Part shown: positions 1 through 64,000 of the stretch, in pieces | Position numbering within the stretch: the first letter of the stretch is position 1 | Layout: the number at the start of each line of letters is the position of its first letter | Virus record (IMG/VR): IMGVR_UViG_2681813233_000007 | Length of the DNA stretch: 64,000 bases | Reading direction: 5' to 3' (one strand) | Source: a virus | Lineage: Duplodnaviria > Heunggongvirae > Uroviricota > Caudoviricetes | The notes under the pieces: generated by a model | Told to the model about the DNA's origin: nothing | The model's database searches: none | The model's input: the letters and a program-made list of their open reading frames with translations, nothing else | Position numbers and translations under genes: made by a program

Positions 1-239
1 GCGCCGTTTCCGTTGTGGTAATTGCGGCTATGCGCTCGTGACGAAGCCATTTTCATTCACTACGTTCTGATAAGTGACGTCGCCGGGAGTGGCTAACCTG
101 GCAGGTGGAGGCACCACCGCCACAACTCCTCTCAATTCATCATATAGCCGCTCAGGCTGTACCTCTTAATTAATACGAAGTTACGACATCACTACCGGTA
201 CTTCCGGGGGATAGTCGCGCGTGTAAAAAAGGAGACGTT

Positions 240-815
240 ATGTTAATGGCGAACGATAACGCATATGCAGAAGAAGATCTCATTTTGAGTGACTTCATAG
301 GGAAGCGGGAACGCTGGACCCAAAAGCGAGAGGAACTTTACGCCTCATTAGTTCGCAAAGGCGTCAATATCGAAACCGCACAGAGCGGCGATATGACAGT
401 GGTAAGCGTTGGATTGCACGGTGTAAGCGTGTCAGCAATCAATCATGAGCCATACGTTGCGTTATCCGAGTCAATGGTAAGGTTAGTTAAGTTCCTGAAG
501 TACACAGAAGCGAATAATGTAATCATTGGCAAAAAGAATATCCCTTTTTCCTCGGCTTTTTACTGGATGATGAAAGGGCTTGATGCCCGGCGGACATCAT
601 GGCCTAAAGGGAGCTATATATCGATGTTCCGTGGCAGCATTGGCAGCAAAGAAAAGCTCTTCGAATTCTTGCCGGAAGAGGCATTCGATATTGTGGAAGG
701 GTGCGATGTGATGGTGATGCCTCGCCTGGTAATGATGAATGGGGATTTACAGGCGCAGACAGACTGGTTTGCAACTGGTGTGGATATTATCGCGACTGAC
801 TGGGAGGCTTTCTGA
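240..815 (+). CDS. hypothetical protein with C-terminal DUF2829-like (Tad2-like) domain
   Basis: ORF track; AAGGAG RBS before ATG; C-terminal motifs FYWMMKGLDARRTSWPKG ... IIATDWEAF shared with 8462..9163 and 24787..25728. Confidence 0.55.
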   Translation: MLMANDNAYAEEDLILSDFIGKRERWTQKREELYASLVRKGVNIETAQSGDMTVVSVGLHGVSVSAINHEPYVALSESMVRLVKFLKYTEANNVIIGKKNIPFSSAFYWMMKGLDARRTSWPKGSYISMFRGSIGSKEKLFEFLPEEAFDIVEGCDVMVMPRLVMMNGDLQAQTDWFATGVDIIATDWEAF

Positions 816-1207
816 TGTACGGGACTACCAAATTAAGCACTCAACAGGCCACCAATATGGAGTGGTCTATCGCTAACTGTAAGATCGTGTCATGCAATGC
901 CACGCGTACTGATGTGGGCCATAAAAGCACTATAACAGGCTATCTAGTAATGACCACCAGGGGGATGAGGGTTAGATTTCGCTGGAAAGCAGAGCAAGTA
1001 ACGCCATTCAGAGAGCCATCAATGCCGCTGCAGGTTGAGCAGGATTATCTATGTTTACCAGAAATAGATGGAGGAATGCTGGTGGAGTCTGATGGTAGTA
1101 AGGCTGATTTTGAAGCCAATTTGAAGCTGGCACAGGCCGTAATCAATAGTTATCGCGGAAAGTGGATCGCAAAAGTGAAACATGTTGTTCGTTTGTCTCG
1201 CTGGTAG
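815..1207 (+). CDS. hypothetical protein
   Basis: ORF track; start overlaps upstream stop by 1 nt (translational coupling). Confidence 0.5.
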   Translation: MYGTTKLSTQQATNMEWSIANCKIVSCNATRTDVGHKSTITGYLVMTTRGMRVRFRWKAEQVTPFREPSMPLQVEQDYLCLPEIDGGMLVESDGSKADFEANLKLAQAVINSYRGKWIAKVKHVVRLSRW

Positions 1208-1315
1208 CGTTAGATATTTAATATTAATTTTCTAATATAATCATCTTTTTACCAGTCTATACAGTTTTAACATTCTCATTATCATCCCCTCGGTCATTTC
1301 CTGCCCGGGGGATTA

Positions 1316-1708
1316 ATGGAACAAATCAGCAGCGCAGAAATTGCGGATATCATGATCAGGGCTGACTGCTATCTGACAGTCACTGAAATTACCACTCTCG
1401 CCAAAGAAAAATACCCTCATCTCCATGTTTCACGAGTAAGTGTAACTAACATCATTCGTCATTTTGTTCGTTCAAGCAGGGCAATCTGTGAGCTGGATGA
1501 TCGTGTGTATCCACGAAAATACTGGCTACATGGTCTGAACGGATATCAGTTCAAGGTGCGCGGGCGCACGCCTGAATACGGTAGCTTACTGGTTAAAAAC
1601 TGTAGCAGGAAATCAGTCGAACAGGCGCGAAAAGAGCAACGAGAGCTGGTGGACATGGCGAATAAGCTGTGGAATGCCGCCGTTAAAAAGCGTGGTGTTG
1701 CTTTATGA
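1316..1708 (+). CDS. hypothetical protein immediately upstream of pacA
   Basis: ORF track; stop overlaps pacA start. Confidence 0.5.
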   Translation: MEQISSAEIADIMIRADCYLTVTEITTLAKEKYPHLHVSRVSVTNIIRHFVRSSRAICELDDRVYPRKYWLHGLNGYQFKVRGRTPEYGSLLVKNCSRKSVEQARKEQRELVDMANKLWNAAVKKRGVAL

Positions 1709-3069
1709 GTCTGGTTAATTGGGAGGAGCACCGCGCCCGCTTTATAGCGTTGCGTGAAGAAAAAGGGATCACTGTAAAGGAATACTGTGAGGAGCATGGC
1801 CTTAGCTTCAATACAGCCAGAAAGCATCTCAATATGAAAAAAAATGAGGTGCGGTCGCAGGTAAAGACAACAAAAAAAAGCACCAAATCACCTGAAAAAA
1901 AACGGGCGGGAAGAGCAACAAAAAAGCTGGAAGAGGGCGCAGAAAAAACAAAATTTACAGAAATTGACAATTCGCAGGGTGCAGGTTCTTTCCGAAGTAT
2001 GCCAAGAAAGAAAACTCCGGATCATGAAAGTAATACCAATAATAACAATGAGATAAAAGAATCTGTCAGGAGATCATTGCGCGAAAAAATGGCGAAAATG
2101 ATCCCCGAAGAAGATAAAAGCGCCCCAAAAATTGAGGGATCTTCAGCAATGATCCCTGGCGGTGCTGTGCAACGTGCCACATTGCCCACTACGAATGTGG
2201 CTCGCGACATGATGAAGAACGGCGCAGAAGAACACCTGCGGTTAGCAATTCAAATGGCGCAAGAGCGCGCACTTCAGTATCAAAGCATTGTTGATCAGGA
2301 GGCCGAACGTCTACAGGCGGAAATAGACGCCTTGGGCGATAAAGAGCCAGAAGGAATGCACCCTGGGCAGCGCCTTCTCGGTCTAATCAGTGACGCGGCC
2401 TACTACATGAATGATTTTATCAGTAGGTTGGCAGCTATATATCAGTCCGAACAAAAGCTGCGACAGGGGGATGAAAAGCTTCGTCAGAGCGCTCGCCAGC
2501 AAGCATTCAAAGAGGCTGAGGCCAGAGAAAAACTCGAATTAGCACGCCTACAGGCCGAACAGCGTGGCAAAGAGATTGAATATCGCATTGGCGCTGACGC
2601 ACGCGCAGCCAGAGTTATCGCCGCCGCTATACGTATGCGTGAGCGCGAGGAACTGGATGATATCGGTGTTGCTGAATACATCGAGCGCCAGGGGGTCAGC
2701 GTCCCGGCTATCCTCGCGGCGCGCGCGGCGAAAGCTATCACTCTTCTCGAACCACCTGTTTCTGACGTCAATGATGTTGATGATGAACAGCTGGACAAAG
2801 AGGCAAGGGAGTTTGCGACGCTTCAGGCTAACCATCCGCAATGGCTGGCAGAGCGCCGGGCGGATGTGGCAACCATTGTTGAAGAATTGGGGTGCGGAGA
2901 TTACGACCGCAATGGCGAGCGTAAAGCTGGAGAATTCGAGGCCAACGACGAAGAGCTGGATATTGACCCTTCGGCAACGGCTGAAATTTACGGTGATTAT
3001 GATGCATCTGATGCAGGGTATGACGCCGGAGATGATGATATCGCGATAGAACCGCCGGAGGATGATTAA
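1705..3069 (+). CDS. pacA: terminase small subunit PacA-like
   Basis: Position directly upstream of and overlapping the large terminase; N-terminal HTH-like region, long acidic C-terminal tail; internal GATC hexamer cluster typical of a P1-type pac site. Confidence 0.8.
   Translation: MSLVNWEEHRARFIALREEKGITVKEYCEEHGLSFNTARKHLNMKKNEVRSQVKTTKKSTKSPEKKRAGRATKKLEEGAEKTKFTEIDNSQGAGSFRSMPRKKTPDHESNTNNNNEIKESVRRSLREKMAKMIPEEDKSAPKIEGSSAMIPGGAVQRATLPTTNVARDMMKNGAEEHLRLAIQMAQERALQYQSIVDQEAERLQAEIDALGDKEPEGMHPGQRLLGLISDAAYYMNDFISRLAAIYQSEQKLRQGDEKLRQSARQQAFKEAEAREKLELARLQAEQRGKEIEYRIGADARAARVIAAAIRMREREELDDIGVAEYIERQGVSVPAILAARAAKAITLLEPPVSDVNDVDDEQLDKEAREFATLQANHPQWLAERRADVATIVEELGCGDYDRNGERKAGEFEANDEELDIDPSATAEIYGDYDASDAGYDAGDDDIAIEPPEDD
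2019..2155. other. candidate pac (packaging initiation) site: cluster of five GATC-containing hexamers inside pacA
   Basis: GGATCA 2019, AGATCA 2071, TGATCC 2099, GGATCT 2137, TGATCC 2150, plus TGATCA 2291; resembles the Dam-methylatable hexamer repeats of the P1 pac site. Confidence 0.4.
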
Positions 3070-4577
3070 TGGCTGGAGGGCGCAAGATTAAATGCGTCAC
3101 CAGCGATCCACGCTGGCGCGATATGGTAATCAAATACCGCTACAACTTTACCCAGGCTGTTGTCGATATTTTTGGGATGTTCCCCTCCCACCAGCAGCAG
3201 CAGATCATTCAGTCCGTGCAGGAAACGGGGAGTAGGACGACCGTCACGTCCGGACACGGAACGGGGAAGTCGTCCCTTACCGCGATGTTGCTGTTGATTT
3301 TCATGATCCTGTTCCCCGATGCCCGTGTCATCATTGTTGCTAACAAGATAGGCCAGGTAAAAACAGGCGTATTCAAATACGTTAAACAGTATTGGGCGAA
3401 TGCAGTTAAGCGTCATGGGTGGTTGCAGACCTATTTTGTCCTCTCTGACACCATGTTTTATGAGCGCTCCCGTAAGGGGATTTGGGAAGTTCTCTGCAAA
3501 GGTTATCGACTCGGCAACGAAGAAGCGCTGGCGGGGGAACACGCGGCACATTTGCTTCTAATTCTGGATGAAGCATCTGGTATATCTGATAAGGCGATCG
3601 GCGTAATGACCGGTGCTCTTACTGAAGAAGATAACCGGATGTTGATGCTATCCCAGCCAACAAGGCCAAGTGGTTATTTTTACGATTCGCACCATTCTCA
3701 AGCAAAAACCCCAGACAACCCGAAAGGGATCTGGACAGCAATTGTTCTTAACTCGGAAGAATCACCGTTCGTCACACCACAATTCATCAAGCAGAAGCTT
3801 CTGGAATATGGGGGGCGCGATTCTATTGAGTACATGGTCAAGGTGCTTGGTCAGTTCCCACGAGAAATTAACGGCTATTTGCTTGGTCGTGATGAATGCG
3901 ATCGCGCTGCTCGCCGCAAGGTGCTGTTGGAGAAAAACTGGGGATGGGTGGCAACGGCTGACGTTGGTAATGGGCGAGATAAGTCGGTCCTCAACATCTG
4001 CAAGGTATCTGGTCACAGGGATAAGCGGCGCGTTGTTAACTTTAAGGTAATGGAGATGCCTGGCACTATGGACCCATTGGCCTTTGCTGACTTCATATAT
4101 AACGAATGTACGCCGGAAAAATACCCGAATATAACAATCGCGGTTGATGCTGATGGTTTTGGTTCTGATACGTGTGCGCAGTTGGTGCGTCGTGGTGCGA
4201 ACCCGGTACGTATTCGGTGGGGAAAACCCATGTTTGCGAACAAAGACAGGGAGCGATTTGTTAATCAGCGTGCCTACGCAAATATTATGGCGCGAGATGC
4301 CATAAAGTCAGGGCGTATGCGGATAGACAGTGACCCTAAAACGGCAGAGCAAGCGTCAAAAATCCCCTTTTTACTGAATGAAGAAGGGAAAATGGCGATG
4401 ATGCGCAAAGAGCACATGCGGCAAAAGCTAAACATCAAATCGCCTGACCGATGGGATACCTACTGCTTCACTATGCTGGTGGACTATGTGCCTGCTAATG
4501 AAGATATTGGTGCCGAAATGGCAACTTTCCGAGATCAGGTTCTGGCGGATATCGAAATGCCGGATCTGGATATATAA
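3069..4577 (+). CDS. pacB: terminase large subunit PacB-like
   Basis: Walker A SGHGTGKS, Walker B LLLILDEA, C-terminal nuclease-like region; coupled to pacA. Confidence 0.9.
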   Translation: MAGGRKIKCVTSDPRWRDMVIKYRYNFTQAVVDIFGMFPSHQQQQIIQSVQETGSRTTVTSGHGTGKSSLTAMLLLIFMILFPDARVIIVANKIGQVKTGVFKYVKQYWANAVKRHGWLQTYFVLSDTMFYERSRKGIWEVLCKGYRLGNEEALAGEHAAHLLLILDEASGISDKAIGVMTGALTEEDNRMLMLSQPTRPSGYFYDSHHSQAKTPDNPKGIWTAIVLNSEESPFVTPQFIKQKLLEYGGRDSIEYMVKVLGQFPREINGYLLGRDECDRAARRKVLLEKNWGWVATADVGNGRDKSVLNICKVSGHRDKRRVVNFKVMEMPGTMDPLAFADFIYNECTPEKYPNITIAVDADGFGSDTCAQLVRRGANPVRIRWGKPMFANKDRERFVNQRAYANIMARDAIKSGRMRIDSDPKTAEQASKIPFLLNEEGKMAMMRKEHMRQKLNIKSPDRWDTYCFTMLVDYVPANEDIGAEMATFRDQVLADIEMPDLDI

Positions 4578-4604
4578 AGCCCCGCGATGCGGGGCCGGTT
4601 GTGA

Positions 4605-5642
4605 TTACCAGAGCTTCGCGGCGTACTGCGTTTGGGGGAATGTGTATCCGTAACGTTCTTCGATTGCTTTGCCGTATTTTTTACGAGCTTCATTCAGTTT
4701 AATGCCGGTCAGGTCGTCTCCAGAGGCCATCATTACGTCTAACAATTCCAGATCCATTTTATCCAGCCTTGCCATTGCTTCACGTGATGTACGTATCTTA
4801 CGTTCAATGATATGGCGAATAGCCGGATCGGCATCCTCCAGCATCTTAGCGGATTTCTGCTTAAGGCTTTCATTGCGAATATCGATGTTCCTTAAGATGT
4901 ACGACTTCGCAACGTAGCTTGGCTGGTGTTTTTCCAGGTCACGAACACGATATAAGTTAAAATCGCCGAGAAGGCTGCAAGGTACCGATTCGACGCCAGA
5001 ATAAATTGTAATGCTCCGGCGTTCACCAACATTATTGACAACGGGGATCGTTGTCTTCGGTAGTCTTGCGAAAACCAATGCGCCATGTGCGCCAACTCTA
5101 AAGCGAGAAAGGGCATTGCTGCCTTCGATGTTTGTTGTCAGCACAACATCTGTATATGCCTCTTTACGCGCCCGGTAGATCTCGCCTTCAGGCTCAGCTT
5201 CAAAGAAGCGCTGTTCTTCTTCAAGAGCACCTACGATTTGAGAAAAAACCCTATTTTTCAGGCTTTTCTTTATGATTTTGTCGTATTTTTTTAGCAATTG
5301 TTCACGTGTAAATGTACGTGTTGTTGTAGCGCTTTGCACAACGACATGCGTGCTTTGATTGGTGTCCTCAATGATGAATGGGATCGGAGAATATACAGAC
5401 TCAACAATGTTCGACGCTTTGCCGTCGGCATCGCGGCACATGTCAACGAAGGCTTTCCATTCAGCAAGACATTTTTCAGCTTCTTCTAATATGTTTTGGT
5501 CATGCGTTAATGCAACATGGCGGAATTCCTCGCCAGCATAACTGGTATCATGGAAAACAGAGTTTGCGACCACCAGCTCTTTCCACCGTTCAGCGGTTTG
5601 CAGGAACCGTTTGTACTCTTTCTCGATCGACTTCTTACTCAT
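4605..5642 (-). CDS. hypothetical protein in the c1 position (candidate immunity repressor)
   Basis: Divergent from the recombinase gene, between pacB and the rox site as c1 is in P1; operator-like box TTTTCTAACA 20 bp upstream of its start; no sequence-level confirmation. Confidence 0.4.
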   Translation of the reverse strand: MSKKSIEKEYKRFLQTAERWKELVVANSVFHDTSYAGEEFRHVALTHDQNILEEAEKCLAEWKAFVDMCRDADGKASNIVESVYSPIPFIIEDTNQSTHVVVQSATTTRTFTREQLLKKYDKIIKKSLKNRVFSQIVGALEEEQRFFEAEPEGEIYRARKEAYTDVVLTTNIEGSNALSRFRVGAHGALVFARLPKTTIPVVNNVGERRSITIYSGVESVPCSLLGDFNLYRVRDLEKHQPSYVAKSYILRNIDIRNESLKQKSAKMLEDADPAIRHIIERKIRTSREAMARLDKMDLELLDVMMASGDDLTGIKLNEARKKYGKAIEERYGYTFPQTQYAAKLW

Positions 5643-5852
5643 TATTCCTACTCGATTTAGTTTTCTAACATAAAATTACTATGACAAATTTATGTCGAAT
5701 AACAGAGTGAGTAAAGGATCGAACTGTGATTTTTTGTCATCAATTTTAGAAAACCAACCGTAGAAACCACACTTCGCAAATTAAAGACCATGAAGGCAAC
5801 GTGTTACTGGTCATCATCAATCTATGATGGATTTAAAAAAATCGGCATTTTA

Positions 5853-5884
5853 TAACTTTAAATAATTGGCATTATTTAAAGTTA
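5853..5884. other. rox-type recombination target site (14-bp inverted repeats, 4-bp spacer)
   Basis: TAACTTTAAATAAT-TGGC-ATTATTTAAAGTTA; perfect 14-bp inverted repeats; reverse complement equals the rox sequence as I recall it; lies about 150 bp upstream of the recombinase gene. Confidence 0.85.
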
Positions 5885-6036
5885 GGCTATAATCATGTGT
5901 AGATGAACAGTGTTGACATCACTGAAAATACGTGCCTCGAATCAAAGGCTTGTATTTTGAAAATTAACTTATAGCTACCCTGTCATTTTTATATTTTTCG
6001 CGTAGCGTCATCTGTATATAGAGGTGTAATAGTTTC

Positions 6037-7065
6037 ATGAGTGAATTAATTATCTCTGGCAGTTCCGGTGGTTTTCTGCGCAACATTGGCAAAGAGTACC
6101 AGGAAGCCGCAGAAAACTTTATGCGGTTCATGAATGACCAGGGGGCTTATGCGCCGAATACTCTGCGCGACCTCCGGTTGGTGTTTCATTCCTGGGCGCG
6201 CTGGTGTCACGCTCGCCAGCTTGCCTGGTTTCCGATCTCACCAGAAATGGCCCGCGAGTATTTTCTTCAGCTGCATGATGCCGATCTGGCTTCGACCACC
6301 ATTGATAAGCACTACGCCATGCTGAACATGCTGCTTTCGCATTGTGGCCTTCCGCCACTTTCGGATGATAAAAGTGTTTCTCTGGCTATGCGGCGCATCC
6401 GGCGCGAAGCGGCAACTGAAAAAGGCGAACGAACAGGCCAGGCTATACCGCTTCGGTGGGACGATCTGAAACTGCTCGACGTCCTGTTGTCCAGGTCAGA
6501 ACGGCTGGTGGACCTGCGCAACCTGGCTTTTCTCTTTGTTGCATACAATACGCTGATGCGTATGTCGGAAATATCGCGTATTCGTGTAGGTGATCTGGAC
6601 CAAACAGGTGACACTGTCACGCTACATATTTCACACACGAAGACAATAACGACCGCCGCCGGGCTTGATAAGGTGCTTTCCCGTCGCACTACCGCTGTGC
6701 TGAATGACTGGCTGGATGTTTCCGGGCTTCGCGAGCATCCTGACGCTGTGCTGTTCCCGCCGATACACCGTAGCAATAAGGCCAGGATCACGATAACGCC
6801 CCTTACTGCACCTGCAATGGAGAAAATATTCAGCGACGCCTGGGTGTTGCTGAATAAAAGAGATGCTACGCCAAACAAAGGAAGATACCGGACGTGGACC
6901 GGGCATAGTGCACGCGTCGGGGCCGCTATTGATATGGCTGAAAAGCAGGTGTCTATGGTGGAGATCATGCAGGAAGGAACCTGGAAGAAACCGGAAACAC
7001 TTATGCGGTATCTTCGCCGTGGCGGCGTGTCTGTGGGGGCTAATAGCCGCCTGATGGATTTGTAA
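6037..7065 (+). CDS. dre: Cre-family tyrosine recombinase (Dre-like)
   Basis: 342 aa; alignable to Cre along its length (e.g. NLAFL..AYNTL.R..EI.RIRV.D, W.GHSARVGAA.DMA, EIMQ.G.W); adjacent rox site. Confidence 0.9.
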   Translation: MSELIISGSSGGFLRNIGKEYQEAAENFMRFMNDQGAYAPNTLRDLRLVFHSWARWCHARQLAWFPISPEMAREYFLQLHDADLASTTIDKHYAMLNMLLSHCGLPPLSDDKSVSLAMRRIRREAATEKGERTGQAIPLRWDDLKLLDVLLSRSERLVDLRNLAFLFVAYNTLMRMSEISRIRVGDLDQTGDTVTLHISHTKTITTAAGLDKVLSRRTTAVLNDWLDVSGLREHPDAVLFPPIHRSNKARITITPLTAPAMEKIFSDAWVLLNKRDATPNKGRYRTWTGHSARVGAAIDMAEKQVSMVEIMQEGTWKKPETLMRYLRRGGVSVGANSRLMDL

Positions 7066-7138
7066 ATTAAATTTCTAACACATCTTTTTAGATTAACATC
7101 TTTGCTGTAAAGTACCCTCGCCTATTTAGGAGGGTGCT

Positions 7139-7483
7139 TTGCAGAGTCAAATCACGGAATCAAGACGCTTCAAGGTGGATGGTTACACCGTAACCTTCGC
7201 CGCTGGTGTTAAGAACAGTCATGCTGTCGTTGTGTTCGGCATCATGACCGGGCTTGAGGCCGTCCCTGTGTTTACCCTCGAAAAAAACTGGCGAAATCTG
7301 GAGGAAGCAGAAAGCTACGTCCGGAAAGTAACCATCATTGCCGCCGAAAAACTCCTGGCCCACTATCAGGAAAATTATCGCACTATGGTCGAGAAGATTA
7401 ATCTCGCTTTCACTCGCCCCACTACCGGCTTTATTGCACCGGATACTAATGCAGGTCGATATCCTGCAAGGGGGCGTCGGTGA
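7139..7483 (+). CDS. hypothetical protein
   Basis: ORF track; operator-like box ATTTCTAACA at 7080-7089 upstream. Confidence 0.5.
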   Translation: MQSQITESRRFKVDGYTVTFAAGVKNSHAVVVFGIMTGLEAVPVFTLEKNWRNLEEAESYVRKVTIIAAEKLLAHYQENYRTMVEKINLAFTRPTTGFIAPDTNAGRYPARGRR

Positions 7484-7956
7484 AAACTTATTACCCATCT
7501 CTGAATTGTTACCCGTCTTCCTATCCAGAATTATCCGGGAAGCTGTTAGCTCTATTAGCTAAAGCACCTACGGAATGGTTTAAGCCAGTCGTTATCAATC
7601 CACACTTCCTGGATTACGGAACTGTTCGCACTCGTAACGAACTCAAAAACCTACTGGCGCATGGATTCATTCGACACCGTGCCGGGAAAGGCTATCAGTT
7701 AGCGATTGCGCCAGAAGAGGCCGTGCGGCTATTCGCATATCGTGACAGCCAGACAAAAGCTCGGGTAATAGCTCAAATACTTCATAACGGCAGCACCTAT
7801 GCCCGCCAGTTTGGCGGCGACACGTCGCAGTTCTTGCGGGCGGTGCGATCGCTGGAGGAGCAAGGAGTTATTGAAAGTTCCTGTCTTCCTGTTCCTACCG
7901 TTCCACATATCAAACGTCGGGTTTACACCTTCACGCAGAGAGCTAAAAAACAATGA
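7480..7956 (+). CDS. hypothetical protein
   Basis: ORF track; overlapping stop/start with flanking genes. Confidence 0.5.
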   Translation: MKTYYPSLNCYPSSYPELSGKLLALLAKAPTEWFKPVVINPHFLDYGTVRTRNELKNLLAHGFIRHRAGKGYQLAIAPEEAVRLFAYRDSQTKARVIAQILHNGSTYARQFGGDTSQFLRAVRSLEEQGVIESSCLPVPTVPHIKRRVYTFTQRAKKQ

Positions 7957-8447
7957 TTTACGTAAAAGTGAAACGCCTACATCCGGCAGCAAAACTTCCA
8001 GCTTATGCCACCTCCGGATCGGCGGCGATGGATTTTGAGGCTGTTGAAATAAAACCATGCGTCGATAGCAATGGTGCAATTTCCTCAAGCTGGTGGGTGT
8101 ACACCGGACTGGCTATGGAGATCCCGCCCGGCTGGTGTCTGAAACTCTATCCGCGCTCCGGATTGGGCTGCAAAAAACATACTCGCCTGGCTAACTGCGT
8201 AGGAATTATCGACTCCGATTATCGCGGTGAAATCATGGCAAAACTGATTACTGATCCCGGCGGGGAAGGCGTTTGTCTCAAGCCTGGAATGGCTGTCATG
8301 CAAGGCATTTTTGAGCGTGTTGAACAAGTCTCACTAGTCGAGGTTGAGGAACTCAACGAAACGGAACGTGGTGCTGGTGGCTTTGGTAGCACATCGGAAG
8401 ACCACTTTGAAATCAAGCGCACACCGCTTCAGTACGCAAAGTTTTAA
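7953..8447 (+). CDS. dut: dUTPase (trimeric dUTP pyrophosphatase)
   Basis: Motifs PRSGLG, GIIDSDYRGEI, RGAGGFGSTS. Confidence 0.85.
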   Translation: MIYVKVKRLHPAAKLPAYATSGSAAMDFEAVEIKPCVDSNGAISSSWWVYTGLAMEIPPGWCLKLYPRSGLGCKKHTRLANCVGIIDSDYRGEIMAKLITDPGGEGVCLKPGMAVMQGIFERVEQVSLVEVEELNETERGAGGFGSTSEDHFEIKRTPLQYAKF

Positions 8448-8461
8448 GCAGAGGAAAGGCT

Positions 8462-9163
8462 ATGAATTACATGACAACGAAAGAGCTTTTTAAGTTCCTT
8501 CCCAAATACAAAGCTCACAAAAACGTTAGTGCATCGAAAATCAAAAATGTTGTTATTTTCGGAGTAACTGCTTCCCCACTTTGGGGCTGCATCGAACTCG
8601 TTGAACCAAAAGGGGCAACAGTTTGTGTTGACGCAATTTTTTTACAAAAACACCGACCAAAAACTGGCGGGTATCTGATCGTTTATGAAAACGGTTATCT
8701 GTTCTATGCCCCGGAGAAACCATTTGAGCAATGCTATGGCCTGGTTAACGACGCCTCCGAAAATGGGGTATCGCTCAGCATTGAAGGTCACAATGGGGTG
8801 ACATTCATTACAGCCAGGGACGTAACTATTTCTGCTGGCGGTATCGCTACTCTACAAGAAGAAATCGACCTTGAAGCAGCCGACTTTTCTGACGCGCTGA
8901 TGTGGCTGAAGGATGGCAAGAAAGTTGCTCGACGCGGGTGGAACGGCGAAAACCAATTCTGCTGGCTGGTTCCTGACAAACAGGGTGCTTCAAGACTAAC
9001 CCCTATAAAACATGCCGCAAACGGAGAGCTTGAAATCAATTTCGACTCTCCTCTTGCTCCTTATGGTGCGCATTTCGTTTTGAAAAATGCACAAGGTGTA
9101 GTTGTTCCATGGATGCCTTCTGTAGGTGACCTGCTGGCATGTGACTGGTTTGTAGTGGAGTGA
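8462..9163 (+). CDS. protein with C-terminal DUF2829-like (Tad2-like) domain
   Basis: C-terminal ALMWLKDGKKVARRGWNG ... DLLACDWFVVE; N-terminal ~140 aa of unknown function. Confidence 0.55.
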   Translation: MNYMTTKELFKFLPKYKAHKNVSASKIKNVVIFGVTASPLWGCIELVEPKGATVCVDAIFLQKHRPKTGGYLIVYENGYLFYAPEKPFEQCYGLVNDASENGVSLSIEGHNGVTFITARDVTISAGGIATLQEEIDLEAADFSDALMWLKDGKKVARRGWNGENQFCWLVPDKQGASRLTPIKHAANGELEINFDSPLAPYGAHFVLKNAQGVVVPWMPSVGDLLACDWFVVE

Positions 9164-9169
9164 TTTAAC

Positions 9170-9976
9170 GTGGAAAATACTAAAGCAATTCAATACCGCT
9201 TGCGTAATGGCCTGCTGGTGGCTGTTAACGCCGACATGTCACTGCCGTTTGACACGATTGAACGCACCATAATGACGTATCTCGGCTTTAATGAAGAACT
9301 GAATGAAGAGCATGGCGTAGCTATATGGAGTGATGCAGACAGCGGCGTTCGTCGTTACATCACCGCCAGGGGCAAAGACTACTCTCTGGAAGAACTGTTT
9401 GCCCTTGCGCAGTCTTTCGAATGTGTAGCATTAGACCTGTTTAATGATCCTGCTATAGCGCAACGACTTATACGCGAGCTTGGGCTATCCGTTACACCAA
9501 TTATCTTTAAAAATGGCAGCCTGACTGGCACATGGCGCGTAGAACGCATATCAAACTACCTTCCATATAACCGACAGTTAAATGGAGTAATCTCCGGCGT
9601 TAATCAGCCCGTAGCATGTGAAAATGTAAACCTGGTTGTCGCTGTTTTGGCAACCGCATGTCGTGTTATCGGTTTGGCTAAACAGGCATTTATTCATTTC
9701 CCAAATGGTGCAGAAGGTAGCGCAGAGATTATCGCGTGTGATTTCGAATTTACCTGGATGCTACGCGAATATCTGGACCAAACAGTATTCCGTGCCGAAG
9801 AACTGGATATGTATATCACGTCAACGATTCCAGACGATGTGCGAGCTGAAGCAATCGCTACAGCCAGGGCGAAATGCCGTGCGGCGATTGCAGAACAGGC
9901 CAAAGAAGAACAGTCCGATGAAGTCGCGGCAGATGTGGAGGCAGAGGTAGCGGAGGATGCTGATGCTGACGCCTAA
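9170..9976 (+). CDS. hypothetical protein with acidic C-terminal tail, coupled to terminase-like paralogue
   Basis: ORF track; C-terminus EEQSDEVAADVEAEVAEDADADA; 20-nt overlap with next gene. Confidence 0.5.
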   Translation: MENTKAIQYRLRNGLLVAVNADMSLPFDTIERTIMTYLGFNEELNEEHGVAIWSDADSGVRRYITARGKDYSLEELFALAQSFECVALDLFNDPAIAQRLIRELGLSVTPIIFKNGSLTGTWRVERISNYLPYNRQLNGVISGVNQPVACENVNLVVAVLATACRVIGLAKQAFIHFPNGAEGSAEIIACDFEFTWMLREYLDQTVFRAEELDMYITSTIPDDVRAEAIATARAKCRAAIAEQAKEEQSDEVAADVEAEVAEDADADA

Positions 9977-11063
9977 AAACATCACCGAATTACCAGAGTG
10001 GAGAGAGCTGGTAAGCAAATATAGCCATGACTGGGCATTAGCAGCAGAAGAGTTGATGGGTGTTAAGTTAACCCACCAGCAAAAGCTAATTGTTGAGGCG
10101 ATTCAACAAAAAGGTTCAGCAGTCAGCGTCACCACTCCTGAAGGGATAGGCCAAAAGACGGTTATCGCTATAATTAGTATTCTTTATACAATCCTGATGC
10201 CTGAGTCTAAAACGGTTATTGTTTCCCCAAAGTTCTATAATTGTCGCAGGCAAGTTATCCAATACATAAGTACGTATTGGGATAGAGTCAGTAACAGAAT
10301 CCCATTGCTGGGAGAATATTTTAAAGTCGATGGAAACGGCATCAATCATCGTTACCGGGAATATTGGGGCTGCGAAATTAAGCCATATCACCGAAATTAT
10401 GAGGAAGGTTTCGGTGGATATTATGCTGAACATCTTTTAATCATTGTTACGGAGGCGGCTCTTGCTGGCGATCGGCTATTCAGCATGTTAAGAGCATCGT
10501 TAGTAAGTGACGATTCACGTATACTTTTAATGTCCGCTCCTTCAGAGGAGGAGCATGGACACTTTTACGATTCCCATCATGGTCGTGCTAAATCAGAAGA
10601 AAATCCATGTGGTATTTATACAGCCATCAAGCTGAACGCAGAAGATACCCCCATTATTTCTCAAGGTTATCTTGATAACATTGCAGAAATATATGGTGGT
10701 AAAAACAGCGATTACTACCGTCGTATGATTCTTGGTGAGTTTCCTGGTATTAGGGAGGCTGTTCTTGAATCAGATATGCCGAAGACAATGCGCTTTTCGA
10801 TGCCTGATGGTAGTGAATGGATAATGCCATTACGAGTGATAGCCCGGCATCATGCACAGCACCACGCCAAAAAACATGGCGTTACAACATTGGAGTGGTT
10901 GAAATCGCACACCATTCCACTCTTCACTGCAGATCACAATGCTATCGTTGAGTGGGCAAAAACAATTCCGTGGGAGAATGTTGCTGAATACGCCCACATG
11001 CTAAAACCGCCGAAAGACAGGCAAGAAATTAGCTGGCTGACAGCAGAAAAAATCATTGAGTGA
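9957..11063 (+). CDS. terminase large-subunit ATPase-domain paralogue with degenerate Walker motifs
   Basis: Alignable to 3069..4577 over ~250 aa (HQQ..I, LLII, HGHFYDSHHGRAK vs SGYFYDSHHSQAK, YGG....Y.....LG.FP); Walker A lysine replaced (GIGQKT), Walker B D replaced (IIVTEA); no nuclease domain. Confidence 0.7.
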   Translation: MLMLTPKNITELPEWRELVSKYSHDWALAAEELMGVKLTHQQKLIVEAIQQKGSAVSVTTPEGIGQKTVIAIISILYTILMPESKTVIVSPKFYNCRRQVIQYISTYWDRVSNRIPLLGEYFKVDGNGINHRYREYWGCEIKPYHRNYEEGFGGYYAEHLLIIVTEAALAGDRLFSMLRASLVSDDSRILLMSAPSEEEHGHFYDSHHGRAKSEENPCGIYTAIKLNAEDTPIISQGYLDNIAEIYGGKNSDYYRRMILGEFPGIREAVLESDMPKTMRFSMPDGSEWIMPLRVIARHHAQHHAKKHGVTTLEWLKSHTIPLFTADHNAIVEWAKTIPWENVAEYAHMLKPPKDRQEISWLTAEKIIE

Positions 11064-11070
11064 TAGTAGG

Positions 11071-11100
11071 AAGCCCGCCTGGTTGAGCGGGCTTCTTTTC
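11071..11100. terminator. hairpin between convergent genes
   Basis: AAGCCCGC-loop-GCGGGCTT followed by CTTTTC. Confidence 0.45.
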
Positions 11101-11479
11101 AAATATTGGAACCATATAGTTCACGTAGTTTTTCCGCTACTGAAGATACGGGGATTTCACCAGTTGCAGCCCCCACCGCAAGTTCCACCAGCACGGGAGA
11201 ATCATATACCTGTATACCGTTACGGCGTAGAAATAGCAGCGCACTGTTTAGCGCGGTACGCTTATTGGCATCATTGAATATATGCCCTCTCGCAGTAGCC
11301 ACCAGGTAGGTTGCGGAGACTTCGAAAAGGTCGGTGATCTCTTCGTAGGCAACTCTGGCCTGAACTCTCCCGATAATGGCCTCTGCCCTACCCGGATCTG
11401 ACATTCCCGGCAGGCCGCCGTAGCGGCTTATATTCGCATCATGAAGCGCAATAAGTTCTTCCGGTGATATATGCCTCAT
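11099..11479 (-). CDS. doc: Doc toxin (Fic-fold kinase) of phd-doc addiction module
   Basis: 126 aa, near-identical to P1 Doc as recalled ([39 protein letters not shown]...). Confidence 0.95.
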
Positions 11480-11700
11480 TATCGGTTAACCAGTTCCTTG
11501 TTGGTGGAGTCCAGGGTGTCAAACAGGGATGCAAATTCAGCATCCAGCGCCGCCTTTTTGTAGGCTTCGAAAGTAGCCTTGCTGACAATTACTGCTGGTT
11601 CACGGCCTCTGCGGGTGATTTCAACCTCTTCCCCGGCTTCAACATTGTTGAGCAATTCAGAAAGGTTGCCGCGCGCGGTACGGAAGTTAATGGACTGCAT
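11479..11700 (-). CDS. phd: Phd antitoxin
   Basis: [15 protein letters not shown]...; start taken at third codon of the track ORF to match the 73-aa Phd; stop overlaps doc start. Confidence 0.9.
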
Positions 11701-11772
11701 AAACACCTCGTGTACTCGTTATGTGTACACAATCATAAACTTCACAGGCATAAAGCACCAGCACTTTGCAGC

Positions 11773-12162
11773 TTAAATGACCGGACAATCATCAAACTCC
11801 CCACTTCGGGCATCATTGATGACATGAGTGATCACACCAAAAACAGCATTACTACCCGTGTAACCATCGTCATCTACTGGTAACGCCTCTTTCTTCCCGG
11901 TGCTTAAATCCTCCAGGTGCTGGCGCGGATACTTTCGGTATCTCTTTATGCGATATTCACCCTCCATAGCGCACACAAGCAGCGAACCATCAACTGGAGT
12001 AAGCGAAGAATCAACCACCAGCAAAGCACCCTGCAATATTCCCTCACGGTGATGGCTGTCTGCCGCCCGCATGAAGTATGTCGCTGATGGATGCCTGATT
12101 AGTTGCTGATCAAGAGAAATTCTGCTTTCAACATAGTCCGCCGCAGGAGAAGGGAAGCCCAT
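11773..12162 (-). CDS. humD: UmuD'-like S24 peptidase-fold protein (HumD)
   Basis: 129 aa, LexA/UmuD C-terminal-domain-like; position just upstream of phd as in P1. Confidence 0.8.
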   Translation of the reverse strand: MGFPSPAADYVESRISLDQQLIRHPSATYFMRAADSHHREGILQGALLVVDSSLTPVDGSLLVCAMEGEYRIKRYRKYPRQHLEDLSTGKKEALPVDDDGYTGSNAVFGVITHVINDARSGEFDDCPVI

Positions 12163-12249
12163 AGCGTTTTCACCTCAATAATACTGTTCATTTATACAGT
12201 ATACATTAAAGAGACACCTTTGGTGCAAACGCGTTATCGCCGGTCATCA

Positions 12250-12534
12250 TTAACTCCTACATTCAGGGCAAGAGTTCCCTTCCGCAAAATAGGGGAAACT
12301 GCTATCAAGCTCATCACACCATCTGCGATGGTCGTAGCACCAAAACGCCTCCCACGGTGCACGGAAATACTTCATCCACCAGGACACTCGATCAGGTATA
12401 TCTGCTGGTGGCAGCTCTTCTGGCAATAATTTGCCTGATAATTCCCTTTCCGCCCGCGCCAGCATTCCTTTTAGACTCGCATTCTCTTTTTCAAGAATCT
12501 CTATGCGCGCCTGTAACTCAGCTTTCGTTGGCAT
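12250..12534 (-). CDS. hypothetical protein
   Basis: Track ORF trimmed to internal ATG with GAGG RBS (MPTKAELQARIEILEKE...); coiled-coil N-terminus. Confidence 0.4.
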   Translation of the reverse strand: MPTKAELQARIEILEKENASLKGMLARAERELSGKLLPEELPPADIPDRVSWWMKYFRAPWEAFWCYDHRRWCDELDSSFPYFAEGNSCPECRS

Positions 12535-13285
12535 GGTCCGCCTCATGTTTATCAGCCACCAGCGGCAATAAAGCCTTCGCCATTTCATGAACCAACATGG
12601 CATCAATGACGCCTAGCGTATGGCCCGGCTTAATCTTTAATGCGGCCTCAAGATAGCCTCTTTCCAGAGTGGTTTTTACGCTTTTCCTGGGCGCTTGTTG
12701 GGAACTATCCGGAAAATCCGGATGGTTCCCAGCCTCATAAGCTACCCGCAACCAGTGCATGAATGTTTCCGCAGACACACAACCGCAGTCCACATCGATT
12801 TTCCCGCGTTGCTGTTCCAGCCATTGCTCAAAATCTAACTTGTAAGCCTTACTTTCAGACTTAACTTTCTGAGACGCTATGCGAGCTGCTTCATACTGTT
12901 CACGAGTGACAACCGATGTAAACGCACTGCGATCAAGGTCACTGATATCGCAAATAATGCCATCAATGGAATAATTCTTTGATGATTGGTAATTTTTATG
13001 GCGCGTACCAAAAAGAACCGTAGCGCGACTACTACCTGGCATCGTAATGGATAGATGGCAAAAATCTTTTCCATCAGGCCATCCACGCCCCTTAGATAAT
13101 TCCTTCACTAACAAGTCAATCAGTGTCATAGCTTTACCATCCTTGCAAGGCGCTAAAGCTATTTTGGCAAGCTCCAATACTTCATCTGCTGTGTATCCAG
13201 CACCGTGACCATACATTTCGATACGGGAAATAATATCTGAAATACGCTCTTTAGTGATTCTTGTCATAGTTTTATTTCCTTGCAT
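12518..13285 (-). CDS. hypothetical protein
   Basis: ORF track, 255 aa. Confidence 0.5.
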   Translation of the reverse strand: MQGNKTMTRITKERISDIISRIEMYGHGAGYTADEVLELAKIALAPCKDGKAMTLIDLLVKELSKGRGWPDGKDFCHLSITMPGSSRATVLFGTRHKNYQSSKNYSIDGIICDISDLDRSAFTSVVTREQYEAARIASQKVKSESKAYKLDFEQWLEQQRGKIDVDCGCVSAETFMHWLRVAYEAGNHPDFPDSSQQAPRKSVKTTLERGYLEAALKIKPGHTLGVIDAMLVHEMAKALLPLVADKHEADHANES

Positions 13286-13473
13286 GGTTCGCCTTTACGG
13301 CAAACAGCTACACGGTCATTTCTTACATTAACCACAGTCACCGTTCCGTCATCGCATTGAATAACGATGAAAGGGTGTTCATTCTCTTTTGTGCAATGTT
13401 GCTGTTCCCCTGCTGTAACAGTGAGGGGAATTAATAAAATAATAATTACTGCGAATTTACTAAATGTTGCCAT
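13264..13473 (-). CDS. small secreted protein (signal-peptide-like N-terminus)
   Basis: ORF track; hydrophobic N-terminus, four Cys. Confidence 0.4.
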   Translation of the reverse strand: MATFSKFAVIIILLIPLTVTAGEQQHCTKENEHPFIVIQCDDGTVTVVNVRNDRVAVCRKGEPCKEIKL

Positions 13474-13497
13474 AGCAATCTTTCTTTCTGTTTTTCA

Positions 13498-13791
13498 TTA
13501 TGGTTGAATCCAGTTATCTTCAATAGCAATGCTCAATCTTTGTAACCATTCTGCTAATTTCAGCATTGCTTCTCTTTCGCTTAAACCACGAGGAAAATCA
13601 TCAAGCGATATTGTTGGCTTGAAGTTTCCCAAATTATCCATTTCAACGGTCAGATTTTGCTCCAGCACGGTATTCCTTACGCGGCTATTGTGCCGAAGCA
13701 AATATACTGAACGTGATTTATTGGTTTTGTGGTCGAACGTATATTCGGTAAGTATCATCTGGCTTCCGCCATGATTATTACCGCGCCACAT
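13498..13791 (-). CDS. hypothetical protein
   Basis: ORF track. Confidence 0.45.
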   Translation of the reverse strand: MWRGNNHGGSQMILTEYTFDHKTNKSRSVYLLRHNSRVRNTVLEQNLTVEMDNLGNFKPTISLDDFPRGLSEREAMLKLAEWLQRLSIAIEDNWIQP

Positions 13792-14077
13792 AATTACTCC
13801 GTGTTAATTTTACCTTTATCGCGAACACCTTTACCGGTTTATCGCCGAAGTGCGGGTGTGTGATTATCTTGATTTCATAGCCGTCATACGGAACATCAAT
13901 TCTGCGGCTGGAATCGTCGCGCTTCGGATATCCCTTTGTGATAATCAGGCGGTCATACTTACGGTTAACGAGGCGCTTATTCCAGTAGTCATTACACAGG
14001 CGATACTCTTCCGTTTTCTCCCCGCGAATCATGGCATCGAAGTATTCACCTTTAACGGCAAGTTGCAGGTTAGCCAT
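13778..14077 (-). CDS. ASCH/PUA-like domain protein
   Basis: Start moved to internal ATG overlapping upstream stop; GEYFDAMIRGEKTEEYR motif. Confidence 0.45.
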   Translation of the reverse strand: MANLQLAVKGEYFDAMIRGEKTEEYRLCNDYWNKRLVNRKYDRLIITKGYPKRDDSSRRIDVPYDGYEIKIITHPHFGDKPVKVFAIKVKLTRSNYVAR

Positions 14078-14337
14078 TACCTCACCTCCAGTCTCCATAC
14101 CGCCTGACCAATCCGGCTGGCATGGGTATCTTTGGATACTGTTCCGTCTTTAGCCAGCTCCATAAGAATTTTGCGCAAATCTGCCGAACGCCATTCTTCA
14201 TCAGGAAATTCCTTCTCCATTGCCAACCGCAGATTCCAGGTTGCCATCCTGAATGGATATTCCCCGCCGAGAGCTTTATCTTGCAGGGCAGCCCGGGAAC
14301 GCATCACCTGCAAAACCTTCTCTTTTACATCCATCAT
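14077..14337 (-). CDS. hypothetical protein
   Basis: ORF track. Confidence 0.45.
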   Translation of the reverse strand: MMDVKEKVLQVMRSRAALQDKALGGEYPFRMATWNLRLAMEKEFPDEEWRSADLRKILMELAKDGTVSKDTHASRIGQAVWRLEVR

Positions 14338-14963
14338 TCCGCCTCCTGCGGCGGTTCTGGTAGCGGCATCCAGTGAGTTACTTTCGATGCCGGTTCTTCC
14401 CCATCGTCAGTAACTGCCCACCATTTGTTTCTCGACCAATCGTAATACCCTTCGAAGGTATTGCACTCAGTCCAGCCGTAAGACTTACCCCAACACCAAA
14501 CATACTGTTTATCGTTCGGCATTCGCTCACTACAGCTTATCCAACTATCCGGAATTACCGGAGAGTTGCCATTTACATCGAAGTTTGGTTCTGCGTCCTG
14601 AACTAGGAGGATGTAACCATTCTTGGCTGTATCAAGTTCTAACGCCTCGGTTACGGTACCGAAATAGCGATTACCTAAATCCGCATCACAAGTGCTTACA
14701 TCAATGGAAACCTCCATGCCTTCGATTAATTCTGGCAAGTTGTAAGTTTGGCTTACAGGCTCTGCTTCCAGTGATGCCAGTGCAATTCGTGCCAGCTCAC
14801 GCACAACTTCAGGGGGCGCGTAACGGTCATTCAGGTCATCCCACAGGCGTAGCATGTTATCGCTACCAGGGTGAACATCCTCGTTAGTTCCGGCAAGCGC
14901 ACTAATAACCTCATCGGCTGCTTCAATAATTTTCTGTGCCTGTTCTCTGGTAATAGTGGTCAT
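14334..14963 (-). CDS. DUF551-like phage protein
   Basis: C-terminal W-rich region ending VTHWMPLPEPP. Confidence 0.6.
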   Translation of the reverse strand: MTTITREQAQKIIEAADEVISALAGTNEDVHPGSDNMLRLWDDLNDRYAPPEVVRELARIALASLEAEPVSQTYNLPELIEGMEVSIDVSTCDADLGNRYFGTVTEALELDTAKNGYILLVQDAEPNFDVNGNSPVIPDSWISCSERMPNDKQYVWCWGKSYGWTECNTFEGYYDWSRNKWWAVTDDGEEPASKVTHWMPLPEPPQEAE

Positions 14964-15241
14964 TTGTTAATCCTTAAAACTTTATGCCCTGGCGCAAAAG
15001 CACGTGTTTTGTCTTTGCTTATTCGCCAGCCATCCTTACGTGCCTCTTTTGCACAGCCAGCCCATGACGTACCGATATATTCACCGAAGTCTGGTACTGG
15101 ATATACACCTTCCGTACACTGGCGGCAGTCACAATAGAGATGCATGGTGTAACTTGCGGCAATAGCCATATCACTCTCCTTTAGTACGCAAGTGGTTTTT
15201 CCAGCGGTTTTGCGCCGCGCTGGGCTTTTTGCAAAAACCAC
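14960..15241 (-). CDS. hypothetical Cys-rich protein
   Basis: ORF track; likely shorter true start. Confidence 0.4.
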   Translation of the reverse strand: MVFAKSPARRKTAGKTTCVLKESDMAIAASYTMHLYCDCRQCTEGVYPVPDFGEYIGTSWAGCAKEARKDGWRISKDKTRAFAPGHKVLRINK

Positions 15242-15531
15242 AATCCATCATCCCGTAATGTTTCATTAACCCCATCCGTCGGTTGCTGAGTCTCACCCAC
15301 TGCCAGACGCCAGGACCGTTTCTGCGAACTAATAGGATTTTTGCTTTACGGTTTTTCATCGCTTTGCTCTCCTGCGTTTCTTTGCTGCTCGTCGTGCCGC
15401 CGCAATACCTGTATGGCGGCGCTTTGGTGCCGGGATGATGTTGTCAGCCATCAGGACATGCGGCTTTGTAATTAGCGCAGAAGCCCAAAAACGAGTCGGA
15501 TACGGTAACAAGCCGATACATGCCACACGCA

Positions 15532-16011
15532 TTACTCACCTTCTTTGATGCGAATGCCTGCGGCGCGTGGCACATTAACTTCCACGATGCGCACTGTTGG
15601 TTTGTACATCTCAATCGCTGTCAGCCAGTCAGCGCCGGTCATACGCTTTTCTGCATCGCCATTAGTCCACTTAACCGGTACACCAATAGCCTTCATCGCA
15701 ATTTCTATTTCCCCGGCAATGGCGCTTTTCCCGCAACCAGTAAAACCAGATACAACGACAAGAACTTCGCCTTTTGCTGGTTTTATTTCCCGCGCCTCCA
15801 CCTCTGCAATTCGGCACATAGCATCGATATTTGTGTCTTCCTGGCGTTTAACTTCATCCAATAATGCCAACGCGATATCTGGCGAAAAGTGCTTCATAAA
15901 ATCGTTAAGCGCATTAATTCGCTGATCGAAAGGCATTACAGGCGCTTCACCAGCAATTTTTGTTTTTTCAGCAATTTCACGAAGCTTTTGATAGTCAATT
16001 TTGTTTGTCAT
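15532..16011 (-). CDS. hypothetical protein with P-loop-like GFTGCGKS motif
   Basis: ORF track; overlaps start of downstream gene. Confidence 0.5.
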   Translation of the reverse strand: MTNKIDYQKLREIAEKTKIAGEAPVMPFDQRINALNDFMKHFSPDIALALLDEVKRQEDTNIDAMCRIAEVEAREIKPAKGEVLVVVSGFTGCGKSAIAGEIEIAMKAIGVPVKWTNGDAEKRMTGADWLTAIEMYKPTVRIVEVNVPRAAGIRIKEGE

Positions 16012-16886
16012 GCCACTACCTCTTCGAATTTCAACTCCAATTGGTCACCCCAGATTTCACATGATTCGGAACACGAACCAGTATCAAACCGCTTGGCCTG
16101 CACCATCGCCTGATACAAATTTCTGTAGTCGCTGTCGGCATACATTCTGGCAATCCCGTCAAGCGTCAGGTGACCACGGTACATAACGTCTTTACCTGTT
16201 CTGCGATGACCATCCCTGACGTGTTTGCCTGTAACCAGTTCATTAAAAACCCGCATCAGACCTGGTTCGTCTTTACATGCAAGCCCCAGCTTTTGCGTTG
16301 ACTTTTTGATGCAAAAAACACAGTTCCCGAGGTGCTCCGGGATTTGCAAATCAAAAGGTTGTTTTCGCCACCACCGGATAACATCCGACTTATCAAAATC
16401 TGACAGCTCGGCAAGATACCGGACGCCCGGTTTCGGTTTCAGCCTACGGGGTTCGTCCGCACGAATACCCAGCCATGTGATGTAATTCCCTCGCCCAAAA
16501 TGGTCATCGCAATATTTCGTGAAAGGGGTGAGTTTTAGCCTGTCAGTACAGAACGCGCCGCCGATGTATGGCGTACCGTACTTTTTAACCATGTCCATAA
16601 ACGGTTTAAGCACCGGCATTCGCGTCTGAATATCCTTTGGTTCCCATTCCGTATAACCATTTGGCTGCCCAAGTTCTGGATTTATATCGACCTGCAACAC
16701 CGTTAGCGGTACATTCCAGAACTTCACAACCTCACGAATAAAGCGATACGTCAGAGGATGTTCACAGCCGGTATCCATAAAAATGAAATGGACGCTAGCG
16801 CCAGCTTTTCGCTGTGCTTCCATCAGATGAACGAGATAAGCCGATGTTCGTCCACCTGAAAAGCTGACGACTTGATGCATACTCAC
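16008..16886 (-). CDS. PAPS reductase family PP-loop protein
   Basis: N-terminal SFSGGRTSA PP-loop; C-terminal Cys cluster. Confidence 0.8.
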   Translation of the reverse strand: MSMHQVVSFSGGRTSAYLVHLMEAQRKAGASVHFIFMDTGCEHPLTYRFIREVVKFWNVPLTVLQVDINPELGQPNGYTEWEPKDIQTRMPVLKPFMDMVKKYGTPYIGGAFCTDRLKLTPFTKYCDDHFGRGNYITWLGIRADEPRRLKPKPGVRYLAELSDFDKSDVIRWWRKQPFDLQIPEHLGNCVFCIKKSTQKLGLACKDEPGLMRVFNELVTGKHVRDGHRRTGKDVMYRGHLTLDGIARMYADSDYRNLYQAMVQAKRFDTGSCSESCEIWGDQLELKFEEVVA

Positions 16887-16889
16887 GGT

Positions 16890-17582
16890 TTATTCCTGAA
16901 CGCGCTTAAACTCGATTACCCATACCCACGGGTTAGATAGCCAGTTATCCTGCCCGTAAATACTGCGCCAGATATCACCAAAACCAACGCGATAAACAGC
17001 TTCCGGCGGCGTAATTTTGTACATCGCCGGAGATGCGCCTTCTGCTTTAGCATCTGCCTCGCTCATATCACGCAGCCGTTCCACACGCACGTCGGTAATT
17101 TCCAGCAAAATGCGCGATGCCCAGCGCGGCATGTGAATTGATGGACGCCACCCGCCATCAAATTTTTCATTCACAGTGTGAGGTTTCCAGTCGGCATCAT
17201 CGGGTATCGACCACAAGCCGTAATCACCCGGCTTTTGCTCACAACTGGCCCGATAAATCCTTGCTGCGTTCTTCTCATCGCCACGACAAAGGTTGTCGTT
17301 CCAGTCCACACTGCAACCATCCTCATTGCCTAATATCGCCCACGCCTCACGGACCCATATGCGATCACCAACGTTACCGAACGGGCATAAACCATGTTCA
17401 GGTGCATCCATAACGTGGGTATAGACACCATTGCGTTTCTTGGTCGGTTTACGGATAACCAGGCAGTTATCGGCCCTGACATTTTTTACAGGTCGGCGAG
17501 TCTGCGTCTTCCTTCCTTCGAGGATGGCCCTGACCATCTCATCGTTAAAAATCATCCCGCGTTCTTTCATTTTTTGATCCAC
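16890..17582 (-). CDS. hypothetical protein (ASCH-like N-terminus)
   Basis: MIFNDEMVRAILEGRKTQTRRP N-terminal motif. Confidence 0.5.
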   Translation of the reverse strand: MDQKMKERGMIFNDEMVRAILEGRKTQTRRPVKNVRADNCLVIRKPTKKRNGVYTHVMDAPEHGLCPFGNVGDRIWVREAWAILGNEDGCSVDWNDNLCRGDEKNAARIYRASCEQKPGDYGLWSIPDDADWKPHTVNEKFDGGWRPSIHMPRWASRILLEITDVRVERLRDMSEADAKAEGASPAMYKITPPEAVYRVGFGDIWRSIYGQDNWLSNPWVWVIEFKRVQE

Positions 17583-17586
17583 CTCA

Positions 17587-18582
17587 TCAGTTATTGAACG
17601 TGATCACTCCGCGCTCGATGGCGAAGTCGAAAAGCTGGTTAGCTGCTACGTAAAGGCGTATGCCATGTGCTTTTTCCCATGCCCGGACATCGTTTTCTGC
17701 GCTTCTGGCGCAGTCATCGCAAAGAGGAACAGCCCAGCGGTCGTGTTCGTTTAACGAGCGGGCGCGGTACATGAATGGGTGATTAACCTTGCCGCCGCAG
17801 CCTACACACGGGCGAGACACCACAAACCGGAGATAAGCCGGGCTTTTTCCGAGTAAGGTTTTTGGACGGCGCATATATAGGAGGCCAGAATCTTCATCGA
17901 CGGACAGATTGACGATCTGCTCTGCGGAAATATCCACCAGCTCGCGGGTACTATGCTCCCAGGTAATATCCGACTCTTTCAGAGTGCCGGTAGGGATTTC
18001 AGTTTTTGGCTGACAAAATGCAATGCGACCAGCTTCATCAGGCAGTTCGTCTTTAAGATTCCGGCGAATGGCCCAAAAGGTGAGTTCAACCATGCTCAGA
18101 TCGCGATCTGGCGGAAGTTTTAACTCGCTGGCAGCCCAGTTCATAATCCAGTTGGCGCGATTCAGTGACAGTTGGTCTTCCAGCTTGCCGTATCCCTTCA
18201 TCATGTATTCCGCATCATGCTTCCAGCACAGGCGAACGGCAGAACCGTTATAGAAATGGGTGGTTAACTGGTGGCTGCAATCGCGCTTATCATGCGCCTG
18301 GCAATCGTGAATGTTGGTGCTAACCCAGTGAACGAGAGAATCCTCACCACCTAACGCGTTAAATACGCGCTCACTTTGAAAAAAGGGTGCCAGTGACTGG
18401 TTGGTAACCAGTGAATAATTCAGGTCAACGACACCATCAGGGGTGTTTTCAGCCTGTTCACGCGGCAATGGGGATATAAGAAAACGACGTCCTGCGCCGA
18501 TGTAATTGCTGGTGGGCTTATCTACAGGAAAGACAGCCACACCAGTTTCATTTACGACATATGGGGTGATTATTGCACTCAT
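17587..18582 (-). CDS. hypothetical protein with C-terminal CxxC zinc-ribbon
   Basis: CVGCGG ... CDDCAR. Confidence 0.5.
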   Translation of the reverse strand: MSAIITPYVVNETGVAVFPVDKPTSNYIGAGRRFLISPLPREQAENTPDGVVDLNYSLVTNQSLAPFFQSERVFNALGGEDSLVHWVSTNIHDCQAHDKRDCSHQLTTHFYNGSAVRLCWKHDAEYMMKGYGKLEDQLSLNRANWIMNWAASELKLPPDRDLSMVELTFWAIRRNLKDELPDEAGRIAFCQPKTEIPTGTLKESDITWEHSTRELVDISAEQIVNLSVDEDSGLLYMRRPKTLLGKSPAYLRFVVSRPCVGCGGKVNHPFMYRARSLNEHDRWAVPLCDDCARSAENDVRAWEKAHGIRLYVAANQLFDFAIERGVITFNN

Positions 18583-18680
18583 AATGCATACCGACTCTGT
18601 TTTGTTCCGAGCGGTAAAATAATATGTTAGAAAACTAAAATCAATGTTCTAACGCATTTTTGAGTGCGTAAGTGATTTGA

Positions 18681-19373
18681 TCAGACTTTAAGCTGCCCTC
18701 CCTTCACCTGCATTAGCGTCAGATTTCCGCAAAAAACCGCGCCCGTGTCTATGTAGTGCTGATTCCAGTATGCTTTTGGTCTTCGTACCGGTGTGTGCCC
18801 AAAGATAAAGCGATCTGCGCCTGTAATTTCTCCACCAATGCCATCTATCGAATCACCGACGCGACTGCGCGACCAGACAACATCAAAAAGCGACACATCC
18901 TTACCGAACTGGTACTCTCCACCTGGATAGTCGGCATGGGCTATAACGATAGTTTCATGCCCGGTGTTCAACTCAATGATATATGGCAGACGCTTTACCA
19001 GCTCCACCAGCGCCCTGGCTAATATTTCCTGATCAGCGTCCAGCATGAAGAACCATTGTCCGCCATTCATTAGCCAGTTATTCACGTTGCCATCAGGACT
19101 TAACGCATCGATCATTAATCGCTCGTGGTTTCCCATAACCGACCGAAACCAGGGCATCTGCAATAGCTCCAGGCATTCAACATTTTCGGTGCCGCGATCG
19201 ATAAGGTCGCCAACCGATATCAGTAAATCCTGCGCCGGGTCAAAATCCACACGATGGAGTTCGGACATCAGTCTGGTGTAGCAACCATGCAGATCACCAA
19301 CAACCCATATGTTTCTGTAGCCAGAACCATCAATACGGCTATATAAATTCACTTCATGCATAGCCTGTGTCAT
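18681..19373 (-). CDS. ppp: Ser/Thr protein phosphatase (lambda-PPase family)
   Basis: GDLHG, GDLIDRG, GNHE motifs. Confidence 0.85.
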
Positions 19374-19681
19374 GCGGCAACCTTCTCACGCAGCCAGATA
19401 CAAACCGGACCATCTTCAGTGTCATGAATAGAGCCAACAAACCAGCCTTCACCCTCTGGTCGCTCAGGTTCCCAGGCGGCAATATCGGGACCAGCTGCGT
19501 CCAGATCAAAATCATCTTCATCCATACTGCGAATAGTCCACTGAAGATTATTTCCCTTCATCCAGGCGTCAAATTCCTCAGTGGAAATATATTCACGGCC
19601 TGCGCAAAACTTTTCATACTCCGGATGTGTCCAGCAGCCATATTCATCACGTTCTACCGGCATTTCTTTAATTGTGCTCAC
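19370..19681 (-). CDS. hypothetical protein
   Basis: ORF track, coupled. Confidence 0.45.
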
Positions 19682-19902
19682 TCTTCATCCTCCAAATCGG
19701 CAACGGCCTCCATCACATCAGAACCGCGAATAAACTCAAAAGCACGGCAAGCCATTTCAAACACCTGTTGTTCTTGCGGATGCGGTGACTCCCAATACTT
19801 AAAACCAGGTCGATGCTCGTAACCCATCATGGAATAAAAATCGCCAGCAAGTTCAATCGCGGCATCAACAAGTTCGCGATTTGTCATCGTCTGTTCTGTC
19901 AT
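19678..19902 (-). CDS. hypothetical protein
   Basis: ORF track, coupled. Confidence 0.45.
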   Translation of the reverse strand: MTEQTMTNRELVDAAIELAGDFYSMMGYEHRPGFKYWESPHPQEQQVFEMACRAFEFIRGSDVMEAVADLEDEE

Positions 19903-20174
19903 TTTGTTTTCTCCTGTCTGAACATCACTATCATCAGGTCGCCTTTTGTCGCTATCCTGGCTGTTGTGCCTGGTTCTATGCGGCTAAGTTCAAATGCGTC
20001 ATAGAACGCTTCTAATGCCTTCTGGCGTAGTTCCTGTTTGCGCCGTTTTTTCCACTGTTTTAGGAAAATGGAACCCAGCCATCGCCATGTACTGGACATG
20101 ATGTAAAGCCAACCGAGAAGTGCCAGTCCGGTATTTAGGGCCGTATCGATCGTTATCGTGGTGTCGATATTCAC
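19899..20174 (-). CDS. hypothetical membrane protein
   Basis: ORF track; one hydrophobic helix. Confidence 0.45.
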   Translation of the reverse strand: MNIDTTITIDTALNTGLALLGWLYIMSSTWRWLGSIFLKQWKKRRKQELRQKALEAFYDAFELSRIEPGTTARIATKGDLMIVMFRQEKTK

Positions 20175-20419
20175 TGTGGAGGCTCCTGCTTTTCTGCCTT
20201 CAATACCATGCGAGAACCATCATCCAGCTCCCAATTAATTTCACCGCCTTCAGCCATGACTAGATGCCAAACGAGTTGTGCGGCCTCGTTGGTTACATCG
20301 CGACCGCGATCATTGCCGACACGACGTTTTGTTCCATCCCCTAAGTCACGCATTTTTGCCAACACGATTGTTTTTGATAGCGGTGAAAAACCAAGCTGTA
20401 GTCGTGCTGAATTGCTCAC
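20171..20419 (-). CDS. hypothetical protein
   Basis: ORF track. Confidence 0.45.
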   Translation of the reverse strand: MSNSARLQLGFSPLSKTIVLAKMRDLGDGTKRRVGNDRGRDVTNEAAQLVWHLVMAEGGEINWELDDGSRMVLKAEKQEPPQ

Positions 20420-21087
20420 TGTTTGCCTCCTTTGCGAATCCGGGCGGCTAACTCGTCACATATGTGCGTCAAAGAGAAAAGTTTGATTGATGGGTGTTCG
20501 CGCATCATCTCCAATCCCTGCGCCCGGACTTCAGCTAGGAAAGCATCAGTGGTTGGCGTTTCAGGTATCTGTCTCCTCATCCGTTCTACTGCATGATTGA
20601 ACCCGAAGTCTTCCGCGAGAGATACGTCATCCATATTGTCATTGTCATCCTCAATATCCAGTGGTTCTGGAATTGCAGACTTTATTCCCGCATTCTCCGC
20701 CGCCAGCGCCGCGCGATTACCCTCCAGCTCTGCAATGCGCTGTTTTGCGGTATCAAGTTCAATCGATAATTTTTCCAACTGCTCTTTATGCTTCTTGTAT
20801 TCCTGATATGCGTGCCAGGACTGACCTTTGCGCACACTATCAGTAATATCAGTAATCTGTTCTGGTGTTAGCGTAGTCAGTGGCTGTGCTGGGAAAATCA
20901 GCACTTTCCCGGAATCCCAATCAAAACCAGCGTGAATTGACTGAACCTCAATTGAAGGTGTTGAACCAACGCTGCCAGGCGAATGAACAACGATCGTTAC
21001 ATCCATATCGCGACGATGGCTGTGGTTATTGGACAAAATACGATTCACCAACTCAGAAAATTTGGAGAATTTCATGCGGAGCCTCAA
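20416..21087 (-). CDS. hypothetical protein
   Basis: ORF track; C-terminal TDAFLAEVRA segment shared with 21491..21994. Confidence 0.5.
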   Translation of the reverse strand: MRLRMKFSKFSELVNRILSNNHSHRRDMDVTIVVHSPGSVGSTPSIEVQSIHAGFDWDSGKVLIFPAQPLTTLTPEQITDITDSVRKGQSWHAYQEYKKHKEQLEKLSIELDTAKQRIAELEGNRAALAAENAGIKSAIPEPLDIEDDNDNMDDVSLAEDFGFNHAVERMRRQIPETPTTDAFLAEVRAQGLEMMREHPSIKLFSLTHICDELAARIRKGGKQ

Positions 21088-21494
21088 TATGCAAAATAGA
21101 CAGTTGCCACACCGTTATAGTGATCAAACGATACGGCGTTTACTTCATAGCTGGCAGGAAGCTTCGAGCCGAGAACGTATCCGGGCCACGTTTTCCATGG
21201 AATTTCTCTACTCTCACTATCCCCATATACCGTACATCCAAGCGAACCTACAGCCTCGTCAGAACGTTTGCCGCATGTTATGAAACCTATATTTTTCTTG
21301 CTGGCCTTAATGGCGATTGGGTGAACACTGGCTGATGCATTGGCAGCACGCTGTGACTGTTGGTTTGCGATATTCGCAGAGTTCGCAGCAGCTACAGCAG
21401 CCGTGGTCGCGGCGGTAGATGCCACAATAACTGCTGAAGCCTGCGCCTGTTGGGTAATGGTCAGCAATGCCGCCACAAAAATCATCTTCTTCAC
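21084..21494 (-). CDS. secreted protein (signal peptide)
   Basis: MKKMIFVAALLTITQQAQASA. Confidence 0.5.
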   Translation of the reverse strand: MKKMIFVAALLTITQQAQASAVIVASTAATTAAVAAANSANIANQQSQRAANASASVHPIAIKASKKNIGFITCGKRSDEAVGSLGCTVYGDSESREIPWKTWPGYVLGSKLPASYEVNAVSFDHYNGVATVYFAY

Positions 21495-21994
21495 TTGTCA
21501 GCTCCTTTGCGAATCTGTTCCGCCCATTCTTCAAGGGATTTCTCCGCATATTCACCGGACAGGCCATCAATCGGGTGCGATTCATTAGCCAACTCTTCTT
21601 TCGCTGACAGAATCATGCGCGTAACGTCGAAAACTTCACGTAAAGACTTATTGATAAATCCGTGGTTGAAAGCAGCAGCAAGACGGCTTGCGGTATAGTT
21701 AATCCCCTCGTTGCGAGCCTCCGCACGAATTTCAGCCAGGAAAGCATCGGTGACTGGCATATTTCCTGTTGCCTTCATGGCCTCCAAAATAACCAGAACG
21801 CCATCTCTCCCTACCTCCTCGCAGATAACCTCGGTGTTGTCGCCAACAACATCGCAGAATGCCTGAACTGCTTTACGAGCAAGTGCATTCTCCGCCGCCA
21901 GCGCAGCACACGCTTTCTCAAGTCGGGAAATTTCCGTTACATACTCAGCGTTACGCTCTGCCAGTTGTGCGGGCGTTAAACCTTCAGACTTCAT
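21491..21994 (-). CDS. hypothetical protein
   Basis: ORF track; paralogous segment with 20416..21087. Confidence 0.5.
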   Translation of the reverse strand: MKSEGLTPAQLAERNAEYVTEISRLEKACAALAAENALARKAVQAFCDVVGDNTEVICEEVGRDGVLVILEAMKATGNMPVTDAFLAEIRAEARNEGINYTASRLAAAFNHGFINKSLREVFDVTRMILSAKEELANESHPIDGLSGEYAEKSLEEWAEQIRKGADK

Positions 21995-22301
21995 ACACTC
22001 TCCTTTCGAAATAAACGTACTGATTAATCATGCCCAGGGGCATTTCGAGTTTTTCCGCGATCTCACGGCGGGGAACGCCACACTGATGAAGCTGCCGCGC
22101 CAGCTCTATATCGCTCTGCCGGTATTTGGCTGACTGGTGAAAGTCACCTTTCAGAATCATGCTGATCCCAAGCTCTCGCGCTTTAGTCCTGACGGCATCA
22201 CCGGTACGACCGATCAGCTTCCCAATACTCTCGACCGTCATAGTTCCGGCGCACTGGCGGAGTATCATGATTTCTGCCCTTCCCCATCCCCGCCAGCTCA
22301 C
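21984..22301 (-). CDS. hypothetical DNA-binding-like protein
   Basis: ORF track. Confidence 0.45.
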   Translation of the reverse strand: MSWRGWGRAEIMILRQCAGTMTVESIGKLIGRTGDAVRTKARELGISMILKGDFHQSAKYRQSDIELARQLHQCGVPRREIAEKLEMPLGMINQYVYFERRVYEV

Positions 22302-22936
22302 GCAGAACTCCTTCTAACCAAAAGAACGCCATCTTCAGAAACAACGTTGCAGGACTTCAGGTAATTCATTGCCTCTTTCGGTAATGGATTCTTTGGATCG
22401 GCGTTTGCCAGGGATTTCGATAACCTCATGATAAATTTGATCATTACCTTCTGGCGGAGCTTGTGCTCATGAGATAAAGAAAGGTAATAGGAAATGGTAT
22501 GGGCTAAACGCTCACGAAGCTGTTCTGTGCCGTGATATACAGCAGCGATATCACGCAGTGCATTGACCAGTTCCCGGTAAATATGCGGAGCAACCTGGCA
22601 TTCAATGTTGGTTGGTGACTCATAAATTACAGTCAGCCCCAGCTTTTCAGCCAGCGCGTGCTCTGCACGAGCACCAACCGATTCTTCCCATCGATTGAGC
22701 AAATAAATCGCATCAGCAGAACGCACCATTGCCAGGCAAATATCCATGTATTCACTCTGGCAAAGGCCACCAGGTAACACCGCTGGATTCAGAACGATAT
22801 GCCCTTCAGCCATCAGCTCGCTCGCTTTCGCATTAAACGCCGCACGGTTGTAATCTGGATAACCAGTCATCGGCCCCGCGATGTAAATTTTCAAAATACG
22901 TTTCACCATCAAAATTTCCCCAAAATCGTGACGCAA
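22298..22936 (-). CDS. DUF4406 / nucleoside 2-deoxyribosyltransferase-like protein
   Basis: KIYIAGPMTGYPDYN motif; true start may be the ATG 27 nt downstream. Confidence 0.5.
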   Translation of the reverse strand: MRHDFGEILMVKRILKIYIAGPMTGYPDYNRAAFNAKASELMAEGHIVLNPAVLPGGLCQSEYMDICLAMVRSADAIYLLNRWEESVGARAEHALAEKLGLTVIYESPTNIECQVAPHIYRELVNALRDIAAVYHGTEQLRERLAHTISYYLSLSHEHKLRQKVMIKFIMRLSKSLANADPKNPLPKEAMNYLKSCNVVSEDGVLLVRRSSA

Positions 22937-23181
22937 AACATAAGCACTGCGAAAAGCTCAATACCAAGCTCAAGTAGCGCCAACGCCCCGAAAAACAACA
23001 CATAGAACAGGCCAATCTCATTCACAGATGGCTGGTGGATCGCACTTAAAGCTATAAGCATCATGTCCTCCAAACAGTTATCAGGAATGATATTAATGTT
23101 TTGTGTTAGAAAATCAATTTTGAATATCTAACCATTTTGATCAATCATAGAAAAATCGCTGAAAAGTAAGAGGCAGCCATC

Positions 23182-23760
23182 ATGCAGAAACAGAGCTACT
23201 GGGAGAAACAGAGACAAAAAGCCATGCAAAGATTGGCTGACCCGGCCTGGCGAGAGGAACAAAGGGCAAAGCGCCTTCAACAAGCTCAACGCCAGCAGCA
23301 GCGAGCGAGAGAAAAAGCCGCATCGCCTGAATATCGGCAAAAGAGAATTGAAAAAGCAAAGCAATATGACCAGCGGAGAAAAGAGAAAGCTGTATCCGCT
23401 CCGTCCAAAAAAACACGCACGTCACGCGGCCTGAAGGGCAGATCACTCACAGCCGATGAACGCCGGATACAGACCGCTATCGGTACTCTCCCCTGCATTG
23501 CCTGCCATATTCACGGGCAACATAGCCCAGTGGTATCCCTGCACCATATCTTCGGGAGAACGGCAGAGAACGCGCATAAATATGTCCTCCCTTTGTGTAA
23601 ATGGCACCACCAGTACGCAGCGCCAGCCGAGGTCCGAGAACAATATCCCTGGCTGGTCCCTGTTCATGCTGATGGAAAAATAGGCGGAAAAGCAGATTTC
23701 ATACGGCACAATGCCGATGAAATGGCGTTGTATCAGATGGCAATTGAATTGATAAATTAG
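23182..23760 (+). CDS. ref: Ref-like HNH endonuclease (recombination enhancement function)
   Basis: Highly charged N-terminal half, C-terminal LPCIACHIHG...SLHHI...LCKWHHQYAAPAEVREQYPWLVPVHADG as in P1 Ref. Confidence 0.8.
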   Translation: MQKQSYWEKQRQKAMQRLADPAWREEQRAKRLQQAQRQQQRAREKAASPEYRQKRIEKAKQYDQRRKEKAVSAPSKKTRTSRGLKGRSLTADERRIQTAIGTLPCIACHIHGQHSPVVSLHHIFGRTAENAHKYVLPLCKWHHQYAAPAEVREQYPWLVPVHADGKIGGKADFIRHNADEMALYQMAIELIN

Positions 23761-24091
23761 TTTTCTAACATTTTAAGTTGAATTGGAAATTTCTCCGATG
23801 TACATTCACTACCGATTGGCACACCGGTCAACTTTTTGAGACAAACTGTTTAGTTTTTCGTATTATTGCCGCCGCCATACCTATGGCGGTGCAATATAGG
23901 TGGCTGAAAAGCCCCCGTTGACTCACGGTGTTCCAGCCTTTATTGCGCCGCCACCAGACCGTGGAACAGTCGATGGCGGCTCCGAAAGCAAGGAGTCACT
24001 ACACTATGAACAACTACAGTCTTTTCCCATCACTCGTCGTCCACCACTCACGCGATAATCTGCATTCTTTACTCGCGCTGGGGGTGTCAAA

Positions 24092-24258
24092 ATGACTGTT
24101 CGCTACCTCAACTTTCAAATCAAGAACATTACTGGCGGTTGCTATGACTGGTTTGTCACTCTCGGAAAAGAAGTGATCACCGGGAAGCTGGATGAAGTGA
24201 AAGCTAAAGCAATGGCCTACGCCTGCAAGCAAGCCCGGAAAAAATCCGCCAAAGCATA
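24092..24258 (+). CDS. small ORF (55 aa), coupled to a 27-codon upstream ORF at 24007..24094
   Basis: Own reading; below the 60-aa track cut-off; stop/start overlap TGATG-like. Confidence 0.3.
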
Positions 24259-24299
24259 AAATACTGACTGTTGCGCCCTGGCATTATCGTGGGGTATAT

Positions 24300-24386
24300 T
24301 TCTACGGCACCTTAGAAAAACGGGTGCCGGGATTGGAACCCCGGATAATGTCAAAGGCGACACAGACGCCGAAAGCGTCTTTTTTT
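24300..24386 (+). ncRNA. candidate small structured RNA ending in an intrinsic terminator (c4-like antisense regulator candidate)
   Basis: Hairpins GGCACC...GGTGCC and CCGGG...CCCGG, then GACGC-CGAAA-GCGTC + T7; near-complement of hairpin 2 at 24489-24500. Confidence 0.3.
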
Positions 24387-24571
24387 GTGTCATGCCATCG
24401 CACAGCCATACGTAGCGTTTAGCTCAGAGATCAATGGTAGTGCTGGCTGGGCTGCCGAAAGGCAGGCCGGTTCCCTTTGACGCCGGTAGTTCCAACCCAG
24501 TCAGTGCTACCGCCATTGAGATTGGAACCTCACGCGGTAGCTCCTTAACTTAGTCAAAGGAGGCTGCCAAT

Positions 24572-24787
24572 ATGGCTACTATCCCCACCCCAACTCATTC
24601 TGAATTTATCTGGCGTTTCTATTCCTGCCAAAAACACCTCTATATCTGCGTCATGGCTGCTACCGAAGCAGAAGCGCGCTCATGCATTCCCGAAGAACCC
24701 TGCATTTTTGCTGCTCGCTTCACTCTTGATGCGATGGAGATCCTCAATTACTGGAATCTGCCGATGAACTGCGTGGAGGTGCACTGA
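24572..24787 (+). CDS. small ORF coupled to antirepressor (icd-like position)
   Basis: AAGGAGG RBS; stop overlaps antirepressor ATG. Confidence 0.45.
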   Translation: MATIPTPTHSEFIWRFYSCQKHLYICVMAATEAEARSCIPEEPCIFAARFTLDAMEILNYWNLPMNCVEVH

Positions 24788-25728
24788 TGAATCTGTCCAT
24801 CTCTCAAAAAGCGACAATGACCAGTATTGAGATCGCGGAACTGGTAGGTAAGCGTCATGATAATGTGAAGCGTACCATTGAAGTATTAACTAAAGGTGGT
24901 GTCATTCAATTTCCTCAAATTGAGGAAATTGAAAATAAACAATCAGTTGGCCCTCGTCGATTTTCCAAGGCTTACATCTTTGAAGGCGAACAAGGCAAGC
25001 GTGACAGTATCATTGTCGTCGCACAGCTTTCTCCCGAATTTACCGCCCGGCTGGTGGACCGCTGGCGCGAACTGGAGAATGCCCGGGTACAGTTAAAATC
25101 AAAAGCCGAAATCCTAGCTGAAATGGCGCAAATGCATCTTGAGCATGAACGCCGGATCAACGCCGTTAATGCCCAGGTAGCCGAAGTATCGGCACAAGTG
25201 TCCAAAGTCGCTGAAACCGTCGAGCAAATCAAGAAAGGCAATATGCCGGAAGGCTACATTGGCTACCGCCAGCTGGCGGCGAAATGCGGCCTGACTGAAG
25301 CCAAATGTCGCAACCTTGTCAACGCTTACCGGATTCCCACCGATACACATGAGTTTTTGACCCCCGATGGCTTGCTTGCGCGACGCTCCATTGTGGCCCT
25401 GGCCCCCTTCCGGAAAGCCTTTAAGCAGGTGATGTCGGAGGCAGAACCACGCAATAAACGCTGGTATCATCCAAAGATGGGGATGTTTCAGGCAATCCAC
25501 CATCCTGTGCCTGAAAGTCCAAAGGCAAACCTGTCGTTGCATACCGCCAGAGAGAGGATTAAAACAGGGTATGCAATCGTATGCCGTCGAGCATCTTGGC
25601 CTGAAGGTGTATGGGTATGGCCCGAAGGTGGATCACGAAAGCACTGGCGCACTATCCGGGATGGGAAAATCCATGCGATTGATTTAGCTCCAGAGGATGT
25701 TGTTGCTACGGACTGGATTGTTAGTTAA
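24787..25728 (+). CDS. Rha-family antirepressor-like protein with C-terminal DUF2829-like domain
   Basis: N-terminal MTSIEIAELVGKRHDNVKRTIEVL (Rha-type); C-terminal IKTGYAIVCRRASWPEG ... VVATDWIVS. Confidence 0.75.
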   Translation: MNLSISQKATMTSIEIAELVGKRHDNVKRTIEVLTKGGVIQFPQIEEIENKQSVGPRRFSKAYIFEGEQGKRDSIIVVAQLSPEFTARLVDRWRELENARVQLKSKAEILAEMAQMHLEHERRINAVNAQVAEVSAQVSKVAETVEQIKKGNMPEGYIGYRQLAAKCGLTEAKCRNLVNAYRIPTDTHEFLTPDGLLARRSIVALAPFRKAFKQVMSEAEPRNKRWYHPKMGMFQAIHHPVPESPKANLSLHTARERIKTGYAIVCRRASWPEGVWVWPEGGSRKHWRTIRDGKIHAIDLAPEDVVATDWIVS

Positions 25729-25736
25729 TTACTGTT

Positions 25737-25758
25737 GCCCCGGCCTGTCCGGGGCTTT
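25737..25758 (+). terminator. hairpin after antirepressor gene
   Basis: GCCCCGG-CCTGT-CCGGGGC + TTT. Confidence 0.4.
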
Positions 25759-26208
25759 AACTACTAAATAACCGGATTCTCCGCACGATGAAGAAAATAG
25801 ATTTCACTTACTCTGCTGCCACAATCCAGCGACGTTTCAGTCTCATAAGGGAAGTGGAACTATCAAAAAACTGGTATCAAATTCTACTGGATGAAGAGTT
25901 TTCACTGATGGTTATAGCATAAAAATTGGCTATGCCGAATGACCGGCACAAGGTCATAGCCAGCCTGGATCTGGTGACAAACAGATACTGGGAATCCGAG
26001 GAACTACTTGAAGTTGGCTTGATACGCGAGATGATAGAACAGGCTGTTCCCCTCCACTTACAGCAACCATAATTGAAAGGTCTTAACGATAGTCTGCCAC
26101 GAATAGTTACTTTCACTGCCTAAAGTTATTTAATTGCATTACAAAGTGTAAATTAGTAACATTAGAATCTCACACAGCACTATAACTATATGTTTTTTAT
26201 GTAAAAGG

Positions 26209-26568
26209 ATGATAATCGTGGCTACTAAAATTAAACTTGAAAACCCTCAAACTGGCGAATCAATCACCGGTTTTTATGGTTTTTCCTGGACTACATTCTT
26301 GTTTGGTGCTTTTCCAGCTTTGTTCAGGAAAGACTTTATAACTTTTATTGGGGTATTCGTAGTGATGCTGATACTGGCATTCCTCACAGCCGGAATTGGC
26401 CCGTGGATTGCCTCATTTATCTGGGCGTTCATGTATAATAAATATTTCACCGTAAATAAGATAAAACAAGGCTTCATTTTTGCTGGTTCTCACACAGAAA
26501 ATGAGTTGGCTGCTAGCAAGCTAGGATTGTCATTAAATCAAAACAACTGCAAAACTATTACCGAGTAA
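26209..26568 (+). CDS. small membrane protein (2 TM helices)
   Basis: ORF track; AT-rich; GTG start 6 nt in is possible. Confidence 0.5.
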   Translation: MIIVATKIKLENPQTGESITGFYGFSWTTFLFGAFPALFRKDFITFIGVFVVMLILAFLTAGIGPWIASFIWAFMYNKYFTVNKIKQGFIFAGSHTENELAASKLGLSLNQNNCKTITE

Positions 26569-26608
26569 TAGCCAAAAAGCAGGCTTAATAGTAAGCCTGC
26601 TATGTCAA

Positions 26609-27493
26609 TCACGAATCTCTCTGACAATTCAGAAACATAAACGCCCGCTTGTCTGTTAAATCCGTAACATAATACTCTCTCATGCCTGTAGGTTTTATTC
26701 TACGAGCATATACAAACTTATGAACTGGTTGTTTTTCCCCATAACTTACATCAGTCCTAAATTCATCAACCACGCTACCATCTTTTTCGACTTCCTTCCT
26801 CACCAGCTTATTTTCTAATGCTGGCTTTAATTCGTCCATGCCACTAAAAGCATCCTGGCCTGTACTATTGCCTCGATTTCCGCGCGGCAAATCCCAGGAG
26901 AAATAAGTGCCATAGTCAGTAATCACACGATCCCAGACTCCGGTATCCCCCATATAGTTAGAGCGCTTTCCATTGTAGGTTACAGCCACTTTACAGGAGT
27001 ACGTTTCTTCATTCCCTCCAGCCTTAGTCGCTGTGGTTGCAGGGATATTTTGGATAGATGCGCTTACGTCATCTTGCGTTAATTCCTCAACTGGAGCAAA
27101 TTCATATATGGGTGTGCCGAGGCTATTTAAATATAACTTATATCTAACCCTAAGCGCACTTCCATCTGAGAATTCATACGTTCCCAGGCATTGGAGCTTA
27201 TTTTTTTCTCTTATCTCATTGATCTGATTATAAGCATCAATTACAGAGATTGCTTCCTGATCGTCCTTCAGCAGTTCATTATAATCATCAATTAACATCT
27301 GTCTGGTTTTAGGGGCATTGCAGTCAATTTTGCTAAAATCATAAGCAAAGGCAAATGTGGGAACAGAGAGAGCAACAACAGTAGCAAGTATTGTTGAGGA
27401 ACATCTTTTTCCATTTTTTATAAAAAACATTTCATTAACTCCATACTTTACCATCTTAGCCGCGAGCGCGGTCCCTAAAACCATTAACTTCAC
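26609..27493 (-). CDS. secreted protein of unknown function (AT-rich gene)
   Basis: Signal peptide MFFIKNGKRCSSTILATVVALSVPTFAFA (true start probably 27430). Confidence 0.5.
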   Translation of the reverse strand: MKLMVLGTALAAKMVKYGVNEMFFIKNGKRCSSTILATVVALSVPTFAFAYDFSKIDCNAPKTRQMLIDDYNELLKDDQEAISVIDAYNQINEIREKNKLQCLGTYEFSDGSALRVRYKLYLNSLGTPIYEFAPVEELTQDDVSASIQNIPATTATKAGGNEETYSCKVAVTYNGKRSNYMGDTGVWDRVITDYGTYFSWDLPRGNRGNSTGQDAFSGMDELKPALENKLVRKEVEKDGSVVDEFRTDVSYGEKQPVHKFVYARRIKPTGMREYYVTDLTDKRAFMFLNCQRDS

Positions 27494-27724
27494 TGCACCG
27501 TTCCTTCATGCAATCAAAATGACTTTTATGTTATAAAAATAATCAGCCAAATCAACATGATTTAGGCCAAATTTCTGTCAAAAAATAAAATCCACAAAAA
27601 GTGGTTGACACTATTTTGGAAATCACAAACTGCACATAATCCATCGCGCTAACGGCTCCCGTTGAAGGTTCTTTTGACGATTAACTTTCAGCCGAAGCGC
27701 GGTAGGGAGTCATAACGCCAAAGC

Positions 27725-27749
27725 AGGCCGCCATGTGCGGCCTTTTTTT
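27725..27749 (+). terminator. intrinsic terminator-like hairpin in the leader of the 27777 operon
   Basis: AGGCCGC-CATGT-GCGGCCT + T6; the track's GTG start at 27735 lies inside it. Confidence 0.45.
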
Positions 27750-27776
27750 GTATCCGTCATCCGTGGAGGAAGGACA

Positions 27777-28430
27777 ATGGAAAAGATCGCAATATTCAGC
27801 CTGACCACCAGCAAGCCTCAAATGCTCACTGCAATACTGAAAGACGGTGCTCTCATTATTAACGAAGTAAAACCCCTTCCCGCGTCAGCATTGGAGCAAA
27901 AGCAAAAAATTCCTCCAGCTATAGCAGCCCTGCGGAAAAGCAAATTTAAGGTACTGGTAGACGAAATTACGCCAACGATCTCCGCTGGCACCGGAGCAAG
28001 CCAGGTGACTCTCAAGACCCGTCATGCCGATGGCAGAGCAGCAATCATCGTCGGGATGGAGAGATACAGAGAGTTAAAACTCCAGAAGCTATTATCCCTG
28101 CCGCAAAATAACAAAGGTGCTTTCGAAATCCCCGACTCCATCGTTGACACCGAATACAACGGTAACGGAGAAGAAGTCTACCGGGTGAACTGGCAGGATA
28201 TCAGGCCGGAACATATTCTGATGATCCTGTGTTGCTACGCGACCGTATACCACAACGTTGCCAGTGCAGATTACGTAGAGCAGATGACCGGTACAGTCGA
28301 GAAAGAGCAAAAAACAGGCATACTCGCTTCGTTCCTTTCCATTATTGGGCATGAAAAAGTTAAAGCAGGCACCTCCCAGCCAAAGTCACTGGCCGGGAAA
28401 GAAGTTGATGAAGATACCGTGATACTTTGA
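27777..28430 (+). CDS. hypothetical protein
   Basis: Start moved to ATG 27777 with GGAGGAAGGA RBS. Confidence 0.5.
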   Translation: MEKIAIFSLTTSKPQMLTAILKDGALIINEVKPLPASALEQKQKIPPAIAALRKSKFKVLVDEITPTISAGTGASQVTLKTRHADGRAAIIVGMERYRELKLQKLLSLPQNNKGAFEIPDSIVDTEYNGNGEEVYRVNWQDIRPEHILMILCCYATVYHNVASADYVEQMTGTVEKEQKTGILASFLSIIGHEKVKAGTSQPKSLAGKEVDEDTVIL

Positions 28431-28565
28431 TCACATTAGTAGCTTTGTTAACTCCCTCAATACCAGGTAGAAGAGTAACAAAAATATTGACGCAAGTATT
28501 TGCGTGGTCAATGAGGCGTTCATAAACAGATCAATAAGCTTTAACAATTCTAGAATAACATCCAT
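28431..28565 (-). CDS. candidate small hydrophobic peptide (44 aa)
   Basis: Own translation MDVILELLKLIDLFMNASLTTQILASIFLLLFYLVLRELTKLLM; GGAG 8 nt upstream; in a 330-bp gap. Confidence 0.3.
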   Translation of the reverse strand: MDVILELLKLIDLFMNASLTTQILASIFLLLFYLVLRELTKLLM

Positions 28566-28758
28566 GTCATTCACTCCGTTTAATTTTTAATCTAATGCCA
28601 GCAAATGAAGCTGGCCCCCGCATAAAGATTAATGAAAGTCACTTGTCACCAGTGAGGGGATTTATGAACCACATCCCCCTGAACTGGTGGCCTGTCTGTT
28701 TCTCGCATTTCACACCCTGCATACAGTTTCCCCCAGGTTATGACTGAGAGGCTTTGTT

Positions 28759-29088
28759 ATGGGCTATAGCAGACTCGACGATAGGTACATTGAAGACGAT
28801 ATTTTTCGTGCGCTGTTTCACCAGGAAATGATTAAGCGGGTATCGGAGTATCACTCTGATAATTTCCAGTACACGATAAAGATTGATGAAGTATATCGTT
28901 CAGACCTTGCAGCCTACAGGGCGTATGGCAATGCAGATTTGCGCTGGGTATTCCGGGTGCTGGTGGGCCATGAGTCAGAAATGGAAGAAATGCCCGCAGG
29001 GACCACGTTAACTCTTCCTGATGTGGCATGGCTGAGGAACAAGATCCGTGATTACGCAAGCGCGAAACCGGAGATAGAAAATGCCTGA
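28759..29088 (+). CDS. hypothetical protein
   Basis: ORF track; 8-nt overlap with next gene. Confidence 0.5.
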   Translation: MGYSRLDDRYIEDDIFRALFHQEMIKRVSEYHSDNFQYTIKIDEVYRSDLAAYRAYGNADLRWVFRVLVGHESEMEEMPAGTTLTLPDVAWLRNKIRDYASAKPEIENA

Positions 29089-30274
29089 TTTCCTGAAAAA
29101 CCAGGACGGGCGCTATATCACTGACGGCCTGTCCTCTAAGGACTTCACGCGTTTATTCGACCTTATCAGGAAAGAACAAACCCGTAAGCGCCGACAAGCT
29201 CACCGGACGCTGACGCCAGGTAGACTGAGGAACAAATCCGCCGAAGATATTCTCAAGTTAGGGAAGAAAAAAGGCGGCACGTTCTTCACGCGAGACGACC
29301 TGAAAGGTTTCGAAAAGCTACGGAGTAAAACGCGCGAAAAATATGACAGCAAGACGGCTGGCATCACATACGCCCAGCTGGTGGCATCCAGCCAGGCAAT
29401 CGATATTAAGCGTGCAAATAACGCCGTGGATGACGGATCTGGTATCAAAAGAGCTACACCCGTATCTCTTCGCCACAATGTGATTAATATCCGCGTAGAA
29501 GCATCGGATATATCCGTCCACCAGCACCATATCGTCCGGATACGCTTTGAAGAATGGGATCAGATGGTTGATGACATCGCAGAAGACGATAAATCAGCTC
29601 TCAAAATCACTAAATCACTGTGCGCCGGGCGAGTGTCTTTCGATTGTGACTGTGGTCGTCATCAATACTGGTATCGTTACATCGCCACTGCGGGTAACTT
29701 TGCCCTGGCACCGCCAAAAGAATACGCCTATCCAAAAGTTCGCAACCCGAAGCTGCAAGGCGTCGCCTGTAAACACGTGATCCACTCAATGACGCGGTTA
29801 CAGTCCGCCAGTTGGCAAATGAGTATTGCTCGTGCGCTACAAAAGGCTGCAACGCAAATTGCATTTGGTGACGATCGCCGCCGTACAACTAAACACTTCT
29901 CAAAAGAAGACGAGAAGGAGTTTAATCGCAATCGTAGCAGTAAAACGAACGTTGAAGCCGCCAAACGCGAATGGAGGCTCTATCAGAAGCGCCAGGCAGC
30001 TTTAAGTACAAAACTGGCAAAGGACAACGGCAAGATCGACAAACTACGTGACCAATTGACCAAGGCCAGAAAGTTGTCAGATGCACAGAAAAAACGGGCG
30101 GCAGCAAAAGAAGCGGCCTTGCAACGTGAGAAACAGAAAAACAAGGAGCTTCAGCAACGCCTTGCCGATCAGTTCGCACTGAAGAAGCAGGCGTTCATTG
30201 ATGCGCTTGTCATGGCTGGAACACCACCAGCACAAGCTGAAAAAATGTTCATGGAGTATGTAAAAAAAGCATAA
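29081..30274 (+). CDS. SWIM zinc-finger protein with basic coiled-coil C-terminus
   Basis: CxC...CxH pattern SFDCDCGRHQYWYRY...ACKHVIH. Confidence 0.55.
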   Translation: MPDFLKNQDGRYITDGLSSKDFTRLFDLIRKEQTRKRRQAHRTLTPGRLRNKSAEDILKLGKKKGGTFFTRDDLKGFEKLRSKTREKYDSKTAGITYAQLVASSQAIDIKRANNAVDDGSGIKRATPVSLRHNVINIRVEASDISVHQHHIVRIRFEEWDQMVDDIAEDDKSALKITKSLCAGRVSFDCDCGRHQYWYRYIATAGNFALAPPKEYAYPKVRNPKLQGVACKHVIHSMTRLQSASWQMSIARALQKAATQIAFGDDRRRTTKHFSKEDEKEFNRNRSSKTNVEAAKREWRLYQKRQAALSTKLAKDNGKIDKLRDQLTKARKLSDAQKKRAAAKEAALQREKQKNKELQQRLADQFALKKQAFIDALVMAGTPPAQAEKMFMEYVKKA

Positions 30275-30307
30275 ACCACACATAGCCTAGTAGTTTATGC
30301 TGGGCTT

Positions 30308-31036
30308 TCATTTTTTTGAAAGATCAACTCCAGTATTATCAAACAAACTGGAAATATCAGACACCAATTTATTAAAATGCTTGTCATCATTATAGAATGA
30401 TGTGCTTTTTATAGCGACTATAAAATCACATAAATCTTGCGGAGATTCAATGCTAACCCCCTTATTTTTATATAGTTCAATAATACTGCCAACATCAGTA
30501 TGCAATAGTTTTATCGCGCCACAAATTTCTCGCTGTTTCGTAACCAAGTCATTAAGTTTATTTTCATTTTCATCTAAGATTTGTTTTGAATATTTAGCGT
30601 CATTGGTTGCTTGATTTAACTTTGTTTTCTTTCTTTGCAATTCTATTCTTTTATCATAATCAGCAACTTCATCTAAATATCTTATTTCAGTGTATAATTT
30701 ACTTGTTAGCTTAGATATCGTCAGTGTGAGAATAGGAGCTAATACAGATGCAAATACTCCATAAATAAATGGGATTACAACGTGACAAACCCACGGGGGT
30801 ACAATCCAATTATCAAAGAACGGTACATTACCACCAACAAAAACAATAGATAATGTATATAGGATGTCGTCCTTTGACTTTAATATAATTAAAATATCCT
30901 TCCAGTTAAGGATTAGAAAAGAAATGACAACATATGCAAAAACCTTGTTAAATATTTTATCTTTTATTATTTCAGAAAATGATTTTAGTTCTGTTTCATT
31001 TATAGACGAATTATCTTTAACTTTTTCTGACATCAT
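30308..31036 (-). CDS. membrane protein of unknown function (AT-rich; Abi/exclusion candidate)
   Basis: Two N-terminal TM helices then Lys/Asn-rich coiled-coil; strongly AT-rich codons. Confidence 0.55.
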   Translation of the reverse strand: MMSEKVKDNSSINETELKSFSEIIKDKIFNKVFAYVVISFLILNWKDILIILKSKDDILYTLSIVFVGGNVPFFDNWIVPPWVCHVVIPFIYGVFASVLAPILTLTISKLTSKLYTEIRYLDEVADYDKRIELQRKKTKLNQATNDAKYSKQILDENENKLNDLVTKQREICGAIKLLHTDVGSIIELYKNKGVSIESPQDLCDFIVAIKSTSFYNDDKHFNKLVSDISSLFDNTGVDLSKK

Positions 31037-31057
31037 AGCTTATCCTGATTACTTTTA

Positions 31058-31258
31058 TTATGGATAGTTAAAAGATTCAACAGGTGATGGTGGCTGAATT
31101 GGGTAATGTTTCTTCTCGTACTCCTCAATGAGAAGACTCATAACCTCAAAGAAATCACCTTCCGGAGTATTCATTTCCGGTTCGTTATCGAACATCGGTT
31201 CGACCGCACGCAGTGCGGCCTCATAATCTTGTTCTGTACGGATAGGTTTAATGTTCAT
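31058..31258 (-). CDS. small ORF resembling the N-terminal domain of long HigA-type antitoxins (no HTH)
   Basis: IKPIRTEQDYEAALRAVEPMF...EGDFFEVMSLLIEEYEKKHYPI. Confidence 0.35.
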   Translation of the reverse strand: MNIKPIRTEQDYEAALRAVEPMFDNEPEMNTPEGDFFEVMSLLIEEYEKKHYPIQPPSPVESFNYP

Positions 31259-31314
31259 TAATTACAAAGGAAAGCCCACTTGCTAAGTGGGCTTTTTGTA
31301 TGTGTTTTACTATA

Positions 31315-31653
31315 TCAGGCTGCTTTTTTATTCAGGTTCCGCTGAGAAATAAATTTTTCAGCAGTATTGATACGACTTAACTCTTCCTGAACGCGCATAT
31401 CATTTTCGACTTCCCACAGATCTACTGCGGTCTGAAGATTAATCCAAAAATCTACAGAAGTATCGAATGCTTTTGCCAGGCGATATGCCATATCCATCGT
31501 TAGCTTACGATTATTATTAACAAGAGCACTTACGGTGTTACGATGAACATGAAGTATTTCTGCTAACTCGTTGATCTTCAGCTCTAACGGCTCCAGGTAT
31601 TCGTACAGCAGGATATCACCTACGGTCGTCGGTTTTCTGGTTGCCTGTTTCAT
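31315..31653 (-). CDS. higA: HigA antitoxin (XRE-family HTH)
   Basis: HTH core ELAEILHVHRNTVSALVNNNRKLTMDMAYRLAKAFDTSVDFWINLQ; downstream of higB. Confidence 0.8.
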   Translation of the reverse strand: MKQATRKPTTVGDILLYEYLEPLELKINELAEILHVHRNTVSALVNNNRKLTMDMAYRLAKAFDTSVDFWINLQTAVDLWEVENDMRVQEELSRINTAEKFISQRNLNKKAA

Positions 31654-31723
31654 TTTTTGCCCTTACTAGCGTGCGTATTAAGTGGACTCTGGTCAGAACC
31701 CGGTCCGTAACCGGGTATCTGTT

Positions 31724-32026
31724 TTAGTATTTGTGAGGGTCGAGATACAAGTCCTCGGCCTTTCCGTTAACCCACTTAAAAATTAACCTATATTGCTTAT
31801 TCACCCTTACTGATGAATAGCCATTTAGCTTCCCTGACAGTTCCTCATACCGATTACCTGGTGGTGATCTTAAATCCTTACAGGTAGTTGCGGCATTGAT
31901 AATGTCCAACTTCCGTGACAATGTCATATGAATATCAGGAGGTATCTTTCTATGTGGTGTTGAAAATTCAAAAAAATCATCAAGCCACGCATCCCTGAAA
32001 TCCTTTATGTTAATTTTTTTGGTCAT
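31724..32026 (-). CDS. higB: HigB toxin (RelE/ParE superfamily)
   Basis: SPPGNRYEELSGKLNGYSSVRVNKQYRLIFKWVNG...DPHKY. Confidence 0.8.
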   Translation of the reverse strand: MTKKINIKDFRDAWLDDFFEFSTPHRKIPPDIHMTLSRKLDIINAATTCKDLRSPPGNRYEELSGKLNGYSSVRVNKQYRLIFKWVNGKAEDLYLDPHKY

Positions 32027-32176
32027 TAGTCATTTGATCCTCCGTGATGATTACCGAATGCCATAACTATAGCGCACCGTTGCACTGTGCGCAAGTGCAT
32101 TTTATGAATTCCCCCTCCTTCATCCAAAATCACAATCTCCCGAAAATCTTCCTTTCGATACCTGACAGATCGACCT

Positions 32177-32980
32177 TTGAGGATGCTTATGGGCCGTTTT
32201 GACGAATGGTTTGCTGACGATGCAAACCTGGCAAGTAAGGAGTCAGAACATGACAGCACGCAGAGAGAAACGCCAGCGCCGATTGAAGCGAATGCAGGAG
32301 GCGCGCCGGAACATGGCAATACCGGTTCGGATTCATTCAGCATTCTGGAAGAGCAACCCGCCGCCAAAGCTGATAGCCATGATAATTTTGCTGATAGCAA
32401 CGGTGGCCTTACTCCGGATGCTGGCGAATCAGATATAGCCATACTTCCATCTTCCCTGGCTGGCAGAGAACCGACTCCACAGTTAAAAGCACGCTATAAC
32501 GGGCATAAAGCCTTTAACGACCAAATCCGCGCAGACTGGATGCTGATTATTGAATCCAGCCCAGACGCGTTTCAGGCTCTCTTATATCGACCAGATGTTG
32601 GCACATATGGGGTAGTCAGCGACGAAACAGGAGAAGAGTCATTCACTGAACTGGATAACAACCAACGCGAACTGACTTACCAGGAACCTGAAATCGTTTA
32701 TGTGCTGGATAACCCTGACGGGCGTGACTCTTTCCATGCGATTGACGCAGACGGTGAGCAGGATGGCTTAACCGATGATGTTCTGATTCTGCGTATTGCA
32801 GCAAATAACGTCCCCGTCGGCTCAATTCTTGAATGGAATGAAGAGATGGTAAACGGCGTAGCGCGCCGCTGGTGGTACGTGCACCGTATTTTTAGCTACG
32901 GCACACAGCATGTTGGTTCGCTTTACTACTGCATACCTGCCAGGAATTTTGATACGACTCAAAACGGAGTGATCGAATGA
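32177..32980 (+). CDS. hypothetical acidic protein
   Basis: ORF track; first gene of a 4-gene plus-strand operon. Confidence 0.5.
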   Translation: MRMLMGRFDEWFADDANLASKESEHDSTQRETPAPIEANAGGAPEHGNTGSDSFSILEEQPAAKADSHDNFADSNGGLTPDAGESDIAILPSSLAGREPTPQLKARYNGHKAFNDQIRADWMLIIESSPDAFQALLYRPDVGTYGVVSDETGEESFTELDNNQRELTYQEPEIVYVLDNPDGRDSFHAIDADGEQDGLTDDVLILRIAANNVPVGSILEWNEEMVNGVARRWWYVHRIFSYGTQHVGSLYYCIPARNFDTTQNGVIE

Positions 32981-33744
32981 CTTCAAATAAAACCCTCCTG
33001 GCGCGAACAGGTGAATGGCAAACCTCACGCACAGGAAAATTCCAGACCACGGGCTTTGAAAACGTGGATAACGCGTTTGCGACGCTAATCAGCAACATTT
33101 TTTCTGATATCTTACTGGTGGCCCCCGCGCCGGAAGAAAAACGCTTTGCGTCATTCCTGAATCGTCCACCAGCAGAGCGTGTCTATGTGGCCCGTTTCGA
33201 CAATGCGATCGAGTTTCTTAAAGCAGTTCGTCGCGCAAATGCCGGGCAAGGGAGAAAACCTGAAAACCAGAACATTAACCGGGATGCTCTCCCCCTGGTC
33301 AATATCTCACGCACTATGGATATCAATTATATCAACGATGATCAGCAGATTGACCGCAAAAAAGTAGCCAGTTTTTGCGAACCGGATACCGGAATGCCTT
33401 TAGCAGAACTGGAATACACCCAGGCCATTCTGACGTATGACGTTACGTTAATGGCAACTGATAAAGCGACCATGAGTCTGATGTGTAATTCGCTGGGCGC
33501 ACGGCTTCGCCTGATGACAGGTACACAATTTGAAGCAACCACTCACCTTGTTCGTGTCCCGGTCCCGCTGATTTGCTCGATACAGGATGCCAAAGAAGTC
33601 GGCTTTACGGATGTTTCAGCACCAATTGGAGAAGAGCGTATTTATGCCACACAAGCGCCGATAAGTGTGATTGCAGACGTGATCACAACATGGGAGTTGG
33701 ACGCAAAACGTATTATTACCGAAACCTCGATATCTATGGGGTGA
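32977..33744 (+). CDS. hypothetical protein
   Basis: ORF track. Confidence 0.5.
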   Translation: MTSNKTLLARTGEWQTSRTGKFQTTGFENVDNAFATLISNIFSDILLVAPAPEEKRFASFLNRPPAERVYVARFDNAIEFLKAVRRANAGQGRKPENQNINRDALPLVNISRTMDINYINDDQQIDRKKVASFCEPDTGMPLAELEYTQAILTYDVTLMATDKATMSLMCNSLGARLRLMTGTQFEATTHLVRVPVPLICSIQDAKEVGFTDVSAPIGEERIYATQAPISVIADVITTWELDAKRIITETSISMG

Positions 33745-33747
33745 TAA

Positions 33748-34728
33748 GTGGCCCAGGAGTTACAACAATATTTTCTACAGTCAGTGCTCATTAACGATAA
33801 CAAAGTGCCACGAGACTGGATTTTTACCGCAGTATATGTAGAAAAAACCAGCCTCAAAGCCCCTTTGCTAAAACTGGAAATTCATGACGCTACCGGCACC
33901 GTAATTGATGACTGGAAAGCCAAATACGGTGCATCGCTGGTGGCTGAAATGGGCGATCCAAACGGTAATGCAGGCACTTTTAAAACAGATTTCTTTGTTA
34001 CGTCTGCAATGCTGGCTGGTGATGTTGTTACCGTTATTGCTGTCAGTGAAGACGTGCGCAGGTTTAAGATCCCCTCCCCGCGCACAAATTTACATACCAA
34101 CAAAACACCAGACGCTATATTCAAGGCATATTCCGGCAAACTTAAAATTACCAGCAGCGTGCTAAAACGCGCAGTTACATATCATCTGAATGCCGGTGAC
34201 AAACCGTCAAAAATGCTTTCTGAGATAGCGCGAGACAAAGGTGCATTGTGTTGGGTATGTCGGGGGGAATTTAACTTTTACACCCTGGCTGATCTGATGA
34301 AGCAAACGCCATCATTTACCTACGAGGGGAATAACCCTAAAGCAGAATACACTTTGTCAAAAATGCGCCTACTCCAACAGGAACATGCGACAACAGCAAA
34401 GAATCAATATCGTTTTGTTGGGTATTCCATGACCGATGGCTACGTCGAATATGGCGATAGCTCACTCCCAGTGCGTTATATATCCGACTCTGATATGGAA
34501 ACTCTTCGCAATATGCAGCTGTCTCTCGTCCCCAAAATGGATATAGAAGTCGCAGGCAATCCTGATATAAAACCGGGGATGGTGATAGAGATTATCGTAT
34601 ACCGCTATGACCAGGAAAACCGCATTGATGAATCAATGCCCCGTAAGCTGATAGTAAAAAATGTTGCGCACTTTGAAGACCGCGTAGGCTACACAACACG
34701 AATGATATTGGGAGTGCCGAACAAATGA
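33748..34728 (+). CDS. hypothetical protein (possible baseplate hub component)
   Basis: ORF track; precedes spike-like gene. Confidence 0.45.
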   Translation: MAQELQQYFLQSVLINDNKVPRDWIFTAVYVEKTSLKAPLLKLEIHDATGTVIDDWKAKYGASLVAEMGDPNGNAGTFKTDFFVTSAMLAGDVVTVIAVSEDVRRFKIPSPRTNLHTNKTPDAIFKAYSGKLKITSSVLKRAVTYHLNAGDKPSKMLSEIARDKGALCWVCRGEFNFYTLADLMKQTPSFTYEGNNPKAEYTLSKMRLLQQEHATTAKNQYRFVGYSMTDGYVEYGDSSLPVRYISDSDMETLRNMQLSLVPKMDIEVAGNPDIKPGMVIEIIVYRYDQENRIDESMPRKLIVKNVAHFEDRVGYTTRMILGVPNK

Positions 34729-35378
34729 AGCGTAGAGCGCAAATTGTTGGAACTGTGCACCCGGCAGGGCTTATGCGTGCTCAAGTCCGTGTTTTACCTG
34801 ACTGGAATGGCGTTCCTGATGACGATCTACCCTGGGCGGAATACCTGTTACCCATCGGAAACGCTTTTGTACCCACAGTCAAAGGTGACCTGGTTTGGGT
34901 AGAGTTTCCTTATTTAGATGTTAACGGTCGAATAGACACCAGACGCCCAATGATAGTTGGTGCCGCTCAGGATGCACCGGGAGGAATTCCAAACGTTGCA
35001 CCAGAAGCATCTGGCAAAGGCAACGGCTGGACGCCGCCGGAAGTAGATGGAGCACCTCCCCGCCCCCAAATCTCAGCAACGAAAGACTTCGTTATTCACC
35101 GCAACAATATTCTTGAAGTACGAACTGCTGGTGGCGGCTATGAAATTGCCAATACGGCAGCAGGCTCAAGGATTGGCATGAATGAGTCCGGGCAGATATA
35201 TATCATTGGTCCGGCTGATGTAATCGTGAATGCAGGAGGGAGTGTTAACGTCAAATCAGCCAACAACATCAATGTTAAAGGGGAAAATATTGCTGTCACC
35301 GCTAACGGAGACATAGCTTTCAAGGCAGGAGGAACCTTTCAGGCCACTGCTAGCAACTTCGATTTCAAGAAAGGATAG
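34725..35378 (+). CDS. baseplate central spike-like protein (gpV-like OB fold plus beta-helix repeats)
   Basis: N-terminal VGTVHPAGLMRAQVRV...GDLVWVEF; C-terminal VNAGGSVNVKSANNINVKGENIAVTANGDIAFKAGG repeats. Confidence 0.5.
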   Translation: MKRRAQIVGTVHPAGLMRAQVRVLPDWNGVPDDDLPWAEYLLPIGNAFVPTVKGDLVWVEFPYLDVNGRIDTRRPMIVGAAQDAPGGIPNVAPEASGKGNGWTPPEVDGAPPRPQISATKDFVIHRNNILEVRTAGGGYEIANTAAGSRIGMNESGQIYIIGPADVIVNAGGSVNVKSANNINVKGENIAVTANGDIAFKAGGTFQATASNFDFKKG

Positions 35379-35437
35379 AAAATGCACCAGTTTGTGTTAG
35401 ATAATTAATATGTATTTTCTAACACAAATGGTGAGAC

Positions 35438-36343
35438 ATGAGATCAGTCGCTTTCAAAAATATCTTCATCTATCGTCTTTCACGCGAAGTTAGCTGGGAT
35501 ACTGCAGAAGTAAATGCAGCCCTTAGCAAGTTTGTGTTTACCCCATGCGGTTCTCAGGATATGGCTAAAGCTGGTTGGACCCCCGTTCTTGGCGACAACC
35601 TCACCCATGAATACCAGGGTTTTCTTCTGATACAGCATAAACGAGAGGAAAAAATCCTACCCTCTCAAGTGCTCAAAGAAGAGTTACAGAAAAAAATCCT
35701 GACACTTGAAGAAGAGCAAGACAGAAAGCTGAAGAAGACTGAAAAAGATTCGCTGAAGGATGAAGTGCTTCACTCTCTTCTTCCTCGTGCTTTCACGAGA
35801 AAATCAGTCGCTAAAATCCTGATAGACCGAAGCAATCATCTGGTTTTTGTCGAGGCCAGCAGTGCTAAAAAAGCAGAGGATCAGCTGGCTTTGTTACGGA
35901 AATCGCTTGGCAGCTTGCCCGTTGTCCCCTTCTCTCCGAAAGACCCATTAGAACTGACCATCACTGGCTGGATTAAAAATGGCTTCCCGAACGGTTTCCG
36001 TGCCGGTGAGGAAGCGACCTTAAAAGCATTGCTTGATGATGGCGGCGCGGTCCGCTGCAAAAAAGTGGACCTGCTATCCGACGAGATCATGAGTCATATA
36101 GAAGCTGGTAAGGTTGCAACCACAGTTGCGGTTAACTGGCAAGACCGTGCATTTTTCAGACTGAATGACGATATGAGTATCAAGGCTTTGTCGTTCAGCG
36201 ACGAATTGTACGACCAGAACGACGATATTGATCGAGAGGATGTTGCGCAACGATTTGACGCTGACTTTATCCTATTTACTGCTGAATTATCAGCGATGTT
36301 CACCTCGCTAGTGGAGGCCGTTGGTGGTGAAGCAGAACGTTAA
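35438..36343 (+). CDS. hrdC: RdgC-family recombination-associated protein (HrdC)
   Basis: Alignable with E. coli RdgC end to end (YRLSRE...[49 protein letters not shown]). Confidence 0.85.
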
Positions 36344-38615
36344 CCTTCGATATGGTTCAGTTTGCAGTGGAATTGAAGCCGCGAGCATTGCCTGGGAACC
36401 GTTGGGTATGCGTCCGGCGTGGTTTGCTGAAATTGAGCCTTTTCCATCTGCCGTTCTTGCGCACCGCTGGCCTCATGTCGCCAACCTTGGCGATATGACA
36501 AAACTTGCCAAAAAAGTCCTGGCTGGGGAAATCGAATCCCCTGATGTGCTCGTCGGGGGAACACCTTGTCAGGCATTCAGTATCGCGGGATTACGTGGTG
36601 GGCTTGATGATGAGCGTGGCGCGCTAACTTTAAAGTATGTGGAGCTTGCAAATGCAATTGACGACAAACGGGCTGAGTCATTTCTCAAACCAGCCGTTAT
36701 CGTCTGGGAAAATGTCCCAGGAGTCTTGTCATCGGCAGATAACGCCTTCGGATGTTTCCTTGCCGGATTGGCTGGAGAAGATGCGCCATTTGAACCAGGT
36801 GATCGACCTGAATCAGGAAAAAGTAACACGTTCTGGCGGTGGGATGGCAAAACCGGTTGCCATGCTCCAAAGTGGCCGCAGTGTGGTTGTATTTATGGAC
36901 CGCAGCGAAAAGTGGCCTGGAGAATCCTTGATGCCCAATACTTCGGAGTGGCACAACGACGCCGACGCGTGTTTGTTGTCGCAAGTGCTCGAACAGACCT
37001 CGATCCCGCAACGGTACTTTTTGAGTTCGAAGGCGTGCGCCGGAATATTGCGCCGAGCCGAAAAAAGAAGGAAATCGCTTCCGCCATTATTGCAAATGGC
37101 GCTGCAATCAGTGGCGAAAGCCTAAATCCATGCCTACACGCTGACATGCCACCCGGTATGAAATCGACGAAAGCCGTAAACGCTTTCAGGATGGCAGCAT
37201 TTGGGGAATATATTGACGATGAAACCGCATCGACAGTAAAGGCAAGAGATTTTAAAGATGCCACTGACCTTGCCGTTTTTAGCAGCACAGGAGCAGGTTT
37301 TTGGTCAGAAGGGCATGGTACATTGCGGGCACGTGAGCAAGAAAGCCATGAGCATCTTGTTACATTGGCTTTTCCTGAGCGTATGAGCGGTACACAACAT
37401 GCTGCAACTAAGAATACTTCACCATCTCTAATGGCTAAAAATCCAACAGCTGTTTGCTATGAAGTAAGAAACGCAGAAGTAGCTGTCCGCCGTCTTACCC
37501 CTGTCGAATGTGAAAGGCTGCAAGGTTTTCCTGAGGGGCATACGTTGATCCCGACGGAAAAGCGTAAAAAAGTTTCTTCAGATGAACTGGCATACCTTCG
37601 CAATCACTATCCAGATTTAAGCGAAGAAGAGGCCGCGATGCTTGCAGCTGACGGACCGCGTTACAAAGCGATCGGCAACAGCATGGCAGTTCCTGTTATG
37701 CAATGGATAGGGTGTCGCATTCTTGCGACCGTAGCGGATAAACAGCAAAAAACAATAAATACCATTACCTACACAAGAAAACTCCGGACTCCGGATGAAT
37801 ATGAACGCCCAATATTCAAATGGGTAGGCGGTAAATTCTCAGAGTTGCCTACAGTGCTTGAGCATCTACCACACGGCAAGCGGTTAATAGAACCATTCGT
37901 TGGTGGCGGTTCCGTATTTACGAATGCAGGATTTCGCCACAACCTGCTTAATGATATTAACGGTGACCTGATTAACTTCTATCAGACATTGCAGCGAGAG
38001 GGACATTCGCTCGTCACGCTGGCATATAGTTTTTTCAAAAATTACAACAACGCTGACGCTTACCTCGAAGTGCGTGAGGCATTTAACAGAGGAAAGTATG
38101 ACCAACTACATCATGCTGCTGCCTTTTTGTACCTTAATCGGCACTGTTTTAATGGCGTAACGCGGTACAACCAAAATGGCGAGTTCAACGTAGGGTATGG
38201 CAAATACAAAGCGCCCTACTTCCCACATGCAGAGATGGAGGCATTTTTGGCTGATGACGTACTCAAAAACACTTCCTTTGTATCAGGTGACTTTGCTAGC
38301 GTCATTGAGGCGGCTGGTGAAGACGATGTGATTTTTTGTGATCCGCCGTATGAACCGCTTCCGGATACAGAGGGATTTACCAGCTATTCAGGAAATAGCT
38401 TCCGTTTCGACGAACAGAAACGGCTTGTATCACTGTTGGTGGATGCCCACCAGCGCGGCGCTAAGGTAGTGATAACAAATAGTGGTGCTCCAAACATCCG
38501 TGAACTATATGAAGGAAACGGGTTTAAAGTACATCATATGGCAGCCAGACGGTCGGTTTCCTGCAAGGCGTCAACACGTGTAGTTGCTAACGATATAATT
38601 GCAATAATGAAGTAA
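36321..38615 (+). CDS. dmt: bifunctional DNA methyltransferase: C5-cytosine MTase fused to Dam-like N6-adenine MTase
   Basis: N-terminal [12 protein letters not shown] and WENVPGV; C-terminal FVGGGSVF and DPPY; 764 aa as in P1 Dmt. Confidence 0.9.
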
Positions 38616-38646
38616 AAAACGCCGCAGTAGCGGCGTTTACTTTTTC
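38616..38646 (-). terminator. rho-independent terminator of glnS (bidirectional hairpin)
   Basis: CGCCGC-AGTA-GCGGCG flanked by A-run/T-run. Confidence 0.55.
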
Positions 38647-38663
38647 ATGTGGCGAAATACCTA

Positions 38664-40325
38664 TTAACCTAACTTCGCCCAGGTATCACGCAGCCCAACG
38701 GTGCGGTTAAATACCGGTTTTTCCGCCGTAGAATGGCGGCTGTCGAGGCAGAAATAACCTTCACGCTCAAACTGGAATGCTTTACCCGCTACCGCTTCTT
38801 TCAGCGACGGTTCAGCAAAGCCCTGTTTGATCACCAGCGATTCCGGGTTAATCACCGACAGGAAATCATCCGCAGCACCTGGGTTCGGCACGTTGAACAG
38901 ACGATCGTACAGGCGGATTTCAACCGGCAGCGCATGTGCCGCGCTCACCCAGTGAATAACGCCTTTCACTTTACGACCATCTGCCGGATCTTTGCTTAAG
39001 GTGTCGGCGTCATAAGTACAGAAGATGGTGGTGATATTGCCTTCGGCATCTTTCTCCACGCGTTCAGCCTTAATGACGTAAGCATTACGCAGACGCACTT
39101 CTTTACCCAGCACCAGACGTTTGTACTGCTTGTTAGCTTCTTCGCGGAAATCGGCGCGGTCGATCCAAATCTCACCGCTAAACGGCACCTGACGGCTACC
39201 CATTTCCGGTTTGTTTGGATGGTTCGGCATGGTGACCATTTCGCCTTCGCCCTGGTAGTTTTCGATAACCAGTTTCACCGGATCGATAACCGCCATTGCG
39301 CGCGGGGCATTTTCGTTGAGATCTTCACGGATGCAGGATTCCAGCGACGCCATCTCAATGGTGTTGTCCTGCTTGGTCACGCCGATGCGTTTGCAGAACT
39401 CACGAATAGAAGCCGCAGTGTAACCACGACGACGCAGACCGGAAATGGTCGGCATACGCGGGTCATCCCAGCCTTCAACGTGCTTGTCGGTCACCAGCAG
39501 GTTCAGCTTACGCTTGGACATCACGGTGTATTCCAGATTCAGGCGCGAGAATTCGTACTGGCGCGGGTGAACAGGAATGGTGATGTTGTCCAGTACCCAG
39601 TCATACAGACGACGGTTGTCCTGGAACTCAAGCGTACACAGAGAGTGCGTAATACCTTCCAGCGCATCGCTGATGCAGTGGGTGAAGTCGTACATCGGGT
39701 AGATGCACCACTTGTTGCCAGTCTGGTGGTGTTCAGCAAACTTAATACGGTACAGCACCGGGTCGCGCATCACGATAAACGGCGAAGCCATGTCGATTTT
39801 CGCACGCAGGCAGGCTTTACCTTCTTCAAAACCACCGGCACGCATTTTTTCGAACAGCGCCAGGTTCTCTTCAACGCTGCGGTCGCGGTACGGGCTGTTT
39901 TTACCCGGCTGCGTCAGGGTGCCGCGGTATTCGCGGATCTGTTCCGGCGTCAGTTCGTCAACATACGCCAGGCCTTTGTTGATCAGTTCAACAGCATAGG
40001 CATGGAGTTTGTCAAAATAATCGGAGGAGTAACGGATGTTGCCAGACCAGTGAAAACCTAACCATTCAACGTCGTTTTTAATCGACTCAACGTACTCGAT
40101 ATCTTCTTTTACCGGGTTAGTGTCGTCGAAACGCAGGTTGCACTGGCCTTTATAGTCCTGGGCGATCCCGAAGTTCAGGCAGATAGATTTCGCATGACCA
40201 ATATGCAGATAGCCATTCGGTTCCGGCGGGAAACGGGTATGTACTGTGGTGTGCTTACCACTGGCCAGATCTTCATCGATGATCTGACGAATAAAGTTAG
40301 TCGGGCGGGCTTCTGCCTCACTCAT
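38664..40325 (-). CDS. glnS: glutaminyl-tRNA synthetase
   Basis: 553 aa; HIGH motif (LHIGHAKS), KMSKS-type VMSKRK; N-terminus [24 protein letters not shown] recognised as enterobacterial GlnS. Confidence 0.95.
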
Positions 40326-40593
40326 TGTGGATTCCTCAAAGCGTAAACAACGTATAACAGCGTATGATCTTATAAGCCGAATAGGCTGACAACCACTAGT
40401 TGATTAGAAATTGCTTTCTATCGTTATTTCAATAATGAGCTTTTTCATGAAGCCCACTTTTGCGCATAAGTAAATTAATGATAAATGGCACACAATTGGA
40501 ACCAAAAAGGATGTAAAGGTGCACCAAATTAGTGGTGTATTGGTACACCTTTGGTTCAAGACTTTTTAAGTTCTAAAACCAACCTGAAAGACT

Positions 40594-40881
40594 TTATTTT
40601 GCTTCCTCAGACTCCGCTAACATGAGGATAGCATGGCGGATCATATTCAATTTGCTGCGATTATGCTTTTTACTTAACGCATCAAGTACTTGGTACTCGT
40701 ATTCATTGAAACCAACACGAATAGATTTAAAATCACGTGGAGCGTCCTTATCGAGCACTTTGTTGTCTTCTGGTTGCTCACCCGGCACCAAATCAGCCTT
40801 ACTGGCAAAATCCTCAATTCGGCGTTCAAGATCGGGGTCTTTTACTTCGGGGGCTTTTACCGATTTACGAGGCTTAATCAC
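40594..40881 (-). CDS. small RHH centromere-binding protein (ParG-like)
   Basis: C-terminal ribbon-helix-helix; 8-nt overlap with upstream ParA gene. Confidence 0.55.
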   Translation of the reverse strand: MIKPRKSVKAPEVKDPDLERRIEDFASKADLVPGEQPEDNKVLDKDAPRDFKSIRVGFNEYEYQVLDALSKKHNRSKLNMIRHAILMLAESEEAK

Positions 40882-41545
40882 TTAATAACTCCTTAACCAA
40901 CATCTGGATTTCACCTTTAGCTTTCCCGTTGTCCATCTCAACAACGCCCTTCCCTTCAGCCATGCAATCGCGGTAAACCTTACGATCACGAATGATGGTT
41001 TTCAGCAACTTCAGTTGCGGATATTCAGCTAGGTACTCTTTGGCCTCATTGGTTTCATTCACAACCGGATTGGATGGGGCCATTGTTAAGACTGCGAACG
41101 CCTTAATGCTAGGATTAGGCATCAGGTCCAAAGCCTCTTCAAACACTTCAACAAAGTGTGCCAGCGTGTCTAAATCTGGTTGAGATGGTCTGAATGGGAC
41201 CAACACAATATCTGCAGCGGTTATGCCTGTACGCATCTCTTTGCTATCGCGCCCGGCTGTATCAACAACTACAAATTCATAACGCTTATCCAGATCGAGA
41301 AGTGTTTCTCGAATATTACCAAACTTCTGGACACAATGAATTACAGGAGAAACCTCTGCCGTGTTACGGTCAGCTGCCCAGCGGGCAGCTGTTCCTTGCT
41401 TGTCTGCATCTAGTAACACTACATCCTTATTTGCGCGGGCAAGCTCCGCACAGATGTTTACGCTTGTGGTTGATTTTCCACAGCCACCTTTTTGGCTGAC
41501 TACCAATATAATCATATCCGTTCCTCGGTGTGATTTTGGTATCAA
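40874..41545 (-). CDS. ParA-family partition ATPase (small type Ib, ParF-like)
   Basis: Deviant Walker A SQKGGCGKST; 223 aa. Confidence 0.8.
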   Translation of the reverse strand: MIPKSHRGTDMIILVVSQKGGCGKSTTSVNICAELARANKDVVLLDADKQGTAARWAADRNTAEVSPVIHCVQKFGNIRETLLDLDKRYEFVVVDTAGRDSKEMRTGITAADIVLVPFRPSQPDLDTLAHFVEVFEEALDLMPNPSIKAFAVLTMAPSNPVVNETNEAKEYLAEYPQLKLLKTIIRDRKVYRDCMAEGKGVVEMDNGKAKGEIQMLVKELLSD

Positions 41546-41757
41546 AACGGTTCCAGATAAGAGCCTTTTTGATGCGGGACAGGCTCTATAATGGAGTCAT
41601 GAATGTTTGGCAAAGTATAACATCAATCAGACCAAATACACCTTATATTGCATCCTATTTAACACGAAATCAGCCCTAAATTGGAACCAGATACAAAATT
41701 GCACCATAACAGCACCTAACCGGTGCCAGATTAACACTAATTAGACACCATTAAGGC

Positions 41758-41783
41758 ATAAAAAAGGCTGCAATTTGCAGCCT
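41758..41783 (-). terminator. hairpin downstream of parR
   Basis: AGGCTGCAA/TTGCAGCCT with T-run on minus strand. Confidence 0.4.
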
Positions 41784-41802
41784 TAAACCAGCACATCTTC
41801 TG

Positions 41803-42147
41803 TCAATCAGGTAGAGAGTCAGCCAGATTGCGCGCCGACGCGCTTTTGGCAACAACTTGCTCCTTCACTGGCTCAATGGAGGCAGGGCGCTCCTCAACCG
41901 CAGCTGGTAGTTCCAGGAAGGATGCCAGCATTTTTCGGATCAGCTCCGGGTTATTGTCTTCGGTCAGCAGGGAAGCCAGTAATCCTGGAAGCCTGCTATC
42001 GACTTCTCCCAGCGCAAGCCCTGCCAACAATGCGGTTCTTGCCATATCGCTATGTTTTTTTATCTTCTCGCTCGCCGCCTTTTCATTGGCATAAGCCTCT
42101 GGGCGAAGATAAATCATCACTTTCTTACGTTCCTGAGACATGGACAT
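41803..42147 (-). CDS. parR: ParR-like centromere-binding protein
   Basis: Small protein directly downstream of parM; AALLAGLALGE region resembles ParR/StbB. Confidence 0.6.
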   Translation of the reverse strand: MSMSQERKKVMIYLRPEAYANEKAASEKIKKHSDMARTALLAGLALGEVDSRLPGLLASLLTEDNNPELIRKMLASFLELPAAVEERPASIEPVKEQVVAKSASARNLADSLPD

Positions 42148-42154
42148 TACCTCG

Positions 42155-43135
42155 TTAACCGATTGCTTTCAGGCCATGAACAAGAGCAAGTTGCGGGTCA
42201 TCCGCCACGAAGAAACGGTCATCACGAATATTAACTTGCTCGCGAATTGCATCTGCCACCAGCGGTGCGCCACCACCGATCACCATGACATGCGTATATC
42301 CTTTAAAGTCGCCAATCACATCAAGAACTCGGGTACGCAGACGGTCAATGCTTGCGGCAATGGCCTTTTTCACATCACCAATCGCTGATGGGTCATTGAT
42401 ATTGTCGTTCAGATAATCTTCATCGTGGCGGTTAATAATGAGCTGATCAACATTGTAATTTGACGTTTCGGTATTGGCCCTTGCAAGTGCTTGCCTTACT
42501 TCCCTGGTGACCAGTGATACACCAAGATTCGAATCGCCAAAAACACGGGAAACTGCCGTCATTTGCCCAGCGACCATTGAAACATCAAGGGTAGTTCCAC
42601 CCAAATCGACGATAAGAACAGAATGGACAGGGTTCAGATTGTCGCACAGGCCAATTCCTGCCGGAATAGACTCCGGTCGTACCGTAACTTTCTTAATCGT
42701 GAACACATTGCCTTTATTCAGCGTGACGGGGCGCATAAGGCTGGCTTTCTTGCGCTCGATGTTATCGAGATTGTATTGCGCGTCGTCGTCGTAAAACTCC
42801 GCCAGAGGCAGCGTGACCACAATTTCTACTTCCTGCGGCTCAATACCGCTTGTCAGCAGGGCATGGTGAACAGCCAGGACGTTAAGCGGGCTGTATTGCC
42901 ATTCCACGTTATTCGTCGGCAGAACATCTGGCGAGATCAAATCATACGAATACTTCTCGTCGTCAATGACATAGTTAAACGGCTTGCCAGCACCAAATGT
43001 TGCTGACCATCCGCGCTTAAAGCTGTTAGGACTGATGTGAGTGCGAGTTTCCCCGTCGTGCTCCCACAGCATTTTGATATTGGTTGAACCATCATCGATA
43101 AAAATGCGCATCTTCTTGCTCCACTTCTGAGACAC
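42155..43135 (-). CDS. parM: ParM/StbA actin-like segregation ATPase
   Basis: IFIDDGSTNIKM, HISPNSF, LIVDLGGTTLD, VMVIGGGA motifs; 326 aa. Confidence 0.85.
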   Translation of the reverse strand: MSQKWSKKMRIFIDDGSTNIKMLWEHDGETRTHISPNSFKRGWSATFGAGKPFNYVIDDEKYSYDLISPDVLPTNNVEWQYSPLNVLAVHHALLTSGIEPQEVEIVVTLPLAEFYDDDAQYNLDNIERKKASLMRPVTLNKGNVFTIKKVTVRPESIPAGIGLCDNLNPVHSVLIVDLGGTTLDVSMVAGQMTAVSRVFGDSNLGVSLVTREVRQALARANTETSNYNVDQLIINRHDEDYLNDNINDPSAIGDVKKAIAASIDRLRTRVLDVIGDFKGYTHVMVIGGGAPLVADAIREQVNIRDDRFFVADDPQLALVHGLKAIG

Positions 43136-43137
43136 AT

Positions 43138-43310
43138 TTGAGAATCAAAATGTAATTTTAAAAGAGAAGCACCCAAAAATCCACACCAAACGAGACAAAA
43201 AAGAGCACTTGTTGAGTTTATTTTGAGAATATCTTAATCACCCACTGAATGATGGCCTGATAGTGAGATTTATTTGAGAATGAATTGAGAATACAAAAAT
43301 ATTCTGAAAT
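43138..43310. repeat. parC-like centromere repeats upstream of parM
   Basis: TTGAGAAT at 43138, 43223, 43274, 43285 plus inverted ATTCTGA. Confidence 0.4.
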
Positions 43311-43377
43311 TTAACTCTCCGTTTGAATGACGAAATAACAAAGTGATGACAATAGGAGGATAACCAGGAGGTGAAGA

Positions 43378-43662
43378 ATGAGCGCAATAGCCACCAGCGA
43401 CACCCTTTGTTCTGGTCACGGAGGATTTCCGCCGCGACTGGTAGCTGAAACCGTTCCCTGGTTCACCGTTAACGGTAAGCCAGTTGTTGTAGATGGTGCC
43501 ATGTTTCCCAGTCACACTGACGGTAACAGTGCACACCCAGGGGCAGCTGTATCGACGCGAGTATGGTTTTCGATAGGTGGAAAGGGAGTTGTCTGTGTAG
43601 GCGATCCGCTTTCTTGTGGTTCTGTTATCGCCAACGGCGAGGATATTTTTCAGGTTGCATAA
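43378..43662 (+). CDS. PAAR-like spike-tip protein
   Basis: 94 aa; CSGHGG ... VNGKPVVVDGAM ... IGGKGVVCVGDPLSCGSVI. Confidence 0.5.
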   Translation: MSAIATSDTLCSGHGGFPPRLVAETVPWFTVNGKPVVVDGAMFPSHTDGNSAHPGAAVSTRVWFSIGGKGVVCVGDPLSCGSVIANGEDIFQVA

Positions 43663-44468
43663 TGCTTGATTCAATAGGTGAAGTTAAAGCCTTCAAAATT
43701 CTGTCAGATGCCGGTATCTCTACACCAGAATCTATAACCATAAGCCGGGCAGCTTCTGTAAAAGCCTCATCGCTCGCCAGCGCCATACAGGGAATAGTTC
43801 ACGCCGATAAAACCTATCCTGATTCTGTTTCGGCCTGGACTACTCAATTGCTTGGCTTTTCTGAACAGCTCAATGAGGCCAGCAAAGCGTCTTCATTACT
43901 GGCTGATTCTCTTTCCCCATACACCAAGCCATCAGAGTTGTTACAGATGAAGATTGGCTGGGAATGCTACGCAAAAGGTAACGAGCTGACCCCCATACCT
44001 GCTTTCGCCCTTGTTGAGGGAATGGGGAATGTTTCCATTCCGCAATCTCTAACGGACGCATTGACGGCGCTAAAACTTGATGCTCTGAAAACCGCCATGA
44101 ACGCCATTAACGCAAAAATTGAAGCTGCCGGAAGTGCTGGTGGTGGTGAAAGCAATGGTGGACAGGGTGGTGCTGGGGGCGCTCAGGCTCCAGTCATTAC
44201 TCAGGATGAAATTGATGCTTTACGGGAAGCAGTGACAGCCGCCGAAGTTTTACTCTCCGAAATTAACTCAGCAAGTGAGGGTGTCGTAGCCCTTACAGGT
44301 CGCATTAAAACGTCAACCACTCAGGCAACCAAAGGTTTAGAGAACGCTGTCGCCATCACGTTAACTGGTTCTCTACTGGATGATGCAGTAATGAGTCCGG
44401 CAATCAGTTTAATCATGCCACAAGGCGTTATCGATGCGCTCCAAAAGAACACCAAAAAGGAATCATAG
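43662..44468 (+). CDS. hypothetical protein coupled to PAAR-like gene
   Basis: Start set at ATG overlapping upstream stop (TAATG); Gly/Ala-rich linker. Confidence 0.5.
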   Translation: MLDSIGEVKAFKILSDAGISTPESITISRAASVKASSLASAIQGIVHADKTYPDSVSAWTTQLLGFSEQLNEASKASSLLADSLSPYTKPSELLQMKIGWECYAKGNELTPIPAFALVEGMGNVSIPQSLTDALTALKLDALKTAMNAINAKIEAAGSAGGGESNGGQGGAGGAQAPVITQDEIDALREAVTAAEVLLSEINSASEGVVALTGRIKTSTTQATKGLENAVAITLTGSLLDDAVMSPAISLIMPQGVIDALQKNTKKES

Positions 44469-44524
44469 AAGCACCACTTAGGCACACAAAAGGATGTAAA
44501 TTGGTACATGTTTAACACCAAAAA

Positions 44525-44998
44525 ATGAACCTGGAGAGGATGGTTTTGAAAAAGATAATTTTGATTGTAATTGCGCTTTTAGCCATTTCTGGAATTTACC
44601 GAACAACGACGGCAGTTATCGAACACATCAGGTATGTCCGATCGCTTGAAGACTCAAAATCACAACTGGAAAGCACGAACAACACGCTTTCTACCGCATT
44701 ACAGTTAAGTGAGAACGCTCGCTCAGCCATGCTGACCGAAAACGAAAGAATTAAAGCACTGGAAAAGGAGTACCAGCGCAAAACAGCAGAACTGAATGCC
44801 AACCTAATCAAACAACGAGAGGAAAGCCAGAATGAAATCACTCGCCTTGAAAATGCGTTACGCCGTGCTGGGATTAACGATGTGCGTGTGCCTGATGACG
44901 TTATCAGGATGCAGCGGGAACGGGCAAAAGCCATCAACCAGCGTGCCAGTGAAAATTACCGTAGAAGCCACCAGCAAGCCGCAGGCAAATCTGATTGA
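44525..44998 (+). CDS. Rz-like inner-membrane spanin
   Basis: N-terminal TM helix then coiled-coil; out-of-frame lipoprotein ORF overlaps its 3' end. Confidence 0.55.
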   Translation: MNLERMVLKKIILIVIALLAISGIYRTTTAVIEHIRYVRSLEDSKSQLESTNNTLSTALQLSENARSAMLTENERIKALEKEYQRKTAELNANLIKQREESQNEITRLENALRRAGINDVRVPDDVIRMQRERAKAINQRASENYRRSHQQAAGKSD

Positions 44999-45164
44999 TT
45001 ACTCCCCTTGTTTAGTGCCAGAGGACACGCCAGTGCTGTTAAACAAGTATCCGACATACGCTGAACAGTTATTCAGCACGATCGACGAATGCAACCAACG
45101 AAACGCACTGAATAACCAAAGAAACAGGGAGATTTGGGAAGGGAAGGGGGATCAAGGCTCCTGA
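44853..45164 (+). CDS. Rz1-like outer-membrane lipoprotein spanin (overlapping frame)
   Basis: Lipobox LMTLSGC; start taken at internal ATG 44853. Confidence 0.45.
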   Translation: MRYAVLGLTMCVCLMTLSGCSGNGQKPSTSVPVKITVEATSKPQANLIDYSPCLVPEDTPVLLNKYPTYAEQLFSTIDECNQRNALNNQRNREIWEGKGDQGS

Positions 45165-45610
45165 AGCCAGATGTCCTGGCTGTCAGCTTCTTCGAAACCG
45201 TGACAGACGTTAAAGTCACTCAAGCGATACTGACGCTGACGGCCTCTATTTCGCTCATGCCAATGCATATATCCACCAGCAAATGCCAGCGGACAATCAC
45301 TATAGTCTATGTAACCAATACCATTCCCCAAACGTGCTTCGCGCGCACCGGCTTTCCAGGACAGTAGAAAAGAGTCACGATCCGCCAGCATAACAACAAA
45401 ATCGTCCGGATCTCCGATACAGTGAAGAATACCTGCCTTACATAACTGCTTGAGCGCTTTGGACTGGCTCAGGATGTCTTCTCCGTAATACTGAAAACAA
45501 TCATCAACAACAGCGGGATAGCCTGCCGGGGGATTCAGGCTGGTTGGTATAGCTGACGCGATCGCCAGCATTAAGCGATATTGTGTTTTTGATGGGTTAA
45601 CGTGACTCAT
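45152..45610 (-). CDS. hypothetical protein
   Basis: ORF track. Confidence 0.5.
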   Translation of the reverse strand: MSHVNPSKTQYRLMLAIASAIPTSLNPPAGYPAVVDDCFQYYGEDILSQSKALKQLCKAGILHCIGDPDDFVVMLADRDSFLLSWKAGAREARLGNGIGYIDYSDCPLAFAGGYMHWHERNRGRQRQYRLSDFNVCHGFEEADSQDIWLQEP

Positions 45611-45626
45611 TTTGTCCCTTGTTTAC

Positions 45627-46019
45627 TCATTGTCGCCATGCATTTTTTAACTCAGGAATATCTGCCATTTCAATTAACTTGCGAAGTCCAGCACTGACTT
45701 TCCCATTGCCAACCATAGCAAGCCAATCTCTTACAGCTTTCGGCATGTAGAGCGTTGCAGTTACCGGCTCTTCAACCCTGGCAGGACATCCGCATACAGG
45801 CCATTTAATTGATTCCATAACTTCGGATGCCGGGGTGAGGGCGGGGACATTGAGTATATATCTACCAGAAAACTGGATAACGATCCGTTCAGCGAGCGAG
45901 AGTATCTCACTTTCGGCAAGAATTGATGCCAACTGCGCCTCAACAAGAAAGCGACTTGTTGTGTTCAGAGAGTGGCTCTTAGCGCCATTTTTATACGAAA
46001 CAAAGATTCGATACGCCAT
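45627..46019 (-). CDS. hypothetical protein
   Basis: ORF track; operator-like box just upstream at 46035-46044. Confidence 0.5.
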   Translation of the reverse strand: MAYRIFVSYKNGAKSHSLNTTSRFLVEAQLASILAESEILSLAERIVIQFSGRYILNVPALTPASEVMESIKWPVCGCPARVEEPVTATLYMPKAVRDWLAMVGNGKVSAGLRKLIEMADIPELKNAWRQ

Positions 46020-46177
46020 AACTCTAATGATTTGTGTTAGAAAACTAAAATTAAATCACATAACAACATGTGTGTTAATAGATTTTATTTTACTAAACCT
46101 ATTGACTAAATCACAAAGTAGGTATTGTTAGCCCGTCAAAAGAACCTTCACGCCGCGCCCGAATTTAGGGCTTAACC

Positions 46178-47875
46178 GTGAATAAAAACATTCAGCCAGC
46201 TCGTGATCGCGAGCGCGAGATTATGAATCGGGCGGCAAGCGTCATGGCTATGACCGTCGATCCGACCACCGATGCAGCAGGCAACATGATTGCTGACCAG
46301 GCAGTAATGATGGAAAACCTGGATAAAGCAATCCAGAAAGTGCCTATGTTTGAAGGCGTAAATCCAGAGGTCGCTCGTCAGATCACTGGTGGGTGGGCTA
46401 TGTCTCTGCATGAGTATAAACGTCAACATGGTCATTACCCGGCAAGTGACATCCTGGCGAACGCACACATGGCTCTTGAACGCCTGATGACTGAATGTGC
46501 CAGTGATACCCATGAAGGCACGGGTAAGGCAATGTTTGAGTCTGTCGCGCAATCAATGCGTAGCTCTGACGGCGTAATGAAAGTTGCTCAATATGCTGCT
46601 CTAATTCTGCCTGCCTCTCTGGGCGCTGCTACCAGTGATGCCTGTACTTTTGTTCCTTGTGATCGTGACGAGTCAAATATTTATGAACTGGTCAACGTAG
46701 CAGGCACAAAATTCGGCACCTTCAAACAAGGTGACGAACTGAATATGCAGTCAGCTGGTGTTTATTCTCAAATGAAGCGCCTGTATACCCTTTCCACTAA
46801 AGGGGATGGCAGCACCAAAACCTTCCAGTTCGACATCCAAAATTTTGAGGGACAATCCTGCCCGCTTCGCGCTGGTTATAACAAACTGCTGATCAACCGC
46901 AAACCGTCCAAAGTTGACGACGGCGATGGCAACCTTTATTTCAATGCTAAAGACAGCAAAGGTAATGCTTTCTCAGCGACTGCCAAAGTTGCCTATGACA
47001 CTGGTGTCATTGACATTACATTTACCCAGGCTCCGCCAGAAGGTACTGAAATTGCTGTTCAGGTCGAAATTAACATCGAGCGCAATCCAAGCCTGATTCC
47101 GGTGATCAACCAGGCTATGCGTAAGTACGAAGTTCGTCCGTCCCAGTACGTAATTGCTTCCGAACACACGGTAATGTCCGCATCCGATTTAAGCCGTGAG
47201 CACGGCCTTGAATTAGCGGCACTTCAGTTTTCCGCGATGCGTAACTGGATCTCCCATGAAACCGACATCATGCGTCTGCGCACCCTGGTATTCCATACCG
47301 TTTATGGTCGTGAATTTGATGTGGCTCTGCCGGAAGCTCAAAACTATGAGTCCTGGGTCGGCCTCCTGCGTCACGTAGTAAACGCTCTGTCTCAAGAAAT
47401 GGCAAATCGTACCCTGACAACGGGTATTCGTGGCGGCTTTGCTGGTGGTGACGCCGCGAACTTCCTGCGCTCTCTGCCTCCACAGCACTTCCAGATCGCA
47501 CCAGGTTACGTTCAGTCGCCGTATGTACAGTACATCGGCACCTTGTTTGGCACGATTCGTATTTACGAAGTGCCGCAACCTGTCTGTGAGCAATTCCAGG
47601 CACAGGGATATGACTTCGGGCTGGATGACATCTTCTTCTATGGGCGTGGCGAAGGCATCGGTAAAGCCGGTTTGATTGCTGGTGATGCAGTCCCAGCAAT
47701 CCCTTACGTGCACGAAACCAATCCGTCTCTCGTTAACCGTACCACTCTCTGGGGCAGTGCCATCAACGAAGTACATCCTCGCAACGGTGAAAACTACTTC
47801 ACCCGCCTGCGTCTGACTCGTGCCAAAGAAGGTGCTATCGACATGCTGACAGGCAAGGTTAACGAAAAAAAGTGA
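46178..47875 (+). CDS. virion protein, putative major head protein
   Basis: 565 aa; first gene of structural operon; assignment by size and position only. Confidence 0.45.
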   Translation: MNKNIQPARDREREIMNRAASVMAMTVDPTTDAAGNMIADQAVMMENLDKAIQKVPMFEGVNPEVARQITGGWAMSLHEYKRQHGHYPASDILANAHMALERLMTECASDTHEGTGKAMFESVAQSMRSSDGVMKVAQYAALILPASLGAATSDACTFVPCDRDESNIYELVNVAGTKFGTFKQGDELNMQSAGVYSQMKRLYTLSTKGDGSTKTFQFDIQNFEGQSCPLRAGYNKLLINRKPSKVDDGDGNLYFNAKDSKGNAFSATAKVAYDTGVIDITFTQAPPEGTEIAVQVEINIERNPSLIPVINQAMRKYEVRPSQYVIASEHTVMSASDLSREHGLELAALQFSAMRNWISHETDIMRLRTLVFHTVYGREFDVALPEAQNYESWVGLLRHVVNALSQEMANRTLTTGIRGGFAGGDAANFLRSLPPQHFQIAPGYVQSPYVQYIGTLFGTIRIYEVPQPVCEQFQAQGYDFGLDDIFFYGRGEGIGKAGLIAGDAVPAIPYVHETNPSLVNRTTLWGSAINEVHPRNGENYFTRLRLTRAKEGAIDMLTGKVNEKK

Positions 47876-48022
47876 TGGTGGCGAACGTGTCGGTATCACC
47901 AACGTCACTTGACGTAGATGAAGGTGAAACTATCGCCGCGAACACTTCAAAGGCACAGAAAAAAACAAAGCAGAAGTAAGGCAAAAACACGCCCCTGAAT
48001 AAGGGGCGTTCAGGAGAAAAGA

Positions 48023-48301
48023 ATGGCAAACATTCAAGTAACTATCACGCCATCTGACGCAACAGACAAATCTTTCACTGTTGAGTCAGATCACCCTGAA
48101 ATTGTCCAGGTTGATGGCACTACATGTACCGCTCTTAAGGCCGGGCAGGCAGTGCTGACAATCAAAACAAATGACGGCAATAAAACCGCACAGTGCACAG
48201 TCACTGTTAGGGAGGCACCTAAAAGCGTAAGCGCCGTCAGTGTTGAACCAACTACGAAAGAAGTAACCGTAGGCGACAACTTCACGGTAAGCGAATCCTG
48301 A
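48023..48301 (+). CDS. Ig-like (Big_2-type) domain protein
   Basis: VTITPSDATDKSFTVESDHPEIVQVDGTTCTALKAGQAVLTIKTNDGNKTAQCTVTV. Confidence 0.55.
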   Translation: MANIQVTITPSDATDKSFTVESDHPEIVQVDGTTCTALKAGQAVLTIKTNDGNKTAQCTVTVREAPKSVSAVSVEPTTKEVTVGDNFTVSES

Positions 48302-48368
48302 TCAGAGGCTGCCCATTAACCGTGGGTAGCCTTGCCTCGTTCTCTCGCTTTAGAGGATAAGAACCAGC

Positions 48369-50027
48369 ATGAATAAGATTAGTTTTTCGGTAGGGCAGGC
48401 AGCTGGCGTTGCTGTAATGTCAGTAAATGCTGACGCTACCCTCACCAATACCAGCGGTGGCGCATCCGTCTTTGCTGGGCTTGTAATATCGCGTCGTGGC
48501 GCACCGGGTAAGGTACTGAAAGTTGACGATACGACTTATCAAAGCGTATTAGGTTCACCGATTCACCCTCGCCAGGGCGCGGCATTTGAACCATATCGCC
48601 ACGTGGAGCGTGCAGTAAAAGGCGGCTCTGGATATGTCGTTCGAGTTTGCGCTAAAGACATGAAGGTGCCGGGTATTTCTGTTTCCGTTGTGGGCAAAGC
48701 AAAAGCGGCAAAGGCGAGCAAAGAACTTTCCGTTGAACCTACTGAAACCACAGTAAATCCAGGTGACACATTAAGCGTTGGTGTTGCTTCAACTGCAACG
48801 ACTCAATCAGTGTCCTTCACACCCAAAGAGACGCCCCAGATTAAAGGTGAAGAGAAGGCATTATTCTTCATCAAAGATGGTGATGCATCTCAAAATCGCA
48901 CGTTATCACTAACTCGCGATGATGAAGAAAGCGAACTCTTTACGCTGACGCTGAAAGAAAAACAAACCGATGGGTCCATTGAGGTGCTGGAAAGCCACCA
49001 AGTGTCTTTCAATCCAGAAGGCACTAACGACATGGGCCAACCAGCATGGATTCCGACACTGCTTGAAAGCCAGTCCACTCGCATTGGTGCCGTACTGGCA
49101 GATAATGCAGAAGCATCCGCTGCTCAACTCATTTTTGAGGATGTAGCTTTTGAAGGTGGTACTGATGGAGATCTGTCCGAAATTGACACTGAAGACTATC
49201 TGGAAGCATTAAAGGTTCTCGAAGCTTCAGAGGTTAATTACACAGCATTGCTGTCACTGGGTTGTTATGACGCATCCGCCTTAGCCGCAATCAAAAAGCT
49301 GGCTGAAGATGTTCGCGTAGACATGTTCTATGACCTGAAGGGCAACCAGACACCTGAAAACGCTATTTCAGAAGCGAAAAGCCATAGTTTTGGCGGCTCA
49401 CATCAACCAAGCCGTTACTACTTCCCGCTCTCCTGCCGAGATACTTTCACTGGAATGAATGTCGTCTATGGCATTAGCTGCGACGCATTCGTAGCGAAAG
49501 CAAAAGGAGTGGCGCTGGTACCGGATGTTGGTGGTTGGCATTACGCACCGGCAGGTATATCACGCGCGATTATTGATCGACAGAACATTGCCCGAATTCC
49601 AAATATCGGTGCAGTTGATCGTGAAGCGTTCGTTCTTGCGCGCATTAATCCAGTTTCAGTTGCTGCTGACGGGTCCGTTTACATTGACGACTCTTTAACA
49701 ACTTACAGCAAAAACAATTATCTGCGATTCCAGCATGTGTCTTCCTTGATGAACGCCATCGCCAGAGATTTCTATGAAGTAGCTCAGGCGATTAAGCACG
49801 AACCGGATGGCATTACCAAAGAAACGCTAATGAAAGCAATGACTGAATTGCTTGACCGTTACGTTGCAGCCGGTGCGCTGGTTACTCCACGTGACAAGTC
49901 CCAGGGTGAAGATCCATATGTTGTTCAGGTTGTCCAAAAGGACATCGATCTGTGGGAAGTGTCCTGGTCTGTTTGTCCGACCGGTACAGCTCGCCGAATC
50001 GTCGGTAAGCCAATTCTGATGCGCTGA
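48369..50027 (+). CDS. putative tail sheath protein
   Basis: 552 aa; size and position within tail gene block. Confidence 0.5.
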   Translation: MNKISFSVGQAAGVAVMSVNADATLTNTSGGASVFAGLVISRRGAPGKVLKVDDTTYQSVLGSPIHPRQGAAFEPYRHVERAVKGGSGYVVRVCAKDMKVPGISVSVVGKAKAAKASKELSVEPTETTVNPGDTLSVGVASTATTQSVSFTPKETPQIKGEEKALFFIKDGDASQNRTLSLTRDDEESELFTLTLKEKQTDGSIEVLESHQVSFNPEGTNDMGQPAWIPTLLESQSTRIGAVLADNAEASAAQLIFEDVAFEGGTDGDLSEIDTEDYLEALKVLEASEVNYTALLSLGCYDASALAAIKKLAEDVRVDMFYDLKGNQTPENAISEAKSHSFGGSHQPSRYYFPLSCRDTFTGMNVVYGISCDAFVAKAKGVALVPDVGGWHYAPAGISRAIIDRQNIARIPNIGAVDREAFVLARINPVSVAADGSVYIDDSLTTYSKNNYLRFQHVSSLMNAIARDFYEVAQAIKHEPDGITKETLMKAMTELLDRYVAAGALVTPRDKSQGEDPYVVQVVQKDIDLWEVSWSVCPTGTARRIVGKPILMR

Positions 50028-50064
50028 TTTATAACCCCCGCTAAATGATGCGGGGGAGAGAGGT

Positions 50065-50805
50065 TTGAATATGAAAAATTATACTGCTGATCCTTTTATG
50101 CGTGCGATTTTCGGTTCTGGCTGCTTTGAAAGCGGTGATAAATCCACGCAGGACAATAATGATAACGCCATGCTGGAAAGCGCAGGACAGAAAGGAAAGG
50201 ACACTCAACCAAAGCCCAAAGACGACATTGAAACCGCGATGATGGAAGCGGTTGAATCCCGTGCACAAGGTGATATGCGCAGCCTGGCAGCGTCCATGCT
50301 TGCTGGTTGGGTTGAAGATGGTGATCCGGAGGCTGACTCATTTGATGCATTAGCAATCACTATGGCTGGCCTGGCTGATATCGATGAAGACACCGATTTC
50401 ACCGATGAGCAAATCGATGCTTATAACGATGCTCTCGCAGCTCTTGCTGATGCAGCTGTTGCGCTTGGCGCTGATCAGGACGATGTAACCGAAATGATCG
50501 ACGATGAAGATGACTCAGCTGCCGAACGTGTTTATGACGCTCTTTCCGAAAGCGACACCGACATGATGGAAACAGCTATTGCCATTTACACCGTTGCTGG
50601 TGGTGATAGCGCAATGCTGGAAGCGGTACGTAAAAAAGTGGTTCGTGATGGCAAGGTTACCATCATCCGTAAACGCCCGCGTCCTCGCCGCATGACGTCA
50701 TTGCAAAAACAGGCGCTGAAAAAAGCACGCCGCAAAGCACATACATCCGTAGCGAATATCAACCGCAAAAAATCAATGCGCATTCGCAAAAAACGCGGTT
50801 TGTAA
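50065..50805 (+). CDS. hypothetical protein (acidic core, basic C-terminus)
   Basis: ORF track. Confidence 0.5.
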   Translation: MNMKNYTADPFMRAIFGSGCFESGDKSTQDNNDNAMLESAGQKGKDTQPKPKDDIETAMMEAVESRAQGDMRSLAASMLAGWVEDGDPEADSFDALAITMAGLADIDEDTDFTDEQIDAYNDALAALADAAVALGADQDDVTEMIDDEDDSAAERVYDALSESDTDMMETAIAIYTVAGGDSAMLEAVRKKVVRDGKVTIIRKRPRPRRMTSLQKQALKKARRKAHTSVANINRKKSMRIRKKRGL

Positions 50806-50854
50806 GTGACATAGGCCGCCTGCAAAGGTGGCCTCTACCTGGGAGAAATAGCGT

Positions 50855-51445
50855 TTGATTTGCGGCGCGATAATGCCTGACGGAATAAGTCCGTTAATGA
50901 AGGTTTATATCCTCTCTTCAGAGGATATGGTCGTCGGTTATATCGGTGAAGGATCTACCGCAGAACTGTCATCAATGTGGCAATCACCATTTGAAAACCA
51001 GTCAGTAGGAGGTTTGCTTGGCGGTATTAGCGCTGCGGCTGGCTCTCTTGCAGATACGCTTCAGACCGCAACCGGCGTAACAACAAAAACCCTCTTCAAC
51101 TCAATGCTTGTTTGGGAAGGTCAGCAACCGCCTGAATTTAATCTGGTAATTGATTTCATGGCGACAACGAACGCGCAACTTGAAGTGAACGCAGCCATTA
51201 CAGCATTGCTGAAGATGGAATCGCCGGAACTGAACAATGTAGCGCCATTCGGTCGTCGCCCGGAGACTGTAACGTTAAACATAGGTAGGAACATAGCCCT
51301 TACCGACGTTGTTATCAAAAGCGTGAGTTACCAACTGGACGCCCCGCGCACACCGGAAGGCTATTTCACTCATAACACGGTAACCCTGCAATGCAGCGGT
51401 AACACATCGATCAACCGTAGCAATATCTCATCTGTTTTTGTGTAG
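50855..51445 (+). CDS. hypothetical virion-associated protein
   Basis: ORF track. Confidence 0.45.
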   Translation: MICGAIMPDGISPLMKVYILSSEDMVVGYIGEGSTAELSSMWQSPFENQSVGGLLGGISAAAGSLADTLQTATGVTTKTLFNSMLVWEGQQPPEFNLVIDFMATTNAQLEVNAAITALLKMESPELNNVAPFGRRPETVTLNIGRNIALTDVVIKSVSYQLDAPRTPEGYFTHNTVTLQCSGNTSINRSNISSVFV

Positions 51446-51453
51446 GAGTATTT

Positions 51454-51945
51454 ATGTCCGGTTTTGCAAATACAAAAGCCGATATGGCCTTTCTAAAATC
51501 CCGGTTTAATAAAAACCTGGCTGCAGGCGAAAAACTTATTGGTTCTGAATATTGGATGACCATTAAGGGTTACGAACATCTGTCTGTACTAGTTCGTACA
51601 GCTCAGTTACCAGAAATGACACGTGAAGATGTGGAGGATTACGCCCCTGGTGGCATGAAATTCAACCAGCACGGACCATTACGCAACTCTGGTGAATTTC
51701 AGGTCACATGCGCGGAAACTATCGAAGGCGCAGTTCTCGCCGCTGTAAAACAGATGGTATACGGAAAAGAATATCTGGAAATTACCTTACAGGCGGCGGC
51801 TGAATCGAATAGCGGTAACCATAAAGGTCTGATCCGCACATATTCTCATTGCAAAGTGTATTCCGACGCCGTGGACTTCTCATCCGAAGACGTAACGGCG
51901 GTCGTTAAACCTTCTCTGCGCATTGTTTACAACTGGGCGGAATAA
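51454..51945 (+). CDS. hypothetical protein (tail-tube-like size)
   Basis: ORF track. Confidence 0.45.
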   Translation: MSGFANTKADMAFLKSRFNKNLAAGEKLIGSEYWMTIKGYEHLSVLVRTAQLPEMTREDVEDYAPGGMKFNQHGPLRNSGEFQVTCAETIEGAVLAAVKQMVYGKEYLEITLQAAAESNSGNHKGLIRTYSHCKVYSDAVDFSSEDVTAVVKPSLRIVYNWAE

Positions 51946-51999
51946 TCCCTATCCCGCCCTTGTGGCGGGAACATCCTTGTTATTGAGTTGTAGGCAACA

Positions 52000-52551
52000 A
52001 TGACACCAATTGAATTATTAGAAAGCGTTAAAGAGCGATTTAATCCGCTGCTTGTGCGTGAAGAAGAAACGTTGAATGCATTCCTGATCAAAGCTCTGAC
52101 CACGTATCAGGACAGGGCAGGGGTAGTGAAAACGTTAAAACTTGAAAAAGCTGGTGGTACTGCAATCCCGTTGCCAGAAGATTATCTCTCTCTGGTTCAT
52201 GTTACCGACAACAACGGCTTGTTGGTCTATTCGGATGAATTATCCGGATTTATTGAATTAGAGCTAACAGGTTCAGAACGCTGGCCTTTTCGAATGCTGT
52301 ATCTGGTTAATCTACGCGACAGAAAGCTGGATGAATGGCAAGTGCCTCCTGCAATCATTGGAATGCTGGAGGAATATCTGGAGGCGCTTATCAATGTAAG
52401 AAATGTCGCCCGGCAGCGTAGAGCGTCCATCGACGGGAAATTTGACTACTCCGATCTGCCCGATGAAGCCACGCTATATGCCCGCGTGCAGGAGATTGAG
52501 GAAAAAATGTCCTCAAACCGGGCCATTATTCCGGGGGCTACCATTTTTTAA
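52000..52551 (+). CDS. hypothetical protein
   Basis: ORF track. Confidence 0.5.
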   Translation: MTPIELLESVKERFNPLLVREEETLNAFLIKALTTYQDRAGVVKTLKLEKAGGTAIPLPEDYLSLVHVTDNNGLLVYSDELSGFIELELTGSERWPFRMLYLVNLRDRKLDEWQVPPAIIGMLEEYLEALINVRNVARQRRASIDGKFDYSDLPDEATLYARVQEIEEKMSSNRAIIPGATIF

Positions 52552-52566
52552 CGCTGGAGGCGCAGA

Positions 52567-53274
52567 GTGAGTATTTTCAGCAGCGTTGGTAGAACGTTGA
52601 CCACCGCATTGTCATTTAACACGAAATCATTCACCAGCAACCTCATTAGCGACATTCTTGATAAAGCCATATCAGGCGGCGGGGTAAGCGGGAATTACAG
52701 TAGCGATATTGCCTACGGGAAAAATATTGTTGCTGCCGCTATGCGTATCCGTTACGCCCAGGGGTGGCAGTGGACCGTTGAAGTGGATGGCCTGAACGGC
52801 TTCGATATGTTCGTGAAGGATATCACCTACAGCAGTGGAAACATTGAGACAGAAAGCAAGGTGATCGGCAGCGTAGAATTCAGCAAGCCAACCTATGTTA
52901 GCGCCGGACCGGTCACTATGACCGTGAGGGATACCGAAGATGGCAAGATCATGGACTGGTTCAAAGAGCGTCGTTCTCGTGTAACAAATCCTGATGGAAC
53001 AATAAACCTTCCTCCTGAATATCTGATGAAAATCCGTGTCTACCGGGTAACTCAGGACGGCGGAAAAGAACTGGAAGAAGAAATGCGCGTATTTCCTACG
53101 CAACTTGGGGAAATCACACGCTCACGTGATCAGGTGTCAGAGTTCTTGTCATACCCAATCACTTTCCAGAAATACACATCCGCAGGCTCAGGTGTTTCTG
53201 CTTTGGTCAACGGTGCCGCGGGCATGGCTACAAGTGCGTTAAAGGGGGCTATCAGTGGAGTGATCAAATTCTGA
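52567..53274 (+). CDS. hypothetical protein
   Basis: ORF track; GTG start with GGAGG RBS. Confidence 0.5.
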   Translation: MSIFSSVGRTLTTALSFNTKSFTSNLISDILDKAISGGGVSGNYSSDIAYGKNIVAAAMRIRYAQGWQWTVEVDGLNGFDMFVKDITYSSGNIETESKVIGSVEFSKPTYVSAGPVTMTVRDTEDGKIMDWFKERRSRVTNPDGTINLPPEYLMKIRVYRVTQDGGKELEEEMRVFPTQLGEITRSRDQVSEFLSYPITFQKYTSAGSGVSALVNGAAGMATSALKGAISGVIKF

Positions 53275-53285
53275 AATGCTTTAAT

Positions 53286-53510
53286 TATGTGTGCTGTAGG
53301 GAAAGGTTTACGTTAAATGTGTGCTGCCGGGAAACCCCATTGCTCAAGATGTGTTGTAGAGGGAATGGTAATGGCAACATGTGTGCTGGAGGGGAATTTC
53401 GCATGTAAAGAGCGTCATTTATCCCGCCAGCACACATCTGAAATAAGCAATCCTCTGAAATTCCCTCCACCACACATCCAGACATGAAACTATCCCTTCA
53501 GCACACATTT
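53286..53510. repeat. incA-type iterons (RepA-binding 19-bp repeats) downstream of repA
   Basis: About seven copies of GATGTGTGCTGGAGGGAAA-like repeats in both orientations. Confidence 0.8.
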
Positions 53511-54372
53511 AATCTGTTGGTTTAAGTTTCGGATTCCGAGAGTGAACGATAATGAAGTTTTCACGACCTTGCTTTTCAATGGTGCAATCGAGATAACCTA
53601 TTGTTTTTAACTGGTCTATAGCTTTTTTTATCGTTCTGTTTTGCTCACTTACCGATGACATCAAGGCTAATCTTTCACGTATTCTGGCAAATGAAATAGG
53701 TATTGGACGTGCCGGGAGGCTTTCTATAAAGGTATATATGGCCTGGGCTGCTTCTTTTTTAGGTAAAGCGCGAAGTGCGTGTTGCTGTAGAAGCACCCGA
53801 TAGTCTAGCTGGAAGATTTCCCATAACTTGGAATCAGCCTCCAGTTCAACGACATCTGTTTCAAAGTCAAAATATCCCGTTTTAAGCAGGCCAGTATTGT
53901 AGCTTCCACGAGCACTTTTCCCTCTTTTGAATGAGATGCCTTTGTTGCGTAACCGACCTAAAGAATCGTGGATCGTGTTTCTTAATTTCCCATCAAGTCG
54001 CTTAGATGGAAATCCGCACGCCTTTGCAAATTCTTGAAAAGAAAGGCGAATTGTATTCGATGATAAGCCATACTTGCTAAATGAGTAGATTACCCCAATC
54101 CAGACTTTGAAATCAGTATCCATGTCCAAGCGAGGGCCAGTGATCTTGATGTTGTCGTAGCCTTCTGCTTGAGCTATTTCCAGTTTGGAAAAAACAGATG
54201 ATGCATCTATCTCGTTGTTTTCACCCTGTTTTTTAGTTGGTTTAGGGACGAAAACACCAAGCCGCATAAGTGCGACAGGTTGAACAGTATTGTTCGAATT
54301 AACTGTTAATTCTTTAGCCTTGCTTTCAATGTCAGCATAAAGAATATCAGAGATAAATGACTTATCCATCAA
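53509..54372 (-). CDS. repA: replication initiator RepA (P1 type)
   Basis: 287 aa, near-identical to P1 RepA as recalled (FISDILYADIESKAKELTVNSNNTVQPVALMRLGVFVPKP...). Confidence 0.95.
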   Translation of the reverse strand: MMDKSFISDILYADIESKAKELTVNSNNTVQPVALMRLGVFVPKPTKKQGENNEIDASSVFSKLEIAQAEGYDNIKITGPRLDMDTDFKVWIGVIYSFSKYGLSSNTIRLSFQEFAKACGFPSKRLDGKLRNTIHDSLGRLRNKGISFKRGKSARGSYNTGLLKTGYFDFETDVVELEADSKLWEIFQLDYRVLLQQHALRALPKKEAAQAIYTFIESLPARPIPISFARIRERLALMSSVSEQNRTIKKAIDQLKTIGYLDCTIEKQGRENFIIVHSRNPKLKPTD

Positions 54373-54426
54373 TAAGTTACCGTCATGTTGTGAATAAAGT
54401 TTACGACAGTGGATATCCGGCTTTTT

Positions 54427-54530
54427 TTCCCGTCAGCACACATCCTACATCCCGTCAGCACACATGTAAAACCCTCCAGCACACATATTTTTCCCGTCAG
54501 CACACATCATTTTCCCTCCAGCACACATCT
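54427..54530. repeat. incC iterons (five direct repeats) upstream of repA
   Basis: Five copies of TCCC(G/T)(T/C)CAGCACACAT. Confidence 0.8.
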
Positions 54531-54539
54531 GAATAGTGG

Positions 54540-54700
54540 TTAAAGCCTTATGTGGCGCGGCCTGAAGAGCTACGGGATCTATTTGGTACTATATGGATCT
54601 AATCAGGATCTATATATTGGATCTATCCTGTGGATAAAAAAGAAGAATTACAAAGCTCCACCCAATTTCACACACTACCTATCCTCCAACGAATAAACAG
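54540..54700. other. oriR-like plasmid origin (DnaA box plus GATC repeats)
   Basis: TGTGGATAA DnaA box; four GATCTA heptamers. Confidence 0.6.
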
Positions 54701-54723
54701 ACATCTGCTTATCGGAGGAATAC

Positions 54724-55545
54724 TTGAACATTCCAAAATTCCCATTGCCTTCCCGTCCTGAGACAGAAATTCAGTTCCACGCCCCTACCGTGAAGGATGC
54801 GCTGAAATATTCTGACCTGAACCCGGCAGAAGATGAGGCAACTACTACAGAGTACCTTAACTCTATGCAGGATGGTGAAATTAACGACAGTGCTTACTGG
54901 ACAGTCCAGGATCGCAGAACTGCCCTTTGGTGGATATTTGTTAATTCGCGCCCCGATGCAGTAATGACTTACTCCTATGAGTGCAGTCACTGCGGTAATA
55001 CGCATCACGCCGATATAAACCTGAGCGATCTGGCTCAAACAGTAGAGATACTCACTGTACCGCCTTACGTAAAAACCAACGTACCGGTAAACGGTGTACC
55101 AACTGACTGGATACTTAAACCATTAACCGGGAAAGGCGCGGAACTCCTTGAACGAATGCGAGCGTCACTTCCTGATATGAAAAGTCCCGAATACAGTGCT
55201 GGCGTAGCACGGATGCGAATTGCTGAACTCGCTTTATGCACGGCGCTTGAAGACGATCCGGAGGACTTCACGCAGGCCGCTAACCGACGCTTTGACATCA
55301 TTGAAAGCATGGCGCTTGAAACCGAATTTACCCCGCTTGTGGCTCGCATACAGCTTATGCAAAAAGACCTACGCCACGGCCTGAAAATGTCTATTGAGAG
55401 AGGCTCAAGCCGACTGATCCTGCCTCCGCAACATTGCAAAAACGCTAAGGAGGGTGCAGATGTGACAACCACACTGTACGTCCCCTTTCTCAATAGAGAG
55501 TTTATCCCATCAATTAGATCTGAATGGATGGCTAACCATTATTAA
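54724..55545 (+). CDS. hypothetical protein
   Basis: ORF track; TTG start with GGAGGA RBS. Confidence 0.45.
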   Translation: MNIPKFPLPSRPETEIQFHAPTVKDALKYSDLNPAEDEATTTEYLNSMQDGEINDSAYWTVQDRRTALWWIFVNSRPDAVMTYSYECSHCGNTHHADINLSDLAQTVEILTVPPYVKTNVPVNGVPTDWILKPLTGKGAELLERMRASLPDMKSPEYSAGVARMRIAELALCTALEDDPEDFTQAANRRFDIIESMALETEFTPLVARIQLMQKDLRHGLKMSIERGSSRLILPPQHCKNAKEGADVTTTLYVPFLNREFIPSIRSEWMANHY

Positions 55546-55559
55546 CAACCTGACTCTAT

Positions 55560-58500
55560 ATGGATATCAGCCCGTTAGCGACGTTGAACAATTACCGCAA
55601 TGGCGAGCACTCCATATGTCAAAAGCCCTGGAAGAAAAATACAAAGCTCAAGCCGGGAAACGTTGATCGCGCTGGTAAAAGAGAGGTTATTTTGAAAGAG
55701 AATAAAGACCGTATCGCAATAATTGACGCTATTCAGGAAGCGAGCACAAACGAACTTAAAGCTCTTGCTGAGGTAAAAGACGCCATTCTTTCTGGGGCAA
55801 GCACCATAACTCAACAGGACGAAAGGCAAGGCAGAGTTAGCAACAGACTATCACGCAGGCGTAAAGACTACGAGCAAAGTACATCTGATAGCGTTAGAGA
55901 TGTCCAAACTAACCCATATAAAAAACGTCTCCCTGCTAAAAAGGAGAGGGCACCGATAAACCAGACCGTGGACCGCTCTATCGTTGCAACGAACACACCA
56001 GAAAGTGTTCGTTCTGTGCAATCACGTCAGAACATCCGAAAATCGGACGGTTCTATACCGGTAGCTGCTAATTCAACTCCTCTTGAACCACAATCCCCCC
56101 AAAGTCTAAAAGGCCCGCTGCGGGATAGTAATGGACGTTTTGTATCCCAGAAAAGCAATGAGGATGTAGCCAGAAAAAAAGAATTGCAGAACGCACGTAA
56201 AGCCGACGCAAAATTACAAGCTGGCTTTCTCAGAAAGCTAGGTTCCATTATGGGGGTAGATGGCAATCAGTCTTCCAGTGAAGAGTCTTTAACAAATGCA
56301 GCTGGTGTCGGTGCTGGTGGGCCGTTATGGATGGCGGCTCGTGGCATGTACGACATAACTAAAGAGATCACAGGTAAAGCAGAATCTCTTAAAGAATGGG
56401 TAGAAAAGGGGAAAAAAGAAACATCAACCTCGAAAGCGATATCACCAGTAATTACTTATCCGGCGGCGGTGAATTCTCAAAAAGCAACATCTGCAAAAGC
56501 GTTCAATAACGCTGTTGAGACAAAATCCGCACAAGCAGTAGAAGAGCAAACCAAAATCCTTCAGACCAATGACAACAAAATAATTGATGGTCTGGAAAAT
56601 GTTTCTGACGAGATAGTTAAGCTTCGGAAATCAGTGTCTTCTGGAAATAAGTTCGGCTTAAGTGATCTCTGGAAAAATCGAGCAAGCAGAAGAAATAAAA
56701 TCAATATTGGTGATCGGGCGGGAAAAAATAAACGGAACAAATCGAAAAGGAAAGGCCACAATCTTGGGAAAAAAGCACTCTCCGTTGGCGAAAAAGTTGC
56801 TGCCGGTAGCGCTGCAGCTGGCACTGGTGTCGGAACAGCCAAAGCAGTTAAAAATAAGATCAGCAAACCCAAAGATGTAAGCACTATCAGCGATACATCA
56901 AAGGGGATTGCAAAGGAAACAAAAAATACTGCTAAGGCCGTGAAGTCAGCTGGTGTTGTGGCTGAAGATACTACCATTAAAACCGGCGAAGCCATTGCAA
57001 AGAAAAAAACTGAATCTGTAGCCCTCAAAAGTGCTGCAAAAATAGGTGTTAAATCAGCAGCATCCACAGCGGCAAGAGCGGTCCCTATCATCGGTTCGCT
57101 GGCAATGGCTGGATATGACGCCATAGATGGTTACACAGATACAGAGGCGCAAAAGGCAGCCTTTGGTTTAAGTGACGATGATGCTGTATCCGAACAGCAA
57201 AAAACGGCTTACGCAACAGCTAATGTGCTCGATATGGGGGGCTTGGTGTCGGGCGCAACAAACTTGATAGGGAAAGGAATTTCTGCGCTAGGATTTGAAA
57301 GAGCTGGTGAAAAACTTCAGAATTTTGATACCGGAGATATTGCTCGTGGTGTTAACGGTGCAGTAGATATCACCAAATCTGTTTTTGGTAGCCTTAAGGA
57401 TACATTTTTATCCACTGACGAAAACACGAAACAAGTAAAAAAAGCGGTTGAGGATGGCACCAAGAAGACCGTCGATGCGATTCATTCTTTAGGTGAGCAG
57501 CTACAAGGCGGGCGTGATGGTGAAGATGGTGTTGGTGAGCACGGGTATACTTCCCCGGCTGAATTTAATGCCCCTGCCAGCAACACCATTGCAGCGGATC
57601 TGAATATTGGTGGCAGCAACGCTAAAAACCGCAATTACCGGAATAATAACCTCGGCAACCTTGTTTTCGCTAATCAGGAAGGGGCTGCGCTGGAAGCACC
57701 AAATGCAAAAGGTGAACAACGTTTTGCGCGATTTAACACGCCTGAAGAAGGGATCAGGGCGCTGGCAAACCAGGTGTCAAGCTATTACAACGGCACCAGC
57801 GCCGCTGCTGGGTATCAGAAGCTACAGACGGTATCCAGTATTATTTCCAAATGGGCACCCCCAAAGGAGAACAATACTAATCAATATATTGATAACGTCA
57901 GCAAATATCTTGGCGTCTCGCCTAATGAAAAAATAGACGTCAGCAACCCAGAAGTTATGACGCAATTAGTTCGTGCAATAGCGACGAAAGAAGGTGGAAA
58001 CCCGGCGGTTAACAATGAGTTCATAAAGAATGCTCTTGGGGCATTTAACACAAACACTGGTCGATGGGAGGGACAATTCTCTGACGAAACATTGGCGCGG
58101 ATTAATAAAATTCAGAAAGAAAATGGTGGTCAGCTAATTGCCCGCGATTCGCAATATAGTGTTGGTCGCAAGGTAAAATATGCTAATGGAAAATCTCCAG
58201 CTCAACCAGTTTTGAATGCCGTTCCGACAGCAACACAACAGCCAATTGAGGTTGCACAACATGCCCAGGCAGTCAAAAAGCCACAAAAAACAGGCAATCA
58301 ATCGCAACCGATTAATCCAGAGAATGTTGATGTTAATACTGGCTCGCCATCAAGTCTGCTTGAGAGATTAATCGCTATAAATGACAGCGGGGTAGGTAAT
58401 TTATTTGGAGGTGCGGCTACCAGCATTGCTGGTACAAGCCTTGGCCTGATTAAGGATTTTGCGTCGGCGACTTCGTTTGGTTCTATATCTTCGCTTTCCG

Positions 58501-59342
58501 AAAAAGCGAAAGGAATGGATCAGGCTCTTACTGAAAAGATATCCAGCTTAACCGGTAAATCTTTTGGATTTCAAAAAGCAAGCCAGGTAACTGATATAAG
58601 AGACGCTTTACAAAAAAGACCAAAAGCTGAACGCGATATGCCTTCAGTGGATCTTCTTTCCGGTGTTTCTTCGGCAAGTGAGAGTGAAAAAATCTCTGTA
58701 AACTCAAGGGGGATTCCAGTTTATGACAATGGATACAAGGTAATTGATGGTGAAGATAAGGGGGTGCTTGGCTCTTTGTTTGACTCGTCATTAACAGGTC
58801 TGAAACGTATTAGCTCTGCTGTGTTACCTGCAATTGGCGATAACGTTTCACGACTTATTGGTGGGGTAGATGGCACTGGCATTGTTAATGATTTGGTTTA
58901 TCAGGCTACTGGGCAGAACTCAACAATTGCGAGGGCTATTAGCCCGCTTACCAGGAGCGCCGGTAGTTGGCTGAATAATGGTATTCAACAAACCGCAGAT
59001 AGCATTAGAGGTATATCAAACGAAGCCAATAATGCCATATTTGGCTCTGCGTCAGCCGTGCAAGAACCTTTTCTTGCTATGCCACCACAGCTTCCTACTG
59101 TAACAGATCTCGCACGAAGCGGAATAAGACAACCATTAACTACTGACACTATAAATAACGATCCTGCTATGTTGAAGGCGCTGGATAACATCTGCTCTAT
59201 CCTGAACGACCTTCTGAATGTGAACAAGAACAATACAAAAGGCGATCCGGATAAGGTTGTCAAAACATCGCAGCCGCAACCGCGACCACGTGCTAGCACA
59301 ACTATTAATGACCCGTCGCTGGATGCTCTGCTTGAGGATTAA
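55560..59342 (+). CDS. large virion protein (Sit-like / tape-measure-like)
   Basis: 1260 aa, Lys/Ala-rich extended regions; positioned before baseplate genes. Confidence 0.55.
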   Translation: MDISPLATLNNYRNGEHSICQKPWKKNTKLKPGNVDRAGKREVILKENKDRIAIIDAIQEASTNELKALAEVKDAILSGASTITQQDERQGRVSNRLSRRRKDYEQSTSDSVRDVQTNPYKKRLPAKKERAPINQTVDRSIVATNTPESVRSVQSRQNIRKSDGSIPVAANSTPLEPQSPQSLKGPLRDSNGRFVSQKSNEDVARKKELQNARKADAKLQAGFLRKLGSIMGVDGNQSSSEESLTNAAGVGAGGPLWMAARGMYDITKEITGKAESLKEWVEKGKKETSTSKAISPVITYPAAVNSQKATSAKAFNNAVETKSAQAVEEQTKILQTNDNKIIDGLENVSDEIVKLRKSVSSGNKFGLSDLWKNRASRRNKINIGDRAGKNKRNKSKRKGHNLGKKALSVGEKVAAGSAAAGTGVGTAKAVKNKISKPKDVSTISDTSKGIAKETKNTAKAVKSAGVVAEDTTIKTGEAIAKKKTESVALKSAAKIGVKSAASTAARAVPIIGSLAMAGYDAIDGYTDTEAQKAAFGLSDDDAVSEQQKTAYATANVLDMGGLVSGATNLIGKGISALGFERAGEKLQNFDTGDIARGVNGAVDITKSVFGSLKDTFLSTDENTKQVKKAVEDGTKKTVDAIHSLGEQLQGGRDGEDGVGEHGYTSPAEFNAPASNTIAADLNIGGSNAKNRNYRNNNLGNLVFANQEGAALEAPNAKGEQRFARFNTPEEGIRALANQVSSYYNGTSAAAGYQKLQTVSSIISKWAPPKENNTNQYIDNVSKYLGVSPNEKIDVSNPEVMTQLVRAIATKEGGNPAVNNEFIKNALGAFNTNTGRWEGQFSDETLARINKIQKENGGQLIARDSQYSVGRKVKYANGKSPAQPVLNAVPTATQQPIEVAQHAQAVKKPQKTGNQSQPINPENVDVNTGSPSSLLERLIAINDSGVGNLFGGAATSIAGTSLGLIKDFASATSFGSISSLSEKAKGMDQALTEKISSLTGKSFGFQKASQVTDIRDALQKRPKAERDMPSVDLLSGVSSASESEKISVNSRGIPVYDNGYKVIDGEDKGVLGSLFDSSLTGLKRISSAVLPAIGDNVSRLIGGVDGTGIVNDLVYQATGQNSTIARAISPLTRSAGSWLNNGIQQTADSIRGISNEANNAIFGSASAVQEPFLAMPPQLPTVTDLARSGIRQPLTTDTINNDPAMLKALDNICSILNDLLNVNKNNTKGDPDKVVKTSQPQPRPRASTTINDPSLDALLED

Positions 59343-59347
59343 TACAG

Positions 59348-59722
59348 ATGCTTTATGAAATAGACGCAAGACTTCAAACGAATGAGAGCGGTGTCATTAT
59401 TGCAGAAGGAAGTACCGCAGCATGGATGGCCCGACTTGACGAGTGGCTACGAACCCCTGAAGGGAGTGTTTATGGTTTACCCTCTTGGGGGAATCCAATG
59501 GAAGAATTTAAGCATGAACCATTCGGCTCTGAAACTTCGCACATAGTTGAAGTGGCTATTGAAGGGAGAATGATGAAAAAACTACGACAAGACTTGCCAG
59601 GTTTGGATGTGGAGGGGATTCGTTGCACATCAATTTCTGAAGATTCTTTATTAATTAGTTTTTATGCGAAAGGTGGGAGCATGGATATTGTTATGCAGAA
59701 ATCAAGTGGGGTGGGCGCGTGA
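59348..59722 (+). CDS. baseplate wedge protein (gp25/GPW-like)
   Basis: 124 aa; size/position. Confidence 0.45.
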   Translation: MLYEIDARLQTNESGVIIAEGSTAAWMARLDEWLRTPEGSVYGLPSWGNPMEEFKHEPFGSETSHIVEVAIEGRMMKKLRQDLPGLDVEGIRCTSISEDSLLISFYAKGGSMDIVMQKSSGVGA

Positions 59723-61149
59723 CGATTACAGAATTACTGGACAAATTTAACGCTAAGTTAAATGAAAACACATGGTGGTCACGATTTGTAAATAGTCAGT
59801 TTGTGCAGATGCACGCTATATTCGGATCACAGCTTATTTATATTGCCCGTACATTTGCAAGCCGCGGCCTCACTGAGGGACTTATTTCAACGGCTACGCG
59901 CCGCTCAAGTATTTTAGCGGTTGCTGAAGACCGTAGTTACGTAGGGCGATTTGTTAGTGCTTCATACGGAACAACGTCTATAACTAATAAAACTGATCGG
60001 GATATTACGTTACCAGCCGGGGCTGAATTGCTTGCCAATGACCAAACACCTTTGGCAATTATTAACAGTGTTGTAATTCCTGCTGGAGGAACTGTTTCTG
60101 GCGTAGAAACTAAACAGCATGAAGCTGTTAGCGTTACATTTGATATTGAGAAGGAAACTTTATTTCTGACATTGTTGCTTTCCAGAGAGTTAACAAAAGA
60201 AGTTTCCAGTCTGGATGTTTATGTTATTACAGATGGCGTAGAAGAAAAATGGACATATAACCCATTATTTAGAATGTCCAGAGACAAGAGTAAGCACTAT
60301 TCATTGGCATATAAACCTACAGAACAACTTGGAGTCAAGTTTGGTGATGGTTCTATGGGTATGATGCCTCCAGCAGGCTGTCAGGTTCGAATCGATGTTA
60401 TGGCTAGCCTTGGCGACTATACTTTGGCTGAAGGACAAAAGTTAGAACCGGCTGGAAATATCGCTCAATATGTGGAGTCACTAGAGTTTAAAACTGATTC
60501 GATCATTACCGGTGGTAGTGGTATGGAAACTACAGAAGAAACTCGAAATCGTGCTCAGTATTATGTTGCATACGATGAACAAGTGGTATGGGGCGGTGAT
60601 TATCGCCAATTCATTCAGAATGTTGTTCATGGAACTTCATGGTTGAACGTTTGGGGCGAAGCGTTACAAGAGAAAATAACTGGGTTTGACGTTCGAAACA
60701 TCAACAAGATTTTCTTTTGCGGACATAAGCCAGGTGTAAGCCAGGCTCAGCTAAAATCAGAAATACTGAAAGCTCTAGAGAATGTTCCAAATGAGTTGAA
60801 CAAGCGGTTTGAGTATGTAGATACAAATGAACAACCATTTACTATAAAATTTACAGGTATTGCACGTAAAAATGTTCTGATAGACGACGCTCAAAATACT
60901 ATTAAAGCAGCGTTGGAAGATAATTTTGGTCGTGATTCGTCATCATTCAGTTTATTACTACAGAGTGATGATGATTCTCAGCAATGTTATGCACAGGTAA
61001 AAGTTAAAGATATTTGGCGAGTAATAGAGTCGCTGGATATGTTTCTCTCTTATGACATAACAATACAAAATATGAAAGATGCAGTTTACTTTAATGACTT
61101 CATTTATCTTGACGTGAAATCTTCAACGTTCAGTATTTCTTACCCGTAA
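59719..61149 (+). CDS. baseplate J-like protein
   Basis: 476 aa; coupled to flanking baseplate genes. Confidence 0.45.
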   Translation: MTITELLDKFNAKLNENTWWSRFVNSQFVQMHAIFGSQLIYIARTFASRGLTEGLISTATRRSSILAVAEDRSYVGRFVSASYGTTSITNKTDRDITLPAGAELLANDQTPLAIINSVVIPAGGTVSGVETKQHEAVSVTFDIEKETLFLTLLLSRELTKEVSSLDVYVITDGVEEKWTYNPLFRMSRDKSKHYSLAYKPTEQLGVKFGDGSMGMMPPAGCQVRIDVMASLGDYTLAEGQKLEPAGNIAQYVESLEFKTDSIITGGSGMETTEETRNRAQYYVAYDEQVVWGGDYRQFIQNVVHGTSWLNVWGEALQEKITGFDVRNINKIFFCGHKPGVSQAQLKSEILKALENVPNELNKRFEYVDTNEQPFTIKFTGIARKNVLIDDAQNTIKAALEDNFGRDSSSFSLLLQSDDDSQQCYAQVKVKDIWRVIESLDMFLSYDITIQNMKDAVYFNDFIYLDVKSSTFSISYP

Positions 61150-61159
61150 TGAGGTTAGC

Positions 61160-62005
61160 ATGAAAGATAATTGGCTTAAGGAACGATTAACTAAAGTAAA
61201 ACAGGATTCACATCTCTGGAGTGCATTTATAGACGCTTTACAGGATGTCTGGAATGAGGCAGTAGAACCAATATTAACAAGAATAAGTAACAGAAAATCC
61301 TTCTTCACTATGGACAGTGAGGATATGGATGCCCGCATTGCTGAATACGGGCGTTTTTTCGTTATCACTGAAAAAGATAAGGCTCGTAGGCCAATGCTGC
61401 TGGCACAACGTTTAGATGAAGTGCACTTTAAAGGCACTATCTTGCCAATTGAGCAGACATTCTGGCGTGAATTCGGTTGTATTCCTGTTAGTTGGGAACC
61501 GCTGTATGCACCTGTAAATATAGAAAAACACCCCTATGGTTCATATTTTGCGACCGAAATAGAAATACCTACGGCACAGGCTCAATTCGGTGAGTTCTTC
61601 CTGACATCAAGGGGGCTGGTCGTTGTTGATCAGAACAAGCTATATCGCTCATATGGAGAGCAGGATAAAGAAGCCGCTGTACAGAAATTGTTATCTGACT
61701 TCGAAACAGTAATAGCCCCTTTATTGCCATTGCATATTGTTTTTGATGGCGTCTCGTTTCGGCTTAGTGCTGTATTCCCTGAAGTGGCAGAAATACTAAA
61801 TTGCTTGTCTACGGATGTTTCGGTAATTGAAGGTGTTTATGTTACTGAGAGTATGGCTGATATGCTATCCCGTAGTGATACCTCCTGCCAGGTAGACAAT
61901 ATTTCTCTTAACGCCATACCGAACCGAACGGCAGAAAAGCAATTACATCTTGATGTAACCCCACTCGATGCGTGGCCTTTGGATTACCACCTTCAACCTG
62001 TTTAA
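61160..62005 (+). CDS. hypothetical baseplate/tail protein
   Basis: ORF track. Confidence 0.45.
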   Translation: MKDNWLKERLTKVKQDSHLWSAFIDALQDVWNEAVEPILTRISNRKSFFTMDSEDMDARIAEYGRFFVITEKDKARRPMLLAQRLDEVHFKGTILPIEQTFWREFGCIPVSWEPLYAPVNIEKHPYGSYFATEIEIPTAQAQFGEFFLTSRGLVVVDQNKLYRSYGEQDKEAAVQKLLSDFETVIAPLLPLHIVFDGVSFRLSAVFPEVAEILNCLSTDVSVIEGVYVTESMADMLSRSDTSCQVDNISLNAIPNRTAEKQLHLDVTPLDAWPLDYHLQPV

Positions 62006-62099
62006 TAATTCTTCCCCCGCATTTGGGGGAAGAACAACGGAAATCACAAACTGAGCATACTCTCCTTTGGTTCATTGCTTATGAAGGAGCTATGTTCGT

Positions 62100-62546
62100 A
62101 TGGCTGAAAATTTAAAGGCAAGAGATGGTAACCGCCTGTATAAGGCGCAATTGCTTTCCTACTATTATTCTCGCCGCGCAGAGTCGGCGATCGGCAAAGG
62201 TGCGCGTTTTGTTATCTCTAAGGCGTATTGGTGCAAATCTAGTCTGGTAACTGCTAATGGTGCAGGAGGCTGGAATATAGCGGACATTCCACTCGATTTT
62301 AAATTGAGTGACGCTCAACAGTTTGCCGTGTCCGATCTGATATTATCCAGCGTGGATGGGATTATCACTATCAATGCAGCCTTCCCTCAAGAAAGAATGC
62401 CGGATAACACGCCTTACGACTTTAACACGCTTGTGCTTGTTGATGCTGAGGAACAGGCTTTTGGTGTGCTTTGCACCCAGCAAGATACCCTCTATAAAGG
62501 TAAACGTTACAGTATTCTCATGACAATCGAGCAAGTTGAGGGTTGA
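62100..62546 (+). CDS. hypothetical tail protein
   Basis: ORF track. Confidence 0.45.
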   Translation: MAENLKARDGNRLYKAQLLSYYYSRRAESAIGKGARFVISKAYWCKSSLVTANGAGGWNIADIPLDFKLSDAQQFAVSDLILSSVDGIITINAAFPQERMPDNTPYDFNTLVLVDAEEQAFGVLCTQQDTLYKGKRYSILMTIEQVEG

Positions 62547-62548
62547 TT

Positions 62549-64000
62549 ATGGGGGCTGATAAAACGAACAACATAATGACACTATCCTCTGGTGTCTCAC
62601 AGCCTTTGCTTGCTGATGTTCAATATTTCGAACTCTATAGTAGTTCGGCTCTTAACAGAAAACTAAAAAATATTGTTTTGCCTGGCTTTTACTGTGGATT
62701 TGAACCAGTTCCCGGCACAGGGTTGAGCGTCCGTATAACTTCTGAAAATTCAGAAGGTAAAGGGGCTGCTTCAGTAGATGTGAATAATGTTCAGATATCC
62801 GTTCAGCAAATAGAAGATGTGACTGTCTCGGTAAAGGCAGGGGCTACCAACATTATTGTGCTGGAAGCCAATTTTGAACATGGTGTAAAAACGACACAGG
62901 TAGATAGCGCATCTTCTGTCAGTGCTGCAAGAATTTACGCGCGTACGGACAATACTATTGGGCAGAATCAAATTGAATTATGTCGAGTTATCGTGCCTAG
63001 CGGCGCAACGGCTGTGACTAAAGAAATGATTGTGCTTAAATACCGGGTTAACCGTGCTGTTGGTGTCGAATTCTCTAATGAAATAAGCAGTACAGAAGAA
63101 AGAAAAGCGGCTACACCTCTGGCTGTCAAAACTCTCCATGATTTGGTTGATACAAAAGCTCCGCTCGATAGTCCGCATCTGTCAGGTACGCCGACTTCGC
63201 CAACACCTGAACCCGGTACAAACAACACACAGATCGCAAATGCGGCCTTTGTCTATGCTGCTATAAATGCGCTTATCAATGGTGCTCCGGGAACGATGGA
63301 CACGCTGAAAGAAATTGCAGCAGCCATCAATAACGACCCAAAGTTCAGCGAAACTATCAATAACGCACTGGCTCTTAAAGCTCCTTTGGCAAGCCCGGCG
63401 TTTACAGGTACACCGACAGCGCCTACGGCCTCACAAGGAACAAATAGCACGCAGATTGCAAATACAGCCTTTGTTAAGGCAGCTATAACGACACTTATCA
63501 ACGGTGCGCCTAGCACATTGGATACGTTGAAAGAAATAGCGGCTGCGATCAATAACGACCCGAATTTCAGCACAACTATCAACAATGCCCTGGCTCTCAA
63601 AGCGCCTTTGGCAAGCCCTGCATTAACGGGTGTCCCTACTGCGCCGACCGCCGCACAGGGCACAAACAATACGCAGATCGCTACGACTGCTTACGTACGG
63701 GCTGCTATCTCTGCATTGGTCGGCTCATCACCTGAAGCTCTTGATACCCTGAATGAGCTTGCAGCAGCATTGGGCAATGACCCGAACTTTGCGACAACCA
63801 TGACAAATGCGCTGGCAGGCAAACAGCCTCTGGATGCAACTTTAACCGCGCTCGCTGGTCTTGCGACTGGTGCAAACAAACTGCCTTATTTCACCGGTAA
63901 GGATACGGTAGCGCAGACTGATTTAACGTCAGTCGGTCGCGATATTCTGGCTAAAACAAGCACACTGGCTGTTATCCAATACCTTGGTTTAAGAGAACTC
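62549..64000 (+). CDS. tail fibre protein (5' part; continues past window end)
   Basis: Own reading of open frame from ATG 62549 to window edge; three tandem ~72-aa repeats; C-terminal TALAGLATGANKLPYFTGKD...LAVIQYLGL resembles conserved tail-fibre segment. Confidence 0.8.
   Translation, partial: MGADKTNNIMTLSSGVSQPLLADVQYFELYSSSALNRKLKNIVLPGFYCGFEPVPGTGLSVRITSENSEGKGAASVDVNNVQISVQQIEDVTVSVKAGATNIIVLEANFEHGVKTTQVDSASSVSAARIYARTDNTIGQNQIELCRVIVPSGATAVTKEMIVLKYRVNRAVGVEFSNEISSTEERKAATPLAVKTLHDLVDTKAPLDSPHLSGTPTSPTPEPGTNNTQIANAAFVYAAINALINGAPGTMDTLKEIAAAINNDPKFSETINNALALKAPLASPAFTGTPTAPTASQGTNSTQIANTAFVKAAITTLINGAPSTLDTLKEIAAAINNDPNFSTTINNALALKAPLASPALTGVPTAPTAAQGTNNTQIATTAYVRAAISALVGSSPEALDTLNELAAALGNDPNFATTMTNALAGKQPLDATLTALAGLATGANKLPYFTGKDTVAQTDLTSVGRDILAKTSTLAVIQYLGLREL
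63173..63830. repeat. three tandem ~216-bp repeats inside the tail-fibre gene
   Basis: Repeated GTPTAPTA.QGTN.TQIAN.AFV.AAI..LINGAP.T.DTLKEIAAAINNDP.FS.TINNALALKAPLASPA units. Confidence 0.55.

Follow-up and report, generated by a model that had tools for sequence, protein, structure and literature searches.

In the P1 "immI" switch, c4 is a small processed RNA by which translation of icd and of the antirepressor gene is blocked; its 5' end is generated by RNase P, and the effect on icd is passed on to ant through lost translational coupling and Rho-dependent termination. Related logic is found in P4, where the CI RNA, acting through the sites seqA, seqB, and seqC, makes transcription of the replication operon stop early, and in P22, where the sar RNA lies on the opposite strand, is transcribed across the ant start, and lacks the c4 fold. 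The repression of Ant synthesis by c4 in P1 is documented (PMC8546580; PMC8201110), and c4 is counted among the substrates of RNase P (PMC11143913). In Gifsy-1, the short IsrK RNA stimulates translation of orf45 and of the antirepressor gene, both located downstream, more than 100-fold, with a translational effect of 139-fold as against a transcriptional effect of 8-fold, and a processed ~80-nt RNA is located 3' of IsrK (PMC4825925). Only for Gifsy-1 has IsrK been shown to bind Hfq and to activate translation of the antirepressor in trans (PMC4825925). For D6-like phage-plasmids, homologues of c4, icd, and the antirepressor gene were previously noted on pYU39_89 (PMC6799933).

Here we analyzed a stretch of 64,000 nucleotides ("the window"). 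A sequence search with positions 23700-24800 as query gave 100% identity with the E. coli plasmid pE2863-2 and 96.5% identity with phage D6. With a probability of roughly 0.85, we interpret this stretch as part of an E. coli plasmid prophage, D6-like and of the P1 family, carrying an immI-type immunity operon, with a smaller module of the same kind upstream (Table 1). Homology, folds, complementarities and their co-variation, and gene order were all observed directly in the present analysis. A preliminary description of this DNA had placed a c4-family antisense RNA and cis complementary sites ahead of icd-like and antirepressor genes, as in an immI-type operon, and this general idea was right: each of its four elements was found, none displaced by more than one base, but the roles assigned to them were inverted. 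The element is real, but of a kind already described, its design being P1/P7 c4-icd-ant combined with the IsrK of Gifsy-1. Its novelty is therefore low, and the sole mildly new points are a second c4 copy and the possible cross-talk of this copy with the main module.

Table 1 Features of the immunity region, with positions in the window.
Feature	Position	Strand	Basis or remark
Terminator-like hairpin of ref	23814-23829		Terminator scan; directly upstream of 23838-23866
Promoter-like site GAGACA, 17 nt, TATTAT	23838-23866	+	Promoter scan; conservation
Leader palindrome CCGCCATA-CC-TATGGCGG	23872-23889	+	Right arm forms the 5' strand of the copy #2 outer stem
Second, divergent c4-like RNA (copy #2)	23879-23958	+	C4 and R1 models; fold; conservation
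Candidate target a2* UGGAACA	23962-23968	+	Complementary to a'* UGUUCCA (23929-23935)
SD AAGGAG (23990-23995) and b2* GAGUCA (23993-23998)	23990-23998	+	b2* complementary to copy #2 hairpin-2 loop UGACUC (23919-23924)
29-aa ORF, remnant of Icd-like gene	24006-24095	+	Stop overlaps orf85 start (ATGA)
orf85, 55-aa protein	24092-24259	+	phrog_7786, E 3.6e-43
Promoter-like site TTGCGC, 18 nt, TATATT	24271-24300	+	Read from sequence; start near 24307
IsrK-type leader / small RNA	24307-24386	+	Hairpin 1, a1 hairpin, b1, intrinsic terminator
a1, hairpin loop AUUGGAAC	24332-24339 (24331-24340 as repeat)	+	Leader fold; repeat search
b1, GUCAAAGG	24350-24357	+	Repeat search
Intrinsic terminator, stem and U-run	24364-24380 (unit end 24386)	+	Terminator scan; fold
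c4 antisense RNA	24430-24517	+	Rfam C4, 77.1 bits; R1 model; fold; co-variation
c4 outer stem	24436-24451 / 24496-24511	+	Predicted fold
b', CCUUUGAC	24474-24481	+	Loop of c4 hairpin 2
a', GUUCCAA	24489-24495	+	Single-stranded joint of c4
a2 target GAUUGGAACC, exact copy of a1	24520-24529	+	Repeat search; covaries with a' and a1
Linker GCGGUAGC	24534-24541	+	Complementary to c4 3' strand (24506-24513)
b2 target GUCAAAGG	24553-24560	+	Overlaps icd Shine-Dalgarno AAGGAGG (24557-24563)
icd-like gene, 71 aa	24572-24787	+	Annotation; PHROG profile; tblastn
Antirepressor gene, 313 aa	24787-25728	+	PHROG; Pfam; D6 annotation

The position of c4 was established by covariance models, a check that the preliminary description had itself proposed. 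The Rfam C4 model (RF01695) matched 24430-24517 over its full length (1-87) and above threshold (77.1 vs 45 bits, E 2.4e-13), and an independent model, R1, scored this site at 89.7 bits. The minimum-energy fold (-46.5 kcal/mol, z -5.0) has the shape required of the C4 family, in which a long outer stem closes off two hairpins together with a joint that is single-stranded. For the family structure, evaluated on 34 sequences, 98% of cells were paired, 15 of the 25 pairs displayed two-sided changes, and the observed level of co-variation was equalled in 0 of 500 shuffles. The surroundings are likewise those of a C4 family member: the upstream site set a1 and b1 (24331-40 and 24350-57) co-varies with a' and b', the same two elements are complementary to a2 and b2 downstream, b2 lying on the icd RBS, and icd and the antirepressor gene follow. 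No promoter-like site was found by the promoter scan between the terminator (24386) and c4 (24430), and c4 would therefore depend on read-through of the predicted terminator. In the RefSeq record, an "ash family protein" CDS is annotated in place of the ncRNA genes of the c4 region. A real gene was rejected as the primary reading of this ORF (24434-24553), which is contained within the C4 RNA plus a2 and is not preceded by a Shine-Dalgarno sequence; the CDS appears to be the translation of an RNA gene. D6-like phage-plasmids should be annotated with two ncRNA genes here, C4 and an IsrK-type a1b1 leader.

As first described, positions 24300-24386 are hairpin-rich and terminator-ended, with two hairpins followed by a terminator-like stem (24364-80) and a T-run. 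This unit had been read as a c4-like antisense repressor, and 24489-24500 as its mRNA target gating antirepressor translation. It does resemble a free-standing small RNA gene, with its promoter-like site and terminator, its sequence complements 24474-81 and 24489-98, and the homologous IsrK of Gifsy-1 acts in trans on the corresponding region (PMC4825925). However, the C4 models place c4 at 24430-24517, whereas 24300-24386 resembles IsrK and c4-a1b1 instead: Rfam isrK (RF01394) matched 24307-24385 at 62.7 bits (threshold 50), and Rfam c4-a1b1 (RF03163) reached 22.4 bits at 24294-24347, under its threshold of 46.7. The IsrK traits were also found, namely a position-conserved promoter-like site, a predicted terminator, and complementarity to a downstream RNA; in 82 distinct loci, the -35/-10 pair lies equally distant from hairpin 1, though the sequences differ. 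Both the position and the complementarity of an a1b1 unit are present, so the leader would work like a1b1 yet is filed under IsrK.

The complementarity noticed earlier between 24489-24500 and the second hairpin is real: 24489-24503 pairs with 24325-39 over 15 nt (80% complementary), the core GUUCCAA/UUGGAAC matching without exception. The site is nevertheless not an RBS-adjacent mRNA target, since it sits ~60 nt 5' of the icd SD, inside the highly structured C4 RNA, of which it is the a' recognition element. A second set of exact copies, GATTGGAACC at 24520-29 and GTCAAAGG at 24553-60, had been overlooked; this set adjoins the RBS, and its complement is found in c4 rather than in 24300-24386. 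Finally, the short RNA of Gifsy-1 activates translation rather than repressing it (PMC4825925), and we regard the reading of 24300-24386 as the repressor as very improbable. By analogy with Gifsy-1, 24300-24386 is probably a discrete small RNA pairing with 24474-24498, and as such it would be an anti-antisense activator or decoy rather than a c4-like repressor. The decoy step is uncertain because the Gifsy-1 authors propose that IsrK acts via refolding of the long mRNA and not via titration of a trans-acting c4, and because in their experiments IsrK remained toxic when the c4-like region was supplied in additional copies (PMC4825925).

Judged from the sequence, the sites gating translation are a2 (24520-29) and b2 (24553-60), and b2 overlaps an AAGGAGG from which the ATG of icd is 8 nt away. 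The icd-like gene matches phrog_1426 (E 1.7e-40), shares 61% identity with P1 Icd by tblastn, and is annotated in both RefSeq and D6 as an Icd-like cell-division inhibitor. Its stop overlaps (TGATG) the start of the antirepressor gene, the product of which matches phrog_63 "anti-repressor Ant" (E 1.4e-63) and carries an N-terminal Pfam Phage_pRha domain, the D6 counterpart being annotated as Ant. Predicted duplex energies were -15.2 kcal/mol for a'-a1, -8.8 for a'-a2, -12.9 for b'-b1, and -13.0 for b'-b2, and along the transcript the best predicted sites were a1 for a' and b1/b2 for b'. In the predicted fold of the unprocessed RNA, the linker at 24534-41 puts a2 in a hairpin loop; across 81 loci, the complementarity between linker and c4 3' strand is present in differing sequences (mean run 7.7 vs 5.2 in the control). 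The read-through RNA is predicted to fold as "structure A" of Gifsy-1.

From P1, P7, and Gifsy-1 we infer the processing of c4, its repression of the operon, and the decoy role of the leader. A promoter at ~24271-24300 would produce an RNA starting at ~24307, the first 80 nt of which would form the IsrK-type leader, with a1 in a hairpin loop, b1 single-stranded, and the intrinsic terminator at the end. A read-through transcript would continue through c4 (24430-24517), a2, b2 over the SD, icd, and ant, and c4 would be excised from this precursor. Excised c4 would then use its a' joint to pair with a2 and its b' loop to pair with b2, covering the icd RBS, on immI transcripts of its own plasmid as well as on those of incoming phages with the same a/b elements. 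With icd untranslated, the overlapping ant would not be expressed, so that the antirepressor would remain off and both lysogeny and immunity be maintained. The a1/b1 leader would bind the same c4 elements, a1 being predicted to bind more strongly than a2. In cis, it may keep the unprocessed RNA locked in an inactive fold; in trans, as a short terminated RNA, it may titrate c4 or open the structure and thus turn icd-ant on, an in-trans switching-on by the short RNA that has been shown for IsrK in Gifsy-1 (PMC4825925).

This scheme places the primary effect on translation. Alternatively, the c4-like RNA could act mainly on transcription, as in P4, with pairing to a1/b1 and a2/b2 on the nascent RNA enforcing termination at 24364-86 or downstream, and the RBS block being secondary. 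An intrinsic terminator is indeed found 6 nt after b1, the P4 cI DNA is similar to the region (72% over 187 nt), and the possibility was raised by the Gifsy-1 authors, IsrK in trans having raised transcription 8-fold (PMC4825925). However, b2 overlaps the SD in every locus examined, which points to translational control. The operon also shares its icd-ant layout with P1, where repression of translation, reportedly described by Biere, Citron and Schuster in 1992, is the accepted primary step. Moreover, the 139-fold translational effect in Gifsy-1 is far above the 8-fold transcriptional one (PMC4825925). A mainly transcriptional action thus seems improbable to us, and translational repression by c4 is the reading retained here.

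With immI of P1/P7 (a1 b1 - c4 - a2 b2 - icd - ant1/2), the locus shares the element order, the c4 fold, the structural positions of a' and b', the location of b2 on the icd SD, the overlap of icd with the antirepressor gene, and a replicon of the same phage family. A model search of P1 immI returned c4-a1b1 at 51 bits, a sub-threshold isrK match at the same position, and then C4. Unlike in P1, the antirepressor here is Rha/Ant-type and not Ant1/2, the leader scores as IsrK rather than c4-a1b1, an extra c4-like module lies upstream, and the window is without a P1-type C1 operator, the consensus ATTGCTCTAATAAATTT having no match within it at <=3 mismatches. The likeness to isrK-orf45-anrP of Gifsy-1 lies in an IsrK-type unit with promoter and presumably leaky terminator, followed by a complementary ~80-nt structured RNA and an antirepressor gene (PMC4825925), and in the same predicted inactive fold of the read-through RNA. 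There, the coupling "orf45" is read across the c4-like RNA, whereas here a separate icd would be the coupling ORF. A tandem isrK and C4 annotation is also present in Stx phage F039. With P4 immunity, the locus shares an antisense RNA, presumably processed, that belongs to the same Rfam family, and complementary sites up- and downstream in the same transcript; however, P4 has no icd-ant pair, while here the downstream site overlaps the RBS and c4 is followed by icd-ant genes and no replication operon. As in P22 immI (sar RNA / ant), an antisense RNA would limit antirepressor synthesis, but all elements here lie on one strand. A convergent antisense RNA of the sar type was considered and rejected: the lone minus-strand promoter-like hit (24631-24603, inside icd, 9/12 consensus match) is no better than chance, the promoter scan yielding sites no more numerous than in shuffled sequence, and nothing else in the region is sar-like. 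Taken together, the comparison ties Gifsy-1 IsrK, P1 a1b1/c4, and the P4 seqA/CI systems into a single design, and leaves the current understanding of such switches unchanged.

Across phages, the pairing elements vary in concert. Seven sequence types were distinguished among P1- and D6-like phages, P1 included, and between them a1/a'/a2 and b1/b'/b2 change jointly. For loci found by an a1-hairpin pattern, an exact a' and a2 for the locus's own a1 loop was present in 63 of 101, against a rate of 0.05% when loops were swapped between loci. The longest exact runs in 81 distinct loci averaged 7.4 for b'-b1 (control 4.7) and 8.0 for b'-b2 (control 4.9), and these loci comprised about 25 b specificities. 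Here, a is GGAAC and b is GUCAAAGG, both of which differ from phage D6 (main a element GAGAC, b GCAAAAGG) and from P1 (GACAG / GUUAGUG), and a/b combinations are shuffled among related phages. Immunity specificity is set by the a and b elements. Since these elements differ and shuffle among relatives, they could be read, short as they are, as an "immunity type" predicting coexistence or superinfection of P1/D6-like phage-plasmids; many such plasmids have resistance genes, so this typing could be of some practical use.

The 800 bp preceding the icd-antirepressor pair had been taken as non-coding, but the region is not wholly so because orf85 (24092-24259), preceded by a 29-aa ORF, is a real and conserved 55-aa gene. 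Homologues of orf85 form 16 clusters, mostly of named E. coli or Salmonella proteins and several on ~90 kb contigs, and substitutions fall chiefly at third codon positions; orf85 matched no Pfam family, and the homologue search returned no relatives outside D6-like plasmids. The ATG of the 29-aa ORF also opens a 61-aa annotated Icd-like gene in D6-like plasmids of S. dysenteriae, E. fergusonii, and E. coli. When viral contigs were searched with the 61-aa protein of the S. dysenteriae plasmid, a single locus was found. In two variants (L032 and L033), the indels inside the 29-aa ORF are multiples of 3, and a 5-nt deletion precedes the ATG.

Further upstream, the palindrome had been reported at 23871-23888 and is present one base away, at 23872-23889. 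The GCCGCCA/TGGCGGC repeats were confirmed as well, with three copies within 110 bp (23871-77 and 23947-53 on the + strand, and as TGGCGGC at 23974-80) compared to 20 in 64 kb on both strands; a fourth related element, ATGGCGG, lies at 23883-89. Rather than being accessory sites of the 24300-24386 RNA, the palindrome and repeats make up the leader of a second c4-like RNA (copy #2) and its outer stem. This copy scored 40.2 bits with Rfam C4, under the threshold of 45 (E 3.4e-4 for the whole window), and 40.0 bits with R1, a model built without copy #2, for which it was the only match in the window besides main c4. Its fold has the c4 architecture (-36.2 kcal/mol, z -4.6), and in 9 variants 97.3% of cells are paired and every one-sided change keeps pairing; in these variants, no pair displayed two-sided changes by the co-variation criterion, and 220 of 500 shuffles equalled the score. 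Relatives of copy #2 were found by blastn in D6 only among phages, and in D6-like plasmids only among plasmids.

Downstream of copy #2, complementary matches of 7 nt (23962-68) and 6 nt (23993-98) are both invariant across variants, while the linker adjoining a2* (23970-88) is variable. The predicted duplex of a'* with a2* has an energy of -9.5 kcal/mol, and by duplex energy a'* pairs with main a1/a2 as well as it does with a2*, the pairing energies of the copy #2 sites being no better than those of cross-pairing with the main module; a local hairpin, GGCUCC/GGAGUC, is also predicted to close off the SD/b2* block. Upstream, every D6-like variant retains a GAGACAAA block and the T-A---T positions of the -10 hexamer, while the flanks diverge. 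The palindrome itself forms a predicted hairpin (-16.2 kcal/mol, z -3.6), with 7 of 8 pairs kept in 9/9 variants and one C:G to U:A double change, although 57 of 500 shuffles equalled the score, and it could be either an RNA hairpin or a DNA operator.

Copy #2, the palindrome, and the GCCGCCA repeats may be a decaying functionless duplicate, or the palindrome a protein operator at the orf85 transcript start, and we consider this a real possibility, if short of even odds. In addition to the sub-threshold score and lack of two-sided co-variation of copy #2, the icd behind it is truncated in the present lineage, and pSa1423-160k (L087) carries a clearly degraded copy #2. An operator would fit the location of the palindrome, at ~+1 to +17 of the promoter-like site, and the symmetry kept via one symmetric double change. 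A direct repeat at the ref end, TTGAATTGATAAATT / TTGAATTGGAAATTT (23744-58 and 23778-92), was tried separately as an operator and rejected, with 3 matches in the window vs 4.2 expected. Speaking against a relic are the conservation of the 80 nt of copy #2, far better than that of both flanks in 119 plasmids, stem changes that all keep pairing, a2* and b2*/SD blocks that are invariant on either side of a varying linker, and a small ORF whose frame and ATGA overlap with orf85 are preserved.

If copy #2 is functional, the promoter-like site at 23838-66 would drive the divergent c4-like RNA (23879-23958), the a'* and b'* elements of which would recognize the sites directly downstream, the second one on the SD of the icd remnant, itself translationally coupled to orf85. 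The D6-like immunity region would then be a two-tier antisense circuit, in which copy #2 gates the icd remnant and orf85 and also, by way of read-through, the transcription that enters the main module; we put this forward as a tentative and rather doubtful proposal. Both modules share the GGAAC "a" element here, so a functional copy #2 would be expected to cross-talk with main a1/a2. The two modules would thus be interdependent in this plasmid but independent in phage D6, where the main "a" element is GAGAC, and the tandem c4 modules found in viral contigs L100, L180, L187, and L117 would represent a general form of multi-specificity immunity arrays.

The antisense-RNA layout proposed in the preliminary description for the stretch before the antirepressor gene is real and its immI-type concept was right, but the parts had been swapped and the system is of an already known kind. 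The swap follows from the Rfam placements of IsrK and C4 (see table). The unit at 24300-24386 that had been read as the antisense RNA, whose two hairpins and terminator-like stem with a T-run were confirmed, is the upstream leader, and its supposed target, indeed complementary to the second hairpin (24489-24503), is element a' of the true c4 RNA. Likewise, the covariance-model search suggested as a check did find C4, but at 24430-24517 instead of 24300-24386. The supposed target at 24489-24500, described as lying beside the ribosome-binding site (RBS), is actually ~60 nt away from it, within a structured RNA, and the complementary elements at the RBS had been overlooked, namely the second exact copies GATTGGAACC (24520-29) and GTCAAAGG (24553-60). 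Nor are the 800 bp all non-coding, as they contain the conserved protein gene orf85 (24092-24259) and a preceding 29-aa ORF.

Features of the antirepressor region and their positions in the window
Feature	Position	Strand	Score or placement
ref	23182-23760		precedes the 0.8-kb stretch
0.8-kb stretch			between ref and the Icd-like gene
Promoter-like site	23838-66		directly upstream of copy #2
Copy #2 (C4-like match)	23879-23958		40.2 bits, sub-threshold (permissive scan); E 3.4e-4, whole window as search space
Promoter-like site TTGCGC, 18 nt, TATATT	24271-24300
IsrK	24307-24385		62.7 bits, threshold 50 (scan with all Rfam families)
a1 UUGGAAC	24331-40		loop of second IsrK hairpin
b1 GUCAAAGG	24350-57		single-stranded, 6 nt before terminator
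C4 antisense RNA	24430-24517		77.1 bits, threshold 45 (scan with all Rfam families)
b' CCUUUGAC	24474-81		hairpin 2 loop of c4
a' GUUCCAA	24489-95		8-nt joint of c4
Icd-like gene	24572-24787
Rha/Ant-type antirepressor, 313 aa	24787-25728	+

Across 23700-24800, the window shares 96.5% identity with phage D6, a P1-family plasmid prophage, and is identical (100%) to pE2863-2, a plasmid of E. coli. The start of ant overlaps the icd stop. In pE2863-2, PGAP labels the antirepressor an incomplete Rha-family pseudogene; since the ORF is intact and of the same length as D6 Ant, the pseudogene call is probably artefactual. A direct repeat, TTGAATTGATAAATT / TTGAATTGGAAATTT (23744-23758 and 23778-23792, +), spans the ref stop codon and is not enriched elsewhere in the 64-kb window. 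A search of all 64 kb allowing ≤3 mismatches gave no match to the P1 C1 operator consensus ATTGCTCTAATAAATTT, hence the C1 operators of D6-like phages must differ from those of P1.

The c4 RNA of the main module folds as a 16-bp outer stem around two hairpins (-46.5 kcal/mol, z -5.0). Downstream of it, a2 (24520-29) and b2 (24553-60) repeat the sequences of a1 and b1, and b2 lies partly over the Shine-Dalgarno of icd, AAGGAGG (24557-63), which is followed after 8 nt by the ATG. Predicted duplex energies are -15.2 (a1), -8.8 (a2), -12.9 (b1), and -13.0 kcal/mol (b2), and along the transcript no other sites are predicted to pair better with a' and b'. The 3' strand of the outer stem of c4 (24506-24513) has a further complement in the linker that separates a2 from b2 (24534-41), and the hairpin formed by these two strands is predicted to be an alternative fold, incompatible with that of c4, with a2 in its loop. 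RefSeq annotates no ncRNA here and places an "ash family protein" CDS at 24434-24553 (+), which matches Pfam PF10554 (Phage_ASH, 32 bits). This ORF covers only the C4 RNA and a2 and has no Shine-Dalgarno, and the Phage_ASH family looks like the translation of a conserved c4/CI RNA gene.

We then compared this arrangement across 80 loci collected via the Icd protein and 120 more via an a1-hairpin pattern. Covariation strongly supports the c4 fold: 98% of cells are paired, two-sided changes occur at 15 of the 25 pairs, and none of 500 shuffles did as well. In 63 of 101 distinct pattern matches, both a' and a2 fitted the locus's own a1 loop exactly, against 0.05% when loops were swapped between loci. 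For the b elements, of which ~25 different sequences occur, the longest exact run averaged 7.4 nt for b'-b1 (4.7 in mismatched locus pairs) and 8.0 nt for b'-b2 (4.9) over 81 distinct loci, and b2 abuts or overlaps the Shine-Dalgarno in every case. Complementarity between the linker and the c4 3' strand is a third co-varying feature, its sequences differing by phage (mean run 7.7 nt versus 5.2 in the control, 81 loci).

A -35/-10-like pair stands at a fixed spacing upstream of hairpin 1 in 82 of 82 distinct loci. No promoter-like site was found between the terminator and c4, so that c4 must arise by read-through. In the predicted fold of the read-through RNA (24307-24580; -111.4 kcal/mol, z -5.4), a1 and b1 pair in cis with a' and b', a2 lies in the loop of the c4-3'-strand/linker hairpin, and the Shine-Dalgarno is closed by CUCCUU (24541-46), reproducing the inactive "structure A" of Gifsy-1 (PMC4825925).

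The element order of the main module is that of P1 immI (a UUGACAG/CUGUCAA, b GUUAGUG/CACUAAC), where Rfam models give c4-a1b1 at 51 bits, isrK below threshold, and C4 at 68.8 bits. Order and matches together indicate that the IsrK unit is the same thing as the a1b1 leader of P1. In every respect testable on sequence, the main module agrees with the P1/P7 c4 family and IsrK, with the single exception that c4-a1b1, matched in the permissive scan over the first half of the IsrK region, scores below its threshold; the IsrK match on the same leader unit compensates for this. P4 CI is related but differs in output, and P22 sar is of unrelated design.

In P1, the c4 block falls on icd translation at b2, and ant is silenced through lost coupling and Rho-dependent termination. 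P1/P7 c4 is cut from the immI precursor, its 5' end by RNase P (PMC11143913), and in P1 it represses Ant synthesis in trans (PMC8546580, PMC8201110). In Gifsy-1, one IsrK promoter yields a short terminated RNA and a translationally silent read-through mRNA, a processed ~80-nt RNA complementary to IsrK (STnc1160) lies directly downstream, and short IsrK in trans raises antirepressor translation >100-fold (PMC4825925). By analogy, c4 would be the repressor, acting on a2 and b2, a step we propose with high confidence. The IsrK-type leader may serve as a cis lock on c4 and as a trans decoy or activator; our confidence in the decoy step is moderate, because the Gifsy-1 authors favour mRNA refolding and IsrK toxicity was not blunted by extra c4-like RNA (PMC4825925).

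Recognition elements differ between this plasmid (a = GGAAC, b = GUCAAAGG) and phage D6 (a = GAGAC, b = GCAAAAGG), and those of P1 differ from both. The prediction for this plasmid is therefore heteroimmunity at immI towards both D6 and P1. Heteroimmunity between P1 and P7 is explained by their differing a' and b' elements. P1-/D6-like phages comprise seven sequence types whose a1/a'/a2 and b1/b'/b2 sets co-change, sometimes by G-U pairs; the a and b types are also reshuffled among these phages, suggesting that immunity specificity is exchanged in modules.

Further upstream, the fold, conservation, and candidate targets of a second c4-like RNA (copy #2), together with an Icd-like remnant, point to a second, partly eroded c4-icd module. 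Copy #2 is predicted to fold like c4 (-36.2 kcal/mol, z -4.6), and was the sole additional match in the window to a model built from other c4 RNAs only (40.0 bits). It is confined to D6-like plasmids (119 PLSDB records) and is far better conserved than its flanks. The nine distinct variants have 97.3% of cells paired, and every one-sided change among them preserves pairing; no clean two-sided change occurs, and covariation support is therefore weak. Its joint UGUUCCA (23929-35) matches UGGAACA at 23962-68, and its hairpin-2 loop UGACUC (23919-24) matches GAGUCA (23993-98), on the Shine-Dalgarno AAGGAG of ATG 24006; both candidate target blocks are invariant and the intervening linker is variable. 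In predicted duplexes, its a'-type element pairs with the main a1/a2 as well as with its own site. ATG 24006 is the start of an Icd-like gene of 61 aa, with orf85 behind it, in S. dysenteriae (L086), E. fergusonii (L208), and one E. coli plasmid (L210). Of the two modules, these three have the upstream one only, with the c4-like copy, orf85, and the intact Icd-like gene between them; the isrK-c4-icd-ant cassette is missing altogether, and the next annotated forward-strand gene downstream is mat in L086 and L210. The window keeps a 29-aa remnant of the Icd-like gene, with the overlap with the orf85 start retained.

A terminator-like hairpin for ref lies upstream of the promoter-like site preceding copy #2. 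The palindrome CCGCCATA-CC-TATGGCGG previously described is present at 23872-23889, one base from where it had been placed, and GCCGCCA or its complement, also noted earlier, occurs three times in 110 bp (23871, 23947, 23974) versus 20 times in the entire 64 kb. The outer stem of copy #2 consists of the palindrome's right arm paired with the GCCGCCA element at 23947. All variants keep 7 of the 8 palindrome pairs, with one symmetric double change (not significant), and the palindrome may be an operator or, alternatively, a hairpin in the leader. Within orf85, 33 nt (24133-24165) are 76% complementary to the c4 3' half (24483-24515) and resemble its 5' half; this stretch is near-invariant, also in D6-like plasmids without the main c4, and could be what is left of a third c4 copy, or just reflect coding constraint. 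The double module of the window is not unique, as in other viral contigs two to five regularly spaced c4 RNAs stand in tandem on one strand: L100 (9709-11111) and L180 (10288-11034), both spaced by 656 nt, L117 (2518-3753), and L187 (2351-4997), where the spacing is ~850 nt and a Rha/Ant-like ORF of ~283 aa follows each c4.

Follow-up and report, generated by a model that had tools for sequence, protein, structure and literature searches.

Why should a protein expected to act on the decision between lysogeny and lysis end in a domain resembling Tad2, a family whose characterized members are, to our knowledge, all free sponges soaking up bacterial immune signals? The question is raised by the ant gene of a tailed phage (Caudoviricetes, IMG/VR record IMGVR_UViG_2681813233_000007), of which a stretch of 64,000 nucleotides, hereafter the window, was analyzed. 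The host element is a D6-type, P1-related (P1-like) plasmid prophage of E. coli. We examined the operon in which the gene resides, the relationship of its C-terminal module to Tad2, and the relatives that carry this module in split or free form, and we weighed the roles it may play.

The ant gene and its immI-type operon

The sequence-only reading had proposed an antirepressor-like protein of 313 residues at this locus, and the ORF was found with exactly the coordinates and length it gave (Table 1), opening with an ATG behind a GGAGGTG Shine-Dalgarno sequence. Its product matches the PHROG family phrog_63 "anti-repressor Ant" over residues 2-313 (E 1.4e-63). Phage D6 and the window are 94% identical in the ant region, and the D6 annotation labels orf82 "anti-repressor Ant", likening it to Rha/Roi/KilA of another phage and not to P1 ant. 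Relatives of the fusion protein were found in more than 100 protein clusters (78-100% identity) from E. coli and Salmonella, and 123 PLSDB plasmids carry the fusion. In public annotation the protein appears as "Rha family transcriptional regulator", with the Tad2-like domain not shown.

Table 1. Positions in the window of the ant gene, its parts, the neighboring operon elements and the two comparison domains
Feature	Position	Strand	Basis or remark
Leader of the immI-type operon: match to c4 target sites (a1/b1) and isrK-like element	24294..24385	+	Rfam
c4 antisense RNA gene	24430..24517	+	Rfam RF01695 C4
icd, 71-aa Icd-like cell-division inhibitor	24572..24787	+	NCBIfam NF033153; D6 orf83, annotated icd
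ant fusion gene, 313 aa, Rha-type antirepressor core and Tad2-like module	24787..25728	+	D6 orf82
Rha winged-helix domain, aa 11-98	24817..25080	+	PF09669
Long predicted helix, aa 83-149	25033..25233	+	single-sequence AF2
Ant core middle domain, aa 150-237, with HTH-like segment at ~158-180	25234..25497	+	phrog_6610, phrog_1726
Pro-rich linker, aa 238-248, HHPVPESPKAN, fusion junction	25498..25530	+	missing from both split-locus proteins (alignment)
Tad2-like module of the DUF2829 superfamily, minimal and divergent, aa 249-313	25531..25725	+	topology: one helix, then strands 1-4, a short helix and strand 5
Tad2-like comparison domain of the 191-aa protein (240..815)	546..809	+	PF11195, E 1.1e-9, residues 103-190
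Canonical Tad2-like comparison domain of the 233-aa protein (8462..9163)	8882..9157	+	PF11195, E 2.7e-21, residues 141-232

Upstream of ant, the c4 antisense RNA model was matched over its full length (77.1 bits, gathering score 45, E 2.3e-14), followed by icd, the product of which matches phage_ICD_like (E 1.7e-12, 47.2 bits, cut-off 25). The stop codon of icd and the start codon of ant overlap in TGATG. Within the leader, isrK was matched with 62.7 bits (gathering score 50) at 24307-24385 and c4-a1b1 at sub-threshold level with 22.4 bits at 24294-24347, and a terminator-like hairpin lies at 24364-24380. Judged from the sequence, the order of c4 antisense RNA, icd and ant is of the immI type. 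The putative role as antirepressor, suggested by synteny together with the PHROG and GenBank names, is strengthened because ant is the last cistron of this operon.

In P1, the synthesis of Ant is gated upstream by C1 and the c4 RNA. The arrangement in the window resembles P1 immI (c4 RNA-icd-ant1/ant2) in the succession of c4 antisense RNA, icd and an overlapping ant as well as in belonging to a P1-related plasmid prophage with a C1 homologue, and by analogy its expression logic would be expected to follow that of P1. The c4 RNA is the immI repressor RNA of P1 and blocks the synthesis of Icd and Ant, while P1 Ant acts as a heterodimer with both partners being products of one gene (PMC8546580); D6-like phages retain the C1 homologue (PMC6799933). 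Unlike P1 immI, the window Ant is, by the D6 annotation, of the Rha/Roi/KilA type, and D6-type phages possess two such operons. We know of no Tad2-like part in P1 Ant.

The Rha-family N-terminal domain anticipated by the sequence-only reading was recovered above the Pfam gathering threshold (E 3.4e-9, 37.6 bits, cut-off 29.9, profile positions 1-91 of 91); among the alleles it is the most diverged part of the protein (dS 0.62, dN 0.14). A single-sequence AF2 model of the full protein reached a pLDDT of 49 and was unusable outside the long helix, its sole confident part (pLDDT 65-91), which is probably a coiled coil mediating oligomerization. The middle domain is covered by phrog_6610 (residues 114-236, E 3.6e-24) and by phrog_1726 "anti-repressor" (residues 4-222), with weak Pfam HTH matches and a dN/dS of 0.05. 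The end of the core at residue 237 coincides with the end of a split paralogue, D6 orf18, and the linker that follows was modeled by AF2 with a pLDDT below 50. With its Rha domain above threshold and its full-length match to PHROG 63, the protein resembles the modular Ant/Rha/Bro/KilA regulators, a class for which Iyer, Koonin and Aravind reportedly described the shuffling of N- and C-terminal modules as typical in 2002. It differs from them by a C-terminal module of predicted sponge fold in place of the usual ANT/KilAC or ORF6C domains.

A remote Tad2-like module at the C-terminus

In HMM-based domain annotation, PF11195 (Tad2, formerly DUF2829) stayed below threshold. No PF11195 match was obtained by Pfam with the whole 313-aa protein; the isolated C-terminal domain scored 11.6-11.9 bits (E 0.35-0.44) against a gathering threshold of 25, PF11195 being the only family reported and covered at profile positions 4-72 of 73. 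BLASTP of the ant product against the 240..815 protein matched only the motifs RR(A/T)SWP(E/K)G and ATDW, and against the 8462..9163 protein it gave no match. With small hand-built Tad2 HMMs, the ant tail ranked fourth to fifth of 749 ORF segments of the window, which is not significant (E 2-5). Neither the protein nor the profile retrieved Tad2 from the PDB by sequence search, all matches being noise; a protein database search with the 79-aa tail yielded near-identical fragments only, and a scan of genome contigs for relatives found none.

Profile-profile comparison revealed the relationship. Aligned with hhalign, the subfamily alignment matched the Tad2 alignment across the whole domain with 94.1% probability (E 1.3e-7, 66 columns), the controls reaching 0.1% with a reversed alignment and at most 5.7% with 60 column-shuffled alignments. 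The probability fell to 52-80% when the template comprised PDB sequences alone, and was 52% with just the four solved Tad2 sequences. Searching 1.84 billion representative proteins with the module profile gave five matches, and a deep subfamily alignment was therefore unattainable. The homologue P0128, matched by the module profile at E 6.7e-6 in these 1.84 billion proteins, provides a bridge, as it is the subfamily member scoring best against PF11195 (E 6.2e-5, 23.9 bits), yet still below the threshold of 25. Six of the eight subfamily members show a weak match to PF11195, for most of them the sole match.

For structure prediction, the AF2 input consisted of subfamily sequences only; a MAFFT alignment including the two canonical modules of the window had mis-registered strands 3 and 4 and was dropped beforehand. 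The resulting model (pLDDT 72, core ~80) shows the order of elements of the Tad2 fold, in which alpha1 precedes an antiparallel sheet of five strands, the last two being separated by a short helix. Its top three Foldseek matches in the PDB were SPO1 Tad2, and the BFVD matches were mostly DUF2829/Tad2-like proteins, including minimal forms of 65-66 aa among the best. As far as profiles and the predicted structure tell, residues 249-313 belong, remotely, to the Tad2-like/DUF2829 fold. The assignment of the C-terminus to DUF2829 thus stands despite the sub-threshold Pfam score, and the combination of a Rha-type N-terminus with a DUF2829/Tad2-like C-terminus in one antirepressor-like protein is supported by Pfam, hhalign and Foldseek. 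The further claim that the same module recurs in 240..815 and 8462..9163 holds on fold or superfamily level, but does not extend to closer sequence likeness, the similarity being remote. The domain of the 240..815 protein has the SWP.G motif variant in common with the ant module (matching as RRTSWPKG, besides ATDW), while that of the 8462..9163 protein keeps GWNG and W..PS..D and gave E values of 1e-12 to 1e-7 with Tad2 chains of known structure.

Compared with Tad2 proteins of solved structure (SPO1, 8SME/8SMF; HgmTad2/AcrIIA7, 8KBI; ModTad2, 9EIB), which rank highest among its structural matches, the module is alike in fold order, small size and phage origin, and both R-x-x-W and D-x-x-x-x-D-W align in register with their Tad2 counterparts, covering the contact residues W25 and D79 of SPO1 Tad2. 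These two correspond to W271 and D304 and are invariant in the subfamily. In contrast, N26, W73, S76 and T78 are replaced by P272, I298, A301 and E303, the first two being among the four main contact residues of the gcADPR sponges (W25, N26, W73, D79); in HgmTad2 numbering, contact residues are W21/N22 and S90/T92/D93. Equivalents of D67 and H71 are present in the window protein and variable across the subfamily, and an invariant Cys-Arg-Arg is specific to it. Further differences are the Pfam score below threshold, the fusion to a 237-aa regulatory protein where Tad2 is a free sponge of ~90 aa, and the absence of the beta2-beta3 insertion with helix alpha2. The V-shaped dimer of SPO1 Tad2 is built with the helix of this insertion, and the pocket for cyclic dinucleotides in HgmTad2 is formed by the insertion.

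Split and free-standing relatives of the module

The closest relative of all is found in D6-type phages at their second immI-like locus, where c4 and icd are followed by D6 orf18, encoding a 235-aa Ant, and the overlapping orf17 of 65 aa. D6 orf18 aligns to residues 1-237 (69% identity) and orf17 to residues 249-313 (42% identity). The parts and their context downstream of c4 and icd are the same, whereas in the second locus they are two genes with a TGATG overlap and a separate Shine-Dalgarno sequence, and the 11-aa linker is missing. Since Ant and the 65-aa ORF are separate genes in this locus, the module can be considered autonomous. The two Ant-linked copies per genome stem from a single duplication, meaning that the linkage to Ant is one event. 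Beyond these, P0128 and P0129 represent free-standing homologues of the module in other phage-plasmids, with no adjoining Ant.

Within the window, no free copy of the 65-aa paralogue was found, and neither M231 nor M233 is preceded by a Shine-Dalgarno sequence, giving no sign of an internal start that would yield a free module from the fusion gene. Four seemingly standalone sequences (P0122-P0125, 81-98 aa) were rejected as independent genes, P0125 being a remnant beside an integrase and IS elements. The module is under purifying selection (dN/dS ~0.10). A sequencing or frameshift artefact as origin of the fusion was likewise rejected, the fused frame being kept in 13 distinct alleles with a dN/dS of 0.10.

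Candidate roles of the module

Antirepressor activity, oligomerization and ligand binding are predicted properties of the ant product. Hypothetically, as suggested by the sequence-only reading, sensing or sequestering of a small molecule may be coupled to the antirepressor, or the protein may combine immunity and anti-defense functions. Among the explanations considered, we tentatively prefer an antirepressor carrying a co-expressed, sponge-like (signal-sequestering) module of Tad2 fold in an immI-type operon, granting it somewhat less than even confidence. By analogy to P1 Ant, the core of residues 1-237 (winged helix, coiled-coil helix and HTH-like middle) would inactivate the C1-type master repressor. 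Ant would be made only once the control by C1 and c4 RNA is lifted, early after infection or upon induction, and its translation would be coupled to that of icd. The Tad2-like module on its Pro-rich linker would most likely share the known function of its family; it would oligomerize and, by binding, sequester a nucleotide-derived immune signal of the host, and would be delivered when the phage commits to lytic growth.

Merely co-expressed, independent functions of the two parts are favored because the paralogous locus encodes the module as an ORF of its own and because other phage-plasmids have it away from any Ant. Ligand binding of the canonical Tad2 kind is disfavored because two of the four main gcADPR contacts are replaced. 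Still, ligand binding as such is plausible, given that the W25 and D79 equivalents are invariant and that the signals bound by Tad2 relatives are diverse, comprising 3'cADPR, His-ADPR, N7-cADPR, cCMP/cUMP and cyclic dinucleotides. The ligand probably would differ from that of the canonical Tad2 in the same phage. Speaking against a sponge, a stoichiometric one would be expected to be abundant, yet the c4 RNA tightly limits Ant synthesis in P1.

It is rather unlikely, though the best of the alternatives, that the Tad2-like module has lost ligand binding and instead serves Ant as a domain for oligomerization or for binding a partner. The 65-aa protein of the split locus would then be the small subunit of a two-component antirepressor, loosely like P1 Ant1/Ant2. 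Fused and translationally coupled split forms at the same position of two immI loci constitute the usual pattern of interacting proteins, and P1 Ant itself is a heterodimer from one gene (PMC8546580). Tad2 proteins are moreover obligate homo-oligomers, the gcADPR sponges forming homotetramers with pockets at the protomer interfaces, and in the module every second of the main gcADPR-contacting residues has been exchanged (two of four). Against such a role, other phage-plasmids encode subfamily homologues as free proteins far from any Ant, and the residues equivalent to W25 and D79, which stack on or bond to the ligand, have not varied within the subfamily. Pure oligomerization leaves the free 65-aa form unexplained, and one duplication accounts for both paralogous copies linked to Ant.

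We consider it improbable that the antirepressor is gated by a signal, the Tad2-like domain sensing a host immune second messenger (of Thoeris, CBASS or Pycsar type) and activating or releasing Ant. The prophage would then be induced when abortive-infection signaling of the host fires, e.g., upon attack of the lysogen by another phage, and escape the doomed cell. A ligand-binding fold in cis with a lysis-lysogeny regulator and the purifying selection on the fusion are compatible with this scenario, and since a canonical Tad2 (8462..9163) is already present in the phage, the divergent copy may act otherwise. However, the split paralogue shows that covalent coupling is not required, gating by C1 and c4 RNA would, by analogy to P1 immI, leave little Ant in a lysogen for sensing, and the pocket is conserved in part only.

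Similarly small chances are given to convergence or chance likeness of a small alpha/beta unit, which would make the module an ordinary lineage-specific Ant tail or an AcrIIA7-like anti-CRISPR-type DUF2829 protein: the sub-threshold Pfam match (E 0.35), the non-significant hand-built HMMs, the tiny subfamily (five representatives among 1.84 billion proteins) and the earlier proposal of a DUF2829 protein as anti-CRISPR are outweighed by four independent lines with Tad2 top-ranked (Pfam, the bridging sequence, the shuffle-controlled profile-profile comparison and two structure searches), by the conserved R..W ... D....DW motif in register with that of Tad2, and by the Tad2 study, whose authors reinterpreted the anti-CRISPR proposal in terms of anti-Thoeris activity.

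A divergent Tad2 copy is located inside the antirepressor gene of a common phage-plasmid family of E. coli, Salmonella and Shigella, and a possible anti-defense or signal-binding module thereby sits within the phage lysis-lysogeny switch. The natural pair of split and fused forms (D6 orf18 and orf17 versus orf82) is a ready-made experimental system under either reading. If the module serves the antirepressor, a sponge fold would have been re-used as a regulatory part, possibly a sensor. If it is a sponge, the presence of as many as four Tad2-like modules in one genome (the three of the window and the orf17-type 65-aa ORF of the second locus) would suggest ligand specialization, and an anti-defense function would be timed to the lytic switch in this phage family.

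The ant gene and its immI-type operon

The ant ORF, encoding 313 aa, is present exactly where the sequence-only reading had placed it, with its ATG preceded by a GGAGGTG Shine-Dalgarno sequence and overlapping the upstream ORF's stop codon (TGATG). Escherichia phage D6, a circular plasmid prophage related to P1, matches the whole of 24000-26500 at 94.3% identity; there the counterpart, orf82, carries the annotation "anti-repressor Ant; similar to Rha/Roi/KilA". In E. coli and Salmonella, over 100 protein clusters, most of them from contigs of ~90 kb, share 78-100% identity with the window Ant; the name "Rha family transcriptional regulator" is common to all of them, and a precomputed Tad2-like domain is assigned to none. 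The gene has been sequenced repeatedly and each time annotated either as Ant or as a Rha-family regulator. The proposed Rha-type N-terminal domain was borne out by a match to the full PF09669 (Phage_pRha) profile at residues 11-98 (37.6 bits, cut-off 29.9), and PHROG 63 was matched over residues 2-313 (E 1.4e-63). Single-sequence AlphaFold modeling of the protein reached a pLDDT of 49 overall, with one long confident helix (residues 83-149) that is probably a coiled coil.

Given the c4 RNA and the Icd-like ORF upstream, ant is the final cistron in an operon of immI type (c4, icd, ant). In P1, the Ant antirepressor acts against the C1 repressor, and its synthesis is repressed by c4 RNA (PMC8546580). 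D6-like elements retain a C1 homologue together with two c4/icd regions (PMC6799933). Based on synteny, PHROG 63, and the GenBank name, we infer that the window Ant is an antirepressor. The isrK-matching leader overlaps the c4 target (a1/b1) region.

Features of the immI-type operon, its counterparts, and loci of tail homologues
Feature	Coordinates	Strand	Evidence or remark
Promoter-like site	23838-23866		directly before the C4-like match
Second C4-like RNA match	23879-23958	+	40.2 bits, below gathering score 45; ~550 nt upstream of c4
isrK/a1b1-like leader	24307-24385 (isrK match)	+	Rfam isrK Hfq-binding sRNA, 62.7 bits, above threshold
Terminator-like hairpin	24364-24380		closes the immI leader
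c4 antisense RNA	24430-24517	+	Rfam, full-length, 77.1 bits (gathering score 45)
Icd-like cell-division inhibitor ORF	24572..24787	+	NCBIfam NF033153, E 1.7e-12
ant ORF	24787..25728	+	313 aa
immI-like operon, window	24430-25728
immI-like operon, L046 (D6 record)	19789-22293
immI-like operon, contig L039	1694-4198
P0128/P0129 spot, L002/L003	6001-6291
P0128/P0129 spot, L047	4001-4207
P0125, L005-L007	4001-4246

Kinship of the Ant tail to Tad2

The Ant tail (aa 249-313) had been described as the same module as that of the window proteins encoded on the + strand at 240..815 and 8462..9163. These two are true Tad2-like proteins (PF11195, formerly DUF2829; E 1.1e-9 and 2.7e-21, respectively), the latter also matching solved Tad2 chains (E 1e-12 to 1e-7). 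For the tail, the assignment holds at the level of the Tad2 fold superfamily; it is far more distant than the two comparison modules. Pfam gave no Tad2-like match on the whole Ant protein, and on the isolated tail PF11195 was the only family matched, at 11.9 bits and E 0.35 (positions 4-72 of 73), which by Pfam's own criterion does not amount to membership. BLASTP of the tail against the window modules revealed only RR(A/T)SWP(E/K)G and ATDW as shared, PDB sequence searches with Ant found no Tad2, and small hand-built HMMs ranked the tail fourth to fifth among 749 ORF segments (E 2-5).

A profile of the tail matched five proteins among 1.84 billion representatives. One of them, P0128 (96 aa, standing alone in a Raoultella phage-plasmid), was matched at E 6.7e-6 and itself matches PF11195 (E 6.2e-5, 23.9 bits), thus bridging the tail to the Tad2-like family. 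PF11195 was weakly matched by six of the eight subfamily members, for most of them as the sole family. In hhalign, the subfamily alignment was compared with a template of four solved Tad2 sequences and the two window modules, scoring 94.1% (E 1.3e-7, 66 columns), against 0.1% for the reversed alignment and at most 5.7% for 60 column-shuffled alignments. With PDB sequences only as template the score was 52%, and 80% over 67 columns for the non-window subfamily members. The structure prediction that the sequence-only reading had called for was run on an alignment of the eight subfamily sequences without canonical Tad2; the resulting model (pLDDT 72, core ~80) has the element order of Tad2, i.e., helix, four strands, short helix, and last strand. 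Searched with Foldseek against 350,542 PDB chains, it placed SPO1 Tad2 at ranks 1-3 (probability 0.99, 0.99, and 0.96; E ~1e-2), and among viral models it retrieved mainly DUF2829/Tad2-like proteins, some of them minimal forms with 65-66 aa. Each single score is modest, as expected for ~50 alignable residues. Since bridging sequence, profile-profile comparison, model, and structure searches agree, the Ant tail is a member of the Tad2 fold superfamily.

Fused, split, and free-standing forms

On a P1-like contig, a 242-aa Rha protein is immediately followed by a free 65-aa homologue (P0134), and another c4 RNA and icd-like ORF lie upstream of this pair; the two paired ORFs overlap in TGATG, and that of P0134 has its own GGAGGTGA Shine-Dalgarno sequence. 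The same layout is found in D6, with repL, icd (orf19), Ant (orf18, 235 aa), and orf17 (65 aa, "hypothetical"). When aligned, orf18 shares 69% identity with aa 1-237 of the window Ant and orf17 shares 42% with aa 249-313, leaving an eleven-residue fusion linker, HHPVPESPKAN. Fused and split loci occur together on single IMG/VR contigs, and the window holds no split locus. Two immI-like operons are present in D6-type phage-plasmids; both comprise a c4 RNA, icd, and a Rha-type Ant, and their c4 RNAs differ. The window's operon encodes the fused Ant, and the other adjoins repL and encodes Ant plus the separate 65-aa ORF. P0128 and P0129, another homologue, stand alone with no Ant nearby, in a different kind of phage-plasmid of 90-110 kb. 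The separate 65-aa ORF and these lone proteins indicate that the module is an autonomous functional unit.

P0128 and P0129 occupy a syntenic spot in phage-plasmids of Raoultella and relatives, with small uncharacterized ORFs, a PAAR-like gene, and partition genes (ParM/StbA) as neighbors. P0125 (81 aa, "transcriptional regulator") is a remnant of an Ant C-terminus on E. coli chromosomal or plasmid contigs, neighbored by a tyrosine integrase and IS elements. All three modules of the window phage are C-terminal fusions; the N-terminal parts of the 240..815 (~100 of 191 aa) and 8462..9163 (~140 of 233 aa) proteins had no Pfam match.

Pairwise Nei-Gojobori estimates over 13 distinct alleles of the window-type ant gave a dN/dS of 0.10 for the Tad2-like part (dS 0.36, dN 0.036), 0.05 for the middle domain (dS 0.189, dN 0.010), and 0.23 for the Rha domain (dS 0.62, dN 0.14). 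The last (24787-25086, aa 1-100) is by far the most diverged part, the rest lying at dS ~0.2 and dN 0.01-0.02, a sequence pattern suggestive of mosaic exchange or of a region that determines specificity. The module was found in 123 PLSDB plasmids (106 Escherichia, 15 Salmonella, and 2 Shigella) of ~90 kb, mostly non-mobilizable and most with two places per record, and a GTDB scan with one genome per species revealed no relative; the subfamily, though narrow, is thus common within the D6-type phage-plasmid family.

Ligand pocket and possible roles of the module

SPO1 Tad2 holds gcADPR mainly by W25, N26, W73, and D79, with lesser contacts from I63, T65, D67, H71, S76, and T78; in HgmTad2, the mutations W21A/N22A and S90A/T92A/D93A mark the same pocket. 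Equivalents were read from the hhalign register and the subfamily alignment. W25 and D79 are kept as W271 and D304, the terminal D-W of Tad2 as D309-W310, and the Arg before the Trp as Arg, all subfamily-invariant. I63, D67, and H71 are kept as I290, D292, and H296, the equivalents of D67 and H71 varying among relatives. Replaced are N26 (P272), W73 (I298), S76 (A301), and T78 (E303). The full gcADPR pocket is not preserved, and the beta2-beta3 insertion is missing; in SPO1 Tad2 this insertion provides the dimer helix, and in HgmTad2 it forms the pocket for cyclic dinucleotides. As the signals bound by Tad2 relatives are highly varied (3'cADPR, His-ADPR, N7-cADPR, cCMP/cUMP, and cyclic dinucleotides), the altered pocket is still compatible with a ligand. 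With a canonical module (GWNG ... W.PS..D) at 8462..9163 in the same phage, a different ligand or role for the divergent copy is plausible.

By architecture and homology, we are highly confident that a Rha-type immI antirepressor core is fused to an autonomous Tad2-like module. More tentatively, this module would most likely oligomerize and sequester a nucleotide-type immune signal, being made exactly when the immI operon is derepressed. A role as a ligand-free subunit of Ant, structural or regulatory, appears less likely; that homologues occur free-standing and that the W and D are invariant disfavors a purely structural role. We consider it improbable that the module is a sensor gating Ant, since the split form and the upstream gating by C1 and c4 speak against an obligatory cis sensor. 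Equally doubtful is a spurious Tad2 resemblance or an anti-CRISPR-type DUF2829 protein, as the convergence of four methods disfavors chance.

A link of Rha/Ant proteins or immI operons to DUF2829/Tad2 was found neither in Pfam and NCBI names nor in a full-text literature search. An antirepressor operon that has recruited a sponge-fold module, in fused as well as in split form, is well supported as architecture. The Ant-Tad2-like arrangement offers a clean experimental handle, and an antirepressor gated by an immune signal would be its most exciting reading, albeit one with a low prior.

Follow-up and report, generated by a model that had tools for sequence, protein, structure and literature searches.

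The interval 25766-32026 of the window, the 64,000-nucleotide stretch of viral DNA analyzed here, is most probably a mosaic, in which a backbone of P1/D6 late transcription units carries three exchangeable cargo slots, rather than a single island. The window represents a D6-like phage-plasmid: it is 95% identical to phage D6 in nucleotide sequence, and plasmid NZ_AP018804 is 99.9% identical to its element. The gene order is the same as that of D6 orf70-orf81 (GenBank MF356679), whose annotation already names pmgF, simB-like, mat, 26, 25, two HigA genes, and one RelE/HigB gene. Two differences from D6 should be noted: the window has a nonsense codon in pmgF and a deletion of ~200 bp that takes the HTH of orf72.

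Backbone genes and late units

The genes outside the slots are as follows.

25788-26072, plus strand: pmgF-like gene, nonsense-disrupted (phrog_7349; P1 match)
27777-28430, plus strand: mat (maturation control), P1 mat homologue, backbone (phrog_1837; tblastn against P1)
28759-29088, plus strand: gene 26 homologue, baseplate wedge protein (T4 gp53-like in P1), backbone (phrog_1269; tblastn; bioRxiv 10.1101/2025.07.21.665459; PMC9024508)
29081-30274, plus strand: gene 25 homologue ("tail stability"), backbone (phrog_1722; tblastn)

In tblastn searches against P1, the window's mat, 26, 25, 7, 24, and 6 all have matches, with identities of 33% for Mat (E 8e-36), 41% for gp26 (E 8e-19), and 56% for gp25 (E 6e-124). 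PHROG profiles assign gp25, gp26, and Mat to tail and baseplate families. The earlier note recognized no P1 counterpart in the interval, which is incorrect for five genes in the tblastn search (mat, 26, 25, pmgF, and the gene with the SimB domain). The GC contents of mat, 26, and 25 are 48-49%, against 46.8% in the window overall; the trio is therefore not AT-rich. The composition shift proposed for the whole interval holds for the flanking genes (orf80, 38%; the SimB-like gene, 40%; orf73, 29%; higBA, 38-41%) but not for the three genes between them.

The order 26-25-7-24-6-5 is the same in 87 of 87 loci and in P1, and mat-26-25-7-24-6 is syntenic in the 87 loci sampled, with tight packing in a clade of ~64% identity. 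In most clades, mat adjoins 26. In P1 itself, 26-25-7-24-6-5 runs uninterrupted behind LP26, and a late promoter is located at mat; in the D6 clade, this order is broken up solely by cargo between 25 and 7. The P1 layout also differs in that mat is beside ref, 25 adjoins 7, and simB is found together with simA and simC. In P1, mat, 25, and 26 are essential, whereas sim and pmgF are non-essential (PMC10695390), and amber mutants cited in that paper indicate that gp25, gp26, and Mat are needed for tail or virion assembly. P1 gp26, a T4 gp53-like baseplate wedge protein, has been modelled in the cryo-EM baseplate (bioRxiv 10.1101/2025.07.21.665459). The gp7, gp25, and gp26 proteins have been described as "extremely conserved," and the simABC and pmgF regions as "highly variable, low GC" (PMC9603915). 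Thus, every related phage-plasmid carries orthologues of mat, 26, and 25 at this locus, and these have virion-associated function; this is the very pattern that the earlier note had named as contradicting its cargo assignment.

A GAA to TAA change at 25923-25925 interrupts the pmgF gene; D6 and 21 related loci carry an intact version (94-112 aa), and some loci have no pmgF. The earlier note lists neither this disruption nor two further features, the remnant of an antitoxin (66 aa, 31058-31258) and the structured leader of mat.

Late-promoter-like boxes are found at the following positions.

27620-27640, plus strand: D6-type box, AAATCACAAAC-TGCA-CATAAT, upstream of mat
28708-28728, plus strand: box ATTTCACACCC-TGCA-TACAGT, upstream of gene 26, the weakest of four boxes
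32128-32148, plus strand: box AAATCACAATC-TCCC-GAAAAT, directly upstream of gene 7

Four such boxes are found, one each before mat, 26, 7, and R, against a chance expectation of 0.135, a statistic that is partly circular because these four sites also served to derive the box. The box before mat occupies the position of the canonical P1 late promoter in P1-clade relatives, and that before gene 7 lies exactly where slot 3 ends on the right (32127). A search for P1-type C1 operators found none. Between mat and 26 lies a spacer of 331 bp that contains an ORF on the opposite strand as well as a promoter-like box of its own. Judging from this arrangement, mat, 26, and 25 probably do not form a single operon, contrary to the three-gene operon proposed earlier. 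The first late unit would consist of the promoter, the structured leader, the terminator, and mat. The second would consist of a promoter, gene 26 for the baseplate wedge, and gene 25 for the "tail stability" protein with its conserved Cys2-Cys-His site, and the third of a promoter and genes 7-24-6-5.

The Cys2-Cys-His site of gp25 should be noted. Four residues that do not vary across 33 homologues (C189, C191, C230, and H232) form a CxCx38CxH motif (FDCDCGRHQYW...GVACKHV), encoded at 29645-29776, with a coiled coil on its C-terminal side. The SWIM-type signature CxCxnCxH is present with n = 38, a spacer longer than the typical SWIM one. The SWIM zinc finger of the earlier note thus stands as an invariant motif, but not as a Pfam domain: SWIM (PF04434) gives no match at E ≤ 0.01 or even at a permissive E ≤ 10, and none of the 120 homologues listed carries a precomputed Pfam domain. 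It is possible, though we lean against it, that gp25 is a genuine SWIM-type zinc finger protein that binds nucleic acid or protein as a non-structural assembly or regulatory factor and is not structural in the tail. The molecular role of gp25 in P1 is still undefined (PMC9024508).

Three slots and their contents

The slots and the features within them are listed below.

26059-27450: slot 1 (between pmgF and mat), orf80 and the SimB-domain secreted protein
26209-26568, plus strand: orf80, 119-aa small membrane protein, slot 1 cargo (phrog_4915; hydrophobic residues 37-74)
26609-27427, minus strand: secreted SimB-domain protein, slot 1 cargo (P1 SimB match; phrog_13054 aligned from residue 22)
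28431-28574, minus strand: 47-aa hydrophobic/membrane ORF, slot 2 (between mat and 26), with a perfect P1-type late-promoter motif before it
30270-32126: slot 3 (between 25 and 7), orf73, orphaned HigA N-domain, and HigBA
30284-30306: hairpin between the convergent gp25 and orf73 stops, at the left edge of slot 3
30308-31036, minus strand: orf73, 242 aa, slot 3 cargo (phrog_8191)
31058-31258, minus strand: 66-aa HigA-type antitoxin remnant, D6 orf72 (phrog_10398; PD-Lambda-2_B positions 1-65)
31269-31297: hairpin/terminator at the junction of the higBA cassette and the orf72 remnant (sub-boundary 31265)
31315-31653, minus strand: HigA antitoxin with HTH (TIGR02607, E 8e-30)
31724-32026, minus strand: HigB toxin, RelE-like (PF05015, E 4e-35)

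The ORFs of the earlier note are all found where it had placed them (26609-27493 being the full ORF of the SimB-like protein), and its HigB/HigA module is confirmed by both profiles.

Across 32 D6-clade loci, the slots carry alternative contents, including different Hig cassettes. The interval between 25 and 7 ranges from 309 to 2893 bp with at least eight content types, and the intervals between pmgF and mat and between mat and 26 are also variable in length. Among PLSDB records, gp25 is present in 283, whereas the cargo segments are present in 71, 56, and 91, namely in just 56-91 of ~106 D6-clade plasmids. The assignment to accessory cargo therefore holds for orf80, the SimB-like gene, orf73, the higA remnant, and higBA, which are variable, low in GC (29-41%), on the opposite strand, and replaced in D6-clade relatives, but not for the backbone genes mat, 26, and 25. 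Temperate-phage defense or moron hotspots, for example those of P2/P4, are likewise fixed sites with alternative low-GC cargo that includes TA modules and membrane proteins; contrarily, no cargo here matches a validated defense system, and the late units that flank the slots each have a promoter-like box. Among the "highly variable regions" of P1-like elements are those of sim and pmgF (PMC9603915), whereas the slots between 25 and 7 and between mat and 26 lie outside the eight regions described for P1 proper and are specific to the D6 clade.

The boundaries of slot 1 are sharp (26059 and 27451). In this slot, orf80 is found in 16 of 33 D6-clade loci and has no Pfam, PADLOC, or P1 match. The SimB-like protein is likely to start at MFFIKNGKR, with a signal peptide ending ...PTFAFA/YD, though the ORF extends to a GTG at 27493. 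Its hydrophobic leader, ending AFA/Y, aligns with that of P1 SimB, and residues 42-137 are 49% identical to P1 SimB over 96 residues (E 4e-27). The gene resembles P1 simABC in encoding a SimB domain with a signal peptide and in its leftward transcription out of a low-GC region close to immI. Unlike in P1, the SimB domain continues into a unique, fused C-terminal domain of ~155 aa, which has no similarity to SimC (best E 5.6), and tblastn detects no simA or simC in the window, a lack also noted in PMC6799933. The location is also different: the simB-like gene lies between pmgF and mat, whereas the P1 sim locus is upstream of c4. In P1, SimC is credited with the exclusion phenotype, and SimB is just an "accessory" protein of unknown role. 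In related loci, the SimB-like gene is swapped for other secreted proteins.

In slot 2, the 47-aa ORF is kept in 22 loci; elsewhere, the slot carries TA modules or IS. The late-promoter motif before this ORF (28626-28644, minus strand) has the best PWM score in the window, 17.8.

The edges of slot 3 are also sharp, since homology with other cargo types ends at approximately 30267-30269 on the left and the right edge is at 32127. The orf73 product has an inner-membrane hairpin, a long coiled-coil helix, and a small helical C-terminal domain. Its alleles are only 35-57% identical, while the flanks are 98-100% identical. Family members occur in mixed contexts: as a lambdoid-prophage moron, beside a TacA/GNAT toxin, beside WYL/GmrSD, and, in one case, as a chromosomal singleton.

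The intact higBA pair shares with type II HigB/HigA modules (PF05015 + TIGR02607; PF09907 + YgjM-type HigA) the toxin-first order (on the minus strand) and strong profile matches, with scores exceeding the curated cut-offs. The 66-aa fragment resembles the N-terminal region of YgjM/PD-lambda-2B-type HigA antitoxins. It retains the N-terminal domain, whereas the HTH (positions 63-115 in D6 orf72) has been removed by the deletion, and the cognate PF09907 HigB is absent from the window. In relatives, slot 3 may instead carry a cassette of PF09907 HigB and full-length orf72. Unlike in ordinary Hig modules, two Hig families appear to have succeeded each other at this one site, leaving an N-domain with neither HTH nor toxin. 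The PD-lambda-2 system consists of a HigB-like A, a HigA-HTH-peptidase B, and a P4-antitoxin-like C (PMC9519451). In the window, the 66-aa ORF aligns with component B at just positions 1-65 of 402 residues, and PADLOC finds no peptidase domain and no match to component A or C.

Possible roles of the cargo

In the D6 clade, the gaps between late units would serve as cargo slots exchangeable by recombination; the cargo is mostly on the opposite strand and could therefore be swapped without disturbing late gene expression. HigBA would stabilize the plasmid prophage through post-segregational killing. The periplasmic SimB-like protein and orf73 may target the envelope of the lysogenic cell, so that superinfecting phages are excluded or aborted. 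We infer that the 66-aa fragment is the scar of a cassette swap, in which PF09907 HigB and orf72 were displaced by PF05015 HigB and HigA; it may still neutralize the lost toxin type.

A rather unlikely alternative is that the cargo has no anti-phage role, higBA being purely for plasmid addiction and orf73, orf80, and the SimB-like protein being either passengers (selfish or neutral) or envelope proteins of use to the host, through a lysogenic conversion that has nothing to do with phages. None of orf73, orf80, and the SimB-like protein matches a PADLOC defense model at E ≤ 0.01. The higBA pair, published as a post-segregational killing system (PMC6799933), is nearly invariant (87 of 91 plasmid copies are at least 99% identical), as expected for a maintenance module. 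However, the orf73 alleles are diversified to an extreme degree between identical flanks, and in slot 1, different secreted proteins have successively replaced one another behind a conserved leader; both patterns are typical of genes under conflict-driven selection, and the SimB domain belongs to the superimmunity locus of P1.

It is doubtful that orf73, instead of being an exclusion protein in its own right, is a functional third component of the adjacent TA, a membrane-anchored sensor or effector working by a tripartite abortive-infection logic like that of PD-lambda-2 or CmdTAC. TA-derived tripartite defense systems do exist (PMC9519451), every D6-clade locus with orf73 has a co-oriented Hig-type cassette, of three kinds, directly upstream of it, and a distant family member is directly downstream of a TacA1/GNAT-toxin pair. 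Contrarily, two loci (L014 and L015) have the TA cassette but not orf73, another (L085) carries a different 98-aa gene in its place, and other family members have no recognizable TA neighbor. In the window, the terminator-like hairpin sets higBA apart from the orf72 remnant and orf73. The co-location may merely reflect that both are typical hotspot cargo. Separately, orf73 may be the founder of a new family of anti-phage effectors that are TA-associated and anchored in the membrane, a proposal that we regard as evenly balanced.

That the entire interval is one horizontally acquired AT-rich island with defense or exclusion cargo in the SWIM-protein operon is hardly tenable: the low GC at both ends, the membrane and secreted products with a TA module, and the CxC...CxH motif of gp25, whose role in P1 is undefined, would fit, but mat, 26, and 25 have backbone GC, clear and essential or structural P1 orthologues (PMC10695390; bioRxiv 10.1101/2025.07.21.665459), and synteny in every P1-like clade sampled, and the cargo has its breakpoints to either side of mat-26-25, not around the trio, so that for these central 2.5 kb the single island is refuted by synteny and homology.

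A structured RNA upstream of mat

Two elements lie between the late-promoter-like box and mat.

27645-27719, plus strand: mat leader RNA, 75-nt three-way junction (covariance model, folding)
27725-27750, plus strand: intrinsic terminator AGGCCGC-CATGT-GCGGCCT + T7, between the leader and the mat RBS

The leader, which is unannotated and conserved across clades, is the most novel item of this analysis. It is composed of an outer stem, a hairpin with a conserved loop CUUUUGAC, and a short hairpin CCG-AAGCG-CGG. The three-way junction is the MFE structure (z = −2.4). The covariance model matches upstream of mat in five other clades, and 14 of the 25 pairs show compensatory changes, a value reached by none of 500 shuffles. 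The P1-type version was folded de novo. A GC-rich hairpin followed by a T-run is at the same position in every clade examined, P1 included. Thus, as in a leader or an attenuator, a conserved structure is located between a promoter and a terminator preceding the gene.

Attenuators and the put-type processive antitermination RNAs of HK022 similarly place a structured RNA a few nucleotides past the promoter and then a terminator before the gene. Unlike these RNAs, the mat leader forms a three-way junction, carries a conserved CUUUUGAC/CUUUUCAA loop, and has no Rfam family, and no alternative antiterminator pairing is evident. The chances appear even that the leader and terminator constitute an undescribed regulatory RNA of P1-like phage-plasmids. 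As a cis-acting element, the leader may work by attenuation or antitermination, with a phage late factor binding to the CUUUUGAC/CUUUUCAA loop; as a late small RNA, it may instead gate expression of the "maturation control" gene.

A permissive E-value scan of 23000-33500 gave no Rfam match at 27600-27760; the only matches were C4, isrK, and c4-a1b1 in immI and a weak SL1 (24826-24935, minus strand) within ant. In the P1 genome, the current annotation assigns the leader region to mat, as its first 38 codons.

Backbone genes in the proposed accessory region

Nucleotides 24500-33500 of the window share 95.2% identity with Escherichia phage D6 (MF356679) and up to 99.9% with ~90-kb non-mobilisable plasmids of E. 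coli and Salmonella, indicating that the window is part of a D6-like phage-plasmid. The ORFs that the earlier note listed between 25766 and 32026 are all present.

Genes of the region and their GC contents (whole window, 46.8%)
26209-26568 (+), orf80, 38%
26609-27427 (−), SimB-like secreted protein, ORF extending to 27493, 40%
27777-28430 (+), mat, 48-49% (range for mat, 26 and 25)
28759-29088 (+), gene 26, same range
29081-30274 (+), gene 25, same range
30308-31036 (−), orf73, 29%
31315-31653 (−), higA, 38-41% (range for higBA)
31724-32026 (−), higB, same range

The earlier note regarded the region as an AT-rich island without recognised P1 backbone counterparts, containing a SWIM zinc-finger operon and a HigB/HigA module. 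The module is clearly recognized (PF05015, E 4e-35 for HigB; TIGR02607, E 8e-30 for HigA). The AT-rich shift is found in the flanking genes, but not in mat, 26 and 25. The absence of P1 counterparts is contradicted by tblastn against the complete P1 genome, in which Mat (33% identity, E 8e-36), gp26 (41%), gp25 (56%, E 6e-124), both halves of the pmgF-like gene and residues 42-137 of the secreted protein (49% to SimB) find matches; orf80, orf73 and the hig genes find none. Most of the mosaic is already annotated in the D6 record, where the order is icd, anti-repressor, pmgF-like, orf80, simB-like (−), mat, gene 26 (baseplate) and gene 25 (tail), followed by orf73 (−), two HigA genes, a RelE/HigB gene and genes 7, 24, 6 and 5.

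The known essential genes of P1 include mat, 25 and 26, and simABC and pmgF are listed as non-essential (PMC10695390). Across 77 P1-like elements compared, gp7, gp25 and gp26 count among the "extremely conserved" genes, and simABC and rlfAB-pmgF among the low-GC "highly variable regions" (PMC9603915). P1 gp26, a wedge protein of the T4 gp53 type, is part of the cryo-EM model of the baseplate (bioRxiv 10.1101/2025.07.21.665459; PMC9024508), and gp25 and gp7 give weak signals in virion mass spectrometry with no role assigned (PMC9024508). This literature, together with the P1 homology, identifies the central 2.5 kb as backbone. The first reading is partly confirmed as an observation and partly supported as an interpretation; as posed, the finding amounts to an ordinary mosaic, with hotspot cargo set among known backbone genes. 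The result is mainly corrective, in that the eye-catching "SWIM operon" belongs to the ordinary P1/D6 backbone and the real accessory content is ~3.3 kb in three hotspot slots, an architecture of a familiar kind among temperate phages. The new items are a map of the slots, a diversifying orf73 family, an invariant Cys2-Cys-His site in gp25 and, above all, a conserved mat leader RNA.

The SWIM assignment of gp25 holds at the level of the motif only. Residues C189, C191, C230 and H232 (CxCx38CxH) do not vary among 33 homologues, the most distant of them at 44% identity, but Pfam SWIM is not detected even at E≤10. AF2 models the protein with confidence (pLDDT 83, pTM 0.72), and a profile search against PDB sequences returned only coiled-coil noise, which was discarded. 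gp25 probably carries a SWIM-like, metal-binding module, and we do not file it as a member of the SWIM family. The protein, essential in P1 and lacking a molecular role there, gains a concrete testable feature in this site.

The pmgF-like gene of the window is split by a single nonsense codon at 25923-25925 (TAA for the relatives' GAA), and pmgF is absent altogether from some relatives (loci L005 and L010). Such absence fits a dispensable pmgF.

Cargo slots between conserved late genes

We collected 87 loci encoding gp25 homologues and mapped the genes of the window onto them. In a clade of ~64% identity, mat-26-25-7-24-6 are closely packed. In the D6 clade (32 loci and the window), three intervals are variable, namely pmgF|mat (slot 1), mat|26 (slot 2) and 25|7 (slot 3). 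The variable behaviour that the earlier note expected from such a comparison is seen for the flanking cargo, whereas mat-26-25 are conserved. Nucleotide comparisons give sharp slot boundaries at ~26059 and 27451 and at 30267-30269 and 32127, with internal junctions of slot 3 at 30967/31068-31077 and 31265.

Alternative contents of the slots
Slot 1: orf80 and the SimB-like gene (16 loci)
Slot 1: a 159-aa and a 207-aa secreted protein (8 loci)
Slot 1: a 291-aa secreted protein
Slot 1: a 256-aa protein
Slot 1: an additional 4-kb block
Slot 2: usually 331 bp with a minus-strand hydrophobic ORF of 47-53 aa
Slot 2, other loci: HigBA-like or RelE-like toxin-antitoxin (TA) pairs, or an IS
Slot 3: 309 to 2893 bp in length
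Slot 3, upstream of orf73: PF05015 HigB and HigA (window)
Slot 3, upstream of orf73: PF09907 HigB and full-length orf72 (N-domain and HTH)
Slot 3, upstream of orf73: a YgjN/YgjM-like pair

Other variants of the cargo are found at L027:3617-7696, L026:10192-13084 and L033:10432-10971. Among them are an insertion of ~4 kb between pmgF and mat, which encodes proteins of 101, 361 and 209 aa, and a 179-aa protein without annotated function in slot 3. Among PLSDB records, gp25 is found in 283 (106 at ≥90% identity), the orf73 allele of the window in 71, the orf80 and SimB-like segment in 56, and higBA in 91. The slots provide a precise map of cargo exchange sites in D6-like phage-plasmids and, since these elements are common in livestock and human E. 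coli and Salmonella, a place to seek new exclusion or defence genes.

In slot 1, the SimB-like protein consists of a Sec-type leader, the SimB domain and a unique domain of ~155 aa. The last has no similarity to SimC, ruling out a SimC-like C-terminus, and a Pfam Lactamase_B_2 match of the protein (E 0.007, below the cut-off) was taken as noise. The slot boundary at 27451 falls within the 5′ extension of the ORF (27451-27493, minus strand; MKLMVLGTALAA...), which lies in the conserved flank, and the residues of this extension are similar to the signal peptide (MKDGVVKLRVLGAALAA...) that the alternative 207-aa cargo carries in loci of the L008/L013 type. This likeness suggests that the cassettes are exchanged behind a common promoter and leader.

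In slot 3, alleles of orf73 (242-263 aa) share only 35-57% identity with the copy in the window, while the flanks are 98-100% identical. The N-terminal membrane hairpin is conserved in the alignment, and the coiled coil and C-terminal domain are diversified. The AF2 model is all-helical (pLDDT 75). A word-index search for remote homologues returned close relatives only, a profile search against the PDB gave coiled-coil noise only and Foldseek against the PDB found nothing; an exhaustive profile search of 1.84 billion proteins recovered no more than 43 cluster representatives.

Genomic settings of distant orf73-family members
Lambdoid prophage, as a moron on the opposite strand
L099:3462-5120, directly downstream of a TacA1/GNAT-toxin pair
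L097:7001-14696, in an element with an integrase, next to a WYL regulator, GmrSD and a 1090-aa protein without annotation
Chromosomal singleton

These contexts point to a role as mobile-element cargo, and a functional link of the family to TA modules is possible, judging from the gene neighbourhoods. orf73 thus represents a compact, strongly diversifying, unannotated membrane-protein family with a recurrent TA neighbourhood.

Between orf73 and higA lies a 66-aa ORF (31058-31258, minus strand) corresponding to the N-terminal domain of orf72, from which a deletion of ~200 bp has removed the HTH. Its cognate toxin is absent from the window. Membership in PD-lambda-2 was ruled out, and the PADLOC PD-lambda-2B match spans only the shared HigA-like N-terminal region. 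Taken together, these features mark the ORF as a probable scar of a cassette swap, possibly retained as an orphan antitoxin.

Probable late promoters and the mat leader RNA

The P1 genes 26-25-7-24-6-5 belong to a single late operon under promoter LP26, in which four bases separate 25 from 7; mat has a late promoter of its own. The P1-type C1 operator ATTGCTCTAATAAATTT has no site in the window with up to three mismatches. A regex and PWM search for P1-type late promoters gave one convincing match in the window, on the minus strand (28626-28644). This perfect motif, AAGTGACTT-TCAT-TAATCT, is the only strong one of its type there; it faces a 47-aa hydrophobic ORF (28431-28574, minus strand) that is conserved in 22 D6-clade loci, and points away from the tail genes. 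Since the single match is on the "wrong" strand, a D6-specific box was sought instead. The box AAATCACAAAC-N4-CATAAT precedes mat and also the gene R homologue, a position occupied in P1 by the late promoter LPs. Its relaxed consensus has exactly four matches in 64 kb, versus 0.135 expected by chance, a statistic that is partly circular because the pattern was derived from the same four sites.

Matches to the box
27621 (+), upstream of mat
28708 (+), upstream of 26
32128 (+), upstream of 7
62042 (+), upstream of the R homologue

The gene 7 box begins exactly at the slot 3 boundary and occurs as well in L031, whose spacer is the minimal one of 309 bp. The box is probably the D6-type late promoter, unlike the AAGTGACTT box of P1. 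The positions, which match P1 LPmat, LP26 and LPs, support an arrangement in which three separate late units would be transcribed with cargo in the gaps.

Two further elements lie between the box and mat.

Elements upstream of mat
27645-27719 (+), structured leader segment of ~75 nt
27725-27750 (+), strong intrinsic terminator

The same layout is also found in clades whose Mat is only 35-56% identical. Among P1-like elements, no fewer than seven clades have the leader and terminator in front of mat, with covariation. The minimum-free-energy fold of the copy in the window is a three-way junction (z −2.4); folded one by one, the leaders of most clades form this junction too, and the loop CUUUUGAC is conserved. 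MAFFT and RNAalifold on all leader types together predicted no structure, with the stems out of register; this alignment was therefore replaced by the individual folds and a covariance-model alignment. With three D6-clade sequences as seeds, the model matches over its full length in five other clades, exactly upstream of mat, and picks up essentially nothing else in 613 kb. In the alignment, which is fitted to the model and so favours the structure, 85% of cells pair versus 72% in shuffles. Compensatory changes occur in 14 of 25 pairs (5.9 on average in shuffles, none of 500 getting as high), and sliding the pair partners collapses the covariation score from 0.40 to ≤0.09. A second covariance model (R2) did not reach the P1-type leaders, which are too diverged, or the Serratia-type leaders. 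RNAalifold de novo gives the P1-type leaders the same architecture with four compensatory pairs; the equivalence of the P1 and Serratia types rests on such folding and architecture, not on one single model.

Rfam has no match to the leader, and no riboswitch-style terminator/antiterminator alternative pairing was found in it by eye. It most likely acts as a cis-acting attenuator or antiterminator, or as a late small RNA. With this candidate role, it would give a classic model phage a level of regulation so far unrecognised. P1 itself has the same leader and terminator after LPmat (~2697-2831 of locus L003, NC_005856). The P1 leader is situated between LPmat and an ATG at ~2829 (MDKKI...), where homology to other Mat proteins starts. 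The annotated mat start at 2716 probably falls inside the leader RNA, which suggests that the P1 start codon is mis-annotated.

A 17-nt exact copy of the arm and loop of the leader hairpin (TGAAGGTTCTTTTGACG), preceded by GCGCGG, is present at ~46132-46151 (−), upstream of a 130-aa ORF without a P1 match (45627-46019, minus strand). This copy could serve as a shared binding site or as the target of an RNA-RNA interaction. Several other structured RNAs are found in the immI region (23879-24517, plus strand), upstream of icd/ant.

Structured RNAs of the immI region
24430-24517 (+), C4 antisense RNA, 77 bits
24307-24385 (+), isrK-like RNA, 63 bits
23879-23958 (+), second, weaker C4-like match, 40 bits, below the gathering score

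Follow-up and report, generated by a model that had tools for sequence, protein, structure and literature searches.

A variable slot in a D6-like phage-plasmid of Escherichia coli probably holds three independent modules: a higBA cassette, a decayed antitoxin gene, and a lone membrane protein gene

The minus-strand region between the homologues of P1 gene 25 and gene 7 in the window (the whole 64,000-nucleotide stretch of viral DNA analyzed here) is probably a mosaic accessory slot that holds three independent modules, namely, a higBA toxin-antitoxin (TA) pair, the dead remnant of another antitoxin, and a lone membrane protein gene of the moron type. The element is a D6-like phage-plasmid of E. 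coli, in which this slot is variable and lies among the tail genes; NZ_CP067430 and NZ_AP018804 are examples of plasmids of the window type. The ORF list of the window contains four ORFs here, at the positions and on the strand reported in the first-pass annotation, and all four are backed by homology and are not chance ORFs. The region was compared with ~35 sibling loci; an alignment-based search of genome contigs returned one locus only. Gene identities, breakpoints, distribution, and module independence were established directly from these data, and the transcription boundaries among the following features are inferred ones.

30284..30306, no strand assigned: hairpin between the convergent membrane protein gene and gene 25 homologue
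30308..31036, minus strand: gene for a 242-aa predicted protein with two transmembrane segments and a coiled coil, an allele from a hypervariable family of phage morons
31037..31081, minus strand: junction sequence (multiple alignment; BLAST breakpoints 31077 and 30967)
31058..31258, minus strand: probable pseudogene, N-terminal half (toxin binding and dimerization) of a K-12-type HigA
31271..31295, minus strand: terminator-like hairpin of 11 pairs that closes the higBA cassette
31315..31653, minus strand: higA, helix-turn-helix (HTH) antitoxin of 112 aa (TIGR02607, E = 7.9e-30)
31724..32026, minus strand: higB, toxin of the RelE superfamily, 100 aa (PF05015, E = 4.4e-35)
32027..32126, minus strand: presumed higBA promoter/operator in the intergenic region that separates higB from the divergent gene 7 homologue, with an inverted repeat (palindrome at 32081 to 32099)
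31266..32126, minus strand: 861-bp cassette (promoter region, higB, higA, and terminator) that appears to have replaced a K-12-type toxin gene and its promoter

HigB toxins of the RelE superfamily are ribosome-dependent mRNA endonucleases. The HigB of the window matches PF05015 over profile positions 1 to 91 of 91 (120.5 bits; cut-off, 27) and phrog_3066, described as "toxin of TA system" (E = 3.7e-37), and it is identical across all 10 window-type loci. HigA scores 102.5 bits against the equivalog model TIGR02607 (cut-off, 47.7), carries an HTH_3 domain at residues 16 to 70 (E = 7e-11), and is encoded by a gene with a dN/dS ratio of 0.12. Since higB precedes higA on the minus strand and both family matches exceed the curated cut-offs, the toxin-first pair proposed earlier stands. 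A GC-rich hairpin lies in the 70 nt between the two genes, and the cassette has its own terminator. The limits of the cassette were taken from the points at which the homology between sibling locus L004 and D6 breaks (3766/3767 and 4627/4628 in the D6 locus, L001) and were transferred to the window with an offset of 27499, the cassette being 99.7% identical between D6 and the window. The intergenic region upstream of higB probably serves as its promoter/operator.

Toxin-first order and an HTH antitoxin are features shared with known HigBA systems, and the plasmid location fits post-segregational killing; judged by sequence, nothing essential seems to be different. The higBA of D6 has already been regarded as a post-segregational killing system (PMC6799933). 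The higBA of the window is probably likewise an intact, self-contained addiction module, in which HigA would neutralize HigB and presumably auto-repress at the palindromic promoter region, with the hairpin ending the unit. A phd-doc pair is also present elsewhere in the window, and together the two modules would stabilize the plasmid via post-segregational killing.

The ORF of 66 aa that follows is probably a pseudogene, left over from a second, now dead TA that belongs to another family, and is likely to be without expression. Its codons 1 to 59 are near-identical to their homologues in D6 orf72, which encodes a 119-aa HTH antitoxin and is present in full length at the same locus position, whereas codons 60 to 66 and the stop codon come from the junction sequence. 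The HTH_3 domain of D6 orf72 occupies residues 63 to 115, and the ORF in the window ends at codon 66; neither a search of the window nor the multiple alignment revealed an HTH-coding remnant downstream. RefSeq also marks the ORF as a pseudogene ("incomplete; missing C-terminus"). The earlier view that this ORF corresponds only to the N-terminal domain of long HigA-type antitoxins is thus borne out by the match of codons 1 to 59 to orf72, with the qualification that the family is the K-12 HigA type and is different from that of the HigA in the adjacent pair. D6 orf72 aligns to residues 24 to 132 of E. coli K-12 HigA (5IFG_B; E = 8.7e-8), and orf72 and the toxin found next to it in sibling loci are homologues of E. 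coli K-12 HigB-HigA and Salmonella SehAB (PDB 5IFG and 5YCL; E about 1e-7). As in K-12 HigA and SehB, an N-terminal toxin-binding and dimerization domain precedes the C-terminal HTH in orf72. Compared with these systems, the window retains codons 1 to 59, and the HTH, the cognate toxin, the promoter, and the ribosome-binding site are gone.

The sibling loci reveal how this state may have arisen. A K-12-type higB lies directly upstream of the K-12-type higA in eight of them (L003, L004, L006, L023, L025, L026, L029, and L030), and the 100-aa toxin of L004 matches K-12 HigB (5IFG_A; E about 1e-7). The cognate toxin was found neither in the window nor in a whole sibling plasmid, and its location elsewhere on the replicon was rejected on these grounds. 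The suggestion of a second, decayed TA is therefore upheld: only half of a K-12-type higA, the 5' one, is present, and the cognate higB is kept in siblings and lost in the window. At the ancestral locus, a K-12-type higB would have preceded, with translational coupling, the K-12-type higA for a 119-aa antitoxin (D6 orf72). In the lineage of D6 and the window, the higBA cassette would then have taken the place of the toxin gene and the toxin promoter, its left breakpoint falling 7 nt before the antitoxin ATG, and the antitoxin would have been left with no toxin partner and with neither a promoter nor a ribosome-binding site. Through a further recombination or deletion event, the HTH half and the terminator would have been lost and the present membrane protein allele acquired in place of the old one. 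Orphaning followed by loss of the HTH half accounts for the pseudogene assignment of the 66-aa ORF.

The junction sequence has no counterpart in D6, L003, L004, or L005 and stands in place of the HTH half of orf72, the orf72 terminator, and the old intergenic region. It supplies the membrane protein gene with a ribosome-binding site (AGGA), and the truncated form of the remnant is strictly linked to one membrane protein allele. A simple internal deletion of orf72 was rejected, since the 45 bp past the breakpoint and the whole membrane protein gene differ from D6 (73.5% nucleotide identity), which argues for the import of another allele block. A weak similarity that is left between the residues VESFNYP and IEAIKFR, as judged by eye, hints that the donor might have had a diverged 3' part of orf72 that was deleted later.

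In the loci compared, decay was seen only in antitoxin genes that have lost their toxin. All eight toxin-linked copies of orf72 are intact and have a GGAG ribosome-binding site within the 3' end of the toxin gene, whereas the orphan copies, including the 66-aa ORF, begin 13 nt past the hairpin at 31271 to 31295, which is also found in D6 and in all orphan copies, and have no Shine-Dalgarno sequence before their start codons. At least four independent disruptions have occurred, all in orphan lineages and none in toxin-linked copies: (i) the window-type replacement after codon 59, (ii) a +1 frameshift at codon 53 (L027), (iii) a CAG-to-TAG change at codon 69 (L022), and (iv) an IS3 insertion within the remnant (L032). 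The N-terminal domain was spared in three of the four. The ratio of synonymous to nonsynonymous changes in this domain is 7:7 in orphan copies and 18:6 in toxin-linked copies, a difference that is estimated to be nonsignificant and leans toward relaxation.

The spared N-terminal domain could also be read as a functional, HTH-less anti-addiction decoy, expressed at a low level and binding the K-12-type HigB of sibling plasmids or related host toxins, so that the carrier would escape post-segregational killing or abortive infection when sibling plasmids, presumably incompatible, compete. Chromosomal ccd, which protects against the ccd of the F plasmid, is an example of anti-addiction, and anti-addiction and orphan antitoxins are likewise toxin-less antitoxins beside the TA traffic of mobile elements. 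In K-12-type HigA and SehB, the N-terminal domain carries the surfaces for toxin interaction and dimerization (PMC7160566), the cognate toxin circulates at the very same locus in sibling plasmids, and at least 1,000 contigs contain an intact 66-aa ORF; moreover, three independent events (at codons 53, 59/60, and 69) removed the HTH and left the N-terminal domain each time. However, the clustering of these three events was recognized only after the fact and could equally come from chance decay, and the wide occurrence can reflect hitchhiking with a plasmid lineage that has been successful. The start codon follows a terminator-like hairpin at a distance of 13 nt, the GGAG ribosome-binding site is lost, an IS3 insertion inside the remnant is tolerated, and the variable sites within the lineage, only three in number (two synonymous and one nonsynonymous), give no sign of constraint. 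These apparent signs of decay (lost expression signals and repeated disruptions) set the remnant apart from anti-addiction modules, and we regard the decoy function as improbable. The broader proposal that the remnant is kept as a decoy against the K-12-type HigB of competing D6-like phage-plasmids and that the membrane protein represents a new single-gene exclusion family has a similarly slim chance. Were it true, one phage-plasmid could displace another without killing the host, and the exclusion family would be one whose accessory slots are shared by D6-like, P2-like, and lambdoid phages.

The first-pass annotation had also suggested that three or four of the genes could form a unit whose membrane protein is an effector controlled by the antitoxin. 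Such a unit, in which a toxic membrane effector would be held in check by HigA and/or the orf72-type antitoxin through transcription or binding, would resemble a tripartite TA or a defense system such as PD-lambda-2, a three-gene antiphage system (Vassallo et al. 2022, PMC9519451). All the genes share one strand and are separated by short gaps, and the sibling toxin and orf72 match PD-Lambda-2_A (E = 1e-41) and positions 1 to 119 of the 402 positions of PD-Lambda-2_B (E = 4e-43), respectively. The 66-aa ORF itself matches PADLOC PD-Lambda-2_B only over positions 1 to 65 of 402 (E = 2.5e-16), as well as positions 1 to 63 of phrog_1373. Membership in PD-lambda-2 on the basis of this match was rejected because the peptidase domain and the A and C components are missing: orf72 is without the peptidase of PD-Lambda-2_B, the HigB of the window gave no PADLOC match (only the sibling toxin matches PD-Lambda-2_A), and no membrane protein allele matches PD-Lambda-2_C or any other PADLOC model. 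In PD-lambda-2, component A is a HigB-like protein of the K-12 type and component B joins a HigA-like HTH to a C-terminal peptidase; the system also has a third component, which is P4-antitoxin-like and required for defense and of which no counterpart was found in the window.

In every D6-like element that has it, the membrane protein gene lies directly 3' of a K-12-type higA, and this order is found even in the divergent backbone of L028 and L033, which has a different HigBA variant; the constancy of the order leaves some small room for a functional link within D6-like elements. However, the TA and the membrane protein gene also occur separately: L004 and L006 have the TA without the membrane protein gene, and in three other genomic contexts (P2-like prophages, a lambdoid prophage, and an Enterobacter chromosome) no TA accompanies the membrane protein gene. 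This gene is also kept, unchanged, whether the upstream antitoxin is intact, truncated, frameshifted, interrupted by a stop codon, or split by an IS element. Terminator-like hairpins separate the modules, and in D6 and L028 such a hairpin lies between the antitoxin gene and the membrane protein gene; the D6 terminator ahead of the membrane protein gene is gone in the window. No consensus promoter for the membrane protein gene was found in the window, and the number of promoter-like sites (8, compared with 6.0 ± 2.5 in shuffled controls) is not in excess and is uninformative about the transcription of this gene. Finally, the nucleotide identity between the window and D6 is 99.7% in the higBA region and 73.5% in the block with the membrane protein gene, which indicates separate evolutionary histories of the modules. 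Taken with the distribution of the genes, this makes a single three- or four-gene unit highly improbable.

The comparison with ~35 sibling loci instead resolves the putative four-gene unit into what are probably a live TA pair, an antitoxin pseudogene, and a moron unrelated to them, and it is a warning for annotation that same-strand neighbors in the accessory slots of phages are not necessarily operons. The locus also provides a case, at the level of breakpoints, of TA cassette replacement in which an addiction module appears to have displaced only the toxin gene of another module and in which the orphaned antitoxin decays repeatedly.

The third module, the 242-aa predicted membrane protein, is probably a stand-alone moron product with a cytoplasmic coiled coil. 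The gene is AT-rich, as described earlier: its GC content is 29 to 33%, compared with about 48 to 50% in the flanks. The predicted membrane protein has two hydrophobic segments, at about residues 32 to 52 and 82 to 107, in which two 19-residue windows exceed 1.9 on the Kyte-Doolittle scale and helices are predicted. The gene is on the strand opposite to that of the structural genes and is separable, being an accessory gene in a variable slot of a temperate phage that is present in some siblings and absent from others, such as the TA-bearing L004 and L006. Its alleles, of which there are at least four, share 37 to 57% amino acid identity on backbones that are otherwise 98 to 100% identical. Within an allele group, the dN/dS ratio is 0.34, compared with 0.09 to 0.12 for the neighboring genes, showing a live gene that evolves faster than its neighbors.

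The family is small, with 43 representatives, none of them annotated, among 1.84 billion proteins. Lone homologues were found in a lambdoid prophage, an Enterobacter chromosome, and P2-like prophages; in the P2-like prophages, the gene lies between gpR/gpS and gpV, a position that is taken here to be Z/fun. The Z/fun locus among the P2 tail genes is a recognized accessory and defense hotspot (PMC13586616). Searches for a function of the 242-aa protein in Pfam, NCBIfam, PADLOC, and PHROGs, by PDB profile search, and with Foldseek (BFVD and PDB) returned nothing significant; with a pTM of 0.33 (pLDDT, 76.6), the AF2 model would in any event give only weak fold matches. The top PDB matches, which were nonsignificant (E above 5), were two-transmembrane potassium channels. 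A channel filter was considered and rejected, as the "FVGG" stretch is not conserved in the family.

HK97 gp15, T4 Imm, P22 SieA, and the P2 fun(Z) locus are examples of exclusion by single-gene membrane morons. The protein encoded in the window resembles HK97 gp15, T4 Imm, and P22 SieA in being a small predicted inner membrane protein whose gene is lone, low in GC, variable, and located in an accessory slot among the tail genes, but no similarity to these or to the P2 fun(Z) product was detectable in sequence or in fold. The predicted long cytoplasmic coiled coil and small C-terminal helical domain set it apart. It may be a prophage-encoded exclusion or defense factor that acts at the inner membrane against incoming phages.

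A role outside defense and exclusion, as an accessory of morphogenesis or lysis or as a selfish passenger that has no phenotype and was placed here by chance, seems to us the less probable reading, though one to be taken seriously. It would agree with the lack of any match to defense models or known exclusion proteins, with the location among tail and baseplate genes in both D6-like and P2-like elements, and with the dispensability of the gene, which carries a frameshift in 2 of 23 viral loci and is missing from L004. On the other side, the opposite strand, the much lower GC content, and the absence from some fully equipped siblings are hallmarks of morons and not of core morphogenesis genes, and the extreme allele diversity on near-identical backbones is accompanied by purifying selection within alleles, a combination that is typical of conflict genes. 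The position identified as Z/fun in P2, a known hotspot of accessory and defense genes, points in the same direction. The family, which occupies slots in three types of temperate phages, is a reasonable candidate for a phage exclusion or defense screen.

The window belongs to an E. coli D6-like phage-plasmid; its 2-kb region of interest has 100% identity to plasmids of about 93 kb, among them NZ_CP067430 and NZ_AP018804, and phage D6 matches most of it. The first-pass annotation had described four ORFs on one strand, and the coordinates and family matches confirm this arrangement. The four lie on the minus strand between the homologues of P1 genes 25 and 7.

Genes of the locus and the second toxin-antitoxin (TA) module of the plasmid (window coordinates)
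11099-11706, minus strand, phd-doc addiction module (TIGR01550, E = 3.7e-35; TIGR01552, E = 6.8e-13)
29081-30274, plus strand, homologue of P1 gene 25
30308-31036, minus strand, 242-aa ORF (membrane gene)
31058-31258, minus strand, 66-aa ORF
31315-31653, minus strand, higA (TIGR02607, E = 7.9e-30, and HTH_3)
31724-32026, minus strand, higB (PF05015, E = 4.4e-35)
32177-32980, plus strand, homologue of P1 gene 7

The 66-aa ORF matched only positions 1 to 65 of the 402-position PADLOC model PD-Lambda-2_B. At the same place, D6 carries orf72, which encodes a 119-aa protein with a helix-turn-helix (HTH) at residues 63 to 115. Between 32250 and 31077, the window shares 99.7% identity with D6, across higB, higA, and codons 1 to 59 of the small ORF, and the two diverge below 31077, where 45 bp of unrelated sequence in the window stand in for the HTH half of orf72, the conserved hairpin and T-run that follow it, and the intergenic region. 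The membrane genes of the two share 73.5% nucleotide and 57% amino acid identity. The orf72 product is homologous to E. coli K-12 HigA (PDB 5IFG_B, E = 8.7e-8); its family, antitoxins of about 119 aa, is very large in Enterobacterales. By sequence comparison, the 66-aa ORF is the front half of an antitoxin of another family than the adjacent HigA.

In eight loci drawn from sibling plasmids and IMG/VR contigs (L003, L004, L006, L023, L025, L026, L029, and L030), the gene in the same slot encodes a 100-aa toxin and directly precedes an intact orf72; the two genes are 3 nt apart, and a GGAG ribosome-binding site lies within the 3' end of the toxin gene. The sibling toxin matched E. coli K-12 HigB (5IFG_A, E = 1.1e-7) and also PD-Lambda-2_A (E = 1e-41). 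BLAST comparison of the L004 locus (sibling plasmid CP099081) with the D6 locus placed an 861-bp segment (window 31266-32126), comprising the promoter region, higB, higA, and a hairpin, where L004 has 383 bp with the K-12-type toxin gene and its promoter; the left breakpoint is 7 nt upstream of the orf72 ATG. An older TA, of another family, has thus lost its toxin gene to the present higBA, which left the antitoxin an orphan. A K-12-type HigB is encoded neither within the window nor anywhere on another, 92.9-kb sibling plasmid, where the sole further TA is phd-doc. The earlier suggestion of a decayed second TA therefore holds; its partner toxin can now be named, as can the breakpoints and the order of events. 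L004 also has an additional RelE/ParE-HigA pair at 307-878, just upstream of the homologue of gene 26 (baseplate); the matching part of the window (about 28430-28760) holds small ORFs only, making this a second variable TA slot ~2 kb away.

The higBA of D6 has already been treated as an addiction module (PMC6799933). As judged from its family, higBA would be a self-regulated addiction module acting beside phd-doc, and the sequence signals suggest that its transcripts end at the hairpin. The spacer between higB and higA is unusually long (70 nt; 31654-31723) and contains a GC-rich 7-pair hairpin at 31698-31716, which might act in RNA processing or attenuation within the operon. Between higB and the divergent gene 7 homologue, positions 32081-32099 form an inverted repeat, TGCACTGTGCGCAAGTGCA (plus strand), a candidate operator for HigA that would overlap the promoter.

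In every orphan copy of the orf72-type gene, the ATG lies 13 nt past an 11-pair terminator-like hairpin (31295..31271), and all orphan copies lack a Shine-Dalgarno sequence, suggesting that the remnant would have no productive expression. All eight toxin-linked copies are intact. The orphan lineages have been hit four times independently: by replacement after codon 59 (window type), by a +1 frameshift at codon 53 (L027), by a CAG>TAG change at codon 69 together with several amino acid changes (L022), and by insertion of an IS3 into the remnant (NZ_CP134379). The truncation is strictly tied to one membrane-gene allele, being found in the window and nine complete window-type IMG/VR loci (L008 to L015 and L021) and with none of the other alleles in the compared loci, which indicates a single event. 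The truncated form is common: 50 of 5,426 complete E. coli genomes have it, each time on a plasmid, and the exact 66-aa peptide occurs on at least 1000 contigs.

The remnant might instead work as a decoy without an HTH, directed at the K-12-type HigB that competing sibling plasmids encode, since in this HigA family the toxin is bound by the N-domain (PMC7160566), which three of the disruptions spared. We consider this unlikely, as the remnant has lost its expression signals, tolerates an IS insertion, and shows no detectable constraint. Synonymous-to-nonsynonymous counts were 18:6 (N-domain) and 27:3 (HTH half) in toxin-linked copies, indicating clear purifying selection, and 7:7 and 18:3, respectively, in full-length orphan copies; the remnant has only three variable sites (two synonymous, one nonsynonymous), so substitution patterns add little. 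The TA parts are of known kinds and already annotated, including the RefSeq pseudogene label on the remnant ('helix-turn-helix domain-containing protein; incomplete; missing C-terminus'); some novelty lies solely in the uncharacterized, hypervariable membrane protein family.

The 242-aa gene has a GC content of 29 to 33%, versus about 48 to 50% in its flanks, and its product has two hydrophobic segments. It was previously proposed, as one of two options, to be an antitoxin-controlled effector in a three- or four-gene unit, which would resemble PD-lambda-2 (PMC9519451). In D6-like elements, the gene does constantly follow a K-12-type higA, also in two of divergent backbone with a different HigBA variant (L028 and L033), a position for which conserved synteny of the slot is the better explanation. 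Such a unit is very improbable, because PD-lambda-2 has a peptidase domain and a C component, both absent from this locus, and because the membrane gene is separable from TA genes. K-12-type TAs occur without it (L004 and L006), terminator-like hairpins lie between it and the antitoxin gene in D6 and L028, and its distant homologues in P2-like, lambdoid, and Enterobacter loci have no TA neighbor. Homologue P0024, seen on at least 24 contigs, lies by itself on the opposite strand between gpR/gpS and gpV of P2-like prophages (L036 to L038, 4001-4651), P0022 lies between replication and nin-region genes of a lambdoid prophage (L035, 4001-4666), and P0013 is a solitary gene in the chromosome of an Enterobacter (L007, 3953-4636). 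The gene itself is frameshifted in an A-rich coiled-coil region in the IMG/VR loci L024 (about 3889-4634) and L029 (about 4001-4700), which could reflect real pseudogenization or homopolymer sequencing error. The gene is thus a moron in its own right, and the three modules of the locus, higBA, the antitoxin remnant, and the membrane gene, are separable and have different histories. The P0024 slot is presumably the orf30/fun(Z) position on the P2 map. The Z/fun locus within the tail genes has been listed as an accessory/defense hotspot (PMC13586616).

No match to the membrane protein was found in Pfam, NCBIfam, PADLOC, or PDB, the matching PHROGs families carry no known function, and an exhaustive profile search of 1.84 billion proteins yielded only 43 representatives. 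The AF2 model (pLDDT, 76.6; pTM, 0.33) has an N-terminal helix, a hydrophobic helix, a short helix with a hairpin, a second hydrophobic helix that extends as a very long helix up to residue 192, and a small helical C-terminal domain. Foldseek gave nothing significant against BFVD and PDB. The best nonsignificant PDB matches (E above 5) were 2-TM potassium channels, e.g., KcsA and NaK, with a similar layout of TM1, short helix, loop, TM2, and cytoplasmic helix; the family has no conserved filter-like motif.

D6-like elements carry at least five allele groups of the membrane gene, which share only 37 to 57% amino acid identity with one another (window, L001 [D6], L003, L005, and L017 to L030); at the same loci, the flanking tail genes are mostly 96 to 100% identical and the adjacent antitoxin 93 to 99%. 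Such a distribution is suggestive of cassettes being exchanged at a conflict locus. The dN/dS ratio of the window-type allele group is 0.34, versus 0.09 to 0.12 in neighboring genes, indicating that the membrane gene is live and relatively fast evolving. From its context, the chances are roughly even that the product is a prophage-encoded inner-membrane exclusion or defense factor, in which case its allele turnover would be a mark of conflict with other phages; the chief competing reading is that of a passenger or accessory protein without such a role.

Two other ORFs were noted in the window. The ORF at 240-815 (plus strand; 191 aa), which had no match in an NCBIfam scan, is the putative equivalent, of the same length, of NZ_AP018804 2309-2884, labeled 'Thoeris anti-defense Tad2 family protein' in RefSeq. 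An AT-rich ORF of 294 aa (26609-27493, minus strand; 34 to 40% GC), also without an NCBIfam match, lies on the opposite strand in a low-GC stretch (about 25800-27600), has a signal-peptide-like N terminus, and may be another moron.
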